Positions 1 through 64,000 of a stretch of DNA of 64,000 nucleotides are shown piece by piece (within the stretch, counting starts at the first letter, position 1; each line of letters begins with the position of its first letter). Origin of the DNA: Bradymonadia bacterium (lineage in GTDB: Bacteria > Myxococcota_A > Bradymonadia > UBA7976 > UBA1532); contig JBKAGE010000038.1 of the NCBI GenBank assembly GCA_046290225.1, positions 64,001-128,000 of the forward strand, in the 5' to 3' direction. The notes under the pieces are model-generated. The model saw nothing but the letters and a program-made list of their open reading frames with translations. It did not search any database and was not told where the DNA came from. The translations under genes were made by a program, and so were the position numbers.

Positions 1-883
1 GCAGCCCCCCTTCACCCTCCACAGCGCTCACCCATCGACCTGCGCTCTCGTCCACCCCGGCAGCCCGGCCAGGATCGGTGTTCAAGTCACCGAGGATCAC
101 CACCGGCCCTTCTCCAGCGAGCGTCAGCGCTTGCTCCACTTGAGCGCGCCGGCACTGGATCGACTCGGCCTCGAAGCCCGAGGTGCCATGTACGGAGACC
201 ACTGTGAGCGCTCTGCCGTCGACGAGCTGCAACACACCCGATGCCACACGGGCACCACGACCGCACCCATCGACCCCTTCACCCGTGAGCCCCTCGAGGC
301 AGAGTGCGCCTTCACACCCTGCCCACATGCCCAAACGCCTGTGCACGCCAACGCACTTGTCAGGCTTTCCCGGGTGGCAGGCCACCTGCCATCCATCACC
401 GAGGACCCTCTGAGCCACGGTGGGCTGATCAGGCGACCAGCCATCACACACGAAGCCCCCATGATGCTCCGAGGGGACCTCGGCACAGTCTCCGGGGTGA
501 AAGATCTCCTGAAACGCCACCAAGTCGGGCTGCAGGTCGGCCATGAAGGCAGCAGCCTCATTCACCCGCTCCATCCAGGCGAGGCCATTGCCGTACCATG
601 TGTCGGTCAGCTCGGCCTCCGCCGGGCCATAACCGTCTTCGGGGGGGCCGTCGTGATCGAGCTCAGGCGCAGAGCCAGTGTTGAACGTCACCACTGTGAA
701 GCTCAGCGTCTCAGGCGGAGCCATATCGAAGACCGACTCGTCCATCAGACCGGCGTCGAGCATGTATGCGTCCACAGGCTCCGGTGTGCCGCCTGTACGC
801 TCAGCATCTTCACAGGCCGCGAGCAGCAGGGCGCCACACAGCATCTTCTGCCAATTCATCATCAGGTGAGTATGCTTCGCCAT
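1..883 (-). CDS. Endonuclease/exonuclease/phosphatase (EEP) family lipoprotein, partial (runs off the left edge; absent from the ORF track)
   Basis: Manual translation from ATG 883 (or 862): MAKHTHLMMNWQKMLCGALLLAAC (lipobox), then EEP motifs VVTFN, DLVAFQE, VVSVH, VILGDLN; open to position 2. Confidence 0.85.
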   Translation of the reverse strand, partial: MAKHTHLMMNWQKMLCGALLLAACEDAERTGGTPEPVDAYMLDAGLMDESVFDMAPPETLSFTVVTFNTGSAPELDHDGPPEDGYGPAEAELTDTWYGNGLAWMERVNEAAAFMADLQPDLVAFQEIFHPGDCAEVPSEHHGGFVCDGWSPDQPTVAQRVLGDGWQVACHPGKPDKCVGVHRRLGMWAGCEGALCLEGLTGEGVDGCGRGARVASGVLQLVDGRALTVVSVHGTSGFEAESIQCRRAQVEQALTLAGEGPVVILGDLNTDPGRAAGVDESAGRWVSAVEGEGGL

Positions 884-905
884 CCGTTCAAAGTGGAGCC
901 CGCCG

Positions 906-1568
906 ATGCCAGCCCGCCACAACGCCCTCGCCTGTCTGCTCCTCGCCACGACCCTCGCGGGCTGTAAGGGTCAGGAGAAGCCGCCCCAGGCCACCCCTGA
1001 CAAGACTCCAGACGCAGCCGTCAAACCAGCCCCCGCTCTCGACCTCAACACCAAAGAGGACTGGGTCGGGCACTTTCAAGCTCAGGGCTGGCAGGTGAAC
1101 CACGCCTACACCAAACACCCCATCAGCAAGTACACGCTCACCGCCACCGGCAAGGCGAGCAAGGTCACCATCACGCTCTACACACTGCCCGAGGGCGATC
1201 TCACCACCCTGCGCTTCGACGGCAGAGCCTTCATCCCCTCCAGCCGCCGGGTGAAAACCCTCACAGTGGAGCAGCTCACCGCCCGGCTCACCGAGCTCGG
1301 CTGGCAGGTGGCCCCTGATCCCCAACACGAGATGGTGAAGTTCAATCAGTGGGCCCTCTATGCCACCAAAGGCAAGCAAGCCCGACTCATCAGGCAGTTC
1401 GACGACAGCTTCCACGGTGTCGTCCACGCTGCAGAAGACACCACCGAGGCCAGAGGCTTCTCAGCCCACGAGCGCTTCGCCGTCCTCGTCGATGGAGGCA
1501 AGGCAGGCTTCGGCGAAGCCAGCGCCCTGCGCAATCAACTGGCCAACTGGTGGTACAGCGCTCACTGA
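906..1568 (+). CDS. Hypothetical lipoprotein
   Basis: 220 aa; signal peptide with TLAGC lipobox and Pro/Ala/Lys linker. Confidence 0.75.
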   Translation: MPARHNALACLLLATTLAGCKGQEKPPQATPDKTPDAAVKPAPALDLNTKEDWVGHFQAQGWQVNHAYTKHPISKYTLTATGKASKVTITLYTLPEGDLTTLRFDGRAFIPSSRRVKTLTVEQLTARLTELGWQVAPDPQHEMVKFNQWALYATKGKQARLIRQFDDSFHGVVHAAEDTTEARGFSAHERFAVLVDGGKAGFGEASALRNQLANWWYSAH

Positions 1569-1688
1569 TCTCAAAAAACCATCCCCCAACCCCCAAACGA
1601 ACCTCACTCCACCCTCACAAAGCCATAACCCAGGGATGCACGTGCCCCGCGGAGTCACGGCGGCTGGCGCCGCCGGAGCGCCGGAGCT

Positions 1689-3536
1689 TCAGTAGCCTTT
1701 GATGTGGGCCCAGCCGGGCACGGAGGGGTCTGGCTCCATCTTCGCGGTGCGGAAGCCGTCGAGCTTGATGGGGAGTGAGCCTGTGAGGCCGCCCTCGAAA
1801 AGGCCGCCGATCAGGCCCTCGGGCATGGTGCGGGCCACCGCGCCGATGAGGGTGGCCAGGCGACCCTTGTCCACCTCGCCGATGGGCGTGTCGAGGATCT
1901 CAGTGAAGGCGTCGACGTCGAGCTCTGCCTTGAGAGATCCATCTTCGTTCGCCGAGAGGCCAACGTGCATGTCGAGGTGAATCACCGAGGTGAACATCGG
2001 GCGGCCGTTCGCCGAGAAGGCCAGCAGCATGTCGGACATCTGGATGCCCAGGGGCTTCTCGCCATTGCCCATCTTCACCACGGGGGGATAGAGGGAGCGC
2101 ACCTGCAGCGTCACCGGGGTGTCGGGATCGATGTTCTCGGCGCCGGGGCCCAGCGCCGACTTCAGCAGACCCACCTTCAGCTCGATGCCTGCCGAGGCGT
2201 CCCCAGGGGCGATGACGAAGTCGAGGCCCCCTGCGGACCACGCCGCGAAGAGCAGACGAGAGGTGAAGGCCTCGCTGAGGGCCAAATCCATCGAGGCACC
2301 TGCGTCGAGAGAAGCCTGAGTGCTCGGTGAAGAGAGCACGTAGCCCTGATGGCGGGGGTTCTGCGCCCGGGTGCGGCCGGAGAGCCAGAGCTGCAGACCC
2401 GCGGTGCGCACCTCCACCTCCTGGATGGCCAGGCCCATCTCCAGGACCGTGCCGAGGATGTCCATGTTCGACGACAGATCATCGGCGCCGAGGAAGGGCG
2501 GCAGCTGCACGTCGGCCATGGCCTTCTCCACCTCGTCCCGGACCATGTCCTCCACCATGCCCTGGAAGATGCCTTCGATGAAGCCCGGGGTGTTGTCCAG
2601 GTCGTAGTCGAAGTTGCGCAGGTTCACCGTGCCGCCGTTCATGTCGAGGGCCACGCCGCCGGCGCCGTCGGCTTCCACAGCCACCTGAGCGTTGATCTCA
2701 AGGGTGCCGATGCGCACGACCCCGCTCACGGGGGTCACGTTCCCGAGGATGTCCATCGAGCCGGCGATGTAGAGGCTCACCCCGTTGATGCCGAGGCGAA
2801 TGTTGAGGTGGCCCTCAGCGGGGAACAGCTGAGCGGTCATGTTGCCGTAATTCGCTCGGGTCACTTGGATGTTGCCGGAGCCACCACCGGCGAGCAGGCT
2901 GTCCATGTCGAGGCCGTCGAGGCCCTCGGCCACCATGTCGTTGAGCCCTGCGAGGGAGGAGGGGCCCATCTGGACCGCCACGGCGTGCTCTACCGTGCGG
3001 CTGGGATCCTCCCGAGCGTCCACCATGAGGCCCTGACGGGTCTCCACCTCTTCACCGTCTTCGGAGACCGCCGCAGCGGTGAGGATGTTGAGACCGGGGA
3101 TCACCGCGAGCTCGACGCTGAAGCTGCCGTCGCTGCTGGTGGTCACCGGCTGACCGCCCACTGTGACCGAGCGGGCCTTGCCGCCCACCACCCGGCCGAT
3201 GGCGTGGATGATCTGCTGGTTCTCGATCCACTCCCCACGGGTGGGGGTCTCGAAGTAGATGCTGAAGCCCTGAGTGTTGCCAGGATTGGCTTCGGGCCCG
3301 GGGAGCAGCTCGTCGCCGCCTTCGCTCCCGGGGTCGACCTCATTGTCGCCGTCGCCCTTGATGTCCTGCTGCCCGGAGGTGGGCCCGGTGTAGGGCGAAA
3401 AGGCCGAGGGGGGCGGGATGTCCCCTTCAGGCTGAATCTCCCCCTCGGCGCAGCCGCCGATCGCGAAGACGTTCAACATCAAGGCACCAGTGAGCAGGGT
3501 GCTGAGGCGTCGGGCAGTGGGGGTGAGGTATCGCAT
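1689..3536 (-). CDS. Lipoprotein with Ig-like domain and putative BPI/LBP (TULIP)-like region
   Basis: AIGGC lipobox; Ig-like segment (GSFSVELAVIPGLNILT); AVAVQMGPSSLAGLND and MDLALSEAFTSRLLFAAWSAG resemble the BPI central-sheet segments. Start may be 3536 or 3542. Confidence 0.65.
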   Translation of the reverse strand: MRYLTPTARRLSTLLTGALMLNVFAIGGCAEGEIQPEGDIPPPSAFSPYTGPTSGQQDIKGDGDNEVDPGSEGGDELLPGPEANPGNTQGFSIYFETPTRGEWIENQQIIHAIGRVVGGKARSVTVGGQPVTTSSDGSFSVELAVIPGLNILTAAAVSEDGEEVETRQGLMVDAREDPSRTVEHAVAVQMGPSSLAGLNDMVAEGLDGLDMDSLLAGGGSGNIQVTRANYGNMTAQLFPAEGHLNIRLGINGVSLYIAGSMDILGNVTPVSGVVRIGTLEINAQVAVEADGAGGVALDMNGGTVNLRNFDYDLDNTPGFIEGIFQGMVEDMVRDEVEKAMADVQLPPFLGADDLSSNMDILGTVLEMGLAIQEVEVRTAGLQLWLSGRTRAQNPRHQGYVLSSPSTQASLDAGASMDLALSEAFTSRLLFAAWSAGGLDFVIAPGDASAGIELKVGLLKSALGPGAENIDPDTPVTLQVRSLYPPVVKMGNGEKPLGIQMSDMLLAFSANGRPMFTSVIHLDMHVGLSANEDGSLKAELDVDAFTEILDTPIGEVDKGRLATLIGAVARTMPEGLIGGLFEGGLTGSLPIKLDGFRTAKMEPDPSVPGWAHIKGY

Positions 3537-3674
3537 GCTCAACCTCTAGAGCAAAGGCCAGGCCACACCGTCAAACGGCCTGAGCTGGTCTTTCAAGTGG
3601 GGGTTGCAGGCCCCGAGTGAGACATCCGTGTGGGACCGGGGCGTCACACCTGGAAGGCGTGAGTTCATTGGCCC

Positions 3675-3723
3675 TCATCACAGCTCTCGTGGCACTGTTC
3701 GGCATCGGTCATCACAGCGCTCG
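3675..3723 (+). repeat. 15-bp direct repeat (14/15 identical) upstream of phoD
   Basis: TCATCACAGCTCTCG at 3675-3689 and TCATCACAGCGCTCG at 3709-3723. Confidence 0.5.
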
Positions 3724-3734
3724 GGAGAAGCCTC

Positions 3735-5582
3735 ATGACGCACCCCCCCTCAAAACCCCATCGTAGAACCTTCATGAAGATGCTCGTCGTCGCTGCGGCG
3801 GCGGGGGCCTCTCCGCTCATCGGCTGTGACGATGACGATGACGGTGGCGCCAGCGGGGGTGCAGGCGGTGCAGGGGGTGAAGGCGGCATCCCTGGTGGTG
3901 CAGGCGGTGCCGGAGGCGGCGACAACCTGCCCAGCGTCGATGATGTGTTCCCTCAGGGCATCGCCTCAGGTGATCCCACTCCAGAGAGCGTAATCTTGTG
4001 GACCCGCGGTGAGATCGACGCCTTCCAGGGTGCCGAGCGCCTCAACCTCATGTATGAGGTGGCCACCGACGAGGGCTTCACCGATCTGGTGAGCAGTGGC
4101 GAGGCCACCCTCGACGCCGACACTGATCACGCCTTCCGCATGAAGGTCACAGGCCTCAGCGCCGCCACGACCTACTACTACCGCTTCCAAGTCGAGGGGG
4201 TGACCTCACCCTGGGGCCGTACGAAGACCGCCCCAGCGGCGGACGCGGACACCCCTGTGCGCTTCGCCTTCGCCAGCTGCCAGGACTACAACGGCCGCTA
4301 CTACCATGCCTGGAAGGCCCTGCTCGATGCCGATCCCGTGGACTTCGTGGTGTTCCTCGGGGACTACATCTACGAGACCTCCAACGATCCACGATTCCAG
4401 GAGGCCACCGACGAGCGACAGACCACCCTCGTAAACGGATTGCCCCTCGACGAGGACGGTATGGCCCTCGCGGCGCTGACCCTCGCGGACTACCGGGCCC
4501 TCTACAAGCAATACCGCAGCGATCCAGATCTCAAAGAGGTGCACCGCCTCTACCCCTTCGTCGCCGTGTGGGACGATCACGAGTTCGCCGACGACAGCTG
4601 GCAGGATCACGCCACCCACTTCAACGAAGCCCAGGGAGACGAGCAGAACACCGAGCGCCGCACGGCGGCGAGCCAGGCGTGGTTCGAGTACATGCCCGCG
4701 GACGTCACCCGAGACGCTTCGGCGAGCTTCCCCGACGACATGCGCATCTACCGCCGGTTGCGCTTTGGGCAGCACGTCGACCTGTTCCTCACCGATTTGC
4801 GCAGCTATCGGGCAGATCACGCCGTGGCAGAAGGCCCTGCGCAGCCCGCCACGGGCAAGCTCACCCCCAACAGCGCCATCGGGGCCCGCAACTTCCTGCT
4901 CAAAGAAGGCTTCGACCCCATCGAGGCTGAGGCAGCACCATCGATGCTCGGCGCCGAGCAGAAGGCCTGGATCATCGACGGCATCACCGGCAGCGACGCC
5001 AGCTGGAAGATCTGGGGCACCGAGGTGCAGCTGTCACAGATGCTCGTCGACCTGTCGCCTTTCGAAGGCTTGCCGGACCAGTACCGGGGGGTCTTCTACT
5101 TCAGCGTCGATCAGTGGGATGGCTACCGCACCGAGCGCGCCGAGGTGCTGCAAGCCCTCGCCGAGGTCGAAGGCTGGTTCAGCATTTGTGGCGACATCCA
5201 CGCCGCCTACGCCTGTGAGCTGAAAGTAGACTTCGATGATCCGGAGTCGGCGATCATCGCCGCGGAGTTCACCACCCCGGGCATCAGCTCTCAATCGGTG
5301 CAGGACATCACCCAGCAGACTCTCGATGGCGATCCGGTGCTCTCGGGTCTGGGCCTCGCCGAGCTGGTGCCCCGCTTCGACGAGCTGCTCACCACGGCGA
5401 GCCCCCACTACCGCATGGCGAACAGCCAGACGAACGGCGTCACGGTGATCGACATCACCGGGGCCGACAGCGTACAGGTGGAATACTTGTTGGTGGGGGA
5501 TCCCCGAGAGGTGAACTTCGACGGACAAGTAGAGCGGGTGCGCTACCGATACGACCGGGACAAGACCCTCACGGCCTTGTGA
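3735..5582 (+). CDS. phoD: Alkaline phosphatase D family protein, Tat-exported lipoprotein
   Basis: HRRTFMK Tat motif and LIGC lipobox; FPQGIASGDP, FASCQ, LGDYIYE, WDDHE, DQWDGY, GDIH motifs. Confidence 0.93.
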   Translation: MTHPPSKPHRRTFMKMLVVAAAAGASPLIGCDDDDDGGASGGAGGAGGEGGIPGGAGGAGGGDNLPSVDDVFPQGIASGDPTPESVILWTRGEIDAFQGAERLNLMYEVATDEGFTDLVSSGEATLDADTDHAFRMKVTGLSAATTYYYRFQVEGVTSPWGRTKTAPAADADTPVRFAFASCQDYNGRYYHAWKALLDADPVDFVVFLGDYIYETSNDPRFQEATDERQTTLVNGLPLDEDGMALAALTLADYRALYKQYRSDPDLKEVHRLYPFVAVWDDHEFADDSWQDHATHFNEAQGDEQNTERRTAASQAWFEYMPADVTRDASASFPDDMRIYRRLRFGQHVDLFLTDLRSYRADHAVAEGPAQPATGKLTPNSAIGARNFLLKEGFDPIEAEAAPSMLGAEQKAWIIDGITGSDASWKIWGTEVQLSQMLVDLSPFEGLPDQYRGVFYFSVDQWDGYRTERAEVLQALAEVEGWFSICGDIHAAYACELKVDFDDPESAIIAAEFTTPGISSQSVQDITQQTLDGDPVLSGLGLAELVPRFDELLTTASPHYRMANSQTNGVTVIDITGADSVQVEYLLVGDPREVNFDGQVERVRYRYDRDKTLTAL

Positions 5583-5586
5583 GGGC

Positions 5587-8319
5587 TCACCAGTCGGTGC
5601 CGTCTACCCGGAGACCCGGGGAGCCGTTGTCCACGGCGCCCTCGACCTCGTCGTGGTTGATGAGCTCGGACTTCTGATCCGCGTCCGTGGCCCGGTTGAG
5701 GGCCACGCCCTCCACAGAAGCCTCGTAGACCACCGAGTCCATCTCCACGCCGAGGGCGCTGAAGAGCACCACGCGCTCATTGCTGTTGTTGAGCGACAGG
5801 CTGCCAGAGGAGGCGACGAGGTGACCGGGGACCTCTGGGTGCTCTCCACGATCGAAGATCACGATGGACTCGCCGACAGGCAGTACCTGGGGGCCGCTGA
5901 AGACGTGTCGGTTGGCGCTCACGGCGTCACCGAGGGTCCAGCCGGCGAGATCGACGTCGACCTCGCCCACGTTCACCAGCTCGATGTACTCCTGACCGCG
6001 ATCCGTGCCCACAGGGTTGGGCAACAGCTCGTTGATCATGACCGCCTGTACGGGGGGCGGCTCGATGAAGTCCTCACCAGAGGAGCGCAGGCCCGGGGAC
6101 ATGTTGCCCAGGGCCCCTTCCACCAGGGTGTGCAGCACGAACTCGGCCTCGATCTCCCCATCGCTCGCCCGGTTGAGCGAGATGCCGTCCTCGACGAGAT
6201 CGTCACCGTAGATCACCTGGTCGGCCACACCACCGGCGGCGTCGAACAGGGTGATGGTGTCACCGCCGTTGTTGAGCGACAGCGAGCCGGAGCTGCTGTT
6301 GATGGCCCCGGCGATGGCCGCGTGATCACCCTGGTCGAAGATGACCAGCACCTCTCCGGGGGCCAGCTCGGTGCCATCGAAGACGTGACGATCGGCGGCG
6401 CTTAGATCACCCAGGGACCACCCAGTGAGATCGACGCGGCCGGTGCCGGCGTTGATCAGCTCCACGTACTCCTGGCCACGATCAGTGCCCGAGGGGTTCG
6501 GGAGCAGCTCGTTGATGACCACGCGAGGCGTACCGGGCCACAGGCGGCCGTCGGCGCGCAGGCCCGGTGACATGGTCAGGCCATCGGGGGACACCAGGGT
6601 GTGCAGGGCGATGACACCGTCACCAGCGCCGTCAGGATCGCGGTTGAAGCTGATCCCCGAGCGGGCGTTGCGGTAGGCGATCTCGTCCACCACGACGCCC
6701 TCGGGGTTGCGCAGCACCACCGTCTCGGCGTTGTTGGTGAGGGCCAGCCCCCCAGAGGAGGCCACCACCCGGCTCTCGTCGCCTTCGAGGGCGCCGCCGT
6801 AGATGACCATCACCCCACCAGGCACCAGCACATCGTCGGGGCCGAAGGTGTGGCGGACCTTGAGGGCGTCGGCGAGGGTCCAGCCGTCGAGGGACTGGGC
6901 CGAAGCGCCGGGGTTGATGAGCTCCACGAACTCCTCGTCGGCGTCAGGGCCGTCGGGGTTGGGCAGCACCTCGTTGATGCGCACGGGGGTGAGCAGCTCG
7001 GCGCACGGGTCAGGGCGCTCACCGACGAGCTTGGGGTGCACCTCGGCCACCTCGAGCACCTTGCAGAACTCCTCGAGGAATGGCACGGCGAACTCCTGAC
7101 CGTGGAGTACGATCATGTTCTCGTCGTTGTACTTGGTGGCGCCGTTGGACCAGTTGTAGCTGCCTGAGATCACCACCGGATCGCTGTCGGTGCCGGCGTC
7201 GATGATCATCACCTTGTGGTGCAGCTTGCCCCCAGCGAAGCCGATGGCGTTCTTGTTGCCGTCGATGAACACGGGCACGCCGGCCTCGGCGAGGCGATCA
7301 TCCTGGGCGTACCGGCTGCGGCCTTGACTCTCGTCGAAGACACCCACCACGCGCACACCGGCCTCGTTGAGGCGCTCCATCTCCGCAGCCACCTCGTCGA
7401 GGGTGAAACTGAACACCATGAAGAGCACATTGTGATCGGCGGTGCGCAGCAGCCGGAGCATCTCGGCAGAGGTGTTGTCCTGGGGGCTGAAGAACAGTTC
7501 GACGTTGGCACCGCCAATCTCGAACTGCTGGGGCACATCGAGGATGTCCTTACGGCGGCCGAAGCTGCCTTCGTACATCTGCTGGAACTCGGCCATGTAG
7601 GCCAGAGCCAGGGCCTCGGAGTCCACCCGCAGCACGTGGTTGTTGTTGAGCATCACCCCGTTTCTCGAGAAGTTCATCGAGCCGGTGAGCACCGTGCTGG
7701 CGTCGGCCACGACGAACTTGTGGTGCATGATGCGATCGCGGGGCCGCCGGAGCACGAGATCGAGGCCCTCGGCGGCGAGGATCTCGTAGCCTTCGTCGTG
7801 GATCTCGTCGCCGTCTCCGACGAAGCGCACGTTCACCCCCCGGGCGATGGCGTCCACCACGGCGTCCACCACGTTCTGGCGGTTGAACTCGTAGAGGCAG
7901 AGGTCGAGGGAGAACTGAGCGCCGTTGATGACCTCGATGATGGCGTCGTCGGCCTCGGGATCTTCCTCAGCACCGCGCTCGGTGCCAGGGCGGGTGAAGT
8001 GCATCTCGATGAGCCCGCCAGCGGCCACGGCAGGATAGCGGCTGCTCCACGCCCCTGCGGGGCCCTCGGGCTCGACCTCGATGAGCTCCAGCTCACCCTC
8101 GGGCTCTTCACCACTCTCCGGAGATACGATGCTGAGGCCTTCTCCCGAGCCCTCTCGAGGAGACTCGTCGGGGGCCCTGACGTAAGGGCCCTGCTCAGGG
8201 GCGCCTTCAGCCTCGGGGGCCTCGGGGGCAGCGGGGGCCGCCTTGTGATCCTGCTGGTCGTCACACCCGATGCAGATCAAGGCCCCGAGGGCCGCCTGGG
8301 TGATCCATGTGCGCCTCAT
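5587..8319 (-). CDS. Lipoprotein: phospholipase D/nuclease (two HKD motifs) plus three lamin-tail domains
   Basis: ICIGC lipobox; MHHKFVVAD..TGSMNFS and LHHKVMIID..SGSYNWS; three INE(V/L)LPNP..E(F/Y)xEL..SPGLR repeats. Confidence 0.88.
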   Translation of the reverse strand: MRRTWITQAALGALICIGCDDQQDHKAAPAAPEAPEAEGAPEQGPYVRAPDESPREGSGEGLSIVSPESGEEPEGELELIEVEPEGPAGAWSSRYPAVAAGGLIEMHFTRPGTERGAEEDPEADDAIIEVINGAQFSLDLCLYEFNRQNVVDAVVDAIARGVNVRFVGDGDEIHDEGYEILAAEGLDLVLRRPRDRIMHHKFVVADASTVLTGSMNFSRNGVMLNNNHVLRVDSEALALAYMAEFQQMYEGSFGRRKDILDVPQQFEIGGANVELFFSPQDNTSAEMLRLLRTADHNVLFMVFSFTLDEVAAEMERLNEAGVRVVGVFDESQGRSRYAQDDRLAEAGVPVFIDGNKNAIGFAGGKLHHKVMIIDAGTDSDPVVISGSYNWSNGATKYNDENMIVLHGQEFAVPFLEEFCKVLEVAEVHPKLVGERPDPCAELLTPVRINEVLPNPDGPDADEEFVELINPGASAQSLDGWTLADALKVRHTFGPDDVLVPGGVMVIYGGALEGDESRVVASSGGLALTNNAETVVLRNPEGVVVDEIAYRNARSGISFNRDPDGAGDGVIALHTLVSPDGLTMSPGLRADGRLWPGTPRVVINELLPNPSGTDRGQEYVELINAGTGRVDLTGWSLGDLSAADRHVFDGTELAPGEVLVIFDQGDHAAIAGAINSSSGSLSLNNGGDTITLFDAAGGVADQVIYGDDLVEDGISLNRASDGEIEAEFVLHTLVEGALGNMSPGLRSSGEDFIEPPPVQAVMINELLPNPVGTDRGQEYIELVNVGEVDVDLAGWTLGDAVSANRHVFSGPQVLPVGESIVIFDRGEHPEVPGHLVASSGSLSLNNSNERVVLFSALGVEMDSVVYEASVEGVALNRATDADQKSELINHDEVEGAVDNGSPGLRVDGTDW

Positions 8320-10895
8320 GGGCCCACCTCCAATTCAACAGTGATGAATCCAAAATCGCCAATGTCGAAGCCATCGACCACCAGGTAGACCAGCGAGGGC
8401 TCCGCGGGGCCCGTCCACTCGACGTACTCGTTGTTGCCCACTGCACCGATGTCGGAGCACACGAGGGGCAGGCCGTCACAGCCTCCGATGACATAAAGCA
8501 CTGCGTCGCCGTCAGGCATGTTCGCCCGGGCCCGGAGCGTCTCACCCGGGCCCAAAGCCACAGGGTACACCGTCTCGGGACCCGAGGCGCCGTTGGGGCA
8601 GACCACAGGGGGGTCGAGCTCTCGGTCGCCGAACTCCGTCGAGCCCGCGTAGGTGCCGTTCACCGTCCACGGATCGATGAAGTTCGCAATCTCACAGCTG
8701 GGGACGGTGCCATAGTAGGGGATGATCTCCACAGCCTCTTCAGCGGTCACCCGCGTCCCGTCCACCAGGGTGGCGGTGATGGGGACTCGGGTCGGTACGG
8801 AAACATCCGCGGCGCGGACGGTGACCTCCGCCAGGAAGTCCCCAGCGCCACCAGGTACATCCACGCTGACGATCTCCATGTCGGGGCCGAGATCGAAGTT
8901 GGCGGTCTCTACATCGAAGCCCGCGCCGATGGAGAGCACCTCGATGACCTCCTCGTCTTCAGAGATCACCGCATCGGGCAATGGCACGAGGGGCACCGGC
9001 TCGCTTCGACGGATGTCCACCAGATAGGGCGCGTCATTGCCCTCGGGCTGGCTGCCCTCCACGGAATATGCGTCCACCACCAGGAGCACCGTCTCGTCGA
9101 ACTCGGCGGTGTATCGCAAAACCACTGGCGCCTCGATGGCCTCTCGGAACACGCACCCGAAAGGCAAGGCGCCCATCTCGCAACGGTCGGCGATGTACAG
9201 CGTGCCGAAGGCGCCTGTGACCAGCTCAGCGGTGAGAGTCTGACCTGCCACCAAGCTCACTGGGATGACCTGCTCGCCGGCCTCGGGGTTGCCGAACCTG
9301 CAGGTGAGCTCTCCTAGGAAACCCACAGGCTCGAGGCCGGTGTAGGTGGCCACGTAGGTGCCGTCGCTCACCGGGCCCTCGTCGAGGGCGCTCTGGCAGT
9401 CACCTGCAGAGGGCAACGCCGTGGTGACGAAGCCGAGCCGGCCGGAGCGGAACACGGACTCTTCTCCGTCGCTCACCTGCAGGTGGATGGGCCCCGTGGG
9501 GGCGTCTTCGGCGATGACCGCCTCTGCAGAGAGCACATGACCCTGGGTGTCGGCGAGCTGCACGTTTTCGAGCACCACCCCATCACCGAGGCTCACGGAG
9601 AAGCCAGGGGCTTCAGGGTCGAAGGTACCATCCCACCAGCTGATCCTCACCCGGGTGCGCTGTCCGACGGGCAGCTGGGCGGGAGAGAGCTCTGCGGGCT
9701 TCACCTGGCGGCCGTAGAGGAACACGCGGGTGGTCTCCACGACGCGCACCTCGGCGGCCTCGGTCACAGCCACCTGGTGCCGGCGCGTGCGGCTGACGCT
9801 CAAAGTGGGCGCAGTGCCCAAAGAGATGCCGAAGTCAGTGAGGGCGGCGTCGAGGGTCACCTCGCCCACGGCGTCGTCGACCCGAAGCACGAAGCCCTCG
9901 TCATCCTCGAAGGTGAGCACGCTGACGATGACGTAGTCGTCTGGCTCTGGTGAGGGGGTCCAGCTGATGGTGAGCGGCTCGCCGTAGCGGATGGGCATCG
10001 GGAGAGACTGATCGTGGCTGGTGAGCTCGATGGCGTCGGGTACCACCACGACATCGGGGATGCTCAGCGGCCCCAGATCTTCGCCCCCGTCGATCTCCAG
10101 AGGCAACCGCTGACCGATCTCCAGCTGTTCGTAGATGCCCTCCCCGTCTTCGAGCAGGCTGGCGTAGATGGGCACCCCAGAGGCTTCAGTGGCCACGGGA
10201 TCGTAGGGCGCCACGAGCAGCTCGCCCAGCGCGAGGAACTGTCCGATGTCGAGGCCCTCCAGCGCAGCACCTTCCTCCAGCCGTTCGGGATCAGCCGCGA
10301 GGATCTCACCTTCACCAGGGGTCGGCCAGTAGCCGTGCACGATGAAGGTCTGAACCCCATATACATAGTCATACCAGCCCGCGACGTGCTCGAGGTCGAG
10401 GGCGGCGATCTCAGGCACGAAGACGCCATGGGCGGCCACCTCGGCCCAATCGAAGAGCGCGTCGGCCTGGAGCACCTCGAAGTTCACCTGACCGATCAGG
10501 CCTTCTGGACCCACATCAGGCGGGTCCATATCAGCCAGCTCCATATCAGCCAGCTCCATGTCGGCCATGCCACCATCGCCCATCCCTTCATCGGGGACAT
10601 CGCCGTCGACCATTTCGGCGTCGGGCAGCTCAGCGTCTGGCAGATCTGCATCCGAGGCGCCGTCGGGCACGTCCGCGTCAGGCAATATGACGTCAGGCAG
10701 ATCGGCATCAGGCAGACGCGCATCACGATCTGTAAAGTTCGGCGGCTCGCCATCTGGGGGGCCAGCGTCGAAGAGGTACACCACCCCACCATCAGGTGGA
10801 GGTGGCGGTGATGTGCTCTCGCCCTCTTCGTCATCACAGGCGAAGGCCAACGTCGACAATACGAGACAGCCCAACAGTGGGCGTCGAAGAGACAT
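8316..10895 (-). CDS. Large acidic surface lipoprotein with Ig-like and PPC-like beta-sandwich repeats
   Basis: Start 10895 (MSLRRPLLG..FAC) after GAGGTG RBS; D/P/M-rich linker; two repeats ending LLVVDAY/YLVVDGF; 4-nt overlap with the PLD gene. Confidence 0.75.
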   Translation of the reverse strand: MSLRRPLLGCLVLSTLAFACDDEEGESTSPPPPPDGGVVYLFDAGPPDGEPPNFTDRDARLPDADLPDVILPDADVPDGASDADLPDAELPDAEMVDGDVPDEGMGDGGMADMELADMELADMDPPDVGPEGLIGQVNFEVLQADALFDWAEVAAHGVFVPEIAALDLEHVAGWYDYVYGVQTFIVHGYWPTPGEGEILAADPERLEEGAALEGLDIGQFLALGELLVAPYDPVATEASGVPIYASLLEDGEGIYEQLEIGQRLPLEIDGGEDLGPLSIPDVVVVPDAIELTSHDQSLPMPIRYGEPLTISWTPSPEPDDYVIVSVLTFEDDEGFVLRVDDAVGEVTLDAALTDFGISLGTAPTLSVSRTRRHQVAVTEAAEVRVVETTRVFLYGRQVKPAELSPAQLPVGQRTRVRISWWDGTFDPEAPGFSVSLGDGVVLENVQLADTQGHVLSAEAVIAEDAPTGPIHLQVSDGEESVFRSGRLGFVTTALPSAGDCQSALDEGPVSDGTYVATYTGLEPVGFLGELTCRFGNPEAGEQVIPVSLVAGQTLTAELVTGAFGTLYIADRCEMGALPFGCVFREAIEAPVVLRYTAEFDETVLLVVDAYSVEGSQPEGNDAPYLVDIRRSEPVPLVPLPDAVISEDEEVIEVLSIGAGFDVETANFDLGPDMEIVSVDVPGGAGDFLAEVTVRAADVSVPTRVPITATLVDGTRVTAEEAVEIIPYYGTVPSCEIANFIDPWTVNGTYAGSTEFGDRELDPPVVCPNGASGPETVYPVALGPGETLRARANMPDGDAVLYVIGGCDGLPLVCSDIGAVGNNEYVEWTGPAEPSLVYLVVDGFDIGDFGFITVELEVGP
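10525..10559. repeat. 15-bp tandem repeat (2.3 copies) encoding MELAD in the linker
   Basis: TCCATATCAGCCAGC x2 plus TCCAT. Confidence 0.85.
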
Positions 10896-11077
10896 CGCGT
10901 CACCTCTCCGTAAATCAAGCGACGCAATATGCCATGTAAGCGGGTCTGAGAAAACTCGGCACACGGGCTGACGCCTCTCAAACCCGCACTGCGGTTTCTG
11001 CAGTGAGGTCTGCGGAATTCGCAGCAGCTTGACGCATCAACAGATGCACAGAGCCCTTGAAACGGTCCGGGCAGTGC

Positions 11078-11093
11078 TGGCACACCCATTGCT
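11078..11093 (+). promoter_or_regulatory. Sigma-54 (-24/-12) promoter
   Basis: TGGCACACCCATTGCT (GG-N10-GC), 45 bp upstream of ATG 11138. Confidence 0.75.
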
Positions 11094-11137
11094 CAATCAG
11101 AACTCGAGGACGAGACGAGATGAGTCGAGGGAGCGAA

Positions 11138-12103
11138 ATGCGTAGATTCACCACCTGGGGGGCCATTCTCCTCAGCGCGGGGTTGCTCACCGGGTGCCAG
11201 TGGGATCTCGAAGAAGAGGCAGAAGAGAGCGCTGCAGCCGACATGGATCTGCCCGACAACACGCAGCTCTTCTGTGCGACGAACGACGACTGTGCAGAGG
11301 CCTGCCCGGAGCTGGCCCTGGGGTGCGCCTGCGGTACGACGCCTGAAGGTCAGATTTGTGTCCCCGCCTGCGACACGCCCGCAGACTGCCCGCCGCCTCC
11401 ACCGGGGGCTGCCCCCCTCGCGTGCTCTGAGGGTGTGTGTGCGCCGCAGGCCGGTGGCGGCCCGACCCCGGACGGCGGCCTCATGCCCGATGGCGGCATG
11501 ATGCCACCTATGCGCCAGGACGGCGGCATGATGAGCGGGCCCACCCCGTGCGAGCAGCCTGCGGACTGCGTCGACGCATGCGGGCCAGAGGCCATGGGCT
11601 GTACCTGTATCGAGGGGCCCAACGGATCGAGATGCGCCGCCACGTGCGAGGTCGACGAGGATTGCCCTCCGGGCCCCATGGGCGAGGCCTTGATCTGCAA
11701 TGAGAGGCGGGGTGTTTGCCGCCCGGATGACGGCATGATGACGATGCCGGACGGAGGCATGCGGCCGCCGCGAGAAGACATGGGCATGATGCCTCCTGAC
11801 GGCATGGATGCAGGTCTGCCCCCGATGGGTGAAGATGCCGGCGGACCGCCGGTGCCCGAAGCCGACGCCGGCATGCAGCCTCCAGGGCGCATGGCCTGCG
11901 AGGTCGAGGCTGACTGCGAAGGCGCGTGCGATCCCGCAGCGATGGGCTGCACCTGTGACGACGGCCCCATGGGCATGTTCTGTGTGCCCACCTGCAACGA
12001 CGACGCAGACTGCCCCGAGGGGGCCATGGGCCAGACACTCACCTGTAACCAAAGGGGGATTTGCGTCCCCGAAGGCATGATGCCCGGCGGCATGATGCCC
12101 TGA
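11138..12103 (+). CDS. Cys-rich, Met-rich repeat lipoprotein
   Basis: MRRFTTWG..LLTGC lipobox; three 10-Cys modules separated by DGGMM-rich linkers. Confidence 0.85.
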   Translation: MRRFTTWGAILLSAGLLTGCQWDLEEEAEESAAADMDLPDNTQLFCATNDDCAEACPELALGCACGTTPEGQICVPACDTPADCPPPPPGAAPLACSEGVCAPQAGGGPTPDGGLMPDGGMMPPMRQDGGMMSGPTPCEQPADCVDACGPEAMGCTCIEGPNGSRCAATCEVDEDCPPGPMGEALICNERRGVCRPDDGMMTMPDGGMRPPREDMGMMPPDGMDAGLPPMGEDAGGPPVPEADAGMQPPGRMACEVEADCEGACDPAAMGCTCDDGPMGMFCVPTCNDDADCPEGAMGQTLTCNQRGICVPEGMMPGGMMP

Positions 12104-12111
12104 GCTTGCTG

Positions 12112-12190
12112 ACAAACGCGGGGGTGTGGTCGGGAGTCTCCTCCCATCGCATCATCTCCTCCCCCGGCTGTACCCCCGCGTTTGTTTTTT
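12112..12190 (+). terminator. Long-stem hairpin plus U-tract (intrinsic terminator or structured 3' RNA)
   Basis: ACAAACGCGGGGGT (12112-12125) pairs perfectly with ACCCCCGCGTTTGT (12172-12185), followed by a T-run; 8 nt after the stop codon. Confidence 0.7.
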
Positions 12191-12315
12191 CTTCTTTTCG
12201 ACGCCTGCCCGACACGCGCTTTCCTCCATCGACGCCCTCGACTTTTCGGGTCGCCTCGTGGTTTGTTGCGGCACATCTCGCAACCCCACCCCCACCCGCG
12301 TCGTCTCCTCAGATC

Positions 12316-12771
12316 ATGAACACCAACACCATGCTGCACCTGTGTATCGTCGACGGCCCTACCCTCAAGGCTCTCCTGGAGGCCGGTGAGGCCCTCGACG
12401 TCGATGCCCTCGCTCTCGACAAACTCTCCGCCCCTGCTGCTGATCTCGTCGATGACGCCCCTGAGGCAGAGGCGGGCTGGCTGCCAGGCCTCGCGAAGGA
12501 GAGCGGGGCCCCCCTCACCCTCGAGCACTTCGAGCTGGCTCCACGCCAGGCGGCCGGTGTGAGAGATCCACGAGGGGCGTGGGAGCTCGACGCCTTCGCC
12601 CTCTGCTCGGTCTACGAGCGGGTGGTCTGGGATGATCGCGCCCCCACGTGGCACAACACCGTAGGGCGCCCCAAGAGCCACGATCGCCTGCGCAAGATTC
12701 ACGATCTGGCCCTCAGGGCCTGGCGGAACAGCGAGCAGGGCGAGCGCCTGGTCATGCTGGAGCAGCTCTGA
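12316..12771 (+). CDS. Hypothetical protein
   Basis: Start MNTNTMLHLC at 12316 (or 12331); ends 1 nt before sppA. Confidence 0.65.
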   Translation: MNTNTMLHLCIVDGPTLKALLEAGEALDVDALALDKLSAPAADLVDDAPEAEAGWLPGLAKESGAPLTLEHFELAPRQAAGVRDPRGAWELDAFALCSVYERVVWDDRAPTWHNTVGRPKSHDRLRKIHDLALRAWRNSEQGERLVMLEQL

Positions 12772-12772
12772 G

Positions 12773-14491
12773 ATGTTGCGCCTTCTGTGGGCCCTGCCTC
12801 TGTGGTTGCTGTTGTTGCCTCTGGCCCTGGTCCGGTGGCTGATCAGTCGCTTCCAACGCAGCCCCAGGGTGCTGGAGGTGGTCCTCGAAGGCGACATCAC
12901 GCTTCTGCCCCAACCCAAAGGCCCCTTCCGCCGGGGCGGCAGCGGCGGGCGCGGGGCGCTGAGATCAGCCCTTCGGACGGCCCTCAAAGATCAACGTGTA
13001 CAGACGATCTTCGTGCGCATCGGGAGTCTCGAAGGTGGCCTCGGTCACCTCTCTGCGCTCCGGGCTCTGCTGGGCAGCCTCAAGGTGCCTCGGGGCAACG
13101 GCGCGGTGAAGGTGGTGGCCTATGTGCACCAGCCCACCACCCGCGCCCTCTGGGTGGCCAGCAGCGCCGACGAGATCATCATCCCCAAACACACGCCGGT
13201 CATGGCCATGGGGACCTCCCTCGAGATCAACTACTACGGTGAGGGGCTGGAGAAGGCGGGCATCGACGTTGATGTAGTGGCTGCCGGGGCTTTCAAGTCA
13301 GCCATGGAGCCTTTCACCCGCACCGAGCCCTCCGAGGCGAGCCGGGAAGCCCTCGAAGCCCTGCTCGGCGATCTCCATGACGGGCTCGTGGCCGATCTCG
13401 GCGCCCGGCCCGGGCGCACCCCCGAGCAGATCGAAGCGGCCCTCGCCTCAGGGCCCCACCTCGCCGACCAGGCGGTGGCGCTGGGTCTCGCCGACGCCGC
13501 CCTGGATCTCGAAGAGGTCGACGCCCGCCTCGACTGTCACGACGACGGCAAAGCCAGCAAGATCCACCTCGACGATCACCCTGGCGTGATCCGCCCCTGG
13601 CCCCGCAAGCCACGTCTGCTGCCCCAGAAGGCCCCTCTGGCGGTCATCCCCGTGGTGGGCGACATCCGCGACGGCAAGCTCGAAGGCCCCGAGCGGAGCA
13701 AGGGGGCCATCGGCCGCGAGGTGGTGGAGCTCGCCGATGCCGCCCGCAAGAACAAGTCCATCAAAGGCGTGCTGCTCTACATCGACAGCCGCGGAGGCAG
13801 CGCCACCGCCAGCGAGGAGATGTGGCGCGCAGTGCGCCGGCTGGCGAAGAAAAAGCCTGTGGTGGCCTGGATGGGCGACTATGCCGCCAGCGGGGGGTAC
13901 TACCTCGCCAGTGCCGCCCACCACATCGTGGCCTGCCCCACCACCCTCACCGGGAGCATCGGGGTCATCGCCGCCAAGCCTCACGTGGAGCGCCTGCTGG
14001 CCCGCCTCGGGGTGCACACCACCCGCCTGGAGCGCGGGCCTCAGTCGACGATGTTCTCTCTGAGCCGCGGCTTCACCGAAGCAGAGCGGGCGGCCATGGA
14101 AGCCACCATCACCGCCTTCTATGACCTGTTCCTCGCCCGCGTGGGCGAAGGCCGGGATCGCACCCCGGAGTCGGTCCATCCGGTGGCCCAGGGGCGCGTC
14201 TGGACCGGACAGCAAGCCCTCGCCCACGCCCTCGTCGACGCCCTCGGCGACGAAGAGGCGGCCATCCGCACCCTCTCGGCGATGACCGGCGTAAGCGGGC
14301 GCCCGCCCCTCCGCGTGCTGCGGCCCCACCGCCCGCTCATGGAGCGCCTGCTCTCGGGCATCGGCGCCCAGGCGGCAGCCTCCGCCGCCACCCCAGCCGC
14401 CCTGACCACGCTGATGGAGGCCGCCGAGGGCGCCCTGCCCCCCGAGGGTGACGCCCTCGCGTGGTGCCCCATCACAGTCCGCACACCGTGA
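12773..14491 (+). CDS. sppA: Signal peptide peptidase SppA (protease IV, long form)
   Basis: N-terminal TM; GAFKSAMEPF (Lys), IDSRGGSA, AASGGYY (Ser), TGSIGV, AQGRVWTG. Confidence 0.92.
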   Translation: MLRLLWALPLWLLLLPLALVRWLISRFQRSPRVLEVVLEGDITLLPQPKGPFRRGGSGGRGALRSALRTALKDQRVQTIFVRIGSLEGGLGHLSALRALLGSLKVPRGNGAVKVVAYVHQPTTRALWVASSADEIIIPKHTPVMAMGTSLEINYYGEGLEKAGIDVDVVAAGAFKSAMEPFTRTEPSEASREALEALLGDLHDGLVADLGARPGRTPEQIEAALASGPHLADQAVALGLADAALDLEEVDARLDCHDDGKASKIHLDDHPGVIRPWPRKPRLLPQKAPLAVIPVVGDIRDGKLEGPERSKGAIGREVVELADAARKNKSIKGVLLYIDSRGGSATASEEMWRAVRRLAKKKPVVAWMGDYAASGGYYLASAAHHIVACPTTLTGSIGVIAAKPHVERLLARLGVHTTRLERGPQSTMFSLSRGFTEAERAAMEATITAFYDLFLARVGEGRDRTPESVHPVAQGRVWTGQQALAHALVDALGDEEAAIRTLSAMTGVSGRPPLRVLRPHRPLMERLLSGIGAQAAASAATPAALTTLMEAAEGALPPEGDALAWCPITVRTP

Positions 14492-14498
14492 GCCGCTG

Positions 14499-16187
14499 AT
14501 GAGCTGGTTGGCCCTCGGGCCCCTCGCCCTGATCCTGCACCTGGCGGTCTTCTCGACCTACATCGCGCTGCAACGGCGAAAGCCCACCGCCACCCTCGCC
14601 TGGATCCTGCTGGTGGCGGTGCTCCCGATCATCGGACTCTTTGTCTGGGCGCTCTTCGGCGGTTATCGGATCCGACGACAGCGCACTCTCCGCCGCGGTG
14701 TGGTGAGTCAAGTGAAGCCACTTTGGCTGCGGCCCGGGCGCCACGGCGAGGGTGTGCCCGGCCATGATTTGTCTCTGAGCAGCCAGCACATGATCGCCCT
14801 CGGCCAGGCAGACGGCCTCGGCGCCCCTGCCTACCCGGGCAACCACGTGGAGCTCTTCCTCCAGCCCGCCCTGCTCTACGACGCCATCGACGCCGCCATC
14901 CGCGCCGCAGAGCATCACGTGCACCTGCAGTACTACATCTTCAAGAACGACGAGGCGGGGCACCGTCTGCGGGCGGCCCTCATCGAGCGCGCCCGGGCCG
15001 GGGTCAAGGTGCGGTGCCTGTTCGACGGCCTCGGCAGCTTCGGCCTCGGCGACGAGTTCTTGAAGCCCATGCTCGCCGCCGGCGTAGAGGTGGCCTGGTT
15101 CCTGCCGCTGAGGTTGCCTGGTCTTTCAAAGGCCCACCCCTGGTTCAGCCACCTGCGCAACCACCGCAAGATCGTGGTCATCGACGGCGTGAAGGCCTTC
15201 ACCGGTGGCGTCAACATCGGCGATGAGTATGCAGGCTATGGTGATCACCCTGGCTGGCGAGACACCCACCTGGTCCTCGCAGGCCCCGCGGTGAGGGCGC
15301 TCCAGGAGCTGTTCCTCGAGGACTGGATGTTCGCCACCGACGTCGACATCGAGAGCAGCCTCGTCATCGAAGATCTGTTTCACGAGCCCGAGCAGCCCCC
15401 GGGCTCCGATGTGGTGCAAATCATCGGCAGCGGCCCCGACACGCAGTGGGATCTGATCCACAAGCTCTACTTTCAAGCCATCGTCGAGGCCCGGGAGCGG
15501 GTGTTCCTGACCACGCCCTACTTCATCCCTGATCAAGCCATCTTCACGGCACTGACGACGGCGGCCCTCCGAGGGGTCGACGTACAGCTGCTCCTCCCCG
15601 CCCGCTCGGATGTACGCCTGGCAGAGTGGGCGGCCCGCAGTTACTACGCCGAGCTGTTGGAGGCAGGGGTGCAGATCCACGAGTTCACGGGCACGATGCT
15701 CCATGCCAAGACTCTGGTGGTCGACGGCGAGATCTGCTCGGTGGGCTCAGCGAACATGGACATCCGCAGCTTCGAGCTGAACTTCGAGGCGAACGCCTTC
15801 GTATACTGCCAGCACCTCGCCGAGCAGCTCGAGCAGGCTTTTGTGGAAGACGTGGCACAGAGCAAGCGGGTGGAGCACGCCGCCTTCAACGATCGACACA
15901 TCGTGAAGCGGATCGCCGAGGGCTGGGCCCGGCTGCTGTCACCGATTCTTGGCGGACGTGCCAAGGCACGCGTCCGCACAGGCGCAGCGAAGCTGGGCCG
16001 TCCGCCCCGACAATCGCTACAGCCCACACACCTCGTTCACCTGCTTGAGCAGCCCCGAGAGCGCCTCTTTCTCGATGCCGGCCTTCACCAGCTCTTCGAG
16101 GTTCATCGAGGCGCTCAGGCAGTGGGTCGACTTGCTGTCACCCGTGCTCTCGGCGATGGCCAGCGCCGCGCGGGTCTTTGTGGGTGA
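14499..16187 (+). CDS. cls: Cardiolipin synthase (with atypical C-terminal extension)
   Basis: PLDc_N TM hairpin (TLAWILL); RNHRKIVVID and LHAKTLVVD HKD motifs; GSANMDIRSFELNFE. Confidence 0.93.
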   Translation: MSWLALGPLALILHLAVFSTYIALQRRKPTATLAWILLVAVLPIIGLFVWALFGGYRIRRQRTLRRGVVSQVKPLWLRPGRHGEGVPGHDLSLSSQHMIALGQADGLGAPAYPGNHVELFLQPALLYDAIDAAIRAAEHHVHLQYYIFKNDEAGHRLRAALIERARAGVKVRCLFDGLGSFGLGDEFLKPMLAAGVEVAWFLPLRLPGLSKAHPWFSHLRNHRKIVVIDGVKAFTGGVNIGDEYAGYGDHPGWRDTHLVLAGPAVRALQELFLEDWMFATDVDIESSLVIEDLFHEPEQPPGSDVVQIIGSGPDTQWDLIHKLYFQAIVEARERVFLTTPYFIPDQAIFTALTTAALRGVDVQLLLPARSDVRLAEWAARSYYAELLEAGVQIHEFTGTMLHAKTLVVDGEICSVGSANMDIRSFELNFEANAFVYCQHLAEQLEQAFVEDVAQSKRVEHAAFNDRHIVKRIAEGWARLLSPILGGRAKARVRTGAAKLGRPPRQSLQPTHLVHLLEQPRERLFLDAGLHQLFEVHRGAQAVGRLAVTRALGDGQRRAGLCG

Positions 16188-16571
16188 CACCCGGCAGGCC
16201 TTGATGAACGCGGGATCGTTGCGCAGCTGCTTCTGCTCGGCCACACCGGCGATCTCCAGCTCACCGCACAGGGTGATGATCTCCAGGAACTCTTTGCTGG
16301 TCTTCGCCTGAGCGGTCCGCTCGGCGATGACCTTGAGACGACCGGCGACGTCGCTTGCAGGGGGCACAGCTACGGGCTTCTCCTCAGGATCGGCCTGAGC
16401 GACGGCGCCGTCGGGCTTCGATGGGGTCTCTGTGCTGGCCCCTGCTTTCGGATCAGGTTTGGCCTCTGCAGGCCCCGGTGTGTTCTTCGGTGCCGGATCT
16501 TTCTTGCCCGAGCACCCGGCGGCGAGCACCAGGACAGCACACATGCACAACCAGCATCCCTTCATCTGCAA
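16017..16571 (-). CDS. Hypothetical lipoprotein
   Basis: LAAGC lipobox, Pro/Lys linker, helical domain with four Cys. Confidence 0.75.
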   Translation of the reverse strand: MQMKGCWLCMCAVLVLAAGCSGKKDPAPKNTPGPAEAKPDPKAGASTETPSKPDGAVAQADPEEKPVAVPPASDVAGRLKVIAERTAQAKTSKEFLEIITLCGELEIAGVAEQKQLRNDPAFIKACRVSPTKTRAALAIAESTGDSKSTHCLSASMNLEELVKAGIEKEALSGLLKQVNEVCGL

Positions 16572-16613
16572 CTCCTCTGCGTATCGGCGTTGAGCGTGGC
16601 CCAGAATCGACCG

Positions 16614-17096
16614 TCAGGCAATCTCACCTTCGAGCAGGTGAGGCCCCTCGAATTCCCGGACGACTTTGCGAAACGATTCAGGGATGGTGATCGGTTTAAA
16701 CGTCTCGTCGAGCCACACCAACGTGAGGCTGCCCGTGGACACCACCGCCCGCTTGCGCTTGTGGGTGATGAGAAAGTGGAAGGTGTAGCTGCTCCGGCCA
16801 ATGTGGCAGACCCGCACATGCAGCACGAGGATGTCGTTGTACCGCGCCGGGCTGTGGAACTGAGCTGCCTGCTGCACCACAGCCCCGGGGATGAGATCTT
16901 TGACGGGGCCGCCGTGGCGGGTGAGGCCCAGGTGGTTCAGGTAGTCCATCCGGCCCACGTCCATGTAGGCGGCGAAGCTGCCGAAGAAGACGATGCCCAC
17001 AGCGTCGGTCTCGCTCAGGCGGGCCCTGATCTCGGTCTGAAAGCCATAGACGTTGCGGTCCAGCGAGACCGCGGGCAGATTGACTGGAGCACTCAT
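16614..17096 (-). CDS. Acyl-CoA thioesterase (4HBT/YbgC-like hotdog fold)
   Basis: RLSETDAVGIVFFGSFAAYMDVGR; FHSPARYND; IGRSS. Confidence 0.88.
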   Translation of the reverse strand: MSAPVNLPAVSLDRNVYGFQTEIRARLSETDAVGIVFFGSFAAYMDVGRMDYLNHLGLTRHGGPVKDLIPGAVVQQAAQFHSPARYNDILVLHVRVCHIGRSSYTFHFLITHKRKRAVVSTGSLTLVWLDETFKPITIPESFRKVVREFEGPHLLEGEIA

Positions 17097-17115
17097 TGTT
17101 CTCTCAACACCTCGA

Positions 17116-18237
17116 ATGGAAAGCGCTTTGTTGAACACCAGAGCCCGACTCGAGCAGATGTGCCGCCCCGCAGGTGGCGGGATTCACGTGGTCTCCACCG
17201 GGGTGACCGAGCAGCGGGCCCTGCAGAAGGCCCTCTATCACGTCGACACCGATGACGCTGTAGAAAGCGGCTGGCGTGCGGCTCTCGATGGGCTCGGCGA
17301 GGCCAGGGTGGTGGTGCTGGGGGTGCCCTCCGACAACGGCGCCGGCTTCACCCGGGGGGCCAACAAGGCCCCTGAGGAGATCCGCCGACACCTGCTCTCA
17401 CAGACCGGACACCCGTACCACCATGCAGGGGTCCTCGATGTGGGAGACGTACGGGTGGTGCCTCATCTCTTGAGCGAAGAGATGCTCCACGACACACAGA
17501 TCTCCGCCTGTCGCCTCGCCCTCTACGGCGAGAAAGACGCCCGGATGCCCGTAAGCCCACTCGATCTGTGCGCCAGCGCGCTGGACGCCCTCGCCGAGCT
17601 GGCCCCTCAGGCGGTGCCCGTGGTCATCGGCGGGGATCACAGCATCGGCTGGCCCGCCTTTCACCACGCGTGGCGCCGACACGAGCAGCAGGGCGGCCGG
17701 CGGCTGGCGCTGTTGCACTTCGACGCCCACACCGACTTGATGCCCCACCGCCTCGGTGTGAAGTACTGCTTCGCCACCTGGGCATGGCACGCCAATGAGC
17801 TGCTGGGCCGCGATACCCGGCTGGTCCAGCTCGGCATCAGGGCCAGCGGCAAGAGCAAGCACCACTGGGAGTCCACTCTGGGCGTCTGGCAGCTGTGGGC
17901 CGATGAGTGCAACGCCACAGATCCCGAAGTGCTCGGCAAACAGATCGCCGAGCACTATGCCCAGCTGGGCTGCGACGGGCTGTACGTGAGCAACGACATC
18001 GACGGCACTGATCCTCAGTGGGCTTCCGCCACAGGCACCCCGGAGCCCGGCGGTTTGAGGCCTGAGTGGGTCTCCGCCCTCACTCGACGCGTGGCGCAAG
18101 ACCTGCCCCTTGTGGGGGGTGATCTCGTAGAGGTGGCGCCCCCCCTCGCCCACGAGCGCCCTGAAGAGCCCGAGATCACCTTGCAGACCGCAGGGCAGTA
18201 CCTCGGCGATCTGATCGATCTGGCCCTACGCAAGTGA
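17116..18237 (+). CDS. speB: Arginase/agmatinase family ureohydrolase
   Basis: GGDHS, HFDAHTD, DIDGTDP, TGTPEPGG, DLVEVAP motifs; substrate is inferred. Confidence 0.8.
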   Translation: MESALLNTRARLEQMCRPAGGGIHVVSTGVTEQRALQKALYHVDTDDAVESGWRAALDGLGEARVVVLGVPSDNGAGFTRGANKAPEEIRRHLLSQTGHPYHHAGVLDVGDVRVVPHLLSEEMLHDTQISACRLALYGEKDARMPVSPLDLCASALDALAELAPQAVPVVIGGDHSIGWPAFHHAWRRHEQQGGRRLALLHFDAHTDLMPHRLGVKYCFATWAWHANELLGRDTRLVQLGIRASGKSKHHWESTLGVWQLWADECNATDPEVLGKQIAEHYAQLGCDGLYVSNDIDGTDPQWASATGTPEPGGLRPEWVSALTRRVAQDLPLVGGDLVEVAPPLAHERPEEPEITLQTAGQYLGDLIDLALRK

Positions 18238-18332
18238 CTTAAAGCTCACGGCCAACTTGAGACGACCCGAGGCGCTCAATATCCTGTGGGCGTTCTCAGC
18301 CCACGCTGCCCTACATTCCACGAGGATCACCC

Positions 18333-20264
18333 ATGACACGAGTGTCGACCCCGCTCTACCTGGTCGCCGCGCTGACCGCTTTCTCTGCATGCGACGACGG
18401 CGCCACGACAGATCTGGAGAGTCAGACCCCGGAGAACGAGCAGCAAGGTGAGGCCCCCGATGCCGAGGTGGCCCCGCCGCCCACGTGGTGCGAGGGCTCG
18501 GTGAAGTTCGAGTACGACCCCTTCGCCGCCAACCACGCCCAGGCGGCCTTCCCCGATGACGCCTACACCATCGAAGGTGAGACGACCACCGGCCGGGTCG
18601 TGAGCATCGAGGACGACAACGCACCGTGGCTCGCCGACATTCCGGGGAACTACAACGAGGTCTACCGGGAGCTCAACGGCCTGGACGGCTTCGGCACATC
18701 GGCGGCGCCCTTCATCCGGTTGTCCGGCGGCGTGGTGAACGTCGCCAGTGGCGACGAGATCGAGGGCCTGATGTTGCTCGATCTCGGCGGCCCCACCGCC
18801 GTCGAGGTGCCCTACAGCCTCGAGGTGGCCGACGACGGGGCCAGCCTGCTGCTCTGGCCCAAGGTTTCGATGCGTCAGAGCACGCTCCACGCTGTGGTGA
18901 TGACCAACGCCGTCACCGACGCCGACGGTGGTTGCGTCGCCCCCTCAGTGCAGCTGCGCGATCTGCTCACCGGCAGCGCAGAGGGCAAGCTCGACGCCCT
19001 CGGCGCCAATTATGCCGCCCTCATGGAGAAGTCTGCGCTCCAGCCCGGTGAGGTCAGCGCCGCAGTCACCTTCACCACTCAAACGATCACTGCAGTCTCG
19101 GAAGCCATCGCCGCAGACATCAAAGGCCGTGACGCTGGCTGGTCTGGCCCCGCTCAGTGCCGCCGAGACGGTCAGAACACCCGCTGCGATCGCACCTTCA
19201 AGGCCTGGGACTACCGCGGTGAGGACGGCCTCATCGAGAAGCCCGAGGGCCAGACTGAGTACGACTTGATCGCCGCCACCTGGCTTCCCCGTCAGGGCAG
19301 CGGCCCCTGGCCTGTGCTCATCATGGGCCACGGTCTGGGCTCGAGCCGGGATCAGGCGGCCATCCTCGGGGCCTTCGCCGACGACTATCAGGTGGCCGTG
19401 GTGGCCATCGACGCCGTGGAGCATGGTGCTCACCCCGCCCGCAAGAGCAACGATCCCACCATCTCGCTCACCAATTTCTTCGGCATCTACCTCAGCCGTC
19501 AGGTGATCCGCGCTCGTCAGCTGCGGGACAACTTCCGTCAGTCCTCTTTCGACAAGCTGCAACTCATCGAGACCCTCATCTCCGATCCAGACGTCGACGA
19601 CGACGGCGAGATCGATCTCGACGTGAGCCGCATCGGCTACTTCGGCGTGAGCCTCGGCGGGATCCTCGGCAACGAGCCCCTCGCCCTGAGCGACGACTTC
19701 GAGGTGGCCATCTTGTCCATGGCCGGCGGCCGCATGGTGGCTTCGATCCGCGACAGCGCCACCTTTGGCCCCCTGATCTCGCTGATGATCCCGCGCCAGG
19801 CCACCGCAGGTGACGAAGCCCGACTATTCCCTGTCATTCAGGCTGTGACCGATGCAGGCGACGGAGCCAACTACGCCCCCTACCTGTTACGTGATCGCCT
19901 GCAGGGCGACGACGCGCGTATCCCCCACACCCTGTTCATGGTGGCCGTGGGCGACCAGGTGGTGCCCAACAGCGCCAGCCACATCCTCGCCCAGGCCATG
20001 GGGATCCCCCACATGACCCCGGTGAAGGTGGCCTTGCCTCTGCTCGAGGTGATCGACGCCGACAAGATCTCCGCCAATATGCCCGGCGAGATCACCGCAG
20101 GACTGTTTCAGTTTGACAAGATCACCCCTGCTGGCAGAAACAGCCTGGAGATCGTCGAGCACGAGACCTTGCCCACGAGCGACGAGGCCCTCGAGCAGCT
20201 CGGCCACTTTGTGCGCACCTGGGTGAATGATGGACAGCCTGAGATCATCAACCCCTGGCGCTGA
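18333..20264 (+). CDS. Lipoprotein alpha/beta hydrolase (extracellular lipase-like)
   Basis: AFSAC lipobox; LDGFGT, HGLGS, IDAVEHG, GVSLG nucleophile, GDQVVPN. Confidence 0.8.
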   Translation: MTRVSTPLYLVAALTAFSACDDGATTDLESQTPENEQQGEAPDAEVAPPPTWCEGSVKFEYDPFAANHAQAAFPDDAYTIEGETTTGRVVSIEDDNAPWLADIPGNYNEVYRELNGLDGFGTSAAPFIRLSGGVVNVASGDEIEGLMLLDLGGPTAVEVPYSLEVADDGASLLLWPKVSMRQSTLHAVVMTNAVTDADGGCVAPSVQLRDLLTGSAEGKLDALGANYAALMEKSALQPGEVSAAVTFTTQTITAVSEAIAADIKGRDAGWSGPAQCRRDGQNTRCDRTFKAWDYRGEDGLIEKPEGQTEYDLIAATWLPRQGSGPWPVLIMGHGLGSSRDQAAILGAFADDYQVAVVAIDAVEHGAHPARKSNDPTISLTNFFGIYLSRQVIRARQLRDNFRQSSFDKLQLIETLISDPDVDDDGEIDLDVSRIGYFGVSLGGILGNEPLALSDDFEVAILSMAGGRMVASIRDSATFGPLISLMIPRQATAGDEARLFPVIQAVTDAGDGANYAPYLLRDRLQGDDARIPHTLFMVAVGDQVVPNSASHILAQAMGIPHMTPVKVALPLLEVIDADKISANMPGEITAGLFQFDKITPAGRNSLEIVEHETLPTSDEALEQLGHFVRTWVNDGQPEIINPWR

Positions 20265-20288
20265 ACCAGAGGTGATCTCACCAAAGGC

Positions 20289-20954
20289 ATGACCATGGGC
20301 TCTCCGATCTCCACCGCCCTGCTCCTGAGCGCCGCGATGCTCTGGAGCGGCGCCGCGCTCTCAGCCCCCAAGAAGGGCACCCCCACCCCGAGTACACAGC
20401 AGTCTGCCGAAACACAGGCGGTGCTGCAGGGCATCGCCGACGTGGTGAACCAGGCCACGCAAGTCGATGGTGATCGGCGCTGCAAGAGCACGACGATGTC
20501 CGCGGCCTGCGAGTTCGTCTACAACACCCAGTGTCAGATCGTACGCCCCGACGTGCCCAAAGGCGCGGGCTACATGTACGAAGTGATCCTGCCTCTGGGG
20601 AAGCTGAAGCTCTCTGGCATGAAGTACGGCAAGCATGTCGGCGGCTGGCCCGAGCACCACGGTCTGCGGTTGCCCACGGAGAGCGAGGACATCACGGTCG
20701 TCATCGAAGGCAACCCCCCTCAGCGGAACAAGCTGGTGCAGCTGGCCCTGGGCACGGATCAGGCGAGCCGCGCCGGGGCCCTCAAGATGCTGGCCCTGCT
20801 CAAGAAAGCCCGCGTGGCCTGCGGTGGCCCGGTCATCGAGGCGAAGAAGACGCCGGCACAACCCCTCGGCGCCGGCATCCTGGCGCCTCAGGTCAGGCCC
20901 GCCCCCCTCAAAGGCTCGCCCGTCAAGGGCCCAGCCCCTTCAAAACAGAAGTAA
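20289..20954 (+). CDS. Hypothetical secreted protein
   Basis: Sec signal ending ALS-A; basic Pro-rich tail. Confidence 0.65.
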   Translation: MTMGSPISTALLLSAAMLWSGAALSAPKKGTPTPSTQQSAETQAVLQGIADVVNQATQVDGDRRCKSTTMSAACEFVYNTQCQIVRPDVPKGAGYMYEVILPLGKLKLSGMKYGKHVGGWPEHHGLRLPTESEDITVVIEGNPPQRNKLVQLALGTDQASRAGALKMLALLKKARVACGGPVIEAKKTPAQPLGAGILAPQVRPAPLKGSPVKGPAPSKQK

Positions 20955-23073
20955 ATCGCCCATCTCTCGGGAAGCGCACACGGCCCTCGTGGGCCGCAGC
21001 GCGGGCCTGCTCAATCTGCCCTGACTTCTTGTGGGCCAGCGCTGAGAGCAGGTACACCTCCGGCCGCGCCGCCCCGCCCATGGCCTGATAGCGCGCCACA
21101 CTCGTCAGTGCAGCTTTGGGCGAAGCGTCGATCTCCAACTGAGCCTTGAGCAACCACAGTGGGGCGAAGTCTTTCGTCTGCTCAAGAGCAAGACTCACTG
21201 TTGCACTTGCCGCCTCACGATCTCCGTTGAACAGCTGCTGAGCGGCGAGGTTGTACCGCAGGCCGCCGTTGCTGGGGTCAAGGGTCAGGGCCCGTTTCAG
21301 CCATTCGAACGCCGCACCCTTGTCACCCAGAGCCATGAGATTGACCCCCCGGTTGCTGGCGATCACCCCATCTGCCGGGCGCAGAGTCAGAGCCTTGGCA
21401 TATGCCTGCTCTGCCTCCGCATGGCGACCCGTGCGCTGCAACAGGTTGGCGAGGTTCGACCAGGCATGGGGTGCCGGCAGCGGTGCATCGATGAGCGCTC
21501 TGAGAGCCCGCTCCGCCCGCGGTAGATCGCCCTGGGCGATGAGGTGCTCGGCACGGCCCAACGCCCAGGTATGGGGTGCCGAGTCACCTGCGAGGCGCAA
21601 CGCCTCGTCCCAAGCCTGCAACGCACCCGCGCCATCTCCCACGCTCGCCCTCAAGGGCGCCACCACCGCCCGGAGCTCCGCCCGACGAGGCTGCTCAGAG
21701 AATGCTTTGGGCGCCAGCGCCAGAGCGGCATCACGGTGCTCGGCAGAGGCGTTGGCGCGCCACAACTCGACGTGAGCCAAGAGCCGGCTCGCCGCAGAGG
21801 GGCCTGCGGCGGGACTCACCACCGCTCGCAGCCCTTCTCTTCGTGGTCGCGCTGGTGTCGATGCATCAGGGCGACGGCGAATGTAGTGATCGGTGAACTG
21901 CACGTGGGGGATGTCCACGGTGGGCCCCTTGGGCAGGTGACAGCCCGCGCAAGACCCCTCCGCAGCATGCTGCTCACCGCAGTCTTGCGGTGTGTGACAC
22001 CCAAGACAGGCTGCGCGTGCTGCCTTGGGTGAGGCCCTGCGGTGAGGATCGTGACAGGTCGTACACACCAACGGGCGCTCGCCCTGAGCGCATTTGCTCA
22101 TCGCCAGCCGCTCCCCGTGACCAGCGATGCCGAATTCTGCCCCCCCTGAGCGCGCCTCGTCGATGAAGAGGGTCATGTACTCGCCGAGTGGCGTGCGCGG
22201 ATCATAGACATCCCACCGGGCCCCAGCAGCGAGCACTCGGGCACTGCCCTGAAGGTGGCACTGCGCGCACAGCTGAAGCTGACGGTCGGGTGTCAGGTGT
22301 CGGGGGTTGAAGATGTTCGGATCTGGTTGACCGTCTGGGGGGCTCTCACCGGCGTTGCGTTGCCGTACGTGGGCGCTGCCATCCCCGTGGCAACGGCTGC
22401 AGCTGATGCCTTCTGCCAGTGGAGCGGTGTACCCCGCCAGGGTACGATCGTCGCTGGGGGTGAAGGCGTTGTGGCAGAAGAGACAGTCAGCCTTCACGGG
22501 TCGATCGAACCTGAAGTTCTTCTCTGCTCGATACCCAGGGCTCATATCCCATGTCTGGCTCCGCACGTACCACGTGAGGGGCAGCTGCACGACCTGACCG
22601 TTCATCTCACCGAGGTAGGATCGCGTGTGGTTGCCGGAGCCGATGACGTGGCGGACTTGCACCCGCTGGATCTCTTCGGCCTGCCCCGAGGGGCCAGGGC
22701 CATATTCTACTTGCCACCACCGGCCCTCTTCATCGATGAGGGCGCGGTAGCTCAGGCCACTCTGATGCCGGACAGTGGCAGCGCCAGGCTCGAAGTTCTC
22801 GATGGCCCTGACCATCTCTGGCCGGTACAGAGACCGCCCCATTCCGGTTTTAGCAAAAGACTCAAACAGTTCTGGGTGACACTCCTCACACACATCGTCT
22901 CTCACTGAGATCGATTCAGTGGGAGACGTCAGAGACTCTGGCAGGTGGGACGGTGCTGCATCAGGTGGCGCAGTCGAGGGTGCAGATACACTGGGCTGCT
23001 CTCGACACCCCCACAGGATGCAGGAGAGGATCAGCAGGCACTTGGAGGCCTTCTCAATCCCCCACGCAGTCAT
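20923..23073 (-). CDS. Multiheme c-type cytochrome (7 CxxCH) fused to TPR repeats
   Basis: CEECH, CLFCH, CSRCH, CAQCH, CTTCH, CLGCH, CAGCH; IGSG..RSYL and FTDH motifs; C-terminal TPRs; ILWGC possible lipobox. Confidence 0.88.
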   Translation of the reverse strand: MTAWGIEKASKCLLILSCILWGCREQPSVSAPSTAPPDAAPSHLPESLTSPTESISVRDDVCEECHPELFESFAKTGMGRSLYRPEMVRAIENFEPGAATVRHQSGLSYRALIDEEGRWWQVEYGPGPSGQAEEIQRVQVRHVIGSGNHTRSYLGEMNGQVVQLPLTWYVRSQTWDMSPGYRAEKNFRFDRPVKADCLFCHNAFTPSDDRTLAGYTAPLAEGISCSRCHGDGSAHVRQRNAGESPPDGQPDPNIFNPRHLTPDRQLQLCAQCHLQGSARVLAAGARWDVYDPRTPLGEYMTLFIDEARSGGAEFGIAGHGERLAMSKCAQGERPLVCTTCHDPHRRASPKAARAACLGCHTPQDCGEQHAAEGSCAGCHLPKGPTVDIPHVQFTDHYIRRRPDASTPARPRREGLRAVVSPAAGPSAASRLLAHVELWRANASAEHRDAALALAPKAFSEQPRRAELRAVVAPLRASVGDGAGALQAWDEALRLAGDSAPHTWALGRAEHLIAQGDLPRAERALRALIDAPLPAPHAWSNLANLLQRTGRHAEAEQAYAKALTLRPADGVIASNRGVNLMALGDKGAAFEWLKRALTLDPSNGGLRYNLAAQQLFNGDREAASATVSLALEQTKDFAPLWLLKAQLEIDASPKAALTSVARYQAMGGAARPEVYLLSALAHKKSGQIEQARAAAHEGRVRFPRDGRFTSVLKGLGP

Positions 23074-24547
23074 AATGCGTGTGTACATCAAACCGTTGAG
23101 CTACCCGTGCTTGTTCAATGGTCGAGTTGCCAATGCGCCTCATCTCTCGCCCATACTCATCGTAAATGTAGTGCGTGTGGTTGTAGAAGGTCCCCGTCGA
23201 GTCGGTCCACCACCATTTCTCATTCAGCCGGCCGTCGGCGTCATAGATGAACTTCTGAGCGCGACTCAACTCGACGTCTCCAGGAAAGAGCCGCCATTGT
23301 TCAAGCAGACGCCATTCAGCGTCGTAGCGCCACCGTTGGCGCACGCGCATCGGGCGTTCCTCTGACTCGAAGTCCCGATATCCGACCTCCAGGGGGCGCC
23401 CCCCTTCAGTGTCGATGTAGTAGCTCTCTTTCTGGTGAATCAGCGCACCGTCGAGCCAGTGGTTGTCAGCGGTCCACTGAGCCGGCTCGCCTGATGGTGA
23501 AGGCGCGGTCCAGGTCTCTTCGAGACGTTCCCATTGCCCATCGTTGCCTTCATCGGTGACGACGCGCCAGCGGCCTTCGGGGGTGGTCCATTCCATCCGT
23601 ACATCCACCGCTCGGGTGACGAGATCGCGGGTGAAGTACACATGACCACCCGACATCACCTCTCGCCAGCGACGCTCTTCGAAGATACCGTCTCCATCAG
23701 CATCAACGCGGGCCTCCACCTCGCCCACCTCGTCGCTGAGCACCTCCGTGTACCGCTCCAGGACGTCGTTGAAGTACCACTGCTCGATCAACCACCCATC
23801 ACGTCGCGTATAGGTACGTCGCCGAGCCCACCCGGCCAGGTGATTGAAGACAACACGCTCGCTCAGCGCCCCTTCATCATCGTAGGTCCAGATCTTCTCG
23901 TCGGTGATCAGGTTGGGGTTCCGATGTTGCTCGTAGACGAGAAACCCCGCCTCATTGAACTCGAACACCTGCACCTCGACCATGAACCCGCCCTCTGGAT
24001 GCCCGGGATCTCTGAAGTGACGGCTGTATCGGACGAGCTTGTCCTCATCGTACGTCCACTCTTCGAACATGCCCTTGTCCCAGGCCTCTCCACGGGTGTG
24101 CTCTGCGAACAAGACGACTCGGCCCTGGGCATCGTAGCGCTCTGTGGATCGAGGCGCGCCGCTCGGATGACTCGACTTCACCTGCACCAGGGTGTCGCCC
24201 ACATAAGTCAAACTCCGTCGCTCCACGAGCGCGCCGCCGACCTCGTCGAACTCCACCTCTTCACAGGGATACATCGACACTGCATCTTCGGGGGTTGGCG
24301 CGATCTCGGGCTCGTCCTCGACCCTGGGCCCTGCCTCTCCAGACACTGGTGTCTCTTCAATGACGCCGTCGCCTGTCTCGGGGGCTGGGTCCATCTCGGG
24401 TACCCGCTCAGCGTCTGGCGATGGCGAGGTGGGTGTGTCGGAGGCCTCTGCTCCAGGGCGTTCAACTGTGTCTTCAGGGATGCTGGGGCGCTCGACGCAT
24501 CCAGCCAGCAGCATCATCACGCACATCAACTTCTGCACACGCATCAT
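23054..24547 (-). CDS. YD-repeat-like lipoprotein
   Basis: LLAGC lipobox, GGAGG RBS; YDAQGR, YDDEG, YDAEWR, YDADGR, YDEYGR repeats. Confidence 0.75.
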   Translation of the reverse strand: MMRVQKLMCVMMLLAGCVERPSIPEDTVERPGAEASDTPTSPSPDAERVPEMDPAPETGDGVIEETPVSGEAGPRVEDEPEIAPTPEDAVSMYPCEEVEFDEVGGALVERRSLTYVGDTLVQVKSSHPSGAPRSTERYDAQGRVVLFAEHTRGEAWDKGMFEEWTYDEDKLVRYSRHFRDPGHPEGGFMVEVQVFEFNEAGFLVYEQHRNPNLITDEKIWTYDDEGALSERVVFNHLAGWARRRTYTRRDGWLIEQWYFNDVLERYTEVLSDEVGEVEARVDADGDGIFEERRWREVMSGGHVYFTRDLVTRAVDVRMEWTTPEGRWRVVTDEGNDGQWERLEETWTAPSPSGEPAQWTADNHWLDGALIHQKESYYIDTEGGRPLEVGYRDFESEERPMRVRQRWRYDAEWRLLEQWRLFPGDVELSRAQKFIYDADGRLNEKWWWTDSTGTFYNHTHYIYDEYGREMRRIGNSTIEQARVAQRFDVHTHYDCVGD

Positions 24548-24675
24548 TTGGCCTCCTGGGTGTTTTGATGCGCTCACCCTCCCCCCCACGATGTCTGTAA
24601 GGCGACTTAGCTTGACTTACATTCTGGGTTTAAGACTCTCTGTTCCTCGACGCCCCGTCTGAGGATCTCGCCCCC

Positions 24676-27150
24676 ATGCCCCGCCTCACAGGCCGCGAAG
24701 CTGATCTCGAACGCCTGCTCGCTCACCTTCAGCCTGCGGGCACGTGGCTCACCCTCATGGGCCCGCCCGGAGTGGGCAAGACCACCCTCGCTCAGGCTCT
24801 GGGAGAGCGCCGGCCCCACCATTGGCTCGACGGGAGACGATGCGAAGATCTGGCCCAGCTCTGCAAACAGATGACGGCAGCGCTCGGCACGTTGGGGCAC
24901 GAGGAGCACCCCCTGCTCATCGTGGACGACGTCACCCATCTCGCCTCTGAGATGCACACCGCACCGGGCCCACTGGGATCTCTCGTCGCCCATGGCCGAG
25001 TGCTGGTCACCAGCGAGATCCGGCTGCAGCTCCCCGGGGAGCACATCTACGAGCTCTCTCCTCTGAGCATCGCGGGTGACGATCCTTCAGGGCGCGCCCT
25101 CTTCGTCACCTGTGCAGCGCACTGCCTCGGGCAGTTCTCACCTGACGCAGGGCAAGTCGAGCACATCGATGCCATTGTCAGCCATCTCGATGGCCTGCCC
25201 CTGGCCATCGAGCGTGGGGCTGCCCGTATGCGGCTCATGGCTCCACAGGCCCTGAGCGCCATCGTCGACCCCCACAGGCATGGCGGGCGCAAGGGGCTGA
25301 TCGATGATGTCCTTCTCGAGCTTTGGGGGCACCTCACCGAGGCCGATCATGCCCACCTCACAGCCCTCTCGGCCTTCGACGGGTCGTTCCACGCCGAGGC
25401 GGGCGCTGCACTCCTCGAAGCCCTCGGCTGCGCTGACGGCTACGACGCGCTGCAACGGCTGCGGGACCACTCCATGCTCGACCTCCAGCATCAGGCAGCA
25501 CAGGCGACTCTGGTGATGTTGCACGTGATCCGGGGCTTCGTCCGACGAACGGGCCCTCGCGAGATGTTGCAGCGAGCCCGTACAGCCCGGGCCCGTACGA
25601 TCATCGGGGCGTCTTCTGCGACACCTGATCTGCAGCGGGCGGTGCAGTGGGCCATCGATGCCGGCAATCTGATCCTCGCCGCTCAGGGCCTTCTCGCCTT
25701 GGAGTCCGAGATCGTTGCTCGGGGCATCTCCACGCTGGAGCTCGAACACATGGCGCAGTGCGTTGATGCGGGCGCGCTGCCTCCGGAGCTCGAAGCCGGA
25801 CTGCTCCGAGCTCGAGGCAACGCTTTACGGTGCCGAGGTGATCTCGAAGCAGCCGTAGAGTCGCTGACACGGGCTGTTGAGACGGCGCCCGAAGCGAGCA
25901 CGGTGATGGCCCGGGCCCGGCTCGAGCTGGGCATCGCCTTACACGAGTCAGGCGATCTCGAGGGGGCTGCCCAATGTTATGACGAGGCCCGCCAGCGCTT
26001 CGAGCGGTTCAATGAGCTGCAGGCAGTGGGGCAGGTCCTCGGCTCCATCGCCGTGCTGGCCCACGAGCGCGGGGAGATCGAAGAAGCCGAAGAGGCCTAC
26101 GAGCGCGCTTTGGCGCTGTTTCGCCGTGCCCGTGATCCACGCTCCGAGGCGGCCTTCTTGATCAACCTCGGCGACCTGCACAAAGAACTGGGTCGCTCTG
26201 CGGCGGCGCGCCGCCACTTCGAGGATGCACAGGTCATCGCCCATCGACACGGCGAGGCCCGCATCGCCGCTGTAGCACTGGGCAACCTCGGCGGGGTCTC
26301 TCAAGAGCTGGGGCTCTTCGACGAGGCCCTCGCCGCCCGGGAGGCGGCTGCCCGGGCTCTTGAGGCCGTGGGTGACGAGCGCCTGGCCACCATTTTCCAG
26401 GGATATGCCGGCGCAGTGCACCACCAGCGGGGCGCCCTCACCGAAGCCATGGCCACCTATCACCACGTGATGCCCACACTGCAGAAGGCAGGGGATCAAC
26501 GCTTTGGTGCCATCTTCTCGATGTACCTGGGCGCCGCCGCTGCGGCCCGGGGCGACGTCAAGGGGGCCCGCGAGGCCTTCCGCAGCGCCGCCGACGCCCT
26601 TTCCGTGCTGGAAGATCCCACGCTGCATCACGCTCTGCGCCTGCATCGTCTCCACCTGGGCGCCCTGGAGACCCCAAAGGGCCGTGAAGAAGCCCGTCGC
26701 TGGCTGAGCGCTCACCCCTTCGACGGGCACTCTGACGAGATCAGGTTCGCCCTGACGTTGCTTCAGTTGAGGCTCACCGAGGCTCAGAGCGCCCCCCAGA
26801 CTCTGGAGGCACCCGCCCTGATCATCCACCGCGGCGGCAACTGGCTTCAGAAGCCAGATGGCGAGGTTGTGGATCTCAGGCGCCGCAAGGCCATGCGCCT
26901 GATGCTCGCAGCCCTCGTAGATCAGAGCGCCCGCGATCGAGAGGCGGGCCTCGACGTCTATGATCTGTTCGAGGCCGGCTGGCCCGGCGAGAAGGCGACC
27001 CCCGAGGCCGCCACGAACCGCGTCTATGTGAACATCACCGCGTTGCGCAAATTGGGCCTGAGAGGTGTGCTGGTCCACCACGACAATGGATACTTGCTCG
27101 ACCCCACGCTCTCCATCGCGTGGTCCGAGGCTGCGACCCCCCCTGGCTGA
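24676..27150 (+). CDS. STAND-type ATPase with TPR repeats and C-terminal winged helix (putative transcriptional regulator)
   Basis: Walker A GPPGVGKT, Walker B LLIVDD, LDGLPLAIE, TPR run, C-terminal LFEAGWPGE..NRVYVNITALRKLG..GYLLDP. Confidence 0.85.
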   Translation: MPRLTGREADLERLLAHLQPAGTWLTLMGPPGVGKTTLAQALGERRPHHWLDGRRCEDLAQLCKQMTAALGTLGHEEHPLLIVDDVTHLASEMHTAPGPLGSLVAHGRVLVTSEIRLQLPGEHIYELSPLSIAGDDPSGRALFVTCAAHCLGQFSPDAGQVEHIDAIVSHLDGLPLAIERGAARMRLMAPQALSAIVDPHRHGGRKGLIDDVLLELWGHLTEADHAHLTALSAFDGSFHAEAGAALLEALGCADGYDALQRLRDHSMLDLQHQAAQATLVMLHVIRGFVRRTGPREMLQRARTARARTIIGASSATPDLQRAVQWAIDAGNLILAAQGLLALESEIVARGISTLELEHMAQCVDAGALPPELEAGLLRARGNALRCRGDLEAAVESLTRAVETAPEASTVMARARLELGIALHESGDLEGAAQCYDEARQRFERFNELQAVGQVLGSIAVLAHERGEIEEAEEAYERALALFRRARDPRSEAAFLINLGDLHKELGRSAAARRHFEDAQVIAHRHGEARIAAVALGNLGGVSQELGLFDEALAAREAAARALEAVGDERLATIFQGYAGAVHHQRGALTEAMATYHHVMPTLQKAGDQRFGAIFSMYLGAAAAARGDVKGAREAFRSAADALSVLEDPTLHHALRLHRLHLGALETPKGREEARRWLSAHPFDGHSDEIRFALTLLQLRLTEAQSAPQTLEAPALIIHRGGNWLQKPDGEVVDLRRRKAMRLMLAALVDQSARDREAGLDVYDLFEAGWPGEKATPEAATNRVYVNITALRKLGLRGVLVHHDNGYLLDPTLSIAWSEAATPPG

Positions 27151-27243
27151 GCGGGCTGTGCGCCCTTTCTTAAGGGCCTTTAAGGTGTCTCCCTTCGGGA
27201 GGCTCCGCTACCGTGAGCCCCTCTCAAGTTCGCTGGAGCCCTC

Positions 27244-28665
27244 ATGAAGTCTCGCGCCCTGTTCCTTGCTTTGGTGTGTGTGGCTGCGGCCTGTGCAGAG
27301 GATCGCGAGACACGGAGTACTGATGCACCATCTGAGGCCGCACAGCTCACGATCACGCTGACCCCTGAGGGATTGAGCTGGCGCGCCCCCGAAGGACACC
27401 CGCTCAGCGGCGTACAGCTCGTAGCGCCCCCTGGAGCAGTCGATGAATCCGTCGATCTGACCCTCAGGCTCTCTGGCGCCGACATCCCGCTCCCCGCCCG
27501 GGCCTACCCACTGGGCCCCTATGTCACCCTCGAGCCCCAGAGTCTGAAGCTCTCGGCCCCCATCACGGTCACCGTGCCGGTGATCCCCGGTGTCGGCGCC
27601 GCTTCGGGCATCGACATCTACGGGGTCAAGGTCTGGTACCTGCGCGACGACGACTGGGATCTCGTAGATCCTCTGGCGATCCACGACGACTCGACGACGA
27701 TTCAGCTCCAGAGCGGAGGCACACTCGGCGCCGGCGTGAAGTTCGAAGTGCCTGAGGCCATGCTCTCGTGCCCTGAAGGCTGTGACGAGGTTGTTCAGGT
27801 GGCCGACGGCGTACACACGCTCGAGCCGGGCCCGAGACGGGGTGGCGTGCTGCCCTCTCTCGTCGCCACCGAGAATGGCCCGCTCTCCATCGAAGTGACC
27901 GAGCACGATGGCCAGCTGGCGCTCAGCGCTGTCGGCTTCGAAGAGACCACCCTCGTGGAGACGCCCTGGGCCTGGAGCGCCCTGGCTTCAGGTGAGGTCG
28001 AGTCGTTCAGGAGCGGCGCTCAGGTGAGACTCGCCGGTGCTCTCGCGATCTTCGAGCAAGGCGCCGGCCGCCTCGTGACGCCCCTGGCCGACGAGGTGAT
28101 CCTGAGCCTGACCGAGGCGGGCGCCCCAGTGAGCCTCACCCGAGAGGACGATGCCCTCGTCATCCTCGTCGACCACATGCCTCTCGTGACGATCGACCTC
28201 GACCGTACGTTGAGCACTCTGGATCGCTGCACCCAACACGGGTCGATGCTCGCCTGCGCCCTGGGCGGCCATGTGGTGACGGTGAACACCGAGACGGGGA
28301 TGTCTGCGGTCCATCCCCTCCCTTGCAACGGGCCCGGCCAATTCATTGACCTGGAGCTGGCCCCCTTTGGTGAGGCCCTCCAGCCTTGGGTGGCCTGCAA
28401 CGACACCGGCCTCTGGGCGGGTGAGATGCACGTCCTGCCGTCTTTGAGATCGATTGGTGTGGTGACAGGCATCGAACGTGGCCCGGAAGGTGTGCTGGCC
28501 ACCCTCGCCGACGCCTCCGCAGTGGCAGAGATCACCGCCGAGGGCACCACCCACTTCGACTTCGGCGCCCTGGCCCCTGAAGCCACCGCAGAGGCGGTCA
28601 CCTTCGACGGCGCCCAGATCCTCGTGCGGCTGTCCACCGGCGGCATCTTGCGCTTCGCACCCTGA
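27244..28665 (+). CDS. Lipoprotein with ZU5-like N-terminal domain
   Basis: AAAC lipobox; VQLVAPPGAV..LGPYVTLEPQSLKLSAPITVTVP. Confidence 0.65.
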   Translation: MKSRALFLALVCVAAACAEDRETRSTDAPSEAAQLTITLTPEGLSWRAPEGHPLSGVQLVAPPGAVDESVDLTLRLSGADIPLPARAYPLGPYVTLEPQSLKLSAPITVTVPVIPGVGAASGIDIYGVKVWYLRDDDWDLVDPLAIHDDSTTIQLQSGGTLGAGVKFEVPEAMLSCPEGCDEVVQVADGVHTLEPGPRRGGVLPSLVATENGPLSIEVTEHDGQLALSAVGFEETTLVETPWAWSALASGEVESFRSGAQVRLAGALAIFEQGAGRLVTPLADEVILSLTEAGAPVSLTREDDALVILVDHMPLVTIDLDRTLSTLDRCTQHGSMLACALGGHVVTVNTETGMSAVHPLPCNGPGQFIDLELAPFGEALQPWVACNDTGLWAGEMHVLPSLRSIGVVTGIERGPEGVLATLADASAVAEITAEGTTHFDFGALAPEATAEAVTFDGAQILVRLSTGGILRFAP

Positions 28666-28737
28666 GCGCCATCACAATTTGCCACCACAACGGGGTTTCG
28701 CTTTCCTATGGGGCCATCGCCCGCATCTGAGAGCACC

Positions 28738-29838
28738 ATGTACGACGCAGACACCTCCCTGCTCGACCCCCGAATCAACCTGCTCGATCTCGCGCCCGAA
28801 GAGGTCGAGGCGCTGCTGGTCCGTCTGGACACCAGCCGCCACCGGGCCGGTGATCTCTTGAAGGGACTTCACCGGGAAGGTGCCGTCGACATCGAAGATC
28901 TCACCTGTCTCAACGGCAGGCTGCGACGACGGCTCGCCGAAGTGGCCTATATCAAGGCGCCGACGGTGCACACCGAGGCCCGCTCCTCAGACGGCACCAT
29001 CAAATGGGTGATGTCCGTGGGCACCGACGCTGTGGAGACGGTGTACATCCCCGAAGGGCGCCGGGGCACGCTGTGTGTCTCGAGCCAGGCGGGGTGTGCC
29101 CTGGCCTGCACCTTCTGCTCCACCGGTCGTCAGGGCTTCAACCGGAACTTGTCGGTGAGCGAGATCATCGGCCAGCTCTATCGCGCCTCGGCCCGTTTGA
29201 AGGCCCTTGGGGTCGAGACAGGCATCACCCACATCGTGATGATGGGCATGGGCGAGCCCCTGCTGAACTTCAAGGCCCTGGTGAAGGCCCTCAAGCTGAT
29301 GCTCTATCCCCGGGCCTGGGCGCTCTCCCACAACCGGATCACGGTGAGCACCTCTGGGGTGCTGCCGGCGATGGAGCGCCTGAAGGAGGCACTGCCGGTG
29401 TCCATGTCAGTGTCGCTCCACGCCCCCACTGACGATCTGCGAGATGTTCTGGTGCCTCTCAATCAGAAGTACCCCCTTGAGCAGCTCATGGACACGTGCC
29501 GCCGGTACTTCCCTGCAGGGAGCAAGCGGGTCATCACCTTCGAATATGTGATGCTTGACGGCGTGAACGACAGCCTTGAGCACGCCGAGGCCCTGCTCCG
29601 ATGCCTGGACGGCACACCGGGCAAGCTCAACCTGATCCCCTTCAACCCGTTCCCCGGTGCGCCCTATCGCTGCTCGACCGATGCACAGATGCGGGCGTTT
29701 CAAGCGCACCTCGTCGCTGGGGGGCGCAACACGATCACCCGCAAGACGCGGGGGCAGGACATCGATGCAGCGTGTGGTCAGCTGGTGGGCTCGGTCTCTG
29801 ATCGCACCGGGCGAGTCGCCCGCGAGCAGCAACGCTGA
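28738..29838 (+). CDS. rlmN: Dual-specificity RNA methyltransferase RlmN (radical SAM)
   Basis: LCVSSQAGCALACTFC, MGMGEP, SLHAP, NLIPFN, DIDAACGQL. Confidence 0.96.
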   Translation: MYDADTSLLDPRINLLDLAPEEVEALLVRLDTSRHRAGDLLKGLHREGAVDIEDLTCLNGRLRRRLAEVAYIKAPTVHTEARSSDGTIKWVMSVGTDAVETVYIPEGRRGTLCVSSQAGCALACTFCSTGRQGFNRNLSVSEIIGQLYRASARLKALGVETGITHIVMMGMGEPLLNFKALVKALKLMLYPRAWALSHNRITVSTSGVLPAMERLKEALPVSMSVSLHAPTDDLRDVLVPLNQKYPLEQLMDTCRRYFPAGSKRVITFEYVMLDGVNDSLEHAEALLRCLDGTPGKLNLIPFNPFPGAPYRCSTDAQMRAFQAHLVAGGRNTITRKTRGQDIDAACGQLVGSVSDRTGRVAREQQR

Positions 29839-29841
29839 AGC

Positions 29842-30378
29842 TTACTGCCTGCCCCACAGGATCGAGGCTCGCTTCTCTGCGTGCTCCCGCCGATTGATGA
29901 GCCCTTCGTCGAGAAGATGATCCAGCAACGACAGGCGCTGAGTGCGAGAGCGCTCTATTGTGCCGGACGCTCGCGGTGCCTGAGAGGCAGACGCCGAGGG
30001 TGCGCTTGATGCCGACGTCTCACCTGAGAGAGCCTCGTCGATCAGACGGCCGAGCTTGTCGGTGAGCTGACGCTTCAGCTGGGGCTCGTGCACAAAGTGC
30101 CCTGGGATGCCCGGCACCCGGGCTGTACCGCTGATGCGTACCCCCAGCTGGCAGCTGTGGCCCTCGGGGGCGATGCCCACTTCGAAGGTCAGGTGGCTCT
30201 CTTCACCTTCCAGCACTGCGGTGATGATGGTGGGCGCCTTCTGCTCGATCACCTGCAGACGCTGGCGTCGGCGAGGCCAGCGTCTCAGCGCAGTCAGCAC
30301 CGCTTCGAAGATCTCCTCTGCCCCGCGCTCATGACGACTCACAAGCAGCGCTGGTGTCTCGAGGGTGTGTTGCCCCAT
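29842..30378 (-). CDS. Hypothetical protein with C-terminal SHOCT-like motif
   Basis: LDHLLDEGLINRREHAEKRASIL; TAATG coupling to the upstream gene. Confidence 0.7.
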   Translation of the reverse strand: MGQHTLETPALLVSRHERGAEEIFEAVLTALRRWPRRRQRLQVIEQKAPTIITAVLEGEESHLTFEVGIAPEGHSCQLGVRISGTARVPGIPGHFVHEPQLKRQLTDKLGRLIDEALSGETSASSAPSASASQAPRASGTIERSRTQRLSLLDHLLDEGLINRREHAEKRASILWGRQ

Positions 30379-31010
30379 TACAGCGTCTCCAGGATCTCCG
30401 CTTTCTTGGCGGCATACTCGTCGTCGGAGATCAGCCCCTGGGCCCAGATGTTCGCCAGGCGCCGCAGGCGCTGCGTGATCTCGTCTTCCTCCGGCTGCCA
30501 GCCGTCCTCTGTCGAGGGCTCGGCCCGTCGCCGATCAGCCTCGGCCCGGGCGCGCTTCGGATCAAAGGCCTCCCGGGCCTTGACTGCCTCGGCCTTGTAG
30601 ACCTCGCGGATCTCCTCATCTTTCATGCCGCCCCGGCGGTACCAGGCCTGCACCACCTTGCCCAGGGCACGAGTGGAGACAAACATCAGCGGGGCCATGG
30701 CCAGCCCGCCGATGAATGGCAGGAACGTCTTCGCCGCCAGGGAGATGGCCCGGGTGCCCAGCCACGACACACCGATGACCGCGCCGATACGGGCCACCAG
30801 CCGCCCCGCCTCGGCATCGGTCACTGTGTGACCGTAGTGGCGACCGATGCCCACCACCATGCCCACGTGGATCGGCAGGATCGCCACCAGCTCGCTCCCG
30901 GGGATCGGCACCAGAGTGGCCGCTGCTGCGCCATAGCTGCAGCCATCGATCAGCAGCCGCACGGCTTTGTCTTTCTCGTCTTGTCGTCTCGGTCGACCAC
31001 GCATTGTCAT
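30378..31010 (-). CDS. DUF697-like membrane protein with C-terminal SHOCT
   Basis: AAAATLVPIPGSE..IHVGMV..IGRHYG; QGLISDDEYAAKKAEIL. Confidence 0.8.
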   Translation of the reverse strand: MTMRGRPRRQDEKDKAVRLLIDGCSYGAAAATLVPIPGSELVAILPIHVGMVVGIGRHYGHTVTDAEAGRLVARIGAVIGVSWLGTRAISLAAKTFLPFIGGLAMAPLMFVSTRALGKVVQAWYRRGGMKDEEIREVYKAEAVKAREAFDPKRARAEADRRRAEPSTEDGWQPEEDEITQRLRRLANIWAQGLISDDEYAAKKAEILETL

Positions 31011-31135
31011 GTATGCCCTCCATCATCGTGTCGGGGTTTTCATATCACGCCCGGGTCGATATATCTGCGGCCCCTTCAGCAGCGCAGCTGTGTCTGCGCC
31101 ATGGACAGCTCGCCCCTTTGACCTGGGAGCCACTG

Positions 31136-32002
31136 ATGAGCCTCTGGTACACCGAGACCTACAACGATCGCACCCGGACCGGCGTCCGGGTCACCGAGAC
31201 CCTCTTCTCTGCGGAGAGCGCCTTCCAGACCATCGAGGTCTTCGACACGCCGCAGTACGGCAAGGTGCTGGTGCTCGACGGCCTGTTTCAGACCAGCGAG
31301 GGCGAGGAGCACCTCTATCACGAGATGCTGGTACACCCGGCCATGACCGTGGCGCCCAAGATCGAGCGCGTGCTGGTCATCGGCGGCGGTGACGGTGGGA
31401 CGGCCCGGGAGGTCCTGCGACACCCCGGTGTGCAGCAGGTGGTCATGGTGGAGATCGATCCCATGGTGGTCGAGGCCTGTAAGACCCACATGCCTGCCCT
31501 CAATGATGGCGCCTTCGAAGATCCGCGGATGACACTGCGCATCGAAGACGCAGTAAAGTACGTCGCCGAGCTGGCGCCGGGCACCTTCGACGTGGCCATC
31601 CTCGACGGCAGCGATCCCGTTGGGCCTTCTGAGGGCCTCTTCAACCGCAGCTTCCACGAGAGCGTGAAGCGTGCCCTCACCGACGAAGGCGTCTTCGCGG
31701 TGCAGAGCGAGAGCCCCATCATCTTCAAAGACGTCTTCGTCGAGCTGGTCCAGCTCATGGCCGAGGTGTTTCCCCAGGCGAAGCCCTGTTTTGGCAACGT
31801 GCCCCTCTACGGCGGCGCTGGCTGGTCCTGGACGGTGGCGAGCATGAACCCCGAGCTCGATCTGCTCGCGCCCAGAGCCGATCGCCTCGAGCACATCGTG
31901 GCCCGCTGCAAGCACTACAACGCCGACATCCACCGCGGCGCCTTCGCCATGCCCAACAACATCAGAGCGATGCTGGAGACGCCGGCTCAGCAGGAGGGCT
32001 GA
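31136..32002 (+). CDS. speE: Spermidine synthase (polyamine aminopropyltransferase)
   Basis: GKVLVLDG, YHEMLVH, VLVIGGGDGG, VEID, DGSDPVGP. Confidence 0.95.
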   Translation: MSLWYTETYNDRTRTGVRVTETLFSAESAFQTIEVFDTPQYGKVLVLDGLFQTSEGEEHLYHEMLVHPAMTVAPKIERVLVIGGGDGGTAREVLRHPGVQQVVMVEIDPMVVEACKTHMPALNDGAFEDPRMTLRIEDAVKYVAELAPGTFDVAILDGSDPVGPSEGLFNRSFHESVKRALTDEGVFAVQSESPIIFKDVFVELVQLMAEVFPQAKPCFGNVPLYGGAGWSWTVASMNPELDLLAPRADRLEHIVARCKHYNADIHRGAFAMPNNIRAMLETPAQQEG

Positions 32003-33461
32003 AGATCTCTGGGGCTTTGCTCGGCCAGATCGAACCCACGAGTGCGCCAAAGATCGCGCCACCCAGATGCCCGGCGAAGCTCACCTGAGGCATCAGCACG
32101 TCGAAGAGTGACTGAGCCAGCCACAACATCAGCCCGCCTGAAGCCACAGCACGGGCGGTGAGGGTGCCCACGAGACCGCGGCGCACCCAGGCCACGGCCA
32201 CAAGGGCCCCCATGAGGCCCATCACCCCACCAGAGGCACCGAGGGTGATGCCGTACTGGCCGAAGAAGGCGATGCACAGCCCCCCGCCGATGACCGAGCT
32301 CACGAAGACCGCGACGCCACCCCACAGGCCATAGAGTCGCTGGATGATGGGGGCCAGCACGGCGATGCCGCACAGGTTGGTTGCCAGATGCAGACCCCCC
32401 TGGTGCAGCCAGCCGTAGGTCACCAGACGCCACGGGCTCTCGCTCCAAAGGTCCGTGGCGTCCACCACCATCGCCCACTCTTCCACCGACAGGCGCCACT
32501 CGAGGAGGCTCCACCCCAACACGAGGGGCAATGAGAAGACCACCAGCATGCTGAGGATCAGGGCCAGGGTGAGGCCGCTCTGGTGCGGGCGCCCCAGTCT
32601 GAACGACAGCCCGGCCCGGATCTCGGGACCAAGGCGGTCGAGGAGGGCGTGGGTCTCGGGCAGCACAGCCGCCGGTGCAGGCATGCTCTTCAGGCGCCGC
32701 CGGGCCAGGGCCCGCACGCCCAAGGGCATACCTTCGCCTTCTGCAATGGGCTCAAGGCGCCGACGCGCAGTCTCTGCATCCCCAGCAGCCGCTTCCGCCG
32801 TGGCGATCCAGACCTCGGCGAGAGGCGCAGGCAACCTCAGCACCTGCCCGAGGGCCCTCACCCACCGTACCCGACCCGCAAAGGCCAGCGGAGGCAGAGC
32901 GAGCCAACGGGCATGGCGCAGGCGCCCCAGCGTCATGCGCCGCGTGGACCAGCGCCGCGCCATGAGCTCGGTGGCCTCGTGTAGCTGACCGAGCTCGCAC
33001 AACGCCCTGACCTGGATGTCGGCGGCCTGGCTGTTCGCCGCACGAGACCATTGATCTGTCGCTGCAAGCAGCCAGTCCCTGAGGGCCTCTGCGCTCGCGC
33101 TCGAAGATGCAGCGAAGGTGTCGATGAGGGCGTGGGCGGCCTCGGGCTGCCCCTCGGCGAGGGCGCTCAGGGCGTCGAGAGTGGGCACCAGCCCCCGTCG
33201 TCCCATGGCCATTTTGTCGAGCATGCGGGCCCATCGACTCGCCCGACGCAGGCGCCCCTGACGCAGCGCCCGCGTGAGGCCCCATTGCGCCAGCACAGGC
33301 AACACGAGGCTGGGCGCGGCGATGGCCACGGCCATCCAGAGCGGCCACTCCAGCTCCGCTGCCGTGCCATAGGCCACAGCGGCGATGACGCCGAGGGACA
33401 ACACACTGCGCACGCGCAGCCGACGCCGACGCACGGAAGCGATGAGGTGGCCGAACGCCAC
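31962..33461 (-). CDS. Rhomboid intramembrane serine protease with long N-terminal extension
   Basis: WRLVTYGWLH..HLATN, GASG, HLGGAIFG. Confidence 0.85.
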   Translation of the reverse strand: MAFGHLIASVRRRRLRVRSVLSLGVIAAVAYGTAAELEWPLWMAVAIAAPSLVLPVLAQWGLTRALRQGRLRRASRWARMLDKMAMGRRGLVPTLDALSALAEGQPEAAHALIDTFAASSSASAEALRDWLLAATDQWSRAANSQAADIQVRALCELGQLHEATELMARRWSTRRMTLGRLRHARWLALPPLAFAGRVRWVRALGQVLRLPAPLAEVWIATAEAAAGDAETARRRLEPIAEGEGMPLGVRALARRRLKSMPAPAAVLPETHALLDRLGPEIRAGLSFRLGRPHQSGLTLALILSMLVVFSLPLVLGWSLLEWRLSVEEWAMVVDATDLWSESPWRLVTYGWLHQGGLHLATNLCGIAVLAPIIQRLYGLWGGVAVFVSSVIGGGLCIAFFGQYGITLGASGGVMGLMGALVAVAWVRRGLVGTLTARAVASGGLMLWLAQSLFDVLMPQVSFAGHLGGAIFGALVGSIWPSKAPEIFSPPAEPASPASL

Positions 33462-33511
33462 CCCGACGCATACAAAGGCGAGGAGGTGCAGCAGGCTCAG
33501 AGGCGCTCTCC

Positions 33512-33847
33512 TCAGCCCGGAGGCCAGTGGAGGGCGCGACCGCCAATGACGTGAACGTGCAGATGGAACACAGTCTGGCCAGCCCCAGCGCCATTGTTGA
33601 TGACCGTGCGGAAGTCTTTGAAGCCTTGAGCGTGGGCCACCTTCGCCGCCACCCGCATGAGGTGGCCGAGCAAGGCTTCGTCACCGTCTTCAACGGCGTC
33701 GAGCTGTGCGATCTCCTTGCGGGGGATCACCAGCAGATGCAGAGGGGCGGCGGGGTTGATGTCACGAAAAGCGATGCACAGTTCGTCTTCGTAGACGCGA
33801 TCGCTGGGGATCTCCCCGCTGAGGATTTTGCTGAAAATCGTGGGCAT
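33512..33847 (-). CDS. hinT: Histidine triad nucleotide-binding protein (HinT/PKCI-like)
   Basis: TIFSKIL, AFRDINPAAP, GQTVFHLHVHVIGGR..WPPG. Confidence 0.93.
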   Translation of the reverse strand: MPTIFSKILSGEIPSDRVYEDELCIAFRDINPAAPLHLLVIPRKEIAQLDAVEDGDEALLGHLMRVAAKVAHAQGFKDFRTVINNGAGAGQTVFHLHVHVIGGRALHWPPG

Positions 33848-33923
33848 GAACGCCTCCGGTCATTGAAGGCGTCAGCATACACCAGGCGCATGCGAATCGC
33901 CTGCGCCTGGTGTATCGGCACTC

Positions 33924-35639
33924 TCAGGGACAGACGTTGTCGGCCCCAGGGCTCGGGGCAGCGAGCGCGAAGTCGGTGGCGTTGTCGTCACTGTCTGGCC
34001 CACAGCGACTATACGCCTCTGCCCCATTCTCACCTTCGAGGGACATCCCCTCACCGACGCCGGCCATCTCGCCTTCGTACGCCACACCATCCACGAGGGT
34101 ACCACCCTGCACCAGGCGCACCCCGTCAGGGGCGCCGTTCTGCAGGAAGTTCGCCGAGGCTTCGAGGGTGAGCACCCCCTCAGGCACGGCATTGATGATC
34201 GCGGGCACCCCGATGACGAGGTAGCCACCTGCGGGCAACTCGGCACCAGCCATCGACAACTCGAACCTGCCGTACACCCCGTTCCCGTTGCCGTTCACCG
34301 CCTCCACAACCAGACCGTTCAACGGCGCGGCTTCACCTGTGCCGTTGTAGATCTCCAGGAACTCGCCAGCGTCGGCCCCGGGCTGGTCATAGTCGATCTC
34401 GTTGATCACCAGAGCTGGGGCGTCACCGCCCATGCCCCCCATGGGCGCTCCGCCCATACCACCCTCGCCACCCATTCCGCCTTCGCCACCCATGCCGCCC
34501 ATGCCACCCATGCCACCCATGGGGGGATCGCCGAGTTCAAAGTCTTCAGCGACGCGGGGGTTGAGGCTGAACGTGCGCACGCCGCCGCGCTCGGTCACGC
34601 GAAGCACACCATCGACGCGGGGCGCCATCTGGCCCGCCACGGGCAGGGCGGGGAACGGCCCCAGGAAGTCGTCCACGAGCAAGTTCTCGCCCTCGGGGTT
34701 GGTGAGGGTGAAGTTGCCCGAGGCGTCGCTCACGCTGGCCACCACAGCACCGCGGATCGACAAGAGCATGCCCTCGAGGGCGTCATCTCCACCGCCCGTG
34801 GCGGCCACGGGCACAGTGGCCTCTCGAGGCATGATGACATCTGCGCCTTCGATGGAGAGGTTGGCCACCCGAGCCAGCTGACGCTGGGTGCGGAATTCCC
34901 CTGTGAAGCCCGTCACCGTCACCAGATCTCCAACGCTCGGGGCCGCGATCTCACAGTCGTCTTCGCAGGTATCGTCCCCGAGGTAGATCCAGATACCCTG
35001 GAATGCCCCGTCCCCTCTCGGGGACTGGATGGCCAGATTGGTGATCTCACCGTCGCCATTGGTCCGCACGGCGGTGACCACCCCTCGGGCCACCACCAGG
35101 GTGTCGAGGGGCGTCATGGTCCTGATCTCGGCGATGGGGGTCGGACAGCCGCCGAACCTGTCCGCAGGCTCGCCATCACAGGGTGCCTCACCACCCATGC
35201 CGCCTTCTCCACCCATGGGCAGGCCGCCGACGGGCTCGCCGCCCATACCGCCCTCTCCCCCCATGGGCTCACCACCGATGGGCATGCCGCCCACGGGCTC
35301 ACCCCCCATGCCACCTTCACCGCCGACAGGCATACCACCCACGGGCATGCCGCCGACGGGTTCACCGCCCACGGGCTCACCACCTGCTCCACCCTCAGGC
35401 ATGCCACCCACAGGCTCTCCCCCCATGGGCATACCGCCCATGCCACCTGCTCCACCGACGTCGATGATCATGCCGCCGACACCGGGCACCCCACCGCTGC
35501 CGGCGCCACCAGCGCCGCCGCGTCCGCCGGGCACACCGCGATCAGGCGAAGTGGCGCTCTCGTTTTCGCTCTCGCACCCCGCGAGGGCGAGCGCCCCCGT
35601 GAGCACAGCCCACAAAATCTTCTGTTGTGTGTATTGCAT
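33924..35639 (-). CDS. Lipoprotein with Gly/Met repeats, OB-fold-like region and lamin-tail domain
   Basis: ALAGC lipobox; GG(E/M)P(V/M) repeats; GVVTAV..GIWIY..VGDLVTVTG; LVINEIDYDQPG..EFLEIYN..SPG. Confidence 0.8.
   Translation of the reverse strand: MQYTQQKILWAVLTGALALAGCESENESATSPDRGVPGGRGGAGGAGSGGVPGVGGMIIDVGGAGGMGGMPMGGEPVGGMPEGGAGGEPVGGEPVGGMPVGGMPVGGEGGMGGEPVGGMPIGGEPMGGEGGMGGEPVGGLPMGGEGGMGGEAPCDGEPADRFGGCPTPIAEIRTMTPLDTLVVARGVVTAVRTNGDGEITNLAIQSPRGDGAFQGIWIYLGDDTCEDDCEIAAPSVGDLVTVTGFTGEFRTQRQLARVANLSIEGADVIMPREATVPVAATGGGDDALEGMLLSIRGAVVASVSDASGNFTLTNPEGENLLVDDFLGPFPALPVAGQMAPRVDGVLRVTERGGVRTFSLNPRVAEDFELGDPPMGGMGGMGGMGGEGGMGGEGGMGGAPMGGMGGDAPALVINEIDYDQPGADAGEFLEIYNGTGEAAPLNGLVVEAVNGNGNGVYGRFELSMAGAELPAGGYLVIGVPAIINAVPEGVLTLEASANFLQNGAPDGVRLVQGGTLVDGVAYEGEMAGVGEGMSLEGENGAEAYSRCGPDSDDNATDFALAAPSPGADNVCP
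35185..35460. repeat. Degenerate coding tandem repeats (GGEPV/GGMPV/GGEGGM)
   Basis: More than a dozen Gly-Gly-led short peptide units; a second GGM block at about 34430-34525. Confidence 0.8.
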
Positions 35640-35746
35640 GCTCGGCTCCCTGATGTGGCCTCCAGGGGAGGCTGAAGGGGCGGGAACCTATCACACGACT
35701 CGAATACGAAAGTGACAGCTTGGTGAAAGCTCGTCGTGCAGTGCGT

Positions 35747-36586
35747 TCAGGTGTCGTCGGTGTCTTCTGGCACAGCGGCAGAGGCCAGCAGCGCCCGAAC
35801 ATCGGGGTTGTTGGGCAGGAAGATCTTCGCCGAGGGGCTCATGGCGATCCGCTCGAGGGTCTCGAGGTACTTCAGGGCCATCAGATACTGCACGGCGTTG
35901 GCCTTGCCCATCTCCGCTGCCGCCTGGCGGAAGACTTCCATGTCGGCGTCCACCAACGTACGCACCGCCTGGGCGGTGCCCTCGGCCTTGAGGAATCGCG
36001 CCTGGCGCTCCCCTTCAGCCCGTGAGACCAGAGCGTTGCGCTCCCGCTCTGCGGACATCTGCTGCAGCATGGCACCGCTGGCTTCTTCGTTCGCCGCCCG
36101 CAGCTCCTGTACCTCGACGCGGTTGACCCGGACACCCCACTTCTTGCCTGTGGCTTCGACCTCGGCGAGCAGCCCCTCGTTGATGCGCCCGCGGGCGCCG
36201 AGGGCCTCGTTGAGGGTCATGGCACCGAGCAGGTTGCGCAGCGTGGTCACCGCCAGATCGGTGATCGAGCGGGGCAGGTTCTCCACCTCATACACCGCCC
36301 GCACCGGATCGACGATCTGCCAGAAGACCGAAGCGTCGGCGAGCATCTCCACGTTGTCTTGGGTGATGATGGTTCGGGGCTGCGTGTCGGTCTGCTGCTC
36401 TGCGAGCTCGACGAGGATCGACTTCTCGCGATGCTTCCGGCAGGCCTGGGGCCAGTCGGGCAGCATCTTCGGGGCATCGAGCATCGGCACCCTGAACCGC
36501 AGCCCGCTCTGGGCAATGCGATGGAACCGCCCGAGGCGCTCGAAGATGATCACCGTCGCCTGAGGCACCTGATACAGAATGGCCAC
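35747..36586 (-). CDS. SPFH/band-7 (stomatin/QmcA-like) protein
   Basis: IFERLGRF, IITQDNV, TTLRNLLG, WGVRVNRVE, AEGERQA. Confidence 0.9.
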   Translation of the reverse strand: MAILYQVPQATVIIFERLGRFHRIAQSGLRFRVPMLDAPKMLPDWPQACRKHREKSILVELAEQQTDTQPRTIITQDNVEMLADASVFWQIVDPVRAVYEVENLPRSITDLAVTTLRNLLGAMTLNEALGARGRINEGLLAEVEATGKKWGVRVNRVEVQELRAANEEASGAMLQQMSAERERNALVSRAEGERQARFLKAEGTAQAVRTLVDADMEVFRQAAAEMGKANAVQYLMALKYLETLERIAMSPSAKIFLPNNPDVRALLASAAVPEDTDDT

Positions 36587-36597
36587 GGGATCCTCCT

Positions 36598-37050
36598 CTA
36601 TGCCTGCAGGGGGCCCTCACAGTGAATCACGGGCGTCTGCTCGTCGAGAGCCACCACCCGCGCTGCCCCACCGACGACAGGGGACGGCGAGTCTTCAGCG
36701 AGGCGAGCAGACCAGAGATCGCCTTCCAGCTCGATCATGATCGGCTGAGGCTCGACCCGTTTCACCACACAGCGACTGCCCACGAGTCGATCGACGTTGG
36801 TTTGTATCCGCGCCGGGAACAAGCGCTCGGTCACCCGCTCACCATAACGCACCGCCAGTGACACCGTGATCACCATACCCCCGGCAGCGAGCCCCCACCG
36901 CCACCCCACGGCGACGCCCAGAGCTGCGAGGCCCCGCTCGATGAGCAGGGCGATGCCTGCACCGGAGAGCAGCCCCCCGGAAGGGATGACGAGGTCCACC
37001 AGGACCAGAGCCGCGCCCACGAGGGTGAGGATCAACGTGAGATCGTCCAC
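36598..37050 (-). CDS. NfeD-like short membrane protein
   Basis: TM segments plus OB tail (LVGSRCVV..GDLWSAR); directly upstream of the SPFH gene. Confidence 0.85.
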   Translation of the reverse strand: MDDLTLILTLVGAALVLVDLVIPSGGLLSGAGIALLIERGLAALGVAVGWRWGLAAGGMVITVSLAVRYGERVTERLFPARIQTNVDRLVGSRCVVKRVEPQPIMIELEGDLWSARLAEDSPSPVVGGAARVVALDEQTPVIHCEGPLQA

Positions 37051-38364
37051 CTACTCTCCCACCCGCACACACACAGCAGCGCCCCAGAGCGGTGCGCCCG
37101 AGGCATCGACAGGTCGCAGCACGTGCACACGCTCTGCTGGATCGAAGAAGTCTTCGAGGGCGACGAGGCCAAAGACCGGCTGAGTGCCGTCGAGGGTCGC
37201 GAGGCCGCCCTCTCGAACCACCTGGGCTTCCTCACCGGACCGCCAGCGCCAGACTCCGAGGGCGCTCAGGCGGGCGTCGGTGCCCACCACCTGCAAACCG
37301 TCGCCCTGTCCGACGACGCCGCAGTAGAAGAGGCCAGGTACGAAAGGTTGCCCCTGCTCTGCAGCGGAGGGCGACCAGCCCAAATACAACGCGTTGATGC
37401 GCTCACCTGGTATACGCACCTGACCAGCAAGACCCACAGAGCCAGCCGTGGCCGAGAGCGCACGCTCTGTGCCATCTTCAGTGCCCGGCAGCTCTTCGTC
37501 ACCAGGCAGGAACCGCCACCGCCTCAGGGTGGCCTCGGGTACGCCCATGCTCACCGAAGGCAGTGGCTCTGCGGCACCGACGGCCTGACGCTCCCGCTCA
37601 GCCCAGCGCATCGCCTCCGGATCACCGAGCCACAGGCCGTGCTCCCCGGCGCCTTCCACCGAGAGACGCACGTACTCAGCGTAGTAGGGCAGCGGCACCT
37701 GTCTCGCGCCGGGGCTGAGGGCCTGGACCATCACCGCAAAAGTCGGTGTCATGTTGCCGGCCTCGGTGTCGTTCACCAGCACGGCGATGCGGTTGGTCGA
37801 CTCCACGGCGCCTCGAAGCACGCCTGACACAGGGAACGCATCGAGCTGCACCTGATCAGGCTGCTCGGGGTGAGGCACCAGTTGGGTTTCGGTGAACAGC
37901 GGCGTGCCGTCGAAGTCGTACACGCCCACCTCCCGGCCACCATCAGAGACCACCAGTACAGTCTCGAAGACCTGCGTGCTTCCGGTGGCGATCTCGCTGA
38001 TGCCGTAGATGTGCCACTGCCCTTCGAGAGCAGCGACCTCTACAGGCGGAAGCATCATGTCTGGGATCTCTGCATCGACGACGGCATCAGACATCCACAC
38101 ATCTGGCGCAGCGTCAGGGATGACAGCATCCCCAGCCTCTCCACCATCGTGTGTGGTGGCATCCGAGAGGGTGGCCATATCAACCATCATGGCGTCGAAG
38201 TCGGCGCCGGCATCCCCAGGGGGGGTGCCCATGTCGGCGGATGCTGCGTCGGCGCGCTCATCGGGGAGTTCGATGTCACCGATGAGGACCTGGCACCCCA
38301 TTATGGGGGTGCAGAGCACCGCGAGGCGGGTCACGAAACGGGCGAGTGAAGGCAGCGCGTTCAT
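37051..38364 (-). CDS. Hypothetical lipoprotein
   Basis: IMGC lipobox, D/A/M-rich linker; abuts nfeD with no gap. Confidence 0.7.
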   Translation of the reverse strand: MNALPSLARFVTRLAVLCTPIMGCQVLIGDIELPDERADAASADMGTPPGDAGADFDAMMVDMATLSDATTHDGGEAGDAVIPDAAPDVWMSDAVVDAEIPDMMLPPVEVAALEGQWHIYGISEIATGSTQVFETVLVVSDGGREVGVYDFDGTPLFTETQLVPHPEQPDQVQLDAFPVSGVLRGAVESTNRIAVLVNDTEAGNMTPTFAVMVQALSPGARQVPLPYYAEYVRLSVEGAGEHGLWLGDPEAMRWAERERQAVGAAEPLPSVSMGVPEATLRRWRFLPGDEELPGTEDGTERALSATAGSVGLAGQVRIPGERINALYLGWSPSAAEQGQPFVPGLFYCGVVGQGDGLQVVGTDARLSALGVWRWRSGEEAQVVREGGLATLDGTQPVFGLVALEDFFDPAERVHVLRPVDASGAPLWGAAVCVRVGE

Positions 38365-38464
38365 CGAGGGGAAGCTAACCCCTTCCCCCCCATCACCACA
38401 AGCGAAGCAGCCATGTTGAGGCGACGAGAACAGGTCCTCAGCATGAGGATCGCCGTACCTCGGC

Positions 38465-39322
38465 TCAGAGCGCGTCGATCAAGCGCGGGATGGCAGCCTG
38501 CAGAAGCTTGATGAAGTCGCTGCGGCTCCGAGCAGCCACCGCCTTCACGTCTTCGTGAGTCAAAGCCTCAGTGCTCAAACCCGCCGCAGCATTGGTGATG
38601 CACGAGATGCCTGCGCAGCGCATACCGGCGTGGTGCGCGGCGATGACCTCGTGCACCGTGGACATGCCCACAGCGTCGGCGCCGAGGGTGCGCAGCATAC
38701 GGACCTCTGCGGGGGTCTCGTACGACGGCCCCAATACCCCGGCGTACACCCCCATGCGCAGCAGCAGGCCCGCAGCGGCGGCGCCTCGCTGAATGCAGTC
38801 CCGGAGATCCCTCGGGTAGGTGGTGGACATATCGGGGAAACGCACTCCGATGCGGGCGTCATTGGGCCCCGTGAGCGGGTTTTGCCCAGTGAGGTTGATG
38901 TGATCGGTGATCACCATCAAATCACCGGGGCGCGCGTCAGGGTGGATGCCTCCCGATGCGTTGGTGATGAGCACCCCCTTCACCCCCCATGCAGCGAGGC
39001 TGCGCAGCGGGCGCACCACGGCAGAGGGGGTATGGCCTTCATAGAGGTGCACCCGGCCGGAGAGGACCGCCACCGGGCGATCGTCCACCCGGCCGAGGAC
39101 CAGCTCACCTGCATGGCCCGTGACGCTGGCTTCTGGGAAGCCGGGGATCTCGCCAAAGGGGATCACCCTGCGATCGTCGAGGGTGGCGCTGAAGGCGCCG
39201 AGTCCGCTGCCAAGCACAGCCACCAGCGCTGGGGCCTCGCCCTCCTGGCTCAATCGCTCCCGTGCCTGGTCGATCAGCTCATAATCATTTTGATTGTTGT
39301 CAGTCAAACCGCACCTGTTCAT
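38465..39322 (-). CDS. punA: Purine nucleoside phosphorylase (trimeric PunA/XapA type)
   Basis: VLGSGLG, GHAG, GRVHLYEG, TNASGG, GPSYET, GMSTVHE, ITNAAAG. Confidence 0.92.
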   Translation of the reverse strand: MNRCGLTDNNQNDYELIDQARERLSQEGEAPALVAVLGSGLGAFSATLDDRRVIPFGEIPGFPEASVTGHAGELVLGRVDDRPVAVLSGRVHLYEGHTPSAVVRPLRSLAAWGVKGVLITNASGGIHPDARPGDLMVITDHINLTGQNPLTGPNDARIGVRFPDMSTTYPRDLRDCIQRGAAAAGLLLRMGVYAGVLGPSYETPAEVRMLRTLGADAVGMSTVHEVIAAHHAGMRCAGISCITNAAAGLSTEALTHEDVKAVAARSRSDFIKLLQAAIPRLIDAL

Positions 39323-39373
39323 TCATCGCAAACCCCTCATCAAGACCAGCTTTTGGTGAAGCTGTCAACGAAT

Positions 39374-40861
39374 TCACTCAGAGGGCTTTTCAATCGACGA
39401 AGCCCAAGCATCTCCGGACGATGTCGCCCGTCCGTCTTCCTCGAGCTTGATCAGGTGGGCCTTCAGGGAGAGCTCGGCGATGGGCCACACCTCGGGCGCC
39501 ACGTCGCCGTACACTTGGGGCAATAGCTCGGCGAGGGGCGTCGGCGCGGGTGTGAGCGCCCGCATCACCAGGGCCTCGCGCATGAGGCGGTGCTCGATGT
39601 ATCCCGTAAGCTTGGCCTCCACGCCGCCGATCACCGGCCCATGGCTGGGCATCAAACAGGCGGGGGCAATGTCTCTGAGGCGACGCAAGCTCTCGAGGTA
39701 CAAGGCCATCGATCCGTCGCCGGGCTCCACCAGGATCGTGCCGACGCCCGCGACCATGTCGCCGCTCACCATGCACCGAGTGGCAGTGTCGAGGAAGCAC
39801 AGGTGCCCCGGCGCGTGACCGGGCGTGTGCAACACCTGCCAGTCCCCCGTATCGCAGGGCAACACGTCGCCTTCGTCGATGAGCACGTCCACGTCGAAGC
39901 CCACCCTGCTCGCCGTCTCGGGGTGCCCGTAAATGGGCACGCCCAAGGCCCGGGCGAGGTGAGCGGCCCCGCCGACGTGATCATTGTGGTGATGGGTGAG
40001 CACCATGCCCTTCACCTCTGCGCCCTCGGCCATCCGCGCCCGCAAGTGTGCCTCCAGAGCCGACCGGCCCTCTGGATAGGGCGATGCAGGATCGAAGACC
40101 CACAACGTACGCTCACCGCCGATGTACACATTGGTGTGGGTTGCCGGGGGCAGCGTCGGCGTCAACACAGGGAACAAGGTCACCCCTGGACGAATGCGGG
40201 CATATCTCGGTGCCTGCCCTCGGGCCTCTTCGATGGCTTCGAAGCGCGCCGGCGCGTTCAATGCCCCTTCACCCAAAGCCTCCAGCAACCACTGTGTGGA
40301 AGGGGCCAGCAGAACCTCTCCTACAGACCACGCCGCAAGCGCCTCTTGGGCGGTGATCCATGCACCATCTTGGAGCTCGGAATGATCAGGCCCGATCTTC
40401 ACGTACTCTGGTGCCTCCACTTCAGCAGCATAGAAGTAAGTCAGGAATGGCTTCACCACGTAATCGGGGGTACGCCACCGACCTGCTGGGATCAGTCCGG
40501 TCAAATCCAAGGTGATGTGCAGCGACTTGAGCGCGTTGGCGAAAGATGTACCTGCGGAGATGGCCTGCTCGAAGGCAACGCGTTCACTGGGGCTCAACTG
40601 CGCCCCCACCAGATATCCCACCTCTTCCCAGGTCTCTCGAATCGCCGCCACCTGGGCCTGACGCACCTCGGGATCGGCGTCGCCTCCTTGGGTGGGGACC
40701 TCGAGATCCTCAGGCTCTGCCCGGCCTCCAGGGAAACAATGATAGCCACTCAGAAAGCTGCTGTTGGGGTGCCGACGGGCCCAAAAGACGCGGGGTGTTC
40801 CATCCCGCGAATGATGGATCAAGAGAATGGAGCCGCTGAGGACGAGCGAGGGGTTGGCCAT
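39374..40861 (-). CDS. Nudix hydrolase fused to metallo-beta-lactamase (LACTB2-like) domain
   Basis: FPGGR..AAIRETWEEVG; TPTLPPATHTN, THHHNDHVGG, TPGHAPGH, GDMV, PSHG; C-terminal wHTH (AHLIKLEEDG). Confidence 0.88.
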   Translation of the reverse strand: MANPSLVLSGSILLIHHSRDGTPRVFWARRHPNSSFLSGYHCFPGGRAEPEDLEVPTQGGDADPEVRQAQVAAIRETWEEVGYLVGAQLSPSERVAFEQAISAGTSFANALKSLHITLDLTGLIPAGRWRTPDYVVKPFLTYFYAAEVEAPEYVKIGPDHSELQDGAWITAQEALAAWSVGEVLLAPSTQWLLEALGEGALNAPARFEAIEEARGQAPRYARIRPGVTLFPVLTPTLPPATHTNVYIGGERTLWVFDPASPYPEGRSALEAHLRARMAEGAEVKGMVLTHHHNDHVGGAAHLARALGVPIYGHPETASRVGFDVDVLIDEGDVLPCDTGDWQVLHTPGHAPGHLCFLDTATRCMVSGDMVAGVGTILVEPGDGSMALYLESLRRLRDIAPACLMPSHGPVIGGVEAKLTGYIEHRLMREALVMRALTPAPTPLAELLPQVYGDVAPEVWPIAELSLKAHLIKLEEDGRATSSGDAWASSIEKPSE

Positions 40862-41012
40862 GAAAACGACTGTGCTCCAGAGTGGTTAAGATGACTACAT
40901 TTAGGGATATGCAACCATGCTTCAGATGTGTAAAGATCTTCAACTGATCGCCGGGATCTCCCCCCGTTCGAAGGGCGCATCCCGTTGAAAATCATGACGA
41001 AAAGTTTGCCCT

Positions 41013-41021
41013 TTATCCACA
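41013..41021 (+). promoter_or_regulatory. Consensus DnaA box in an AT-richer divergent intergenic region
   Basis: TTATCCACA flanked by TGCCC..GGGCA. Confidence 0.35.
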
Positions 41022-41146
41022 GGGGCATACTCTCGGAGGTGGCTGGAATCCATAAGGAAGTTCCAACCCATTGAGACAACGCCGCTCTCTCCCGGGGTCA
41101 CGCTGACACCGGGTGGGCAGCCTCGACGCTCAACAGGGAGGCCCGT

Positions 41147-41740
41147 TTGCAATCCATCCAACACGACACGGTTCCTGGGCGGTTCGAAGCCCTGCTCTGG
41201 CAGGATGCTTCGGCGCCAGCGGTTCAACTTCGCGGTCCAGGGCGGATCCGCAGTTGGGTACGTGCGGCCATCGAGCACCGCGCGGCTCAGTACCTTGCAG
41301 CAGGTGTGCTCCCCGAGCAGCCCACCGCCATCGCCATCGGCCGCGGATCTGCAGTGGACACCCTCGCCCTCTGCTGGCTGGCCCTGGCCAATGGTCACCC
41401 GCTCACCGATCCTGCACGGGCCAACACCCAGCTCTCTGCTGGTGATCAAATCCTCGGCGGCGTCAAGCCGACCACCTACAGCATCAAGTCCCGGATTCAC
41501 CCCGAGACCATTGCGTTGATGTTGCCTGAGGGCCCCGTCACCCACGGCGAACTGATGGAGCGCTTGCAGGCCGAGCCTGACTGGCAACCCCTCAGCGCCA
41601 CGGTGAGTCAAGCGCTGCGCACATTGCTCACCGGCACCCCCTGGGTGATCCACGGCGCCCGCCGACCGGCCCTCGAGATCGCTGGCCGGGGCCCCTCCGC
41701 CAAGAACCCCGACGCCAAGGGCGTATCCACCGCAGCCTGA
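41147..41740 (+). CDS. Hypothetical protein
   Basis: TTG start after GGAGG; fills the gap between neighbours. Confidence 0.6.
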   Translation: MQSIQHDTVPGRFEALLWQDASAPAVQLRGPGRIRSWVRAAIEHRAAQYLAAGVLPEQPTAIAIGRGSAVDTLALCWLALANGHPLTDPARANTQLSAGDQILGGVKPTTYSIKSRIHPETIALMLPEGPVTHGELMERLQAEPDWQPLSATVSQALRTLLTGTPWVIHGARRPALEIAGRGPSAKNPDAKGVSTAA

Positions 41741-41766
41741 GCCCTCGATCCTCGGAGCCCACCCTC

Positions 41767-42171
41767 TTGGGCCCTCGTCTCAAATCCACCTTCTTCGTAT
41801 TCGTCTGCAGCGCGCCGGGCCTCCTGGCCTTGTGGGTGCTCATGCTGCCCCTCTGCGACGCCATTTTTCAGTGCGGATGTGACTGGGCCTGGTCCTGGAG
41901 CGAAGGGATCGCCCACTGCAACATTCACGATCCCTCCACACATGATTGCCCCTGGTGTTCTGGCGGTCCCTGGCGACAGTTGACGGTGCTGGGCAGCTTC
42001 TCGCTGTTGATCATGCTCACCGTCGCTTGGAGCCGTCGTGTGGTGCCAGGATGGGCGACTCCGCTGGTCGGTGTAGTGGCCGTGGCGCCGGCGAGCTTCC
42101 TCATCGGCCTCGTCACCTCACTGGTCACCGGCTACCCGTTCTTCGGGCGTCTGCTCTTCGGTGGGCCCTGA
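41767..42171 (+). CDS. Small membrane protein with Cys/His-rich loop
   Basis: Three hydrophobic segments; CDAIFQCGC..HCNIH..HDCPWC. Confidence 0.7.
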   Translation: MGPRLKSTFFVFVCSAPGLLALWVLMLPLCDAIFQCGCDWAWSWSEGIAHCNIHDPSTHDCPWCSGGPWRQLTVLGSFSLLIMLTVAWSRRVVPGWATPLVGVVAVAPASFLIGLVTSLVTGYPFFGRLLFGGP

Positions 42172-42175
42172 GCGC

Positions 42176-42919
42176 TCAGGCGGTGAGGGCGGCGGAGAAC
42201 AAAATCCCTGCAGCGACGGCGACGTTCAACGACTCGATCTGCCCTGTGCCCGGGATGGAGATCATCTGATCGCATTGGGCCTTCACGGCACGGGAGAGCC
42301 CCCTGCCCTCGTGACCCATCACCAGGCATACAGGCTTGGGCACGGCGGCGCCGGGCACCTTCATGGTGGCCCGAGCGTCGGCGCCGAAGATGCGCACCCC
42401 ATGATCTTTGATCTGCGCGAGGGCCCCAGGCAGATCGGTGGTGAGGGCGCAGGGCACCGTCTCTGCCCCACCTTGAGCGATCCTCAGCGCTGCGCTGGGC
42501 AGCGTCTTGCGCTCCGTCGCGTCGGCGATGAGCAGGCCACCGGCACCGAACCATGCGGCGCTCCGCAGGATGGCGCCGATGTTGTGGGGGTTGTCCACCC
42601 CGTCGAGGGCCATGATCACCCCGCTGGGCCCCATGGCCTGCACCAATGCCGGCAGATCCACGGGCTTCAGTGGCGTGGTCACCACCACCACACCTTCGTG
42701 ATGTTGGGTTCGGGCGATGCGGGCGAGCTCTTCGTCACCCACCTCTCGATATGGACGCCTTTGAGCGGCTGTGGCCTTGAGCAGCGCCCCCACGGCCTTG
42801 CGGCGCCCCTGAGTGTAGAACGCCCGCAGAATACTCTCGGGGCGATGCACAGCCACGGCGAGGGCGGCATTCACACCATAGACCACCTGCTCTCGGCCTC
42901 CTGAGCGACGATCAGACAT
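42176..42919 (-). CDS. TrmH/SpoU family RNA methyltransferase
   Basis: LDGVDNPHNIGAILRS, MGHEGRG, IPGTGQIESLNVAVAAG. Confidence 0.93.
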   Translation of the reverse strand: MSDRRSGGREQVVYGVNAALAVAVHRPESILRAFYTQGRRKAVGALLKATAAQRRPYREVGDEELARIARTQHHEGVVVVTTPLKPVDLPALVQAMGPSGVIMALDGVDNPHNIGAILRSAAWFGAGGLLIADATERKTLPSAALRIAQGGAETVPCALTTDLPGALAQIKDHGVRIFGADARATMKVPGAAVPKPVCLVMGHEGRGLSRAVKAQCDQMISIPGTGQIESLNVAVAAGILFSAALTA

Positions 42920-44417
42920 CGGCCCCCCCCTCGATGAAGGCCCGGAGATCTTCTCCGAGACGCGTGAGAGAGCCCGGATGCAGGTACATCATGTGTCCCG
43001 CGGGGTACCATGTGCGCTCGATCCGCTCTGCGGCCCCAGGGAGCATGGCCACCTGATCGAGGGTGTACTCCGAGGCGAAGAAGGGCGTCGCCAGATCGTA
43101 GAGCCCGTTCGCCGCCAGCAAGCGCAGATGCGGCTGAGCGGCCATGACCTCTACGAGGGCTCCGGTGAGGTTGATGCCGCCTGCATACCAGGCCTTGCCG
43201 TGGCTCCACCCCTCGTTCGCTTCGGGGCTGAAGATGTTGTACGGGTGGTCGTGGAGCACTTCGAGGGTGTGGCGCAGGTGATGATTCACCGCGGCGGTGA
43301 AAGGCCCCATGGGACCCTCGATGCTCGGATCCTGCTCGGTGCGGCTCAAAGCAGGGTCGATGAGCGGGGCGCGGTAGCGAGAGTCCATCCGACCCACCAC
43401 CTCGGCGTCCGACTCCAACAACAATGTCATGAAGCGAGCGTCGTCGATGCGCAGCCGGTGCCTGATCCAGGTCGAGGCCGGGACCCCGGTGTAGGCCTCC
43501 AGAGTGGCGGCGAGGGTCTCCCGCTCCATGGGCTCCATGGCGCCGCCACGCATGAGGGCGCTGGCGTAAGTGTCACGGGCGAAGCCCCTCACCTCTTCGA
43601 GGAAGGCTTCGAGACCCTCTTCGTCGGGGCCTCGGTCCAGCTTGCCGTGGTACCAGGCCGTGGCGGCGTAGGTGGGCAGGAACAACACGTTGGACAACAC
43701 CCGGCCCGGTTCGAAAGTGAAGGTGCCGAAGTCTACAGCGAGGCTGATCAGGATCACGCCGTTCAGGGGCAGGCCCTTGTCGTGCAGATTCTTCGCCAGA
43801 GCCGCAGCCCGAGTGGTGCCGTAGCTCTCACCGGCGATGTACCTTGGGCTGTTCCAGCGATGATGCGTGCTCAACCACCGCTCGATGAACTGCGCCACCG
43901 ACTCCGCGTCGGTCTCCACCGCGTGATACGCCTTGGCGTCGCCTTCTCCCACAGGACGGCTGAAGCCCGTGCTCATCGGATCGATGAAGACCAGATCAGT
44001 CACGGGCAGCAAACCATCAGGGTTGTCGACGATTTTGTAGGGTGGCGGCAGCGGCACTTCGGCATCGGGCACGTCGACGCGCTTGGGCCCCAGGGCCCCC
44101 ATGTGCAGCCACACCGCGGACGATCCGGGGCCGCCATTGAAGATGAACGTCACCGGTCGCGGCGCAGCAGGATCTTCTGGCTCCACCACATACGACACCG
44201 AGAAGATGGCCGCCTCCGGCGCATCGCTGTCGGTGGCGGACTCGCCCTTCGGCCGTTTGATGGGCCCCTTCAGATGGATCGTGCTCGCCGTAGCGGTGTA
44301 GGCCAGGGCGCTTTGACCAGGGCGCTGCATCCGATGCTCGGTGGTGACGCTGAAGACGGGGGGAATCGACTTCTTGGTCTCGGTGCTGTCGGCGCTGGAG
44401 TCGGCAGTCTTGCTCAT
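42912..44417 (-). CDS. Serine carboxypeptidase (peptidase S10)
   Basis: FNGGPGSS, FIDPMSTGFS, GESYG, GLYDLATP, AGHMMY; start MSKTADSS after GAGGTG. Confidence 0.92.
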   Translation of the reverse strand: MSKTADSSADSTETKKSIPPVFSVTTEHRMQRPGQSALAYTATASTIHLKGPIKRPKGESATDSDAPEAAIFSVSYVVEPEDPAAPRPVTFIFNGGPGSSAVWLHMGALGPKRVDVPDAEVPLPPPYKIVDNPDGLLPVTDLVFIDPMSTGFSRPVGEGDAKAYHAVETDAESVAQFIERWLSTHHRWNSPRYIAGESYGTTRAAALAKNLHDKGLPLNGVILISLAVDFGTFTFEPGRVLSNVLFLPTYAATAWYHGKLDRGPDEEGLEAFLEEVRGFARDTYASALMRGGAMEPMERETLAATLEAYTGVPASTWIRHRLRIDDARFMTLLLESDAEVVGRMDSRYRAPLIDPALSRTEQDPSIEGPMGPFTAAVNHHLRHTLEVLHDHPYNIFSPEANEGWSHGKAWYAGGINLTGALVEVMAAQPHLRLLAANGLYDLATPFFASEYTLDQVAMLPGAAERIERTWYPAGHMMYLHPGSLTRLGEDLRAFIEGGADV

Positions 44418-44566
44418 TGGGATCACCTCATGTGCGTGGAATTTTCGGGGAAGATGGCACGGGCCCCCCATCGAGGCAACGCTCATACTGCTCTGGTGCC
44501 TCTCCAAACCACCTCATCTTCAGGCCTTTTCGAAAATCCGCACCGCCCGTGTGACACCTCGGCCCG

Positions 44567-44743
44567 CGATGGTCTCAACACCATCGACCCCCGAGCTCGG
44601 TCGGTGAGGGGGTCCGCTCACCTCTCGGCGCGCCACTCCCAGCGCACCGGGAGGACAGGGGGCGCAGCTCACGCCCACCCTGCGCATACAGGGGGAGCCT
44701 CCTGATCTCGGGGCGGCCTGGTTCTCGCTTCCCAGGCCGCCCC
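44567..44743. other. Run of consecutive GC-rich hairpins (candidate structured RNA)
   Basis: About seven adjacent inverted repeats, including a perfect 12-bp stem GGGGCGGCCTGG/CCAGGCCGCCCC. Confidence 0.45.
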
Positions 44744-44818
44744 ACCCATCCTCTCTCAATGTATTTTCGAGATGGTGTTACCTTCTCTGGGCCTACCAAT
44801 GGCCACATGGGAGCGTTC

Positions 44819-45436
44819 ATGGATCTGCTCGATCTCTTCTCCACCCCGATCCTCGTGCAGCGACTCCCGGACATGGCACATCTCAATGTGAACTGCTTGA
44901 GCTGGATCAACGCTCGCCGAGCTGCCGATCCTGAGGGCATTCACAGGGCCAACGCGGGGGGAGGCTGGCACTCGACACCTGATCTCGCCCTGCGCCGTAC
45001 GGAGCCGTGCGGCCTGCTCCTCGATCACCTCGTAGCGGCGAGCCGGGAAGCCCTCGGCGCGCACTACCAGAGGATCACACCGGAGATGCCTCTCCTGGAG
45101 CTCGGCGTTCAGGCGTGGGCCATGGTCTTGGAGAAAGGGGGCTATGTGGTGCCCCACGATCATGTCGGGGGGCATTGGTCCGGGGTGTACTATGTCGACT
45201 CTGGAGACGCGGACTCAGGCGGTATGTTGAGCTTTCTGAGTCCGGTGACGGGTGCGCACAACGCGCCAGGGCTGCCGCCAGTGCCCACTGACTTCACCCT
45301 CACACCGGAGACGGGCATGCTCGTGCTCTTTCCGGCGTGGTTGAAGCACTGCGTGCACCCCTACCAGGGCGCTCGACCACGTGTTGCGGTGTCGTTCAAT
45401 CTCTCTCTCCGCACCCGACCACGCCCTGCGGGGTGA
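44819..45436 (+). CDS. Putative 2OG-Fe(II) oxygenase (TIGR02466-like)
   Basis: LFSTPI, NAGGGWHS, PHDH..WSGVYYV, LFPAWLKHCVHP, RVAVSFN. Confidence 0.85.
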   Translation: MDLLDLFSTPILVQRLPDMAHLNVNCLSWINARRAADPEGIHRANAGGGWHSTPDLALRRTEPCGLLLDHLVAASREALGAHYQRITPEMPLLELGVQAWAMVLEKGGYVVPHDHVGGHWSGVYYVDSGDADSGGMLSFLSPVTGAHNAPGLPPVPTDFTLTPETGMLVLFPAWLKHCVHPYQGARPRVAVSFNLSLRTRPRPAG

Positions 45437-45441
45437 TCTGA

Positions 45442-45480
45442 GTTCTCAAAACGTCTCACGCATTCAGAACGTTTTAGAAC
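45442..45480. promoter_or_regulatory. AT-rich imperfect inverted repeat (operator or terminator) upstream of the desaturase-rhodanese operon
   Basis: GTTCT(C)AAAACGT (45442-45454) vs ACGTTTTAGAAC (45469-45480). Confidence 0.4.
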
Positions 45481-45623
45481 ACCTTCTCCGCAATCGGTCC
45501 CCCTGACAAGCCCACGGCAGCCTCGACAGATGCCCAGGGGCCCTCTTTATCAAGCCGCCGTCAAACCAGACATGGAACTTGCACAGAGAGCGATGAGATC
45601 ATCTCCTCCTCGGTGAAGTCCCC

Positions 45624-47483
45624 ATGTCGAGTGCATACATCTACCCCCTGTCTCTGGCGGCCATCTCTGTCTTCGTCGCCATCTTGGAGTGGCGCTGGCC
45701 CAAGCGGCGTCAGCAGCAGCTACGCCCCGATCTGCTCTCCGACTTCATGCACCTCGTCTTCAACGGGCACTTCCTCGGGGTGATCCTCTTCGGGGTGGCC
45801 ACCCACTGGATCCTGCCTCATGTGGACATGTGGCTCGCCGGAGCTGGTCTCACTGAGACGCTGTACCGAAACGCCGCAAGCCAGTGGCCTGTGTGGGTAC
45901 AGATCGCCGTGTGCCTAGTGGTGGTGGACTTCGCCCAGTGGTGCGTTCACAACCTGCTGCATCGTGTGAGTTTTTTCTGGGGGTTCCACAAAACGCACCA
46001 CTCGGTGAAGAACGGCGAGATGGACTGGATCGTGTCGTTTCGGTTCCAGTGGACAGAGGTGGTCGTCTACAAAACCATCCTCTATCTGCCCCTGGCTTTC
46101 TTTGGCTTTGGCGAAGTCGCTGTCTTGACCCACGCCATCTTCGGCACCCTCATCGGGCACCTGAACCACGCCAACCTCGATCTCGACTACGGCCCCCTGC
46201 GGTATGTGCTCAACAACCCCAACATGCACATCTGGCATCACGACTACGAAGGCGACGCGCGCACCACAGTGAACTTCGGCATCATTTTCTCCACCTGGGA
46301 CTATCTGTTCCGTACGGCGAAGGTGCCTGATCACGATCCACCGCGCATCGGCTTCCCCGGGGTGGAGACTTACCCACGCAACTTCCTCGCCCAGATGGGC
46401 TGGCCGTTGAGCCAGTTCACTCAGGGCAGCGGTCACTTCGCCGCCGGCGCCCTCGGCATCGGTCTCATCGCTGGAGGGTGGCTGCTTCAAAAAGGCCCCA
46501 CGCACGCGCAGCACACCCCGATGTTCGGGGAGACGGCGGCGACCTCCCAACCTGCTGGGACGGGCGCAACACCAGGGCCTGGATCATTTGGCCAGAACGA
46601 AGCAGAGCGTACAGCGGCCCTCGCCGCCTTTGGGACCGAGGCTGCCGCCGCGGGGTTTCATGATCCGCAATCGATGGTGAGCGTGAAGGAGCTGGCCCGG
46701 GCGTTGGGGCACCCTCGACTGGTGTTGCTGGACGTGCGCCCGAAAGCACGCTTCGAGATGGGGCATATCCCCCTGGCGCAGCAAATCTACCGTGGCGACT
46801 ACTCGACCAGCGATGAGGTACCAGGCCTGTCCATGTCCTTCGATGCGTTGAGGCGCATGCTCAGTACCCTCGGGGTCCGCTCGGACTCGGTGGTGGTCGC
46901 CTATACCGACGGCGGCCCCGAAGCTTATCGGCTCTGGTGGACCCTCAAGCAGGTCACGGGTCTCTCGATCCGCGTACTCGATGGAGGTCTTCAGCAATGG
47001 AAGGCTCATGGCTTCGGCCTCGCCGAGGGCCGTGGGCTCGGCGTGAAGTCACACGATCTCGCCTTGGAGGCCCCTGCTCGACCACATCGCCCCAGCTGGG
47101 CAGCCATCGACGCCTTCCTGAAACGTCACGAGGACGCCGTCCTCATCGATACGCGCTCCAAGGCGGAGTTCGACGGTGAGAAGCACCACAAGAAAGCGGC
47201 TCGCCCCGGCCATATTCCTGGGGCGAGGTACATGCCGTGGTACGCCATCGTGCGAGACACAGAGACTGACTACCGCCTGAGCGTGCCAGGTGATCTCGCC
47301 CGGCGCTTTGAGGCGCTCGGGGTGACCCCGAAGGCCCCGGTGGTGACCTATTGTCAGTCGGGTACCCGCTCTGCAGGGGTGTACTATGCCCTCCATCAGC
47401 TGGGCTGGCCTCCGGATCGGCTGATGAACTACGACGGCTCCTGGGCCGAATACAGTCGTATGACAGACATGCCGGTGGAGTGA
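45624..47483 (+). CDS. Fatty-acid hydroxylase/sterol desaturase fused to tandem rhodanese (sulfurtransferase)
   Basis: His boxes HNLLH, HKTHH, HLNH, HIWHH and NFG..WDYLF; then LDVRP..GHIP, LDGG, GHIPGA, active-site YCQSGTR and C-terminal YDGSWAEY. Confidence 0.9.
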   Translation: MSSAYIYPLSLAAISVFVAILEWRWPKRRQQQLRPDLLSDFMHLVFNGHFLGVILFGVATHWILPHVDMWLAGAGLTETLYRNAASQWPVWVQIAVCLVVVDFAQWCVHNLLHRVSFFWGFHKTHHSVKNGEMDWIVSFRFQWTEVVVYKTILYLPLAFFGFGEVAVLTHAIFGTLIGHLNHANLDLDYGPLRYVLNNPNMHIWHHDYEGDARTTVNFGIIFSTWDYLFRTAKVPDHDPPRIGFPGVETYPRNFLAQMGWPLSQFTQGSGHFAAGALGIGLIAGGWLLQKGPTHAQHTPMFGETAATSQPAGTGATPGPGSFGQNEAERTAALAAFGTEAAAAGFHDPQSMVSVKELARALGHPRLVLLDVRPKARFEMGHIPLAQQIYRGDYSTSDEVPGLSMSFDALRRMLSTLGVRSDSVVVAYTDGGPEAYRLWWTLKQVTGLSIRVLDGGLQQWKAHGFGLAEGRGLGVKSHDLALEAPARPHRPSWAAIDAFLKRHEDAVLIDTRSKAEFDGEKHHKKAARPGHIPGARYMPWYAIVRDTETDYRLSVPGDLARRFEALGVTPKAPVVTYCQSGTRSAGVYYALHQLGWPPDRLMNYDGSWAEYSRMTDMPVE

Positions 47484-47484
47484 G

Positions 47485-48549
47485 ATGAGCGCTCAGCTTC
47501 ACCGACTCGCACTCGCGACGATGGCACTTGTCTGCCTTGCCTCAGCGTGCATGGCACCCGAAAGCATCTCCAACTCCGACTCGAGCACGGTACGAGGTGT
47601 CGCTCTGGGCCTCTTTGCCACAGATCCCGAGTTCGATTATGGAGACCTCGTCGATGAGATCGCCGCTCGAGGCGCCACGGAGGTACTGGTGGTGATCAAC
47701 GGGCACCAGAGCGATCTACACACTGCAGATGTCGCCCTGACGTATGGGCCCTCAGTCTCTACCATCGAGCGCACCTTCTCCCAGATCCGTCGTCACGGCA
47801 TGGGCATCACCGTGATGCCCACAGTACAGCTCCTTCGACGCTCCCCTGGGGTATGGCGAGGGCGCATCTCACCCCGTCAGGGGCCCAACGCCTGGTTCTC
47901 GGCCTATCGCCGCTTCATGCTCCCTCTCGCCCGCATGGCCTCGACGGCTGGGGCAGATCGCTTCATCGTCGGCAGCGAGCTGGTGAGTCTCACTGTGTAT
48001 GAGGCATCGTGGCGTGCCCTCATCAGCGAGCTGCGGACCATCTTTCCGGGGCGACTGACCTATTCGGCAAACTGGGATCACTACACTCAAGTGCCCTTCT
48101 GGGACGCCCTCGACGAGATCGGCGTCACCGGGTACTTCCCCCTCGTCGAATCGGGAGAGGCGATCCCAAGAGGCATCGCGGCGTGGCGCCCTCATCGAGA
48201 TGCGCTGAGCCACTTCGCGACACACCACGGCAAGCCCCTGCTCATCACCGAGCTGGGGTACGCGTCCACCCTTGGCGCGGCACAGTCTCCCTGGCAGGGC
48301 GGCGGCACCACCCCTTCTCGCGACGCGCTGCAGCTCCAAGCGGATCTCCTGACCCAGTTCTGTGATGCCTTCACCGCCCCCGACGCCAAGGCCATCGGCG
48401 GGTTCTTCTTCTGGAACTGGTTCGGGGTGGGCGGCCCTCGCGACCCGGGCTTCACCCCAAGAGGCAAGCCCGCAGCTCAGGCCGTGGAGCGCTGCCTGCG
48501 CAGCGCCCGATGGCCCAAACCCAAACCCGACGCAGTGGCAGCTCGATGA
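47485..48549 (+). CDS. GH113-like glycoside hydrolase (TIM barrel), lipoprotein
   Basis: LASAC lipobox; WRGRI, VGSEL, LTYSANWD, FWDALD, ITELGY, FTPRGKPA. Confidence 0.8.
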   Translation: MSAQLHRLALATMALVCLASACMAPESISNSDSSTVRGVALGLFATDPEFDYGDLVDEIAARGATEVLVVINGHQSDLHTADVALTYGPSVSTIERTFSQIRRHGMGITVMPTVQLLRRSPGVWRGRISPRQGPNAWFSAYRRFMLPLARMASTAGADRFIVGSELVSLTVYEASWRALISELRTIFPGRLTYSANWDHYTQVPFWDALDEIGVTGYFPLVESGEAIPRGIAAWRPHRDALSHFATHHGKPLLITELGYASTLGAAQSPWQGGGTTPSRDALQLQADLLTQFCDAFTAPDAKAIGGFFFWNWFGVGGPRDPGFTPRGKPAAQAVERCLRSARWPKPKPDAVAAR

Positions 48550-50228
48550 GCGACGTACCCACCCAACCATCTCACGAGGACACGCTGACGATGTCTGATC
48601 GACCCCACGTGAACCGCCGTCGCTTCATCAGCGGCGCCCTCGCCAGTGCCGGCCTGGTGGCTTCGGGCTGTCAGAGAGATCGCCCTCAGGGCAGAAGCAC
48701 GCCCACGCCTGGAGAGACCCCCGTGGCTCCCCCCCTGGTGTCGCCGCCGGCCAACCCCTCCCCAGGTGTGCCCTCGATGCCTTCTCTCCCTGAAGGCCTC
48801 GACCCATCACTGTTTCACATGCACACCCGTCGCCCCCTCACCTTGGAGGCGAAGCGCTCGAGCATGGGCCAGAGCCCCATCACCCCGCTGTCTCGCTTCT
48901 TCGTGCGCAACAACCTGCCCATGCCCGACGCCAGCATCACGGCCCGACCTGATCTCTGGGCCCTCGAGATCCTCGGCGTGGTTCAGCCGAACACGCTGAA
49001 CGTAGGCCAGCTCAAGCAGCTGCCTGCTCAAACCATCACCACAGTGCTGCAATGCTCTGGGAACGGCCGCAAGTACTATGAGCACGGCCCCTCGGGCTCT
49101 CAATGGGGTACGGGCGCCGCCGGCTGCGCCATGTGGACAGGGGTGTCTGTGGCCACGGTCGTACAGGCCCTTGGTGGCGCGCTCGATGACACACGCTTCA
49201 TGACCAGCACCGGCGGCGAGGTGCTCCCCGAGGGCATCGATCCGCTCACCGCCATCGTCGAACGCTCCATCCCAAAGGAGAAAGGCCTGCAGGACTGCCT
49301 GCTCGCCTGGGAGATGAATGGTCAGCCAATCCCCATCACCCATGGGGGCCCCCTGCGACTCATCGTGCCCGGTTACTATGGCTGCAACCAGATCAAGTAC
49401 ATCAAGCGCCTCGCCTTCACCGCCGAGCAGACCCGCTCGAAGATCCAATCTTCGGGGTACCGCCTTCGGCGCATCGGCGCAAAAGGCAACCCCAGCCAGC
49501 CCTCGATGTGGCAGATGAACGTCAAGTCGTGGATCAACGGCCCCGGCGCTGACGATGCCCCGGTACTCGCTGGCCCGGTGCAGCTTCACGGCGTGGCGTT
49601 TGCCGGGGGCACACCGATCGAGACGGTGGAGATCACCCTCGACGGCGGCCAAACATGGCAGCCCGCGCGGTTCACCGGACCTGATTTGGGGCCCTACGCA
49701 TGGCGCACCTTCGCCTTCGAGACCCAGCTGCAGCCCGGCGAGCACGTCATCGCCTCTCGGGCCACCGACGCCGAGGGCAACCAGCAACCTCGACGCCGAC
49801 TCGAGAACGAGCGCGGCTACGGCAACAACGCCTGGGGCGATCTCGCCTTGAAGGTGAAGGTGGTGAAGACATTGCCAAAGCCTGTCCCTGAGCCCACCCC
49901 GTCGAAGGCACCTCCAACCGCAAAGGGCCACAACAGCTCACCATCTTCGTCAGGGAAGAAGGCGAAGCTTTCCGCTCAAGGTGAGCGCGGCAAAGTGCTC
50001 TTCACCCAGACCGCTCAGCCCTCATGCTCAGTGTGCCACAGCCTCGCAGACGCTGGCTCGAAGGGGGCGGTCGGCCCCGACCTGAACGACCTCGCCCCGG
50101 ACGCGCAGCGGGTGGTCCAGGCTGTGACCCATGGTGTAGGCACCATGCCCGCTTTCAAGGGCAACCTCTCGCCCGACCAGATTAAAGATCTGGCGCAATA
50201 CATCGTCGAAGCCACGAGCACCCCCTGA
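48546..50228 (+). CDS. Tat-exported sulfite oxidase-family molybdoenzyme (SorT/SorA-like) fused to a C-terminal c-type cytochrome (SorU-like)
   Basis: NRRRFI Tat motif and ASGC lipobox; FFVRNNL, LQCSGNGR, MNGQPIP..HGGPLRLIVPGYYG; CSVCH..GPDL..GTMPAF. Start 48546 (ATGA overlap) or 48591. Confidence 0.9.
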   Translation: MSDVPTQPSHEDTLTMSDRPHVNRRRFISGALASAGLVASGCQRDRPQGRSTPTPGETPVAPPLVSPPANPSPGVPSMPSLPEGLDPSLFHMHTRRPLTLEAKRSSMGQSPITPLSRFFVRNNLPMPDASITARPDLWALEILGVVQPNTLNVGQLKQLPAQTITTVLQCSGNGRKYYEHGPSGSQWGTGAAGCAMWTGVSVATVVQALGGALDDTRFMTSTGGEVLPEGIDPLTAIVERSIPKEKGLQDCLLAWEMNGQPIPITHGGPLRLIVPGYYGCNQIKYIKRLAFTAEQTRSKIQSSGYRLRRIGAKGNPSQPSMWQMNVKSWINGPGADDAPVLAGPVQLHGVAFAGGTPIETVEITLDGGQTWQPARFTGPDLGPYAWRTFAFETQLQPGEHVIASRATDAEGNQQPRRRLENERGYGNNAWGDLALKVKVVKTLPKPVPEPTPSKAPPTAKGHNSSPSSSGKKAKLSAQGERGKVLFTQTAQPSCSVCHSLADAGSKGAVGPDLNDLAPDAQRVVQAVTHGVGTMPAFKGNLSPDQIKDLAQYIVEATSTP

Positions 50229-50342
50229 GGGATCATATTTCATCGCGTTCTGGGACACGGGCCGTTGAAGCGAGCCCCAGGTCAACTCGACGACCACCGC
50301 ATGATATAGACTCTCTCTACACCCATCGGAGAAGCCACGATC

Positions 50343-50918
50343 ATGCGCACGCTTGCTCTGCTCACTTTCCTCTCGCTCACGCTGTTCTCAGAGATTGCTC
50401 TGGCCAAAGAGCCGGGCAACGAGGCCATCAAGGCCGACTGGGAAGCCCTCCTCGCCACCCAGTGCGATCTCACCGCTCGCAACGTGCGCACCCCATTCGC
50501 CGCGTCGGTCCTGCGCAATACGCCCTATGCCCTGGCGGGATACACCTTCAAGAGTGAGGGGTTGCGTGCGCTCTTCGCCGCCGACGGCAGCTGGTACACC
50601 CCCAAGGGCAAGATCAAACCGAAGTTCACCGCCGAGGTGAAGGCCTGCATCGACAAGATCAGGGCCTTCGAAGCTGAACAGGGCTTCAAGAGCAGCAGCT
50701 GGAAGACGCTCAAAGAGCGGGTCTTCAAAGATCGCCTCACCTATCTTGAGATCCGCGGCCACAGCCTCATCATGAAGGGCGGGCCCTCGACGACCTCGGC
50801 CATGGGGCCCGACATGGACGTGCGGTGCCCCACCTGCGAAGGGCTCAGGGTGTTCCAGCTTCACTGTGACGATCGCGAGTGCCTGGTCCTGGTGCCCGGC
50901 ACCGGGATGGCCCCCTGA
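50343..50918 (+). CDS. Secreted YARHG-like domain protein
   Basis: Signal peptide; LRNTPYALAGYTFKSEGLRALF..WYTP matches the YARHG pattern with a divergent core. Confidence 0.7.
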   Translation: MRTLALLTFLSLTLFSEIALAKEPGNEAIKADWEALLATQCDLTARNVRTPFAASVLRNTPYALAGYTFKSEGLRALFAADGSWYTPKGKIKPKFTAEVKACIDKIRAFEAEQGFKSSSWKTLKERVFKDRLTYLEIRGHSLIMKGGPSTTSAMGPDMDVRCPTCEGLRVFQLHCDDRECLVLVPGTGMAP

Positions 50919-50923
50919 TCAGC

Positions 50924-51748
50924 TCACTGACCTGCGATGGCCTCTCGCATGGCCTTCACTCGGTCCACGCTGATGCGGCCGCGCTCTTTGAGGGCCGTGC
51001 CCACGATGTAGCCGTGAGCGCCCAGGGTCTTCACCGTCTCCACGGTGGTGCCGCTGCCCACGAGGATGGGCACCCCCGGGGCGGCGACCTTATAAGCTTC
51101 CACCTGTTGCGGATCCGTGGGCTGCCCGGTGCCGGTCCCCGAGGCGATGAGGGCGTCGGCCCGGCCGCGGTGCACCGCGTCAGCCACCGCCTGCTCTCGG
51201 GGCAGATCTGCCAGCGGCGCCGCGTGCTTCACCTGCACGTCGGCGAGGATGGAGATCTCCGCGCCGAGTTGCTGCTTCATCCGCAACAGATCGGCAGCGC
51301 AGCCTTCGATGAGGCCCTGATCAGTGACCATGGCCCCGGTGAGCACATTGATGCGGATGAACCGCGCCCCTGTGGCCAGGGCGATGGCCAATGCCGCGGG
51401 GCCATCGTTGCGCAGGGCGTTGATGCCCAGGCTGATGCCGCCGCGCACAGCGTCCGCAGCCTGCTTCACCGACAACGCACAGCGCGTGAGCGCCGCGACA
51501 GTCTCGGGGCCCAATGACGCCTTGTAGAACGGCGCATCGTGATAGTTCTCCACCATGATGGCGTCCACGCCACCTTCGGCGAGCGAGATGGCGTCTTCCG
51601 CCGCCCTGCCGATGACCGCCTCGAAGTCCCCTGCGTAGGCAGGAGATCCCGGCAACGGCTCGAGGTGGACCATGCCCACGAACCACGGGCGGTTCTCCGG
51701 CATGGGCGGTGGGTGGTTCATCGGTCGGCGCAATGTGAGTTCGGCCAT
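50924..51748 (-). CDS. btpA: BtpA/SgcQ family TIM-barrel protein
   Basis: GMVHLEPLPGSP, MVENYHDAPF, GINALRND, ADVQVKH, GTGTG, VGSG. Confidence 0.9.
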   Translation of the reverse strand: MAELTLRRPMNHPPPMPENRPWFVGMVHLEPLPGSPAYAGDFEAVIGRAAEDAISLAEGGVDAIMVENYHDAPFYKASLGPETVAALTRCALSVKQAADAVRGGISLGINALRNDGPAALAIALATGARFIRINVLTGAMVTDQGLIEGCAADLLRMKQQLGAEISILADVQVKHAAPLADLPREQAVADAVHRGRADALIASGTGTGQPTDPQQVEAYKVAAPGVPILVGSGTTVETVKTLGAHGYIVGTALKERGRISVDRVKAMREAIAGQ

Positions 51749-51903
51749 GGGTTCCCCCTGTTGATCTTGGGTGCTGTACCGTACCCGGGTGCATGATGAC
51801 AGGCGGTTGCAGCGTGCACCACAGGTCTTCGACGTCGGCGACGCTGAGTTGACAACCTCTCTCCATTGCCCGACATCCAAGGTTCACCCTCCGAGAGGAC
51901 CCC

Positions 51904-53544
51904 ATGAAGAGCGCTCTCATCGCTTCGGCTCCCATCGCCCGGCTCCAGTGGCTGGTGCGGCTCAGATGGCTCGCCCTCTGTGGTGTCAGCGTCGGCGCGG
52001 TGATGGCGGCGTGGGGTGTCGTGCCCGGTGTGAACCTGCCTCTGGTGGCGGGGGCGGTCCTCATCGGCTTGCTCAGCAACGGGTGGCTGCACTTTCAGAG
52101 TCGCCGACGGCCCACCACCGATGAGCACTATGTGGGTCAGGCCCTGCTCGACACCGGGGCCCTCACCCTGGTGATCTGGGCCTCTGGCGGCGCCTCAAAC
52201 CCCTTCATCAGCTTCTACGTCTTCCCGATTCTGCTCGCGGGCCTGCTCGGTGGCCGGGCGGCGCTGCCGCCGACGGCCCTCGCCACGGTGGTGGGCATCT
52301 CATTTCAGATCATCACCCTGCAGGTACCAGCGCTTCAGGTGGGCACCTGGGATCCGATCCCTCAATGGTCCCAGCTGCTCTTCTTCGGCAGCATCGTGAT
52401 CACCGTGGGGGTAGCGGGCTACTTCGCCACGCGGTTCACCGAGGCCCTGAGGCAACAAATCAAGGCCCGCGAGAAAGCCGACCGGATTCTGGAGCTCACC
52501 TTCGAGGGCCTCGAGGCAGGCCTCGAGGTGGTGGAGCGGGGGGCGCTGATCTGGCAGAACCCCAAGGCCATCGCTCTCGTAGGCCCCCGAACGGGGCAAT
52601 GGCACTGCCCGGGCAAGGGCCAGTGTGCCCTCGGATTGGAGATGAACTGCGCCAGCCCTGGGGCCTCGTCGAGCCCCCGGCGGTGCCAGTTCCCCGTCCA
52701 CGTGGGCAGCGGCTCGGAGCAGATCTACGAGCTGGTGAACCTGCCGTTGCCTGATCGCGAGGGCTGGATGGTGCTCTACCTCGACCGCACCACCGAAGTG
52801 CTCGCCGAGCGGCAGCTGGTGTTCACCGAGCGCCTCGCCAGCCTCGGCCGCACAGTCCAGGGCGTGGCCCACGAGCTGAACACGCCGTTGTCCACCATCC
52901 AGACGCTCGCCCGCGATGTGCAAGATGCCCTGAGCGCCGCAGAGCTCCAGGGAGAGTTGCGAGAAGATCTCGACGAATCGGCGGGCATCATCACCGCAGA
53001 GGTGGATCGCTGTCGCCGGATCACCCACGCCCTGCTGGGCCGAGCCGAGTTCGTCGGCGGGGGTGGACTGCACCGCCTCGGCGACGCGGTCCAGCGGGCG
53101 GTGGCAGTGGCCTTTCCTCATCAGCGCGATCGCGTGGACGTCACCCTCGGCCGCGCCGCCGACGTGCACCTGCCCCTCGATCCCATCATGCAGGTCTTGG
53201 TGAACCTGCTTCAGAATGCAGGAGACGCTGATCCCGAGGGTCGACTTCAGCTCACCGCTCGGAAGGCCCACAATGGTGTGGAGATCAAGGTGCGCGATCA
53301 CGGCAGCGGGGTCCCCCCCGAAGTCTTCGTGCACCTCTTCGAACCTTTCTTCACCACCAAGCCGCCGGGCAAGGGCACCGGCCTCGGCCTCTTCACGAGC
53401 TACGAATTAATCCGCAAGCTCGGCGGCACCCTTCAGCTCGAAAACCACAGTGAAGGCGGCGCTCAAGCGACCATTCGGTTGCCGGTGACCGGAGACCCGC
53501 CGCAGACAGATCCGTCGTTGGATTCACGTTCAGGGCCGACGTGA
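51904..53544 (+). CDS. Membrane sensor histidine kinase, RegB/PrrB-like input domain
   Basis: [49 protein letters not shown]. Confidence 0.9.
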
Positions 53545-53579
53545 TCTATGCTGAGCGCGCATCAACCCATGGAGCAGGC

Positions 53580-54428
53580 GTGTCACACAGTGATCAGATC
53601 AACCCGCGCAGGATCTTCATCGTCTCCGACGCCACGGGGGACACCGCCGAGACGGTGGTGAAGGCGGCGCTGATGCAGTTCGACCCGGAGGCTGCTCACC
53701 TCGAGCTGTTCCCCCGAGTGCGTCGCGAGTCCCAGATCGAAGAGATCGTCGAGCGGGCCGCCGACGAAGAGGCCCTCATCGTGCACACCACGGTGACCCC
53801 GTCACACCGGGAGCGCTTGCATGAGCTGTGCTCCGAGGCCGGGGTGGACGACGTCGACCTGATCGGCACCCTCATGGCCAAGCTGACCACCTTCCTCGAC
53901 GTGAAGCCACGGGCGGAGCCTGGCCGCATTCACACCGTCAACGACGACTACTTCCGCCGCATCGAGGCGGTGGAGTTCGCCGTGAAGAACGATGACGGCC
54001 AGCACCCCCGCAACCTCGACAAGTCCGACATCGTGCTCGTGGGCATCTCCCGGACCAGCAAGACGCCGCTGAGCACCTACCTCGCTCAGCGTGGGTACAA
54101 GGTGGCCAACATCCCCATCGTGATGGGCATCGAGCCCCCCGAAGAGCTGTTCCGCATCGATCAGCGCAAGATCTTCGCCCTCAGCATCCAGACCGAGGCC
54201 CTCTTCAGGATCCGTCAGGCGCGTCTGAGGCAGCTGGGTATGCCCGCGGACACCAGCTACGGCATGCAGGACCACATCGACGAAGAGCTGCAGTACGCCC
54301 AGTCGATCTACAAGGGCAACCCGCAGTGGCCCGTGCTCGACGTCACCGATCGAGCCATCGAAGAGATCGCCGCCACCTTGCTCAACATCAAGAAGCAGCG
54401 TGAAACGGAGAGCGGCTCAGAAGACTGA
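53580..54428 (+). CDS. ppsR: PEP synthase/PPDK regulatory kinase-pyrophosphorylase
   Basis: VSDATGDTAE, YFRRIEAVEFAVKNDDG, GISRTSKTPLSTYLA; GTG 53580 after GGAG (alternative start 53541). Confidence 0.92.
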   Translation: MSHSDQINPRRIFIVSDATGDTAETVVKAALMQFDPEAAHLELFPRVRRESQIEEIVERAADEEALIVHTTVTPSHRERLHELCSEAGVDDVDLIGTLMAKLTTFLDVKPRAEPGRIHTVNDDYFRRIEAVEFAVKNDDGQHPRNLDKSDIVLVGISRTSKTPLSTYLAQRGYKVANIPIVMGIEPPEELFRIDQRKIFALSIQTEALFRIRQARLRQLGMPADTSYGMQDHIDEELQYAQSIYKGNPQWPVLDVTDRAIEEIAATLLNIKKQRETESGSED

Positions 54429-54454
54429 GCCTGATGATGCGGTGAGCCCCACCA

Positions 54455-54895
54455 TCAGCCCCGGGTGTATTCGAAATCCGGCTTGGGGCCGCTGAGGACC
54501 AGATCGCGCTCCTCGGGCAGCTGATACTCGAACCCCGCACCGGTGAGGAAGGCCTCGACGCGCCGAATGCGCGCGTCGGCCATCTCCAGAGGCCAGCTCA
54601 GGCGCTCCACCCACGCCGCATTCACCATACTGGGCAGAGGCGGCAGACCGATGGAGGGCGGCCGGGGGATCAGCACCTCTCGGGGGTGCAGAAGATCGTC
54701 GAGGGCGACACACAGAGCAGAATCCATCGGTGTGTCTTCCGCTGGGTCGCCCTCCAGGGCGTCAAAGGCCCGGGCCAGGAGCTTTCGAGCGAGCCCCCTC
54801 TGCGTGCGGGGCAGACTTCGGGCGCTCAGGGCTTCTGCCACCCCCTTCGCCAGGGCCTCCAGCTCGCTCTTGGACCACAACACCGCGGACGCCAA
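54455..54895 (-). CDS. Hypothetical protein
   Basis: TTG start with GGAGAGG RBS; fills the gap. Confidence 0.6.
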   Translation of the reverse strand: MASAVLWSKSELEALAKGVAEALSARSLPRTQRGLARKLLARAFDALEGDPAEDTPMDSALCVALDDLLHPREVLIPRPPSIGLPPLPSMVNAAWVERLSWPLEMADARIRRVEAFLTGAGFEYQLPEERDLVLSGPKPDFEYTRG

Positions 54896-55003
54896 TCTGT
54901 TGCCTCTCCAGGTTCTTGCAACTGTCTTTGGTTGTTCACTGGTCTGATTGGACCACTTAGGGTTAAATGACCATCAGATCAGTTCCGAGGCTCCCCCAGG
55001 TCG

Positions 55004-56503
55004 ATGGCCGAACACAAGTACAGCATCATCGAGAAGCTCGACTCAGGCGGTATGGCCGAGGTCTGGAAGGGCCGCGCCGCCAGCATGCGTGGCTTCGAAA
55101 AGCTCGTCGCCATCAAGCGCGTGCTGCCGAACCTGTCGAAGAACGAAAAGTTCATCGCCATGTTCCTCGACGAGGCCCGACTGTCTCTGCATCTGAACCA
55201 CGCCAATGTGGTGCAGACGTTCGACATCGGCCGCTCCGAGAACAGCTACTTCATCGTGATGGAGTACGTGAGCGGGGCCAACCTCAAGCGCATCCTCGAG
55301 CTCTCTCGAGAGCACGGCCACAGCATCTCCCCCGAGCTCTGCGCCTTCATCGGCCACGAGATCTGCAAGGGGCTCTATCACGCCCACCGTCGCCGAGACT
55401 CCAGGGAGCGACCGCTCAACATCGTGCACCGCGACGTGAGCCCGCCGAACGTGCTGCTCAGCGTCGAGGGCGAGGTCAAGCTCGTGGACTTCGGCCTCGC
55501 CAAGGCCGCGACTCAGGCCGCCCTCACTGATCCCGGCATCGTCAAAGGCAAGTTCAGCTACCTCAGCCCCGAGGCTGCTTATGGCGAGAAGGTGGACTTC
55601 CGGGCCGACATCTTCAGCACCGGCATCATCCTCTGGGAGATGCTCGCCGGGGTGAAGCTGTTCAACGGTCGCACTGATCTCGAGACCGTGAAGCTCGTGC
55701 GCCGGGCCAAGATCCCCCCGCTGAGTGATTATCGCAGTCAGGTCCCACCAGATCTCGAGGCCATCATCCGCCGGGCCCTCGCCCGACAGCCCCGCGATCG
55801 GTACCAGAGCGCCCGGGATCTCGCTCAAGATCTGAGTCGTTTCCTCTTCAACAACCGGCTCATGGTCACCAGCTTCGACGTCGCCGATCTCATCGCCCGG
55901 TGCCGTGAGTGGTCTCACGCGGGCCCCCGGCCCCGTCGGAACACGGGCAGCCTCGTCCGCGGGCAGCAGCAGGCCCAAATCCAAGAGGAGATGGGCAACT
56001 TCACCTCCCTTGAGAAGCTCGCGGAGATGTCGTTCCGCCCAGTGGCCACCGACGCCCCCGGCGAGGCGGTGCCCAAGAAGCAGGAGGTGGTCGATCCGCG
56101 GAACTGGACGAGCGAGCTGGGCCTCGATCACACCAACGAGGTCGAAGTGCCCGAGGCCAGCCTCATCACCGACGACACCCCGGTGTCGCCGAGAATGGCC
56201 GCGACACAGCCAGTGCCGACTCGACCCGTGCCGACCCAGCCTGCACCCACGAAGCCGCCGCCGCTGCCACCTGCTGCGCAACCGAGATCCTTCCGCGAGG
56301 CCAAGGCTGCGGCCCAGTCAAGCGCAGCCCAGGCAAGCACAGCACCGGCAACCGCGAGCCAGGCCACCGAGAGCCGTACGGTGCCTGCAGAGGCGATCCC
56401 CGGCGGGGAGATCTCAGAGGAAGACCAAGATCACACCGAAGAGATCACCCGGCCTGATCTCGACGGGCTTTCGAACAAGAATTCCTCGCCCGCCAACCAC
56501 TGA
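55004..56503 (+). CDS. Hanks-type Ser/Thr protein kinase, cytoplasmic
   Basis: [37 protein letters not shown]; Pro/Ala-rich tail with no TM. Confidence 0.95.
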
Positions 56504-56557
56504 TTCTCCGATACATGACTGTCTTTGTTTGCCCCACCCTCACTCCAGAGAGGCAGG

Positions 56558-57805
56558 ATGCGACCGATCCATGACGAGCAGCTCCTCGCGATCATCCTCG
56601 CCGGTGGCGAAGGCCGCCGGCTTCGACCCCTCACCCTGGACCGCGCGAAGCCTGCGGTGCCTTTCGGGGGCCGATACCGGATCATCGACTTCGTGCTCAG
56701 CAACTTCGTCAACTCGGGCTTCTTCCAGATCAAGGTCCTGACCCAGTACAAGGCCTCGAGCTTGATCTCGCACCTGGTCCGCGGCTGGCAGCTTGCCCCG
56801 ATCCTCGGTCACTTCGTCGAGCCCGTGCCCGCTCAGCAGCGCACGGGCCCTGAGTGGTTCAAGGGCAGCGCCGACGCCGTGTACCAGAACCTGAACCTCG
56901 TCAGCGACATGAAGCCCGATCTCGTGGCGGTCTTCGGCGCCGATCACATCTACAAGATGGATGTCCGGCAGATGGTGGAGTTCCACCGCGACAAAGACGC
57001 CGACCTGACCATCGCCGCCATCCCGGTGCCCATCGAAGAGGCCCATCAGTTCGGCATCCTCAAGGTGGACGAGCACGGGCGGATGATCGACTTCATGGAG
57101 AAGCCTTCGGATCCGCCACCGATGCCCGGTGATCCCACAAAGTGTCTGGCCTCGATGGGGAACTACCTGTTCCGCACGTCCACCCTCGTGGACGAGATTG
57201 TCCGGGACGCCCGGGAGCAGAGCTCGGCCCACGACTTCGGGGGCAGCATCGTCACCAAGATGGTGGGGAACGAGAAGGTCTTCGTCTACGACTTCGCCAC
57301 CAACTCCCACCCGGGCATGGAAGAGAAGGAGCGGGGCTACTGGCGCGACGTGGGCACGATGGACGCCTACTGGTCGGCCTCGATGGATCTCATCGACGTC
57401 AACCCGGTGTTCAACCTCTACAACCGCAGCTGGCCGATCCGCAGCTGGTACGCCCACCTGCCCCCGGCGAAGTTCGTCTTCGACAGCCCCAACGACAACC
57501 GCACCGGCATCGCCGTGAGCTCCCTGGTGAGCCCCGGCTGTATCATCTCCGGTGGGCGGGTCTCCGAGAGCATCCTCGCTCCGAGAGTGCACGTGCACAG
57601 CTACGCCAGCGTGGAGCAGTCCATCGTCGGCGAGGGCTCCGACATCGGCCGCAACGCCCGCATCCGCAAGGCGGTGCTGGACAAGTTCGTCACCGTAGAG
57701 CCTGGGGCCACCATCGGCTACGACCTCGAACGGGATCGCGCCCGCTTCACGGTGACCGAGAGCGGCATCGTCGCCGTGGCCAAGGGGGCCCATGTCAGGG
57801 CCTGA
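56558..57805 (+). CDS. glgC: Glucose-1-phosphate adenylyltransferase
   Basis: [40 protein letters not shown]. Confidence 0.96.
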
Positions 57806-59939
57806 GGGTGGCGACCGACCGCTGCGGCTGGCTCTGGTGTGGCACATGCATCAGCCGGACTATCGAGACGCCGCCACGGGTCGGCCCACCATGCCATGGG
57901 TCCGCCTGCACTGTACCCGGGCCTACTTCGACATGGCCTGGATGCTCGCCCGACACCCCGAGATCAAAGGCGTCTTCAACTTTGTGCCGGTGCTCCTCGA
58001 GCAGCTCGAGTCCCTCATCGAAGGCGGTGAGGCCGATCTGTACTGGCACCTCACCCGCACCCCCGCTGATCAGCTGTCCGAGGCTCAACGTGAGTTCCTG
58101 CTCTCCCACTTCTTCTCGGTGAGCTGGGAGATGGAGGTCCGCACCCGGCCTCGATACAGCGAGCTGCTCGATCGACGGGGCACGCACCCGCCCTTCAGCG
58201 CCGTCAACGAGTTCGTCGATCAGGATTTCCGCGACCTGCAGGTGCTCTTCAACCTCGCGTGGTGTGGGTACGCCGCCTTTGAGGAAGAGCCAGTTCTCGC
58301 GGCGCTGAACGCCAAGGGTCGTGGTTACACTGAAGACGACAAGGTGGCTCTGCTCGACGCCCAGAGCCGGATTCTGGCCCGCACCCTGCCGCTGTATCGA
58401 GATCTCATCGCCAAGGGTCAGGTGGAGGCCACCACCACACCCTACTTTCATCCGATCCTGCCCCTGCTCATCGACTCCGACTTCGCCCACCGCTCGGCGC
58501 CGGACATGCTCCTGCCTGCGCGCTTCAACTGGCCCGCTGACGCCGAGGCCCACGTGGCTCGCGCAGTGGCCCGCCACGAGAAGCACTTCGGCGTGCCCCC
58601 CACGGGCATGTGGCCTGCGGAGGGATCAGTGTGCCCGGAGATGGTGCCTCTGCTTGCCCGTCATGGCATCCGGTGGATGGCCACCGACGAAGCGCAGCTG
58701 CAAGCGGCCCTCGGCGGCCGGCTCGACGATCGGCGCGATGTGTACCGCCCCTGGCGGATCGAGATCGACGGCGACACCGTGGTCACCGTGTTCCGAGATC
58801 GCACGCTGAGCGATTTGCTGGGCTTCACCTACGCCCGCAACCCCGTCGACGTTGCCGTGAACGATCTGATGGGCCGCCTCGGCCACCTGCATCAGATGAC
58901 CTCCGGCCTCGACGAGCCCCCAGTGGTGAGCGTGATCCTCGATGGCGAAAACCCATGGGAGCACTACCCGCAGAGCGGCAAGCTGTTCCTCGACGGGCTC
59001 TACACCGCCCTCGCCGAGGCGCCCTGGGTACAGACGACGACATTGGCAGAGCATCTCACGCACCACACCCCGAAGCGTGCCTTGGGCACCTTGGGCACGG
59101 GCTCCTGGATCGGCGGCAACTTCCGTATCTGGGCCGACGGTGACATGGAGCGGGAAGGCTGGCGGCTGCTCGGCGAGGCCCGCGCCTGGATGGAGGCGCG
59201 GCGAGATCACGTGGGCGCCGATGTGTGGGCCCAAGCCACGCACCACCTGATGGTGGCAGAGGGCAGCGACTGGTTCTGGTGGTACGGCGACGACTTCACC
59301 ACCGAGAACGACAGCCACTTCGACGCACTGTTTCGAGGTCACCTGCGTCAGGTCTACCGACTGCTCGGCGGGGAGCCGCCAGAGCCACTGTGCCGCTCTC
59401 TCTACCCTGAGCGTGGCCACAGCGCCGTCACCCCGCCGCAGGCCTTCGTCACCCCCCACTTCGATCGTCCGGGCACCTACTTCGACTGGATCGGCGCTGG
59501 GGAGTACGAGGTCGGGGGCCCGACGGCGTCGATGCATCGCGCCACCCACGCCTTCGCCCGCATGCTCTTCGGGTTCGATCTCGAGCACCTGTATCTACGG
59601 CTTGATCCCCCTGAAGAGGCTGAAGGGCCCTTCACCATCGAAGCTCAGCTGTGGGGCCCCCGTAAGGCCACAGCCCGTGTCGTGGCCTCTGAGCCGCAGC
59701 AAGCGAGCCTCACCGTGGACGGCGGCTCGCCGGAGCCACTGAGTCTCGTGCGCGTGGATCAGGGGACCATCCAGCTCGGGGTACCCTTCGAGGCCCTGGG
59801 TGCTCACCCCGGCGATGTCGTGCAGGTGCAGATCAGGGTGATGCAGGGGCAGGTGGAGGTGGAGCGCTATCCTGCTGCGGCGCCGCTTCAGGTGCAGACC
59901 CCTGATGCCCACTTCGAGGATCTGAACTGGACGATTTGA
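57792..59939 (+). CDS. Glycoside hydrolase family 57 (amylopullulanase-like)
   Basis: [36 protein letters not shown]. Confidence 0.92.
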
Positions 59940-61092
59940 CCTCGTAGATCACCACCCCCACCTTCGGGCTCACGGCCATGAGCGCGTCAGGGGCCAGCAC
60001 GAACAGCCGCTTCGCCCCCCCTGGCAGATTGGCGGTGCTCATGGGTACGAGACCGCCCTTGCGCACCCTGAACACGCTGAGCTTGCGCTCTGCAGCGACG
60101 GCAACGGCAGACCCTTCAGTGAGGACAGCACCCCGAGTACTCGACTGCCAGATCTCGGGGATCGGCTGGATGAGCTCTCCAGGGATCGGCAACACGGTCC
60201 GGGTCTTCTTCGGGCCCTGGGTCATGACCAGGCCATCTGAGGTGACCTCCAGACGACCACCATTCACGGGCGCCATGGGCATGTTGATGGTGGGTGGCAA
60301 CACCTTGCGCCCCCCCGCAGTAGGCGACACACGGACCTCGGCGCCGCTCACGTCGAGGGGCCAGCCGGTCCCCTTGTCGTCCACGATCCACAGCCACGCA
60401 TCATCGAAAAACACACGCTGAAGGTTTCGACTGGGGATGTAGGCGGGCAACACCACGAGCACGGGGCGCCCCTGGCCTGGGCGCCAGTGCCACAACCCCG
60501 AGGCCCCCACGGTCCAGACCTCTCGGCCCCGGACAGCAGCGTCGCGCAGATCCCCTGGAGCAAAACGCCACGCCTCGAAGCCCTGAGCACCAGACTGCAC
60601 GCCCCAGCCCCACTCTCCGGCGATGACCTGACGGCCATTGGCCAGGGCCCCACGCCAGCGACTGCCAGAAGGGGCGTGGGCCTTTGGTGGGGGCAGCGGC
60701 CATCCGTCGCGGATCTGTGGGCCTTTCCAGGCCACGCCTTCACTCGACAGCCCCATGGCATCTCCACCATGCAGGGACAACGTGAGGCGATCCCCACTGC
60801 AGCCGACGGATTCGATGGGCGTGCCTGAGTCGAGACTCGGACCGGCCCATCGATGGACCAGCTGCGGATCCCCACCTGCAGGAAAAGCCCAACGTTCGAC
60901 CTCGTGGCGACGGGCGAGCCAGACCTGATCACCCCCGACGACGCACCCGGTGACATAGCCCCCTTCAGCCCAGAGGCGAGGCACCAGAGTCAGCTCGCCC
61001 TCAGGCGGTGTCAGCACCTCTTTTTTCTCGGGTGCGCCACCACAACCAACCAGCAGCCCGCAGGCCAGGAGTAGATTGCCCCACCGGTTCAC
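59833..61092 (-). CDS. Hypothetical lipoprotein, beta-propeller-like
   Basis: GTG 61092 overlapping the upstream stop (GTGA); LLVGC lipobox; Trp/Gly beta-rich. Confidence 0.65.
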   Translation of the reverse strand: MNRWGNLLLACGLLVGCGGAPEKKEVLTPPEGELTLVPRLWAEGGYVTGCVVGGDQVWLARRHEVERWAFPAGGDPQLVHRWAGPSLDSGTPIESVGCSGDRLTLSLHGGDAMGLSSEGVAWKGPQIRDGWPLPPPKAHAPSGSRWRGALANGRQVIAGEWGWGVQSGAQGFEAWRFAPGDLRDAAVRGREVWTVGASGLWHWRPGQGRPVLVVLPAYIPSRNLQRVFFDDAWLWIVDDKGTGWPLDVSGAEVRVSPTAGGRKVLPPTINMPMAPVNGGRLEVTSDGLVMTQGPKKTRTVLPIPGELIQPIPEIWQSSTRGAVLTEGSAVAVAAERKLSVFRVRKGGLVPMSTANLPGGAKRLFVLAPDALMAVSPKVGVVIYEVKSSSSDPRSGHQGSAPEAAPQQDSAPPPPAPASP

Positions 61093-62297
61093 TGCACGCC
61101 TCCAGCGAGCGACCACAAGCGGGCGGCCCGAGCCACGGCCCGTCGAAGGTGGAGATCAGCGGTCTGCATACACGCCTCCAGAGAGATCGGCCCATCGGGG
61201 ATCGGGATCAACGCCACAGGGTGATCAGCGGCCCAGGCCTCTGCCTGGGCGGTGACCGCCCCTCCGACGATCCAGGTGGGGCGCCCGTGGGCCTCAGCAC
61301 GGGCGACCACCCCCGCCGCTACTTTACCCATGGCAGTCTGAGCGTCTACTTGGCCTTCTCCAGTGATGACGAGGTCAGCGCGCTGAATGGCGGCGTCGAG
61401 CTCCGTCAGCTCGGCGACACACTCGAGGCCTGAGTACAGCTCGGCCCCGAAGGCCGCCCACAGCCCGCCTGCAAACCCACCAGCGGCGCCGGCACGAGCG
61501 AGGTGGCGTGGATCCCGCCCTGTGGCCTCGGCAAGCGCCTCGCCCAAATGAGACAGCCCCGCTTCGAGCAGCTGAACCTCTTCTGGGCCCGCCCCCTTCT
61601 GAGGGCCGAAGACTGTCGGTGCGCCCAAGGCCCCGAGCCAGGGGTTCTGTACGTCACACAAGACCTTCATTGGCCCCGGCAGCTCGGGCATCGAGATCTC
61701 GGCGATCTGGCACAACCCCTCACCACCTGGGGCGATCGCACGGCCCTCAGCATCATTGATCTGCACGCCGAGGGCCTGCAGCGCGCCGGCGCCTCCATCC
61801 ACCATGGCGCTGCCGCCTGCCCCTACCCACACCTCGTCCACCCCTGCTCCGAAGGCGTCTGCGATGAGGGCGCCGGTGCCATAGCTGGTGGCGGTGCGTG
61901 GATCACGGATGTCGGTGAGGGTGATGCCCGAAGCCCGAGCCACCTCGACGACCGCGATCACGCGGCCACTCTTCGGGTGTTCGAAGGCCCACCACTCGGC
62001 GGCCACTGGCGCCCCCTGCGGTCCAGGGACCACCACCTCTCTCCCCTGACGATGGCATACCTCGGGCAAGGCGCCCTGAAGAGCCTCGGTCAGGCCTTCT
62101 CCACCATCAGCGAGGGGGTGCAAGGCCACCTCTGCATGGGGCCAGACAGTACGCAGACCTGCGGAGATGGACTCTGCTGCCTGTACGCAGGTCAGACTGC
62201 CCTTGAAGCTGTCAGGGGCGACGAGAATGCGATGGGGACGGCCTATGCGGGGTGCCGCATCGCTCGGTACTGCGGGGGGGTGTGATCGATCAGCCAA
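61089..62297 (-). CDS. glxK: Glycerate kinase
   Basis: ILVAPDSFKGSL, PLADGGEG, GGSAMVDGGAG, FGPQKGA, TGEG..QTAMGK; likely TTG start at 62297. Confidence 0.92.
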   Translation of the reverse strand: MADRSHPPAVPSDAAPRIGRPHRILVAPDSFKGSLTCVQAAESISAGLRTVWPHAEVALHPLADGGEGLTEALQGALPEVCHRQGREVVVPGPQGAPVAAEWWAFEHPKSGRVIAVVEVARASGITLTDIRDPRTATSYGTGALIADAFGAGVDEVWVGAGGSAMVDGGAGALQALGVQINDAEGRAIAPGGEGLCQIAEISMPELPGPMKVLCDVQNPWLGALGAPTVFGPQKGAGPEEVQLLEAGLSHLGEALAEATGRDPRHLARAGAAGGFAGGLWAAFGAELYSGLECVAELTELDAAIQRADLVITGEGQVDAQTAMGKVAAGVVARAEAHGRPTWIVGGAVTAQAEAWAADHPVALIPIPDGPISLEACMQTADLHLRRAVARAARLWSLAGGVQ

Positions 62298-63451
62298 CGG
62301 GTCACCTGGGGAAACACGATCTCTGGGGCTTTGAGCCCAATGCGGAGATCGTTGTGCCCGAAGCCGGGCAGCACCAGCAAGCCCCGATCGGCGCTGCCGA
62401 CGAGGTTGAGGCCATGACTGCGCATGATCGAAGGGGGCACGACCCGATCTTGAGCGCCGGCCACCCACAGCGCCGGCGTGCGGACGAGGTGGTGATAGTC
62501 GGCGTACTCGTGGGGATCCCGGCCCTCTGGACCACGACCATCGGCCACATGGGCCCGCATGGTGCCGTGGGCGATCCAGTCACAGAACTGCTCGAGCACT
62601 GGCACGGAGATGTCTTCGAGGGTGTGCAGGGTTTCAGCCTCGATGAGGGCCCGGCTCATGTTGCCGGGGTGCCAGACCACATGGCGCAGGGCCATCCCTG
62701 CCCCCTGACCCATCATGTGGGTCACCTCGCGGGTCAGGCGACCCACAGGGCCCCGCTTCTGAGCCAGCCAGCGCCCTCGAGCGGCGAGCCAGCCCGCCCG
62801 CACGCGATCGATGGGGGCGTGGCGTAGAATCCGTCGGGTCAGCCGACGGCCGAAGACGCCCTGAAACCACGTGTTGTACTCGTAGTAGCGGCCCGCGAGC
62901 GCCGAGGCCACGCCAGGACGGGCGTGCCAGTGCAGCACCGGCGGCACACCCACCAGCACCACACCAGAGACCTCACTGTTGCGCTGCTGAGCGAGGCCCG
63001 GCCGGTGGATGACCCGGCCGCTGCTGTCGTACAGCGCCCCCTGTAGATACATCAGGGTGGCCACTCCACCCATGCTGTGACAGACCACCAGCGGGGCCAT
63101 CCCGGTCTTGTGCCGCACCCGACTCAAGAACGCAGGCACATCGAGGAGCCCATAGTCGTCGATGCGGGCCGCCTGGGCCCCATCACCGCTCCGGTGTGGA
63201 TCGCGACCGTGGCCCCGGAAGTTGCCGAGCCAGACATCGAAGCCCGCCGCCCACAAGTGGTGCGCAAAGCTGTGGCCCGGGATCGGTAGATCCCAACCAT
63301 TGAGGTTCTGCGCCAGGCCGTGAAGGACCAGCACGGGCTGAGCACCAGGGCGAGGGTAGCGGCGCATGCCCAGCATCACGCCATCTACTGTCACGGTGCG
63401 CTCACAGGTGAACTCGGGGGTCGACACAGGGGTGGACACGATCGCGTTCAT
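62243..63451 (-). CDS. Alpha/beta hydrolase (lipase/esterase-like)
   Basis: LHGLAQN, DVWLGNFRG, CHSMG nucleophile elbow, AGAQDRVVP, FGHND. Confidence 0.85.
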   Translation of the reverse strand: MNAIVSTPVSTPEFTCERTVTVDGVMLGMRRYPRPGAQPVLVLHGLAQNLNGWDLPIPGHSFAHHLWAAGFDVWLGNFRGHGRDPHRSGDGAQAARIDDYGLLDVPAFLSRVRHKTGMAPLVVCHSMGGVATLMYLQGALYDSSGRVIHRPGLAQQRNSEVSGVVLVGVPPVLHWHARPGVASALAGRYYEYNTWFQGVFGRRLTRRILRHAPIDRVRAGWLAARGRWLAQKRGPVGRLTREVTHMMGQGAGMALRHVVWHPGNMSRALIEAETLHTLEDISVPVLEQFCDWIAHGTMRAHVADGRGPEGRDPHEYADYHHLVRTPALWVAGAQDRVVPPSIMRSHGLNLVGSADRGLLVLPGFGHNDLRIGLKAPEIVFPQVTRWLIDHTPPQYRAMRHPA

Positions 63452-63506
63452 TCAGACCTCTTGAACTGTCGGCACCGGAACCCGGGCCCATTGGCGGCGC
63501 AGGAAA

Positions 63507-63522
63507 AGCAACCCACGTGCCA
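63507..63522 (-). promoter_or_regulatory. Sigma-54 (-24/-12) promoter
   Basis: Minus strand TGGCACGTGGGTTGCT, an exact TGGCACG-N4-TTGCW, 56 bp upstream of ATG 63451. Confidence 0.8.
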
Positions 63523-63658
63523 TGGTGTCTCGGATCTCCACGTCAGGGCTCAACGGCGGGCAAGAGGGTGGGCAGGGCAATGTGAACAGTGCGTCGCTCA
63601 GGTGGCATTCAGGTGTCAACTGCCACCGAAAATTCGCACCATGTGGCCGGTGGGTCGC

Positions 63659-64000
63659 TCAGAAGGCCCCCATCCCCTTCTGCACGGCGGCGAAGGCCTT
63701 CTGGGCCAGCTCGGTGGGCACGTCGATGCGGAACTGCAACTGGCCACCCTCGGCACCCATGGAGATCGTGAGGCCCGTCTCCGCCTGGATGTCCTTAAGC
63801 AGGGAGACATAGGGGTTCATGCCACCCAGGGCGAGGCGCTTGGCCACCTCGACGGGGTTCACATACATGATCATGAAGGCGTTGGGGGCGGCGGTCTTCA
63901 GTGCCCGAGCGGGCCCCTTGGCCTTGTCAAGGCCACCGGCCATCTGCCCGCCGAGGAGCGCCTCGAGCACCGGCTTCGACCCGGGGCCGTAGCCCACGTA
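63659..64000 (-). CDS. Hypothetical protein, 3' end only
   Basis: Open frame entering from the right edge and ending ..VQKGMGAF*. Confidence 0.65.
   Translation of the reverse strand, partial: YVGYGPGSKPVLEALLGGQMAGGLDKAKGPARALKTAAPNAFMIMYVNPVEVAKRLALGGMNPYVSLLKDIQAETGLTISMGAEGGQLQFRIDVPTELAQKAFAAVQKGMGAF

Follow-up and report, generated by a model that had tools for sequence, protein, structure and literature searches.

A large share of sulfur oxidation in marine sediments is attributed to heterotrophs. Among the described systems closest to the locus reported here, SorT of Sinorhizobium meliloti hands electrons from sulfite to SorU (PMC4760952) and is induced by taurine and thiosulfate (PMC3511301), in both cases according to the available part of the report. 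The sulfane that rhodaneses transfer can come from thiosulfate, polysulfide or persulfide, as stated in the available part of PMC9163753, while the accessible text of one survey places all 37 binned SorA genes in Myxococcota MAGs (PMC12345210). In the literature searched, we found neither the combination of a hydroxylase-rhodanese, a GH113 protein and a Sor enzyme, nor a lipid-type enzyme of the FA-hydroxylase family tied to sulfur metabolism.

The locus lies in a 64,000-nucleotide stretch of a Bradymonadia genome (contig JBKAGE010000038.1), hereafter the window. A first-pass annotation had proposed three co-directional genes with a 1-nt gap and an ATGA overlap, and this layout was confirmed from the open reading frames and the sequence itself (Table 1). 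The products had been named desaturase-rhodanese, GH113 and SorT-cytochrome c, and a domain search bore this out by finding FA_hydroxylase, two rhodanese stretches, GH113, Oxidored_molyb, Mo-co_dimer and cytochrome c. Most other copies have a stop/start overlap at the junction of genes 1 and 2. At 12 other loci, the junction between GH113 and SorT-SorU is an ATGA overlap (9), a one-base overlap (2) or a GTGA overlap (1). Gene 3 could instead begin at an in-frame ATG at 48591, the start chosen in one public gene call and preceded by GAGGA at a distance of 10 nt; even so, the overlaps lead us to regard the coupling of genes 2 and 3 as conserved. Since the flanking TIGR02466 and YARHG genes have no homologues in the other clustered loci, we take the operon to comprise three genes only. 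The three-gene arrangement is far beyond chance; a promoter and terminator scan gave signal at chance level only.

Table 1. Features of the three-gene locus and its flanks, with positions in the window.
Feature	Position	Strand	Remarks
Flanking gene, TIGR02466	44759-45436		
Gene 1: FA hydroxylase (sterol-desaturase family) di-iron membrane domain + tandem rhodanese	45624-47483	+	619 aa
Gene 1, di-iron membrane domain, aa 1-265	45624-46418	+	five predicted transmembrane helices; AF2 models, hydropathy, positive-inside
Gene 1, sixth predicted transmembrane helix, aa 270-289	46431-46490	+	AF2 helix; hydrophobic segment kept in 92/98 homologues
Gene 1, tandem rhodanese, aa 345-619	46656-47480	+	domain search, structure comparison
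Gene 1/2 junction, TGA-g-ATG, 1-nt gap	47481-47487	+	read in sequence
Gene 2: GH113 TIM-barrel glycosidase-like lipoprotein	47485-48549	+	354 aa
Gene 2/3 ATGA overlap	48546-48549	+	read in sequence
Gene 3: SorT-like molybdoenzyme fused to SorU-like cytochrome c, twin-arginine lipoprotein	48546-50228	+	560 aa from ATG 48546
Flanking gene, YARHG	50343-50918		

The C-terminal part of gene 1 is a two-domain rhodanese of the TST/MST type, in which the catalytic Cys577 (codon 47352-47354) opens the six-residue loop CQSGTR of the second domain and is invariant in 98 of 98 fusions. Its best matches were two-domain TSTs (A. vinelandii RhdA, 1E0C; TM 0.86 by target). A 3-mercaptopyruvate sulfurtransferase of the SseA type was rejected (PRK11493, 91.7 bits against a cut-off of 250). 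The sixth helix is predicted to place the rhodanese in the periplasm, and the di-iron site is predicted to face the cytoplasm, so that a direct hand-over between the two domains is not obvious. A complex prediction for the rhodanese with GH113 scored 0.02.

Residues 95-231 of gene 1 matched the FA_hydroxylase profile (PF04116, 90.9 bits against a cut-off of 31). The membrane domain carries the spaced boxes of the fatty acid hydroxylase superfamily, with its eight or nine His (H109/H113, H122/H125/H126, H179/H182, H202/H205/H206); the metal-binding His were invariant in 98 of 98 fusions, and nine His were invariant in 58 sequences spanning both hydroxylase clades. The best fold match was a weak one to Scs7p (Z 6.1, rmsd 4.7, 165 aligned; Foldseek E 0.9); a Foldseek search with the membrane domain returned no match at E<=0.001, and an ESM Atlas look-up gave generic family names only. 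OlsE was the best NCBIfam match, but this identity was dismissed at 79.5 bits against a cut-off of 475. In a comparison with AGMO by motif spacing, for which no AGMO sequence was aligned, the essential AGMO residues N235, W243 and D244 were kept (N217, W225 and D226 of gene 1) and Q162 could not be placed with confidence; identity with AGMO, an enzyme of nine helices, was rejected, as D233 and Y236 are replaced by T215 and F218. The membrane domain was rejected as a thiol relay of the YeeE kind, since the two hydroxylase clades have no conserved Cys in common. No reductase gene recurred near the hydroxylase loci.

Gene 3 has a twin-arginine signal (R24-R26) with a lipoprotein Cys42. In its SorT-like part (aa 92-439), Arg121 and Cys170 align with SorT Arg78 and the Mo-ligand Cys127, and its SorU-like cytochrome c (aa 478-556) has CSVCH at 494-498 and Met534. 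The matches to the closest solved relatives reached E 6e-111 for SorT (4PW3) and 1.6e-15 for SorU (4PW9). The NCBIfam SorU model NF052248 was exceeded (104 bits against a cut-off of 100); because the SorT cut-off was not reached (519 against 570 bits), we filed gene 3 as SorT-like.

Gene 2 has a lipobox-like LASA-C22 and matched the GH113 profile with 125.8 bits (cut-off 27). In the alignment, Glu165 and Glu256 occupy the positions of both glutamates of the catalytic motifs, and they were kept in all 22 operonic rows, which all fall in one clade of 24 rows (SH 99). In the tree, this clade nests among myxobacterial GH113s, apart from those of Bacteroidota; the source genome has five GH113 paralogues. 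Gene 2 is probably an active glycosidase. It is an accessory inherited together with the myxobacterial form of the operon and would not be needed for the sulfur core.

In a phylum sample of 401 genomes, the fusion occurred in 19, of which 18 had it in full length and 1 split, and 7 belong to a single genus, g69, so that these kin are not independent. GH113 followed directly in 18 of the 19 (once across a contig break), and a sulfite dehydrogenase adjoined the fusion in 15: 12 SorT-SorU downstream, and 3 divergent SorA-like plus SorB-like pairs, one apparently truncated. The co-occurrence on which the earlier proposal hinged was thus found repeatedly in other genomes. Counted anywhere in the genome, Sor matches at E<=1e-52 occurred in 15 of the 19 genomes with the fusion and in 24 of the 382 without it; all 39 score under the NCBIfam SorT cut-off. 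Four of the 19 fusions had no adjoining Sor, and 12 of the 26 SorT-type genes in the sample were not beside the hydroxylase. In three g69 genomes and at loci L147-L150, the hydroxylase persists with neither rhodanese nor GH113 nor Sor in its vicinity; since it often stands alone, it has a role apart from the operon. Other neighbours included Dps, GST and DsbA-like genes, and a sulfatase near several g69 loci.

The proposed rhodanese-to-sulfite-to-sulfate logic is supported by this conserved, translationally coupled operon, and on balance we lean towards a conserved operon whose products dispose of reduced sulfur at the envelope by converting it to sulfate. The membrane-anchored tandem rhodanese, predicted to be periplasmic, would move sulfane from thiosulfate or persulfides and free sulfite, and the SorT-SorU fusion would oxidise this sulfite to sulfate; the sulfur flux would then run from thiosulfate or sulfane via sulfite to sulfate. 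The fused di-iron domain would likely use oxygen to act on membrane-soluble sulfur; direct sulfur oxidation by this domain is a rather doubtful possibility. As its substrate we guess at a compound dissolved in the bilayer (S8, an organic polysulfide or a thiol), because the FA-hydroxylase tunnel fold normally accepts lipids.

A second, independently assembled fusion was found in Bacteroidota, where rhodanese and hydroxylase occur in reverse order and the hydroxylase belongs to a distant clade (1.32 branch, SH-aLRT 100 in a quick IQ-TREE tree). Forward and reverse forms share 38.6% identity in the hydroxylase and 25.6% in the rhodanese. The reverse fusion adjoins SorA plus SorB-like genes in 11 of 13 loci, while none of the four close stand-alone hydroxylases does so. 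A signal-like N-terminus was present in 80 of 89 reverse fusions, and both architectures are predicted to place the rhodanese in the periplasm. Since only 1 of 401 genomes in a search across Bacteroidota carried the reverse fusion, we regard it as lineage-restricted. Co-occurrence of GH113 and hydroxylase, not adjacent, in 24 of 61 Flavobacteriales genomes was set aside because marine kinship may explain the overlap. That two unrelated lineages fused the same two domain types next to a sulfite dehydrogenase, be it SorT-SorU or SorAB-like, speaks for selection acting on a genuine coupling.

The wider neighbourhoods of the hydroxylase point in the same direction. In a set of 44 metagenome loci with at least 4 kb of flank, to which three of the reference queries themselves belong, sulfur-oxidation or sulfur-transport genes lay within 4 kb in 18, compared with 0.3% of random sites in the source genome. 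The genes recurring beside the subfamily were SQR, PDO, TauE, YeeE and DsrE; examples are PDO-like, YeeE, DUF6691, SulP, SQR fragments and TsdA-like (L087, L088), DsrE and ArsR-rhodanese (L084), and TauE, YeeE and SQR (L136-L139). Further hydroxylase fusions join the domain with one single rhodanese (P0240) or with TsdA (P0409, E 1.6e-44). Its recurrence in sulfur-oxidation clusters, together with a rhodanese fusion that arose at least two times independently, upholds the inclusion of the di-iron enzyme in the module by the first-pass annotation. Two PDO-like genes are present in the source genome, along with YeeE/DUF6691, SulP and TauE; no SQR was found with the two queries used, and SoxB, by which the Sox pathway is recognised, gave no match over cut-off in this 99%-complete genome (best match 22 bits against a cut-off of 550). 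Only tentatively, and with considerable doubt, we suggest that this 'sterol desaturase' di-iron subfamily may oxygenate sulfur, acting in the membrane as PDO does elsewhere, on S8 or organic polysulfides dissolved in the bilayer. Together with the tethered, predicted periplasmic rhodanese and the sulfite dehydrogenase, it would then form an undescribed, Sox-independent route from thiosulfate and zero-valent sulfur to sulfate that was assembled twice.

Both rhodanese fusions have become whole families, the forward one being seen in the best 120 of 236 matches and the reverse one in 89 consecutive near-full-length matches, and the neighbours are specifically sulfur genes in several phyla. This makes it unlikely that only rhodanese and Sor dispose of sulfur while a di-iron lipid hydroxylase or desaturase and a GH113 glycan remodeller are only co-regulated and adapt the envelope to stress caused by sulfide or sulfane. 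Such a division of labour would nevertheless suit the characterised relatives of gene 1 that could be named (OlsE, Scs7p), all of which we take to act on lipids, the persistence of the domain on its own, and the Dps, GST and DsbA-like neighbours. Moreover, several rare fusions look as if the reading frame had run on into the signal peptide of an exported gene that follows, suggesting that fusions arise easily.

The constancy of GH113, with its single clade and both glutamates, would fit the desulfuration of an organic amphiphile from prey or detritus (sulfonolipid, thioether or thioglycoside), in which GH113 cuts the sugar, the di-iron enzyme hydroxylates the S-adjacent carbon as AGMO does, and rhodanese and SorT clear the sulfur. 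The sulfatase near g69 loci, the induction of SorT by taurine and thiosulfate in S. meliloti and a hydroxylase-GH113 fusion in Ca. Krumholzibacteria are in line with it, but the latter is a single cluster of 4 sequences, the residues D233 and Y236 essential in AGMO are not kept by motif spacing, and the recurrent neighbours are inorganic-sulfur genes. GH113 was absent from 13 of 13 Bacteroidota loci with the same core, and apart from the g69 sulfatase no sulfonate-catabolism gene recurred among the annotated part of the neighbours. We thus consider this route, the second idea of the earlier annotation, quite improbable, and the stripping of sulfur from a glycoside is not supported as the main reading.

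A link to methyl-arsenic metabolism (arsenosugar, thio-arsenical or arsenolipid) through hydroxylase, rhodanese and GH113, with Sor removing sulfite from sulfur donation by thiosulfate, is very improbable. In Bacteroidota, hydroxylase, rhoda_near_glyco and GH113 do occur with ArsS, ArsM, PNP, TIGR04282/3 and DUF547, and 7 of the 44 metagenome loci had an arsenosugar-cluster context without sulfur-oxidation genes; their hydroxylases are 59-78% identical to sulfur-context copies. The source genome has ArsS and TIGR04282 over cut-off on contigs other than that of the operon, and an ArsM-like gene under cut-off, also elsewhere, but no TIGR04283 over cut-off. An arsenosugar context does exist for the other hydroxylase clade, but 0 of 71 tree rows in that of gene 1 carried an arsenic label, and membership of gene 1 was rejected; none of the 44 loci combined both contexts, and the operonic GH113 stands apart from those of Bacteroidota. 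Should the subfamily indeed oxygenate sulfur, the same reaction with methyl-arsenic would account for its presence in arsenosugar clusters as well. EanB, which forms a carbon-sulfur bond on hercynine, was also among the rhodanese matches, but plain two-domain TSTs matched better and no biosynthetic genes recurred nearby, so that C-S bond formation on a lipid or glycolipid activated by the hydroxylase, with Sor removing by-product sulfite, is scarcely credible.

If the operon clears sulfur to sulfate as we favour, it is a candidate upstream partner for Myxococcota SorA, and a large family whose sole annotation is 'sterol desaturase' gains a testable role in sulfur metabolism; its parts are expressible in laboratory hosts.

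Compared with SorT/SorU of S. meliloti, gene 3 keeps the Arg78 and Cys127 equivalents, the CXXCH, the Met and the twin-arginine signal, but is a single fused lipoprotein, operonic with the rhodanese-hydroxylase and GH113. A SorA-like plus SorB-like pair, as in the SorAB of Starkeya novella, replaces SorT-SorU in some Myxococcota and Bacteroidota; these neighbour pairs score far under the cut-offs, with 199-253 of 600 (SorA) and 26-30 of 93 (SorB), and theirs is not the form of gene 3. Gene 2 shares the TIM barrel and both glutamates with the solved GH113 beta-1,4-mannanases (PDB 3CIV, 4CD6, 5YLH, 7DV7), yet matches them only at E ~1e-26 and is a lipoprotein of the myxobacterial radiation. With the Scs7p/OlsE/AGMO superfamily, gene 1 has in common the full His set, the AGMO-like spacing and the downstream Asn, Trp and Asp, whereas it falls far under the OlsE cut-off, lies in a sulfur-gene context, and lacks the D233/Y236 equivalents and the extra C-terminal helices of AGMO. 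The arsenosugar cluster of Bacteroidota contains the same three family types, but with the other hydroxylase clade, a single-domain rhodanese, another GH113 clade and no Sor, and none of its core genes adjoins the operon. In the SQR-PDO-rhodanese system of Cupriavidus pinatubonensis (CstB, PDO-rhodanese), a rhodanese fused to an oxidising domain handles sulfane, according to the available part of PMC9163753, and PDO-like, SQR, TauE and YeeE genes are often near the gene 1 hydroxylase subfamily. Unlike that operon, the three-gene unit has no sqr or pdo inside it, and whereas the rhodaneses of that system act on the cytoplasmic side and attached to SQR or PDO, that of gene 1 is predicted to be periplasmic and attached to a di-iron membrane domain.

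The first-pass annotation had described three open reading frames with a 1-nt gap and an ATGA overlap, and all of these are present in the sequence as claimed. Profile searches found an FA_hydroxylase domain and two rhodanese stretches in gene 1 and GH113 in gene 2. With the NCBIfam profiles, gene 3 scored 519 of 570 bits as SorT-like, which is below the cut-off, and its fused SorU part 104 of 100 bits. The source genome comprises 8.58 Mb and is 99% complete; because close homologues bear Myxococcota names, we infer that this is the host phylum.

Coordinates of the operon genes, their flanking genes and related loci
Feature	Location	Strand	Remark
TIGR02466 2OG-Fe(II) oxygenase	window 44759-45436	same as operon	upstream; not kept beside other operon copies
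Gene 1, hydroxylase-rhodanese (forward fusion)	window 45624-47483	+	619 aa
Gene 2, GH113 lipoprotein	window 47485-48549	+	
Gene 3, SorT-like/SorU-like fusion	window 48546-50228	+	
YARHG protein	window 50343-50918	same as operon	downstream; not kept beside other operon copies
Largest operon version	L087:2408-12959; L088:845-9877		
GH113 of the operonic clade, other setting	L066:2530-7999; L068:316-5769		
GH113 paralogue, source genome	L073:6206-12921 (C82)		
~430-aa protein, genus g69	L077:756-2051; L092:7136-8422		
~75-aa membrane protein	L119:8059-8274; L136:11192-11428; L098:7971-8204		

AlphaFold models gene 1 with confidence (pLDDT 91, pTM 0.75). Family hydropathy and the basic loop following helix 1 predict six membrane helices, an arrangement that would put the His boxes on the cytoplasmic and the rhodanese on the periplasmic side. 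Helix 6 is retained in 92 of 98 homologues, and ten histidines and Cys577 are invariant across all 98. The rhodanese loop CQSGTR was detected in 90 of 120 proteins; three differ and 27 were missed by the search pattern. The nearest relatives of this rhodanese are two-domain TSTs, and the nearest fold to the membrane domain, by a weak match, is Scs7p. The GH113 protein retains the two glutamates of the catalytic motif and carries a lipobox-like signal, and gene 3 combines a twin-arginine lipoprotein signal with the Arg, Cys and heme-ligand residues of SorT/SorU.

The forward fusion represents a protein family with 236 matches, the best 120 of which are all two-domain proteins of 53-65% identity. 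Gene 1 matches at E<=1e-45 occurred in 44 of 401 genomes, including 18 full fusions and one split, and all 19 fusion genomes were inspected at locus level. In this 401-genome sample, the neighbourhood survey that the first-pass annotation had proposed demonstrated that fusion, GH113 and sulfite dehydrogenase (Sor) recur together. GH113 follows the fusion in 18 of the 19 (in G352 across a contig break; the exception is G014) and Sor adjoins it in 15, counts that are not independent because seven of the 19 genomes come from one genus. Twelve of the adjacent dehydrogenases are SorT-SorU downstream of the fusion; the other three, one of them apparently truncated, are SorA-like and oriented divergently, each with a SorB-like cytochrome. 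G028 carries SorT elsewhere in the genome, and G014, G209 and G392 gave no Sor match at E<=1e-52. At this threshold Sor was matched in 39 of the 401 genomes, namely in 15 of 19 with the fusion versus 24 of 382 without. Stand-alone hydroxylases adjoin SorT-SorU at two loci (L093 and L114), and 12 of 26 SorT-type genes are remote from a hydroxylase, some adjoining a PDO gene, a cysteine synthase gene or a putative sulfate exporter (PF03601, which we take to be a sulfate exporter family). The operonic GH113s form a single clade (22 of 24 tree rows operonic), whose subgroups, judged by eye, mirror those of the hydroxylase tree, and the GH113-Sor junction overlaps in all 12 loci compared.

Several variants were observed around these genes. 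At L066 and L068, a GH113 from the operonic clade is instead oriented divergently to genes for a sodium:solute symporter and for a large unassigned protein, which may hint at the substrate of GH113. A GH113 paralogue in the source genome has DUF547 on one side and, on the other, an arsenite-methyltransferase-like gene (175 of 263 bits). The largest operon version (L087 and L088), the best study target, adds PDO-rhodanese, YeeE, DUF6691 and SulP; upstream of it lie SQR fragments or a second PDO and a TsdA-like cytochrome. At L089, L090 and L092 of the myxobacterial genus g69, the hydroxylase keeps its sixth helix; nearby, rhodanese, GH113 and Sor are absent, a state likely due to block loss. 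In the same genus, a ~430-aa protein with a lipase-like GxSxG-type motif and no Pfam match lies between a PDO-like gene and the hydroxylase, and is fused to PDO in L090. A fusion from a record titled Enterobacterales (L050) is nested inside the Myxococcota clade of the tree; this label is probably wrong.

The sulfur core of the operon arose twice and was assembled independently in Bacteroidota. At Flavobacteriales locus L126, SorA-like and SorB-like genes accompany a reverse fusion composed of a signal peptide, tandem rhodanese and hydroxylase. This fusion is likewise a protein family (89 consecutive near-full-length matches), rare across the phylum (1 of 401 Bacteroidota genomes); two families have full-length copies, one in 11 of 201 genomes and the other in 2 of 61. 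SorAB-like genes adjoin 11 of 13 reverse-fusion loci and GH113 none of the 13; no Sor was found near four close stand-alone hydroxylases. Some fusion loci are flanked by TauE, YeeE, extra rhodaneses and an SQR. In a quick tree that includes two long outgroups, the hydroxylase clades of forward and reverse fusions are split by a long branch with full support, and the rhodaneses of the two fusions share 25.6% identity. Since 80 of 89 reverse fusions have a signal-like N-terminus, their rhodanese is predicted to be placed outside, as in the forward fusion. In Myxococcota and Bacteroidota alike, a ~75-aa membrane protein of no named family repeatedly adjoins the hydroxylase or the rhodanese.

Across the wider hydroxylase subfamily, the 80 best of 544 metagenome matches yielded 44 loci with at least 4 kb of flank. 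Within 4 kb, sulfur-oxidation or transport genes were present at 18 of these 44 loci, rhodanese at 12, arsenosugar genes at 7 and GH113 at 6, three query sequences being derived from the loci counted; sulfur and arsenic genes shared none of the 44. Random sites in the source genome, a rough yardstick only, gave 0.3% for sulfur, 0.1% for rhodanese and 1.0% for arsenosugar genes. Neighbours were labelled by Pfam/NCBIfam scans of selected ORFs from our own gene calls or by BLAST against those ORFs; the PDO and SQR labels come from scores below curated cut-offs or from domain content. None of the arsenic-context hydroxylases falls among the 71 tree rows of gene 1's clade (12 duplicates or near-duplicates excluded from this tree); all belong to the other clade and show 59-78% identity to sulfur-context ones. 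Bacteroidota arsenosugar clusters (ArsS, ArsM, PNP, TIGR04282/3, DUF547) with hydroxylase, rhodanese and often GH113 were seen at L209, L238, L242, L245, L249, L127 and L131. Rare fusion partners of the hydroxylase were TsdA, single rhodanese, GH113, a methyltransferase and a TPM domain, which we weighted lightly because several look like read-through into the signal peptide of the gene that follows. They include a GH113 fusion from Ca. Krumholzibacteria (P0390, P0331 and P0391; one four-sequence cluster, lipobox-like junction), a fusion to a TsdA-like diheme thiosulfate dehydrogenase (P0409; E 1.6e-44 to 4WQC; four-member cluster) and TPM fusions (P0272, P0279, P0280, P0289 and P0295).

According to the cited sources, rhodaneses transfer sulfane between thiosulfate, persulfides, thiols and sulfite (PMC9163753); SorT oxidises sulfite via SorU (PMC4760952), and thiosulfate and taurine induce it (PMC3511301). 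Given this chemistry, a periplasmic rhodanese with a neighbouring periplasmic sulfite dehydrogenase would draw thiosulfate to sulfate, leaving one sulfane atom for disposal. No SoxB match exceeded the cut-off in the source genome, which carries PDO-like, YeeE, SulP and TauE genes. GH113 accompanies the myxobacterial operon and is linked to the hydroxylase family on three separate occasions; the Bacteroidota core is without it. As every ligand is kept, the di-iron domain probably works as an O2-using enzyme. The genes around it point towards a sulfur substrate, and its fold towards a hydrophobic one, for example S8 or organic polysulfide; oxidation of such sulfur by this domain would be a tentative step that we put at a fairly low probability. 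Room is left for a plain lipid modifier, because the di-iron and rhodanese active sites are predicted to lie on opposite membrane sides, the hydroxylase domain has no conserved Cys, no reductase gene is linked to it and stand-alone copies are numerous.

No description of the hydroxylase-rhodanese/GH113/Sor combination was found in full-text literature, a scope mostly outside subscription journals, and the supplementary tables of PMC12345210 may include these genes. The operon is real, conserved, sulfur-related and built from known families, and is apparently so far undescribed; if its di-iron domain does oxidise sulfur, both the enzyme activity and the route would be new.

Follow-up and report, generated by a model that had tools for sequence, protein, structure and literature searches.

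We show here that a membrane domain of the fatty-acid-hydroxylase family (PF04116) and a two-domain rhodanese are joined in one bacterial polypeptide. This desaturase-rhodanese fusion is real and conserved, and it adds to the heterotrophic sulfur-oxidation toolkit an architecture that is new and that evolution has reached twice. We put the probability that it belongs to a sulfur-handling module at about 0.8. The encoding gene lies in the window, a stretch of 64,000 nucleotides from a Bradymonadia bacterium. The architecture as such is present in databases, since a JGI automatic label already names both domains. However, a literature search that covered main texts and a few subscription papers found no published description of a desaturase or fatty-acid hydroxylase paired with a rhodanese, and the pairing was likewise not found among the papers listed on arsenosugars, on PDO and sulfur oxidation, or on periplasmic rhodaneses with sulfite dehydrogenase.

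The fusion protein (P0001) is encoded in one open frame of 619 amino acids on the forward strand (45624..47483), as a sequence-only reading of the window had claimed. An assembly artefact is ruled out by 119 other full-length clusters listed with both Pfam domains (53-65% identity, 94-100% coverage) and by the occurrence of the fusion, in one frame and free of stops, in 15 of 301 genomes of the phylum, the window genome included. PF04116 matches residues 95-231 (E 1.2e-25, 90.9 bits against a cut-off of 31) and the Rhodanese Pfam profile matches twice (E 4.6e-31). AlphaFold2 models the full protein with a mean pLDDT of 88.4 and residues 1-291 with 95.1; the modelled helices span residues 3-24, 37-73, 90-114, 143-160, 164-182 and 270-289. 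The membrane di-iron domain (residues 1-265, 45624..46418) has five predicted transmembrane helices and a cytoplasmic cap. An extra N-terminal helix (residues 6-24, 45639..45695) lies outside the core that aligns with Scs7p and is predicted to have its N-terminus outside. All four His boxes that had been noticed from the letters are present, namely H109xxxH113 (HNLLH, residues 109-113, 45948..45962), H122xxH125H126 (HKTHH, 122-126, 45987..46001), H179xxH182 (HLNH, 179-182, 46158..46169) and H202xxH205H206 (HIWHH, 202-206, 46227..46241). The additional hydrophobic helix pointed out in the same reading, FAAGALGIGLIAGGWLL (residues 272-288), coincides with the modelled helix 270-289 (46431..46490) and would bring the rhodanese to the periplasm. 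The supposed Pro/Gly linker is indeed a linker, but it is not mere filler: it contains a conserved motif (residues 298-310, 46515..46553) with G302, E303, A306, S308, Q309 and P310 conserved in 40 aligned homologues. Both rhodanese domains match Pfam, as had also been read. The first (residues 353-461, 46680..47006) has no Cys, and the second (about residues 490-612, 47091..47459) is probably the catalytic one, judged by fold and Cys, and carries the intact active-site loop C577-Q-S-G-T-R (47352..47369). This loop is identical in 115 of the 120 fusion homologues listed, and the ten His and Cys577 are unchanged throughout the 40 of these 120 that were aligned. A complex prediction of residues 1-292 with 296-619 scored 0.00 and is used neither for nor against any reading. 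A scan for promoters and terminators gave matches no more than chance.

The best NCBIfam match of the membrane domain is OlsE (NF052566), with 79.5 bits, below the cut-off of 475, and the SseA profile (NF008557) gives the fusion 91.7 bits, below its cut-off of 250. Lactamase_B has no Pfam match in the fusion protein, which is thus without the metallo-beta-lactamase-fold, mononuclear iron domain of PDO. By profile and residues the fusion is classed as a PF04116 member joined to a two-domain rhodanese member, and neither as OlsE or SseA nor as a PDO fusion. Scs7p is the Foldseek top match of the membrane domain (E 1.5), and VIA-align, which covered Foldseek's 150 chains, aligned 168 residues of the model (25-236) to it with Z 6.0 and rmsd 4.8, a moderate likeness only; a PDB sequence search with the membrane-domain profile gave nothing below E 0.28. 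Four His boxes and ten His are shared with Scs7p and the fatty acid hydroxylase superfamily, and a four-helix core aligns moderately with Scs7p; the two extra helices, the fused rhodanese with its predicted export and the sulfur-gene context are not shared. The rhodanese half has the tandem fold and the single C-terminal-domain Cys of RhdA from A. vinelandii (1e0c: Z 30.5, rmsd 2.5, 267 aligned, 33% identity), SseA/MST and YnjE, but it is membrane-tethered, predicted to be periplasmic, and has CQSGTR as its loop. Wolinella Sud, whose structure (1qxn) matches the fusion rhodanese with Z 9.9, is likewise a rhodanese that is exported and makes sulfane sulfur available close to the inner membrane. 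Export and mobilisation of sulfane near the inner membrane, predicted for the fusion, are also shared with E. coli PspE; PspE and Sud, in contrast, are single-domain proteins without a fused di-iron membrane enzyme. Fusions of rhodanese with PDO (CstB, Burkholderia PRF) or SQR likewise join a rhodanese to an oxidising partner of the sulfide-oxidation toolkit. A main difference from the PDO fusions is that the partner here is a membrane di-iron PF04116 protein, with the two sites predicted on opposite faces. The available part of a study on sqr-pdo operons distinguishes SQR-fused, PDO-fused and free rhodaneses, and mentions no desaturase or hydroxylase (PMC9163753).

The best 120 of 236 matches to the forward fusion (query included) all carry both Pfam domains. 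Their record titles, where given, name Myxococcota, and related GTDB loci are mostly titled Myxococcota. Among the 301 phylum genomes, 28 have a match at E<=1e-50, including the 15 with the full one-frame fusion; a separate genome sample (3 matches in 133) is left out of all counts. Matches in the ESM Atlas are generic sterol-desaturase clusters only. A profile search also recovered the reverse order, two rhodanese domains followed by the desaturase (P0162), which heads its own family with names, where given, from Bacteroidota. Of the 120 reverse fusions listed, 98 are at least 560 amino acids long, 92 of these 98 have a hydrophobic signal-like N-terminus and 97 the Cys loop; in metagenome loci the reverse form, fused or as adjacent genes, sits after a Mo sulfite dehydrogenase and a cytochrome. 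In a tree of 194 PF04116 domains, 175 fall into one subfamily (SH-aLRT 99) and the two fusion types into different clades. A constraint that unites the 20 fused rows of a 60-row tree is rejected with p-AU 1.7e-54, a value partly due to unfused members nested within each fusion clade. Judged by these trees, forward and reverse fusions have separate origins in two phyla. The ten-His ligand set is kept in 174-175 of the 175 subfamily members, with metal binding predicted; within it H179 is subfamily-specific (174/175 members against 0/19 controls), and we infer by analogy that it is the tenth ligand. Scs7p has ten His in a five-plus-five metal coordination, as given in the accessible text of PMC10110569, and the subfamily would fit this scheme because its His count is the same. 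Invariant polar residues are found in the helices (Y7, S15, N47, E145, Y149, N181). No conserved Cys occurs in the membrane domain among the 175 members (C107 in 69/175), and a Cys relay through this domain is therefore rejected.

The distribution of positive charges is similar in both fusion families. Mean K+R counts are 4.8 (forward) and 4.2 (reverse) for loop 1, 1.6 and 1.05 for loop 2, 3.35 and 4.0 for the His-box loop, and about 0 in both for loop 4. This pattern fits His boxes that face the cytoplasm, as described for AlkB in the accessible text of PMC10110569. The forward form has one predicted helix between His box 4 and the rhodanese, the reverse form three between the exported rhodanese and His box 1; because both counts are odd, the rhodanese would lie outside in both fusion orders. 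On visual inspection, 15 of 17 stand-alone rhodaneses encoded by complete, same-strand, adjacent genes carry a signal or a lipobox; the count excludes a split fusion, PDO- or ArsR-fused rhodaneses and three genes truncated at contig ends. The rhodanese is predicted to reside outside the cytoplasm, opposite the di-iron site, in both fusion orders. The sequence-only reading had suggested, as one example, a membrane persulfide oxygenase. In the form of a PDO-like fusion whose rhodanese passes persulfide directly to the iron site, this idea finds no support: the K/R bias, the signal peptides found in reverse fusions and the extra helix would all put the rhodanese across the membrane, and the membrane domain has no conserved Cys. 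PDO and SQR genes share operons with the desaturase (L013, L036, L140).

The fusion is the first gene of an operon that continues with a GH113-like lipoprotein and a SorT-SorU-like enzyme. The GH113-like TIM-barrel protein (47485..48549, forward strand) starts 1 nt past the fusion stop, has a lipobox and keeps both catalytic-Glu motifs; it belongs to GH113 by profile (125.8 bits against a cut-off of 27) and motifs and aligns to 3CIV/4CD6 with E about 1e-26, which makes mannanase activity putative. Among 48 GH113-like proteins the two motifs are kept in 47 and 42, respectively. The third gene (48546..50228, forward strand; its ATG overlaps the GH113 stop, the first possible ATG being at 48510) encodes a SorT-like molybdenum sulfite dehydrogenase fused to a SorU-like cytochrome c, with a twin-arginine-like N-terminus (RRRF, by eye), a Mo-Cys motif and one CxxCH. 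It resembles SorT-SorU and SorAB in the Mo-Cys motif and the cytochrome c, but here both parts form one chain, and the SorT part scores 519 bits, just below the NF052247 cut-off of 570 (SorU part: 104 bits, cut-off 100). After removal of duplicates, 44 forward-fusion loci were surveyed for markers within 8 kb, using called ORFs and HMMs built from annotated neighbours, that is from the test loci themselves, which favours the test set. Of these loci, 35 have a GH113-like gene, 25 a Sor-type gene, six DsrE, four PDO and two SQR; these counts are lower bounds, because 11 of the 44 loci have less than 8 kb of flank. The Sor enzymes belong to SorT-like and SorA-like lineages that are only about 32% identical, so that the linkage was made more than once. 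Several fusions are flanked by ArsR-rhodanese regulators and DsrE. No recurring ferredoxin or reductase lies beside the fusions in the loci examined.

The link to sulfur extends to members of the subfamily without a fused rhodanese. A sulfur marker lies within 8 kb in 34 of 87 unfused loci whose flanks reach 8 kb or more (28 of them outside arsenosugar clusters), compared with 1 of 43 other PF04116 loci, a contrast that is favoured by controls from one phylum and markers from the test loci. The controls comprise 39 loci from the phylum of the window and four paralogues of the window genome; one of 40 fetched loci proved to be a subfamily member and was dropped. Together with the enrichment in genomes, this count gives strong backing to the sulfur link that had been proposed for the subfamily, and the desaturase-domain phylogeny, set beside the neighbourhoods, finds sulfur linkage among the nearest homologues. 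In one locus (L140), SQR, PDO, DUF6691, Sor, an exported rhodanese and the desaturase follow in one run. On a curated Pontibacter plasmid, TauE, an MBL-fold protein, a rhodanese, YeeE, DUF6691, DoxX and DsrE precede a gene named 'sterol desaturase'; this TauE/PDO/rhodanese/YeeE/DsrE operon and two further loci (L141, L148) bear out the suggested position of stand-alone desaturases near YeeE and rhodanese genes in Bacteroidota. Across genomes, a SorT-like gene (E<=1e-90) accompanies the fusion in 11 of 15 and is present in 11 of the other 286 (Fisher p 2e-11); for type II SQR the numbers are 10 of 15 and 37 of 286 (Fisher p 6e-6). These p values treat genomes as independent, while the fusion genomes are kin. 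In another three of the 15, the fusion has a divergent SorA-like gene as its neighbour. The window genome, 99% complete, encodes GshB and two PDO-like genes, with no SoxB over the cut-off, no TsdA or SoxA match and no SQR match. As a general rule, a role as substitute for PDO is rejected: the desaturase operons themselves include PDO (L013, L036, L140, Pontibacter), and so does the window genome. Substitution for SQR is rejected as well, since fusion genomes are SQR-enriched and both occur in the same operons.

For the mechanism, we favour a sulfane-sulfur oxidising module of aerobic sulfide and thiosulfate oxidation, and give this reading, taken in full, somewhat less than an even chance. The periplasmic Cys577 would take sulfane sulfur from thiosulfate or polysulfide and release sulfite, which the SorT-SorU enzyme would turn into sulfate with electrons passed to respiration. 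In what is the weakest step, the sulfane, carried by a small membrane-soluble polysulfide or persulfide, would enter the membrane domain and be oxidised at its O2-activating di-iron site. Because both products would be removed, the otherwise unfavourable rhodanese reaction would be pulled forward. According to the available sections of PMC10215317, periplasmic PspE produces sulfane sulfur from thiosulfate in a forward reaction that needs product removal, and this sulfane reaches the cytoplasm by an unknown route; the PspE precedent and the gene set of the window genome are reasons for favouring this chemistry. Several points speak against oxidation of sulfane by the membrane domain: the active sites are predicted on opposite faces with no conserved Cys relay, a second sulfane oxidiser looks redundant because PDO is already present, sulfur markers are absent from 53 of the 87 unfused loci, arsenosugar clusters account for 13 of 128, SQR has no match in the window genome, and the only S-oxygenation precedent among the texts consulted is a soluble acyl-ACP desaturase of a different fold (PMC8940945, in its accessible part). 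Moreover, the GH113-like gene is linked to the fusion more often than Sor, inorganic sulfur chemistry gives no account of it, and it is the largest part without a place in the favoured model. A wider proposal, tentative and rather doubtful, is that the 'sterol desaturase' subfamily, found in Myxococcota, Bacteroidota, Planctomycetota and other groups, consists of membrane di-iron sulfur oxygenases. Joined by a sulfite dehydrogenase and a rhodanese in the periplasm, such an oxygenase would allow complete thiosulfate or polysulfide oxidation in heterotrophs independent of Sox and TsdA. If this were true, the subfamily would provide the first case of a membrane di-iron enzyme of the His-box type that acts on inorganic sulfur and is coupled across the membrane.

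The GH113-like gene would find its place in the catabolism of organosulfur compounds. The exported hydrolase would free the aglycone of a sulfur-bearing glycoside or glycolipid, the di-iron domain would hydroxylate the carbon beside the sulfur so that the C-S bond is broken, and rhodanese and Sor would dispose of the sulfur. C-H hydroxylation is the normal chemistry of the family, and AGMO breaks ethers by a comparable hydroxylation. The high linkage of the GH113-like gene, the catalytic motifs it keeps, a clade of its own that is co-inherited with the fusion, and a desaturase-GH113 fusion that also exists (P0224) agree with this, as do di-iron desaturases that can split thia-substrates into thiol and aldehyde (PMC8940945, as far as its available text goes). 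We nevertheless regard this reading as unlikely, because a GH113 gene is absent from three loci (L002, L013, L029) and from the Bacteroidota Sor-rhodanese-desaturase operons, inorganic sulfide is what the shared occurrence with SQR suggests, the loci show no recurrent genes for transport or catabolism, and the window genome contains five GH113-like genes in mixed contexts.

To our knowledge all characterised PF04116 members act on lipids, and an ordinary lipid hydroxylase or desaturase, or an enzyme that puts rhodanese-supplied sulfur into a lipid, could remodel the envelope under sulfide stress. OlsE as best NCBIfam match, the ten His shared with Scs7p and the many unfused members among housekeeping genes are in line with such a role. 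It seems rather improbable to us, given that it accounts neither for two opposite fusions that keep the rhodanese exported (as predicted) and the catalytic residues intact nor for the repeated recruitment of Sor, and that no lipid-synthesis gene recurs beside the fusions. Less probable still is a conduit, in which glutathione and PDO in the cytoplasm would receive sulfane that the membrane domain binds and carries over from the periplasmic rhodanese, and the metal site would bind or gate, not oxidise. The predicted opposite-face topology, the invariant polar helix residues, PDO in the same operons or genomes and the unknown import route of PspE-made sulfane (PMC10215317, available sections) suit it; however, the invariant di-iron ligand set suggests catalysis, a conserved Cys is missing, and YeeE-type transporters are already present in the same operons. 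Action of desaturase, exported rhodanese and GH113 on arsenosugars, in an arsenic or thio-arsenosugar chemistry, is very improbable and an obligate role of this kind is rejected for the fusion: although one clade from Bacteroidota is embedded, together with rhodanese and a GH113-like gene, in arsS/arsM/TIGR04282/TIGR04283 clusters, and the window genome carries ArsS, arsenosugar genes are absent within 8 kb of all 44 fusions, ArsS is found in 9 of 15 fusion genomes and 120 of 286 others (Fisher p 0.19), and the GH113 genes of fusions and arsenosugar clusters form separate clades. The reading may hold for the arsenosugar-cluster clade alone.

Returning to sulfur oxidation, the pairing arose separately in two bacterial phyla and is therefore likely an undescribed step of this process. 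In heterotrophs with SQR and PDO, thiosulfate is described as the end product, and the way in which periplasmic sulfane crosses the inner membrane is stated to be unknown (PMC10215317, in the part available). The fusion module is a testable candidate for both gaps, the fate of thiosulfate and the crossing of sulfane. It offers a single chain in which both the Cys and the His boxes can be mutated, and cultured, harmless Bacteroidota such as Pontibacter akesuensis have versions without the fusion. A survey of sulfur genes does not mention the desaturase (PMC12345210). If the sulfur reading is true, widespread genes that are annotated as 'sterol desaturase family protein, lipid metabolism' would belong to the sulfur cycle and would be missed by present surveys of sulfur genes. 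Should the substrate prove to be a lipid or an organosulfur compound instead, the enzyme pairing that the two independent fusions define is still new.

Immediately upstream of the fusion, and on the same strand, lies the gene of a TIGR02466-family 2OG-Fe(II) oxygenase (window 44759-45436, +), which is followed by a short inverted repeat with 7-nt arms (window 45448-45475); the oxygenase is not conserved next to other fusions. The window also holds a fusion protein of NUDIX, metallo-beta-lactamase and winged-helix domains on the minus strand (window 39374-40861).

Desaturases of the fusion's type occur in several further arrangements. In the N-terminally partial protein P0224 the desaturase is joined to a GH113 domain, and in P0131 to a C-terminal domain that bears a Cys cluster and has no Pfam match. 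P0157 combines the desaturase with a single rhodanese, whose loop apparently lacks the Cys, and carries a hydrophobic insertion on the C-terminal side of His box 3. At locus L202 (G394:C7:13644-15492, in another genome) the fusion lies in two frames, broken at a point past the membrane domain but ahead of the extra helix, and GH113 and SorT remain downstream; this split may reflect a frameshift or an assembly error. Four loci (L010, L033, L057 and L062) come from records titled Enterobacteriaceae or Klebsiella. Their GC content is 63-73% and their sequences are nested among those of Myxococcota; these titles are probably mistaken.

One Bacteroidota clade of the desaturase subfamily is housed in arsenosugar clusters, seen at seven metagenome loci (L143, L157, L161, L162, L169, L181 and L192), where arsS, arsM, TIGR04282, TIGR04283, PNP and DUF547 genes surround the desaturase and a GH113-like gene accompanies it. 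Most of these loci also have an exported single rhodanese (NF045521). In the window's own genome the arsenosugar genes are dispersed: ArsS and its peroxidase-like partner are found at G000:C70:101885-102790, and an ArsM-like methyltransferase lies near DUF547 and another GH113-like gene at G000:C82:250423-253917. ArsS is carried by 129 of the 301 genomes of the phylum.

The window's genome has further sulfur genes, namely a second two-domain rhodanese, whose N-terminus resembles that of a lipoprotein (G000:C38:172099-173109), a PDO-YeeE-DUF6691 cluster adjoining a sigma-54 activator (G000:C70:148428-150521), a PDO adjoining a SulP permease (G000:C4:47485-48330) and a second Mo-oxidoreductase close to cytochrome c and SulP (G000:C39:20290-21528). 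At five loci (L002, L013, L016, L021 and L029) the partner of the SorA-like enzyme is a cytochrome with a Tll0287-like domain, which replaces SorU. At L003, L023, L030 and L031 an ArsR-rhodanese regulator flanks the fusion together with a DsrE gene whose product bears a signal, and this adjacency suggests persulfide-sensing control.
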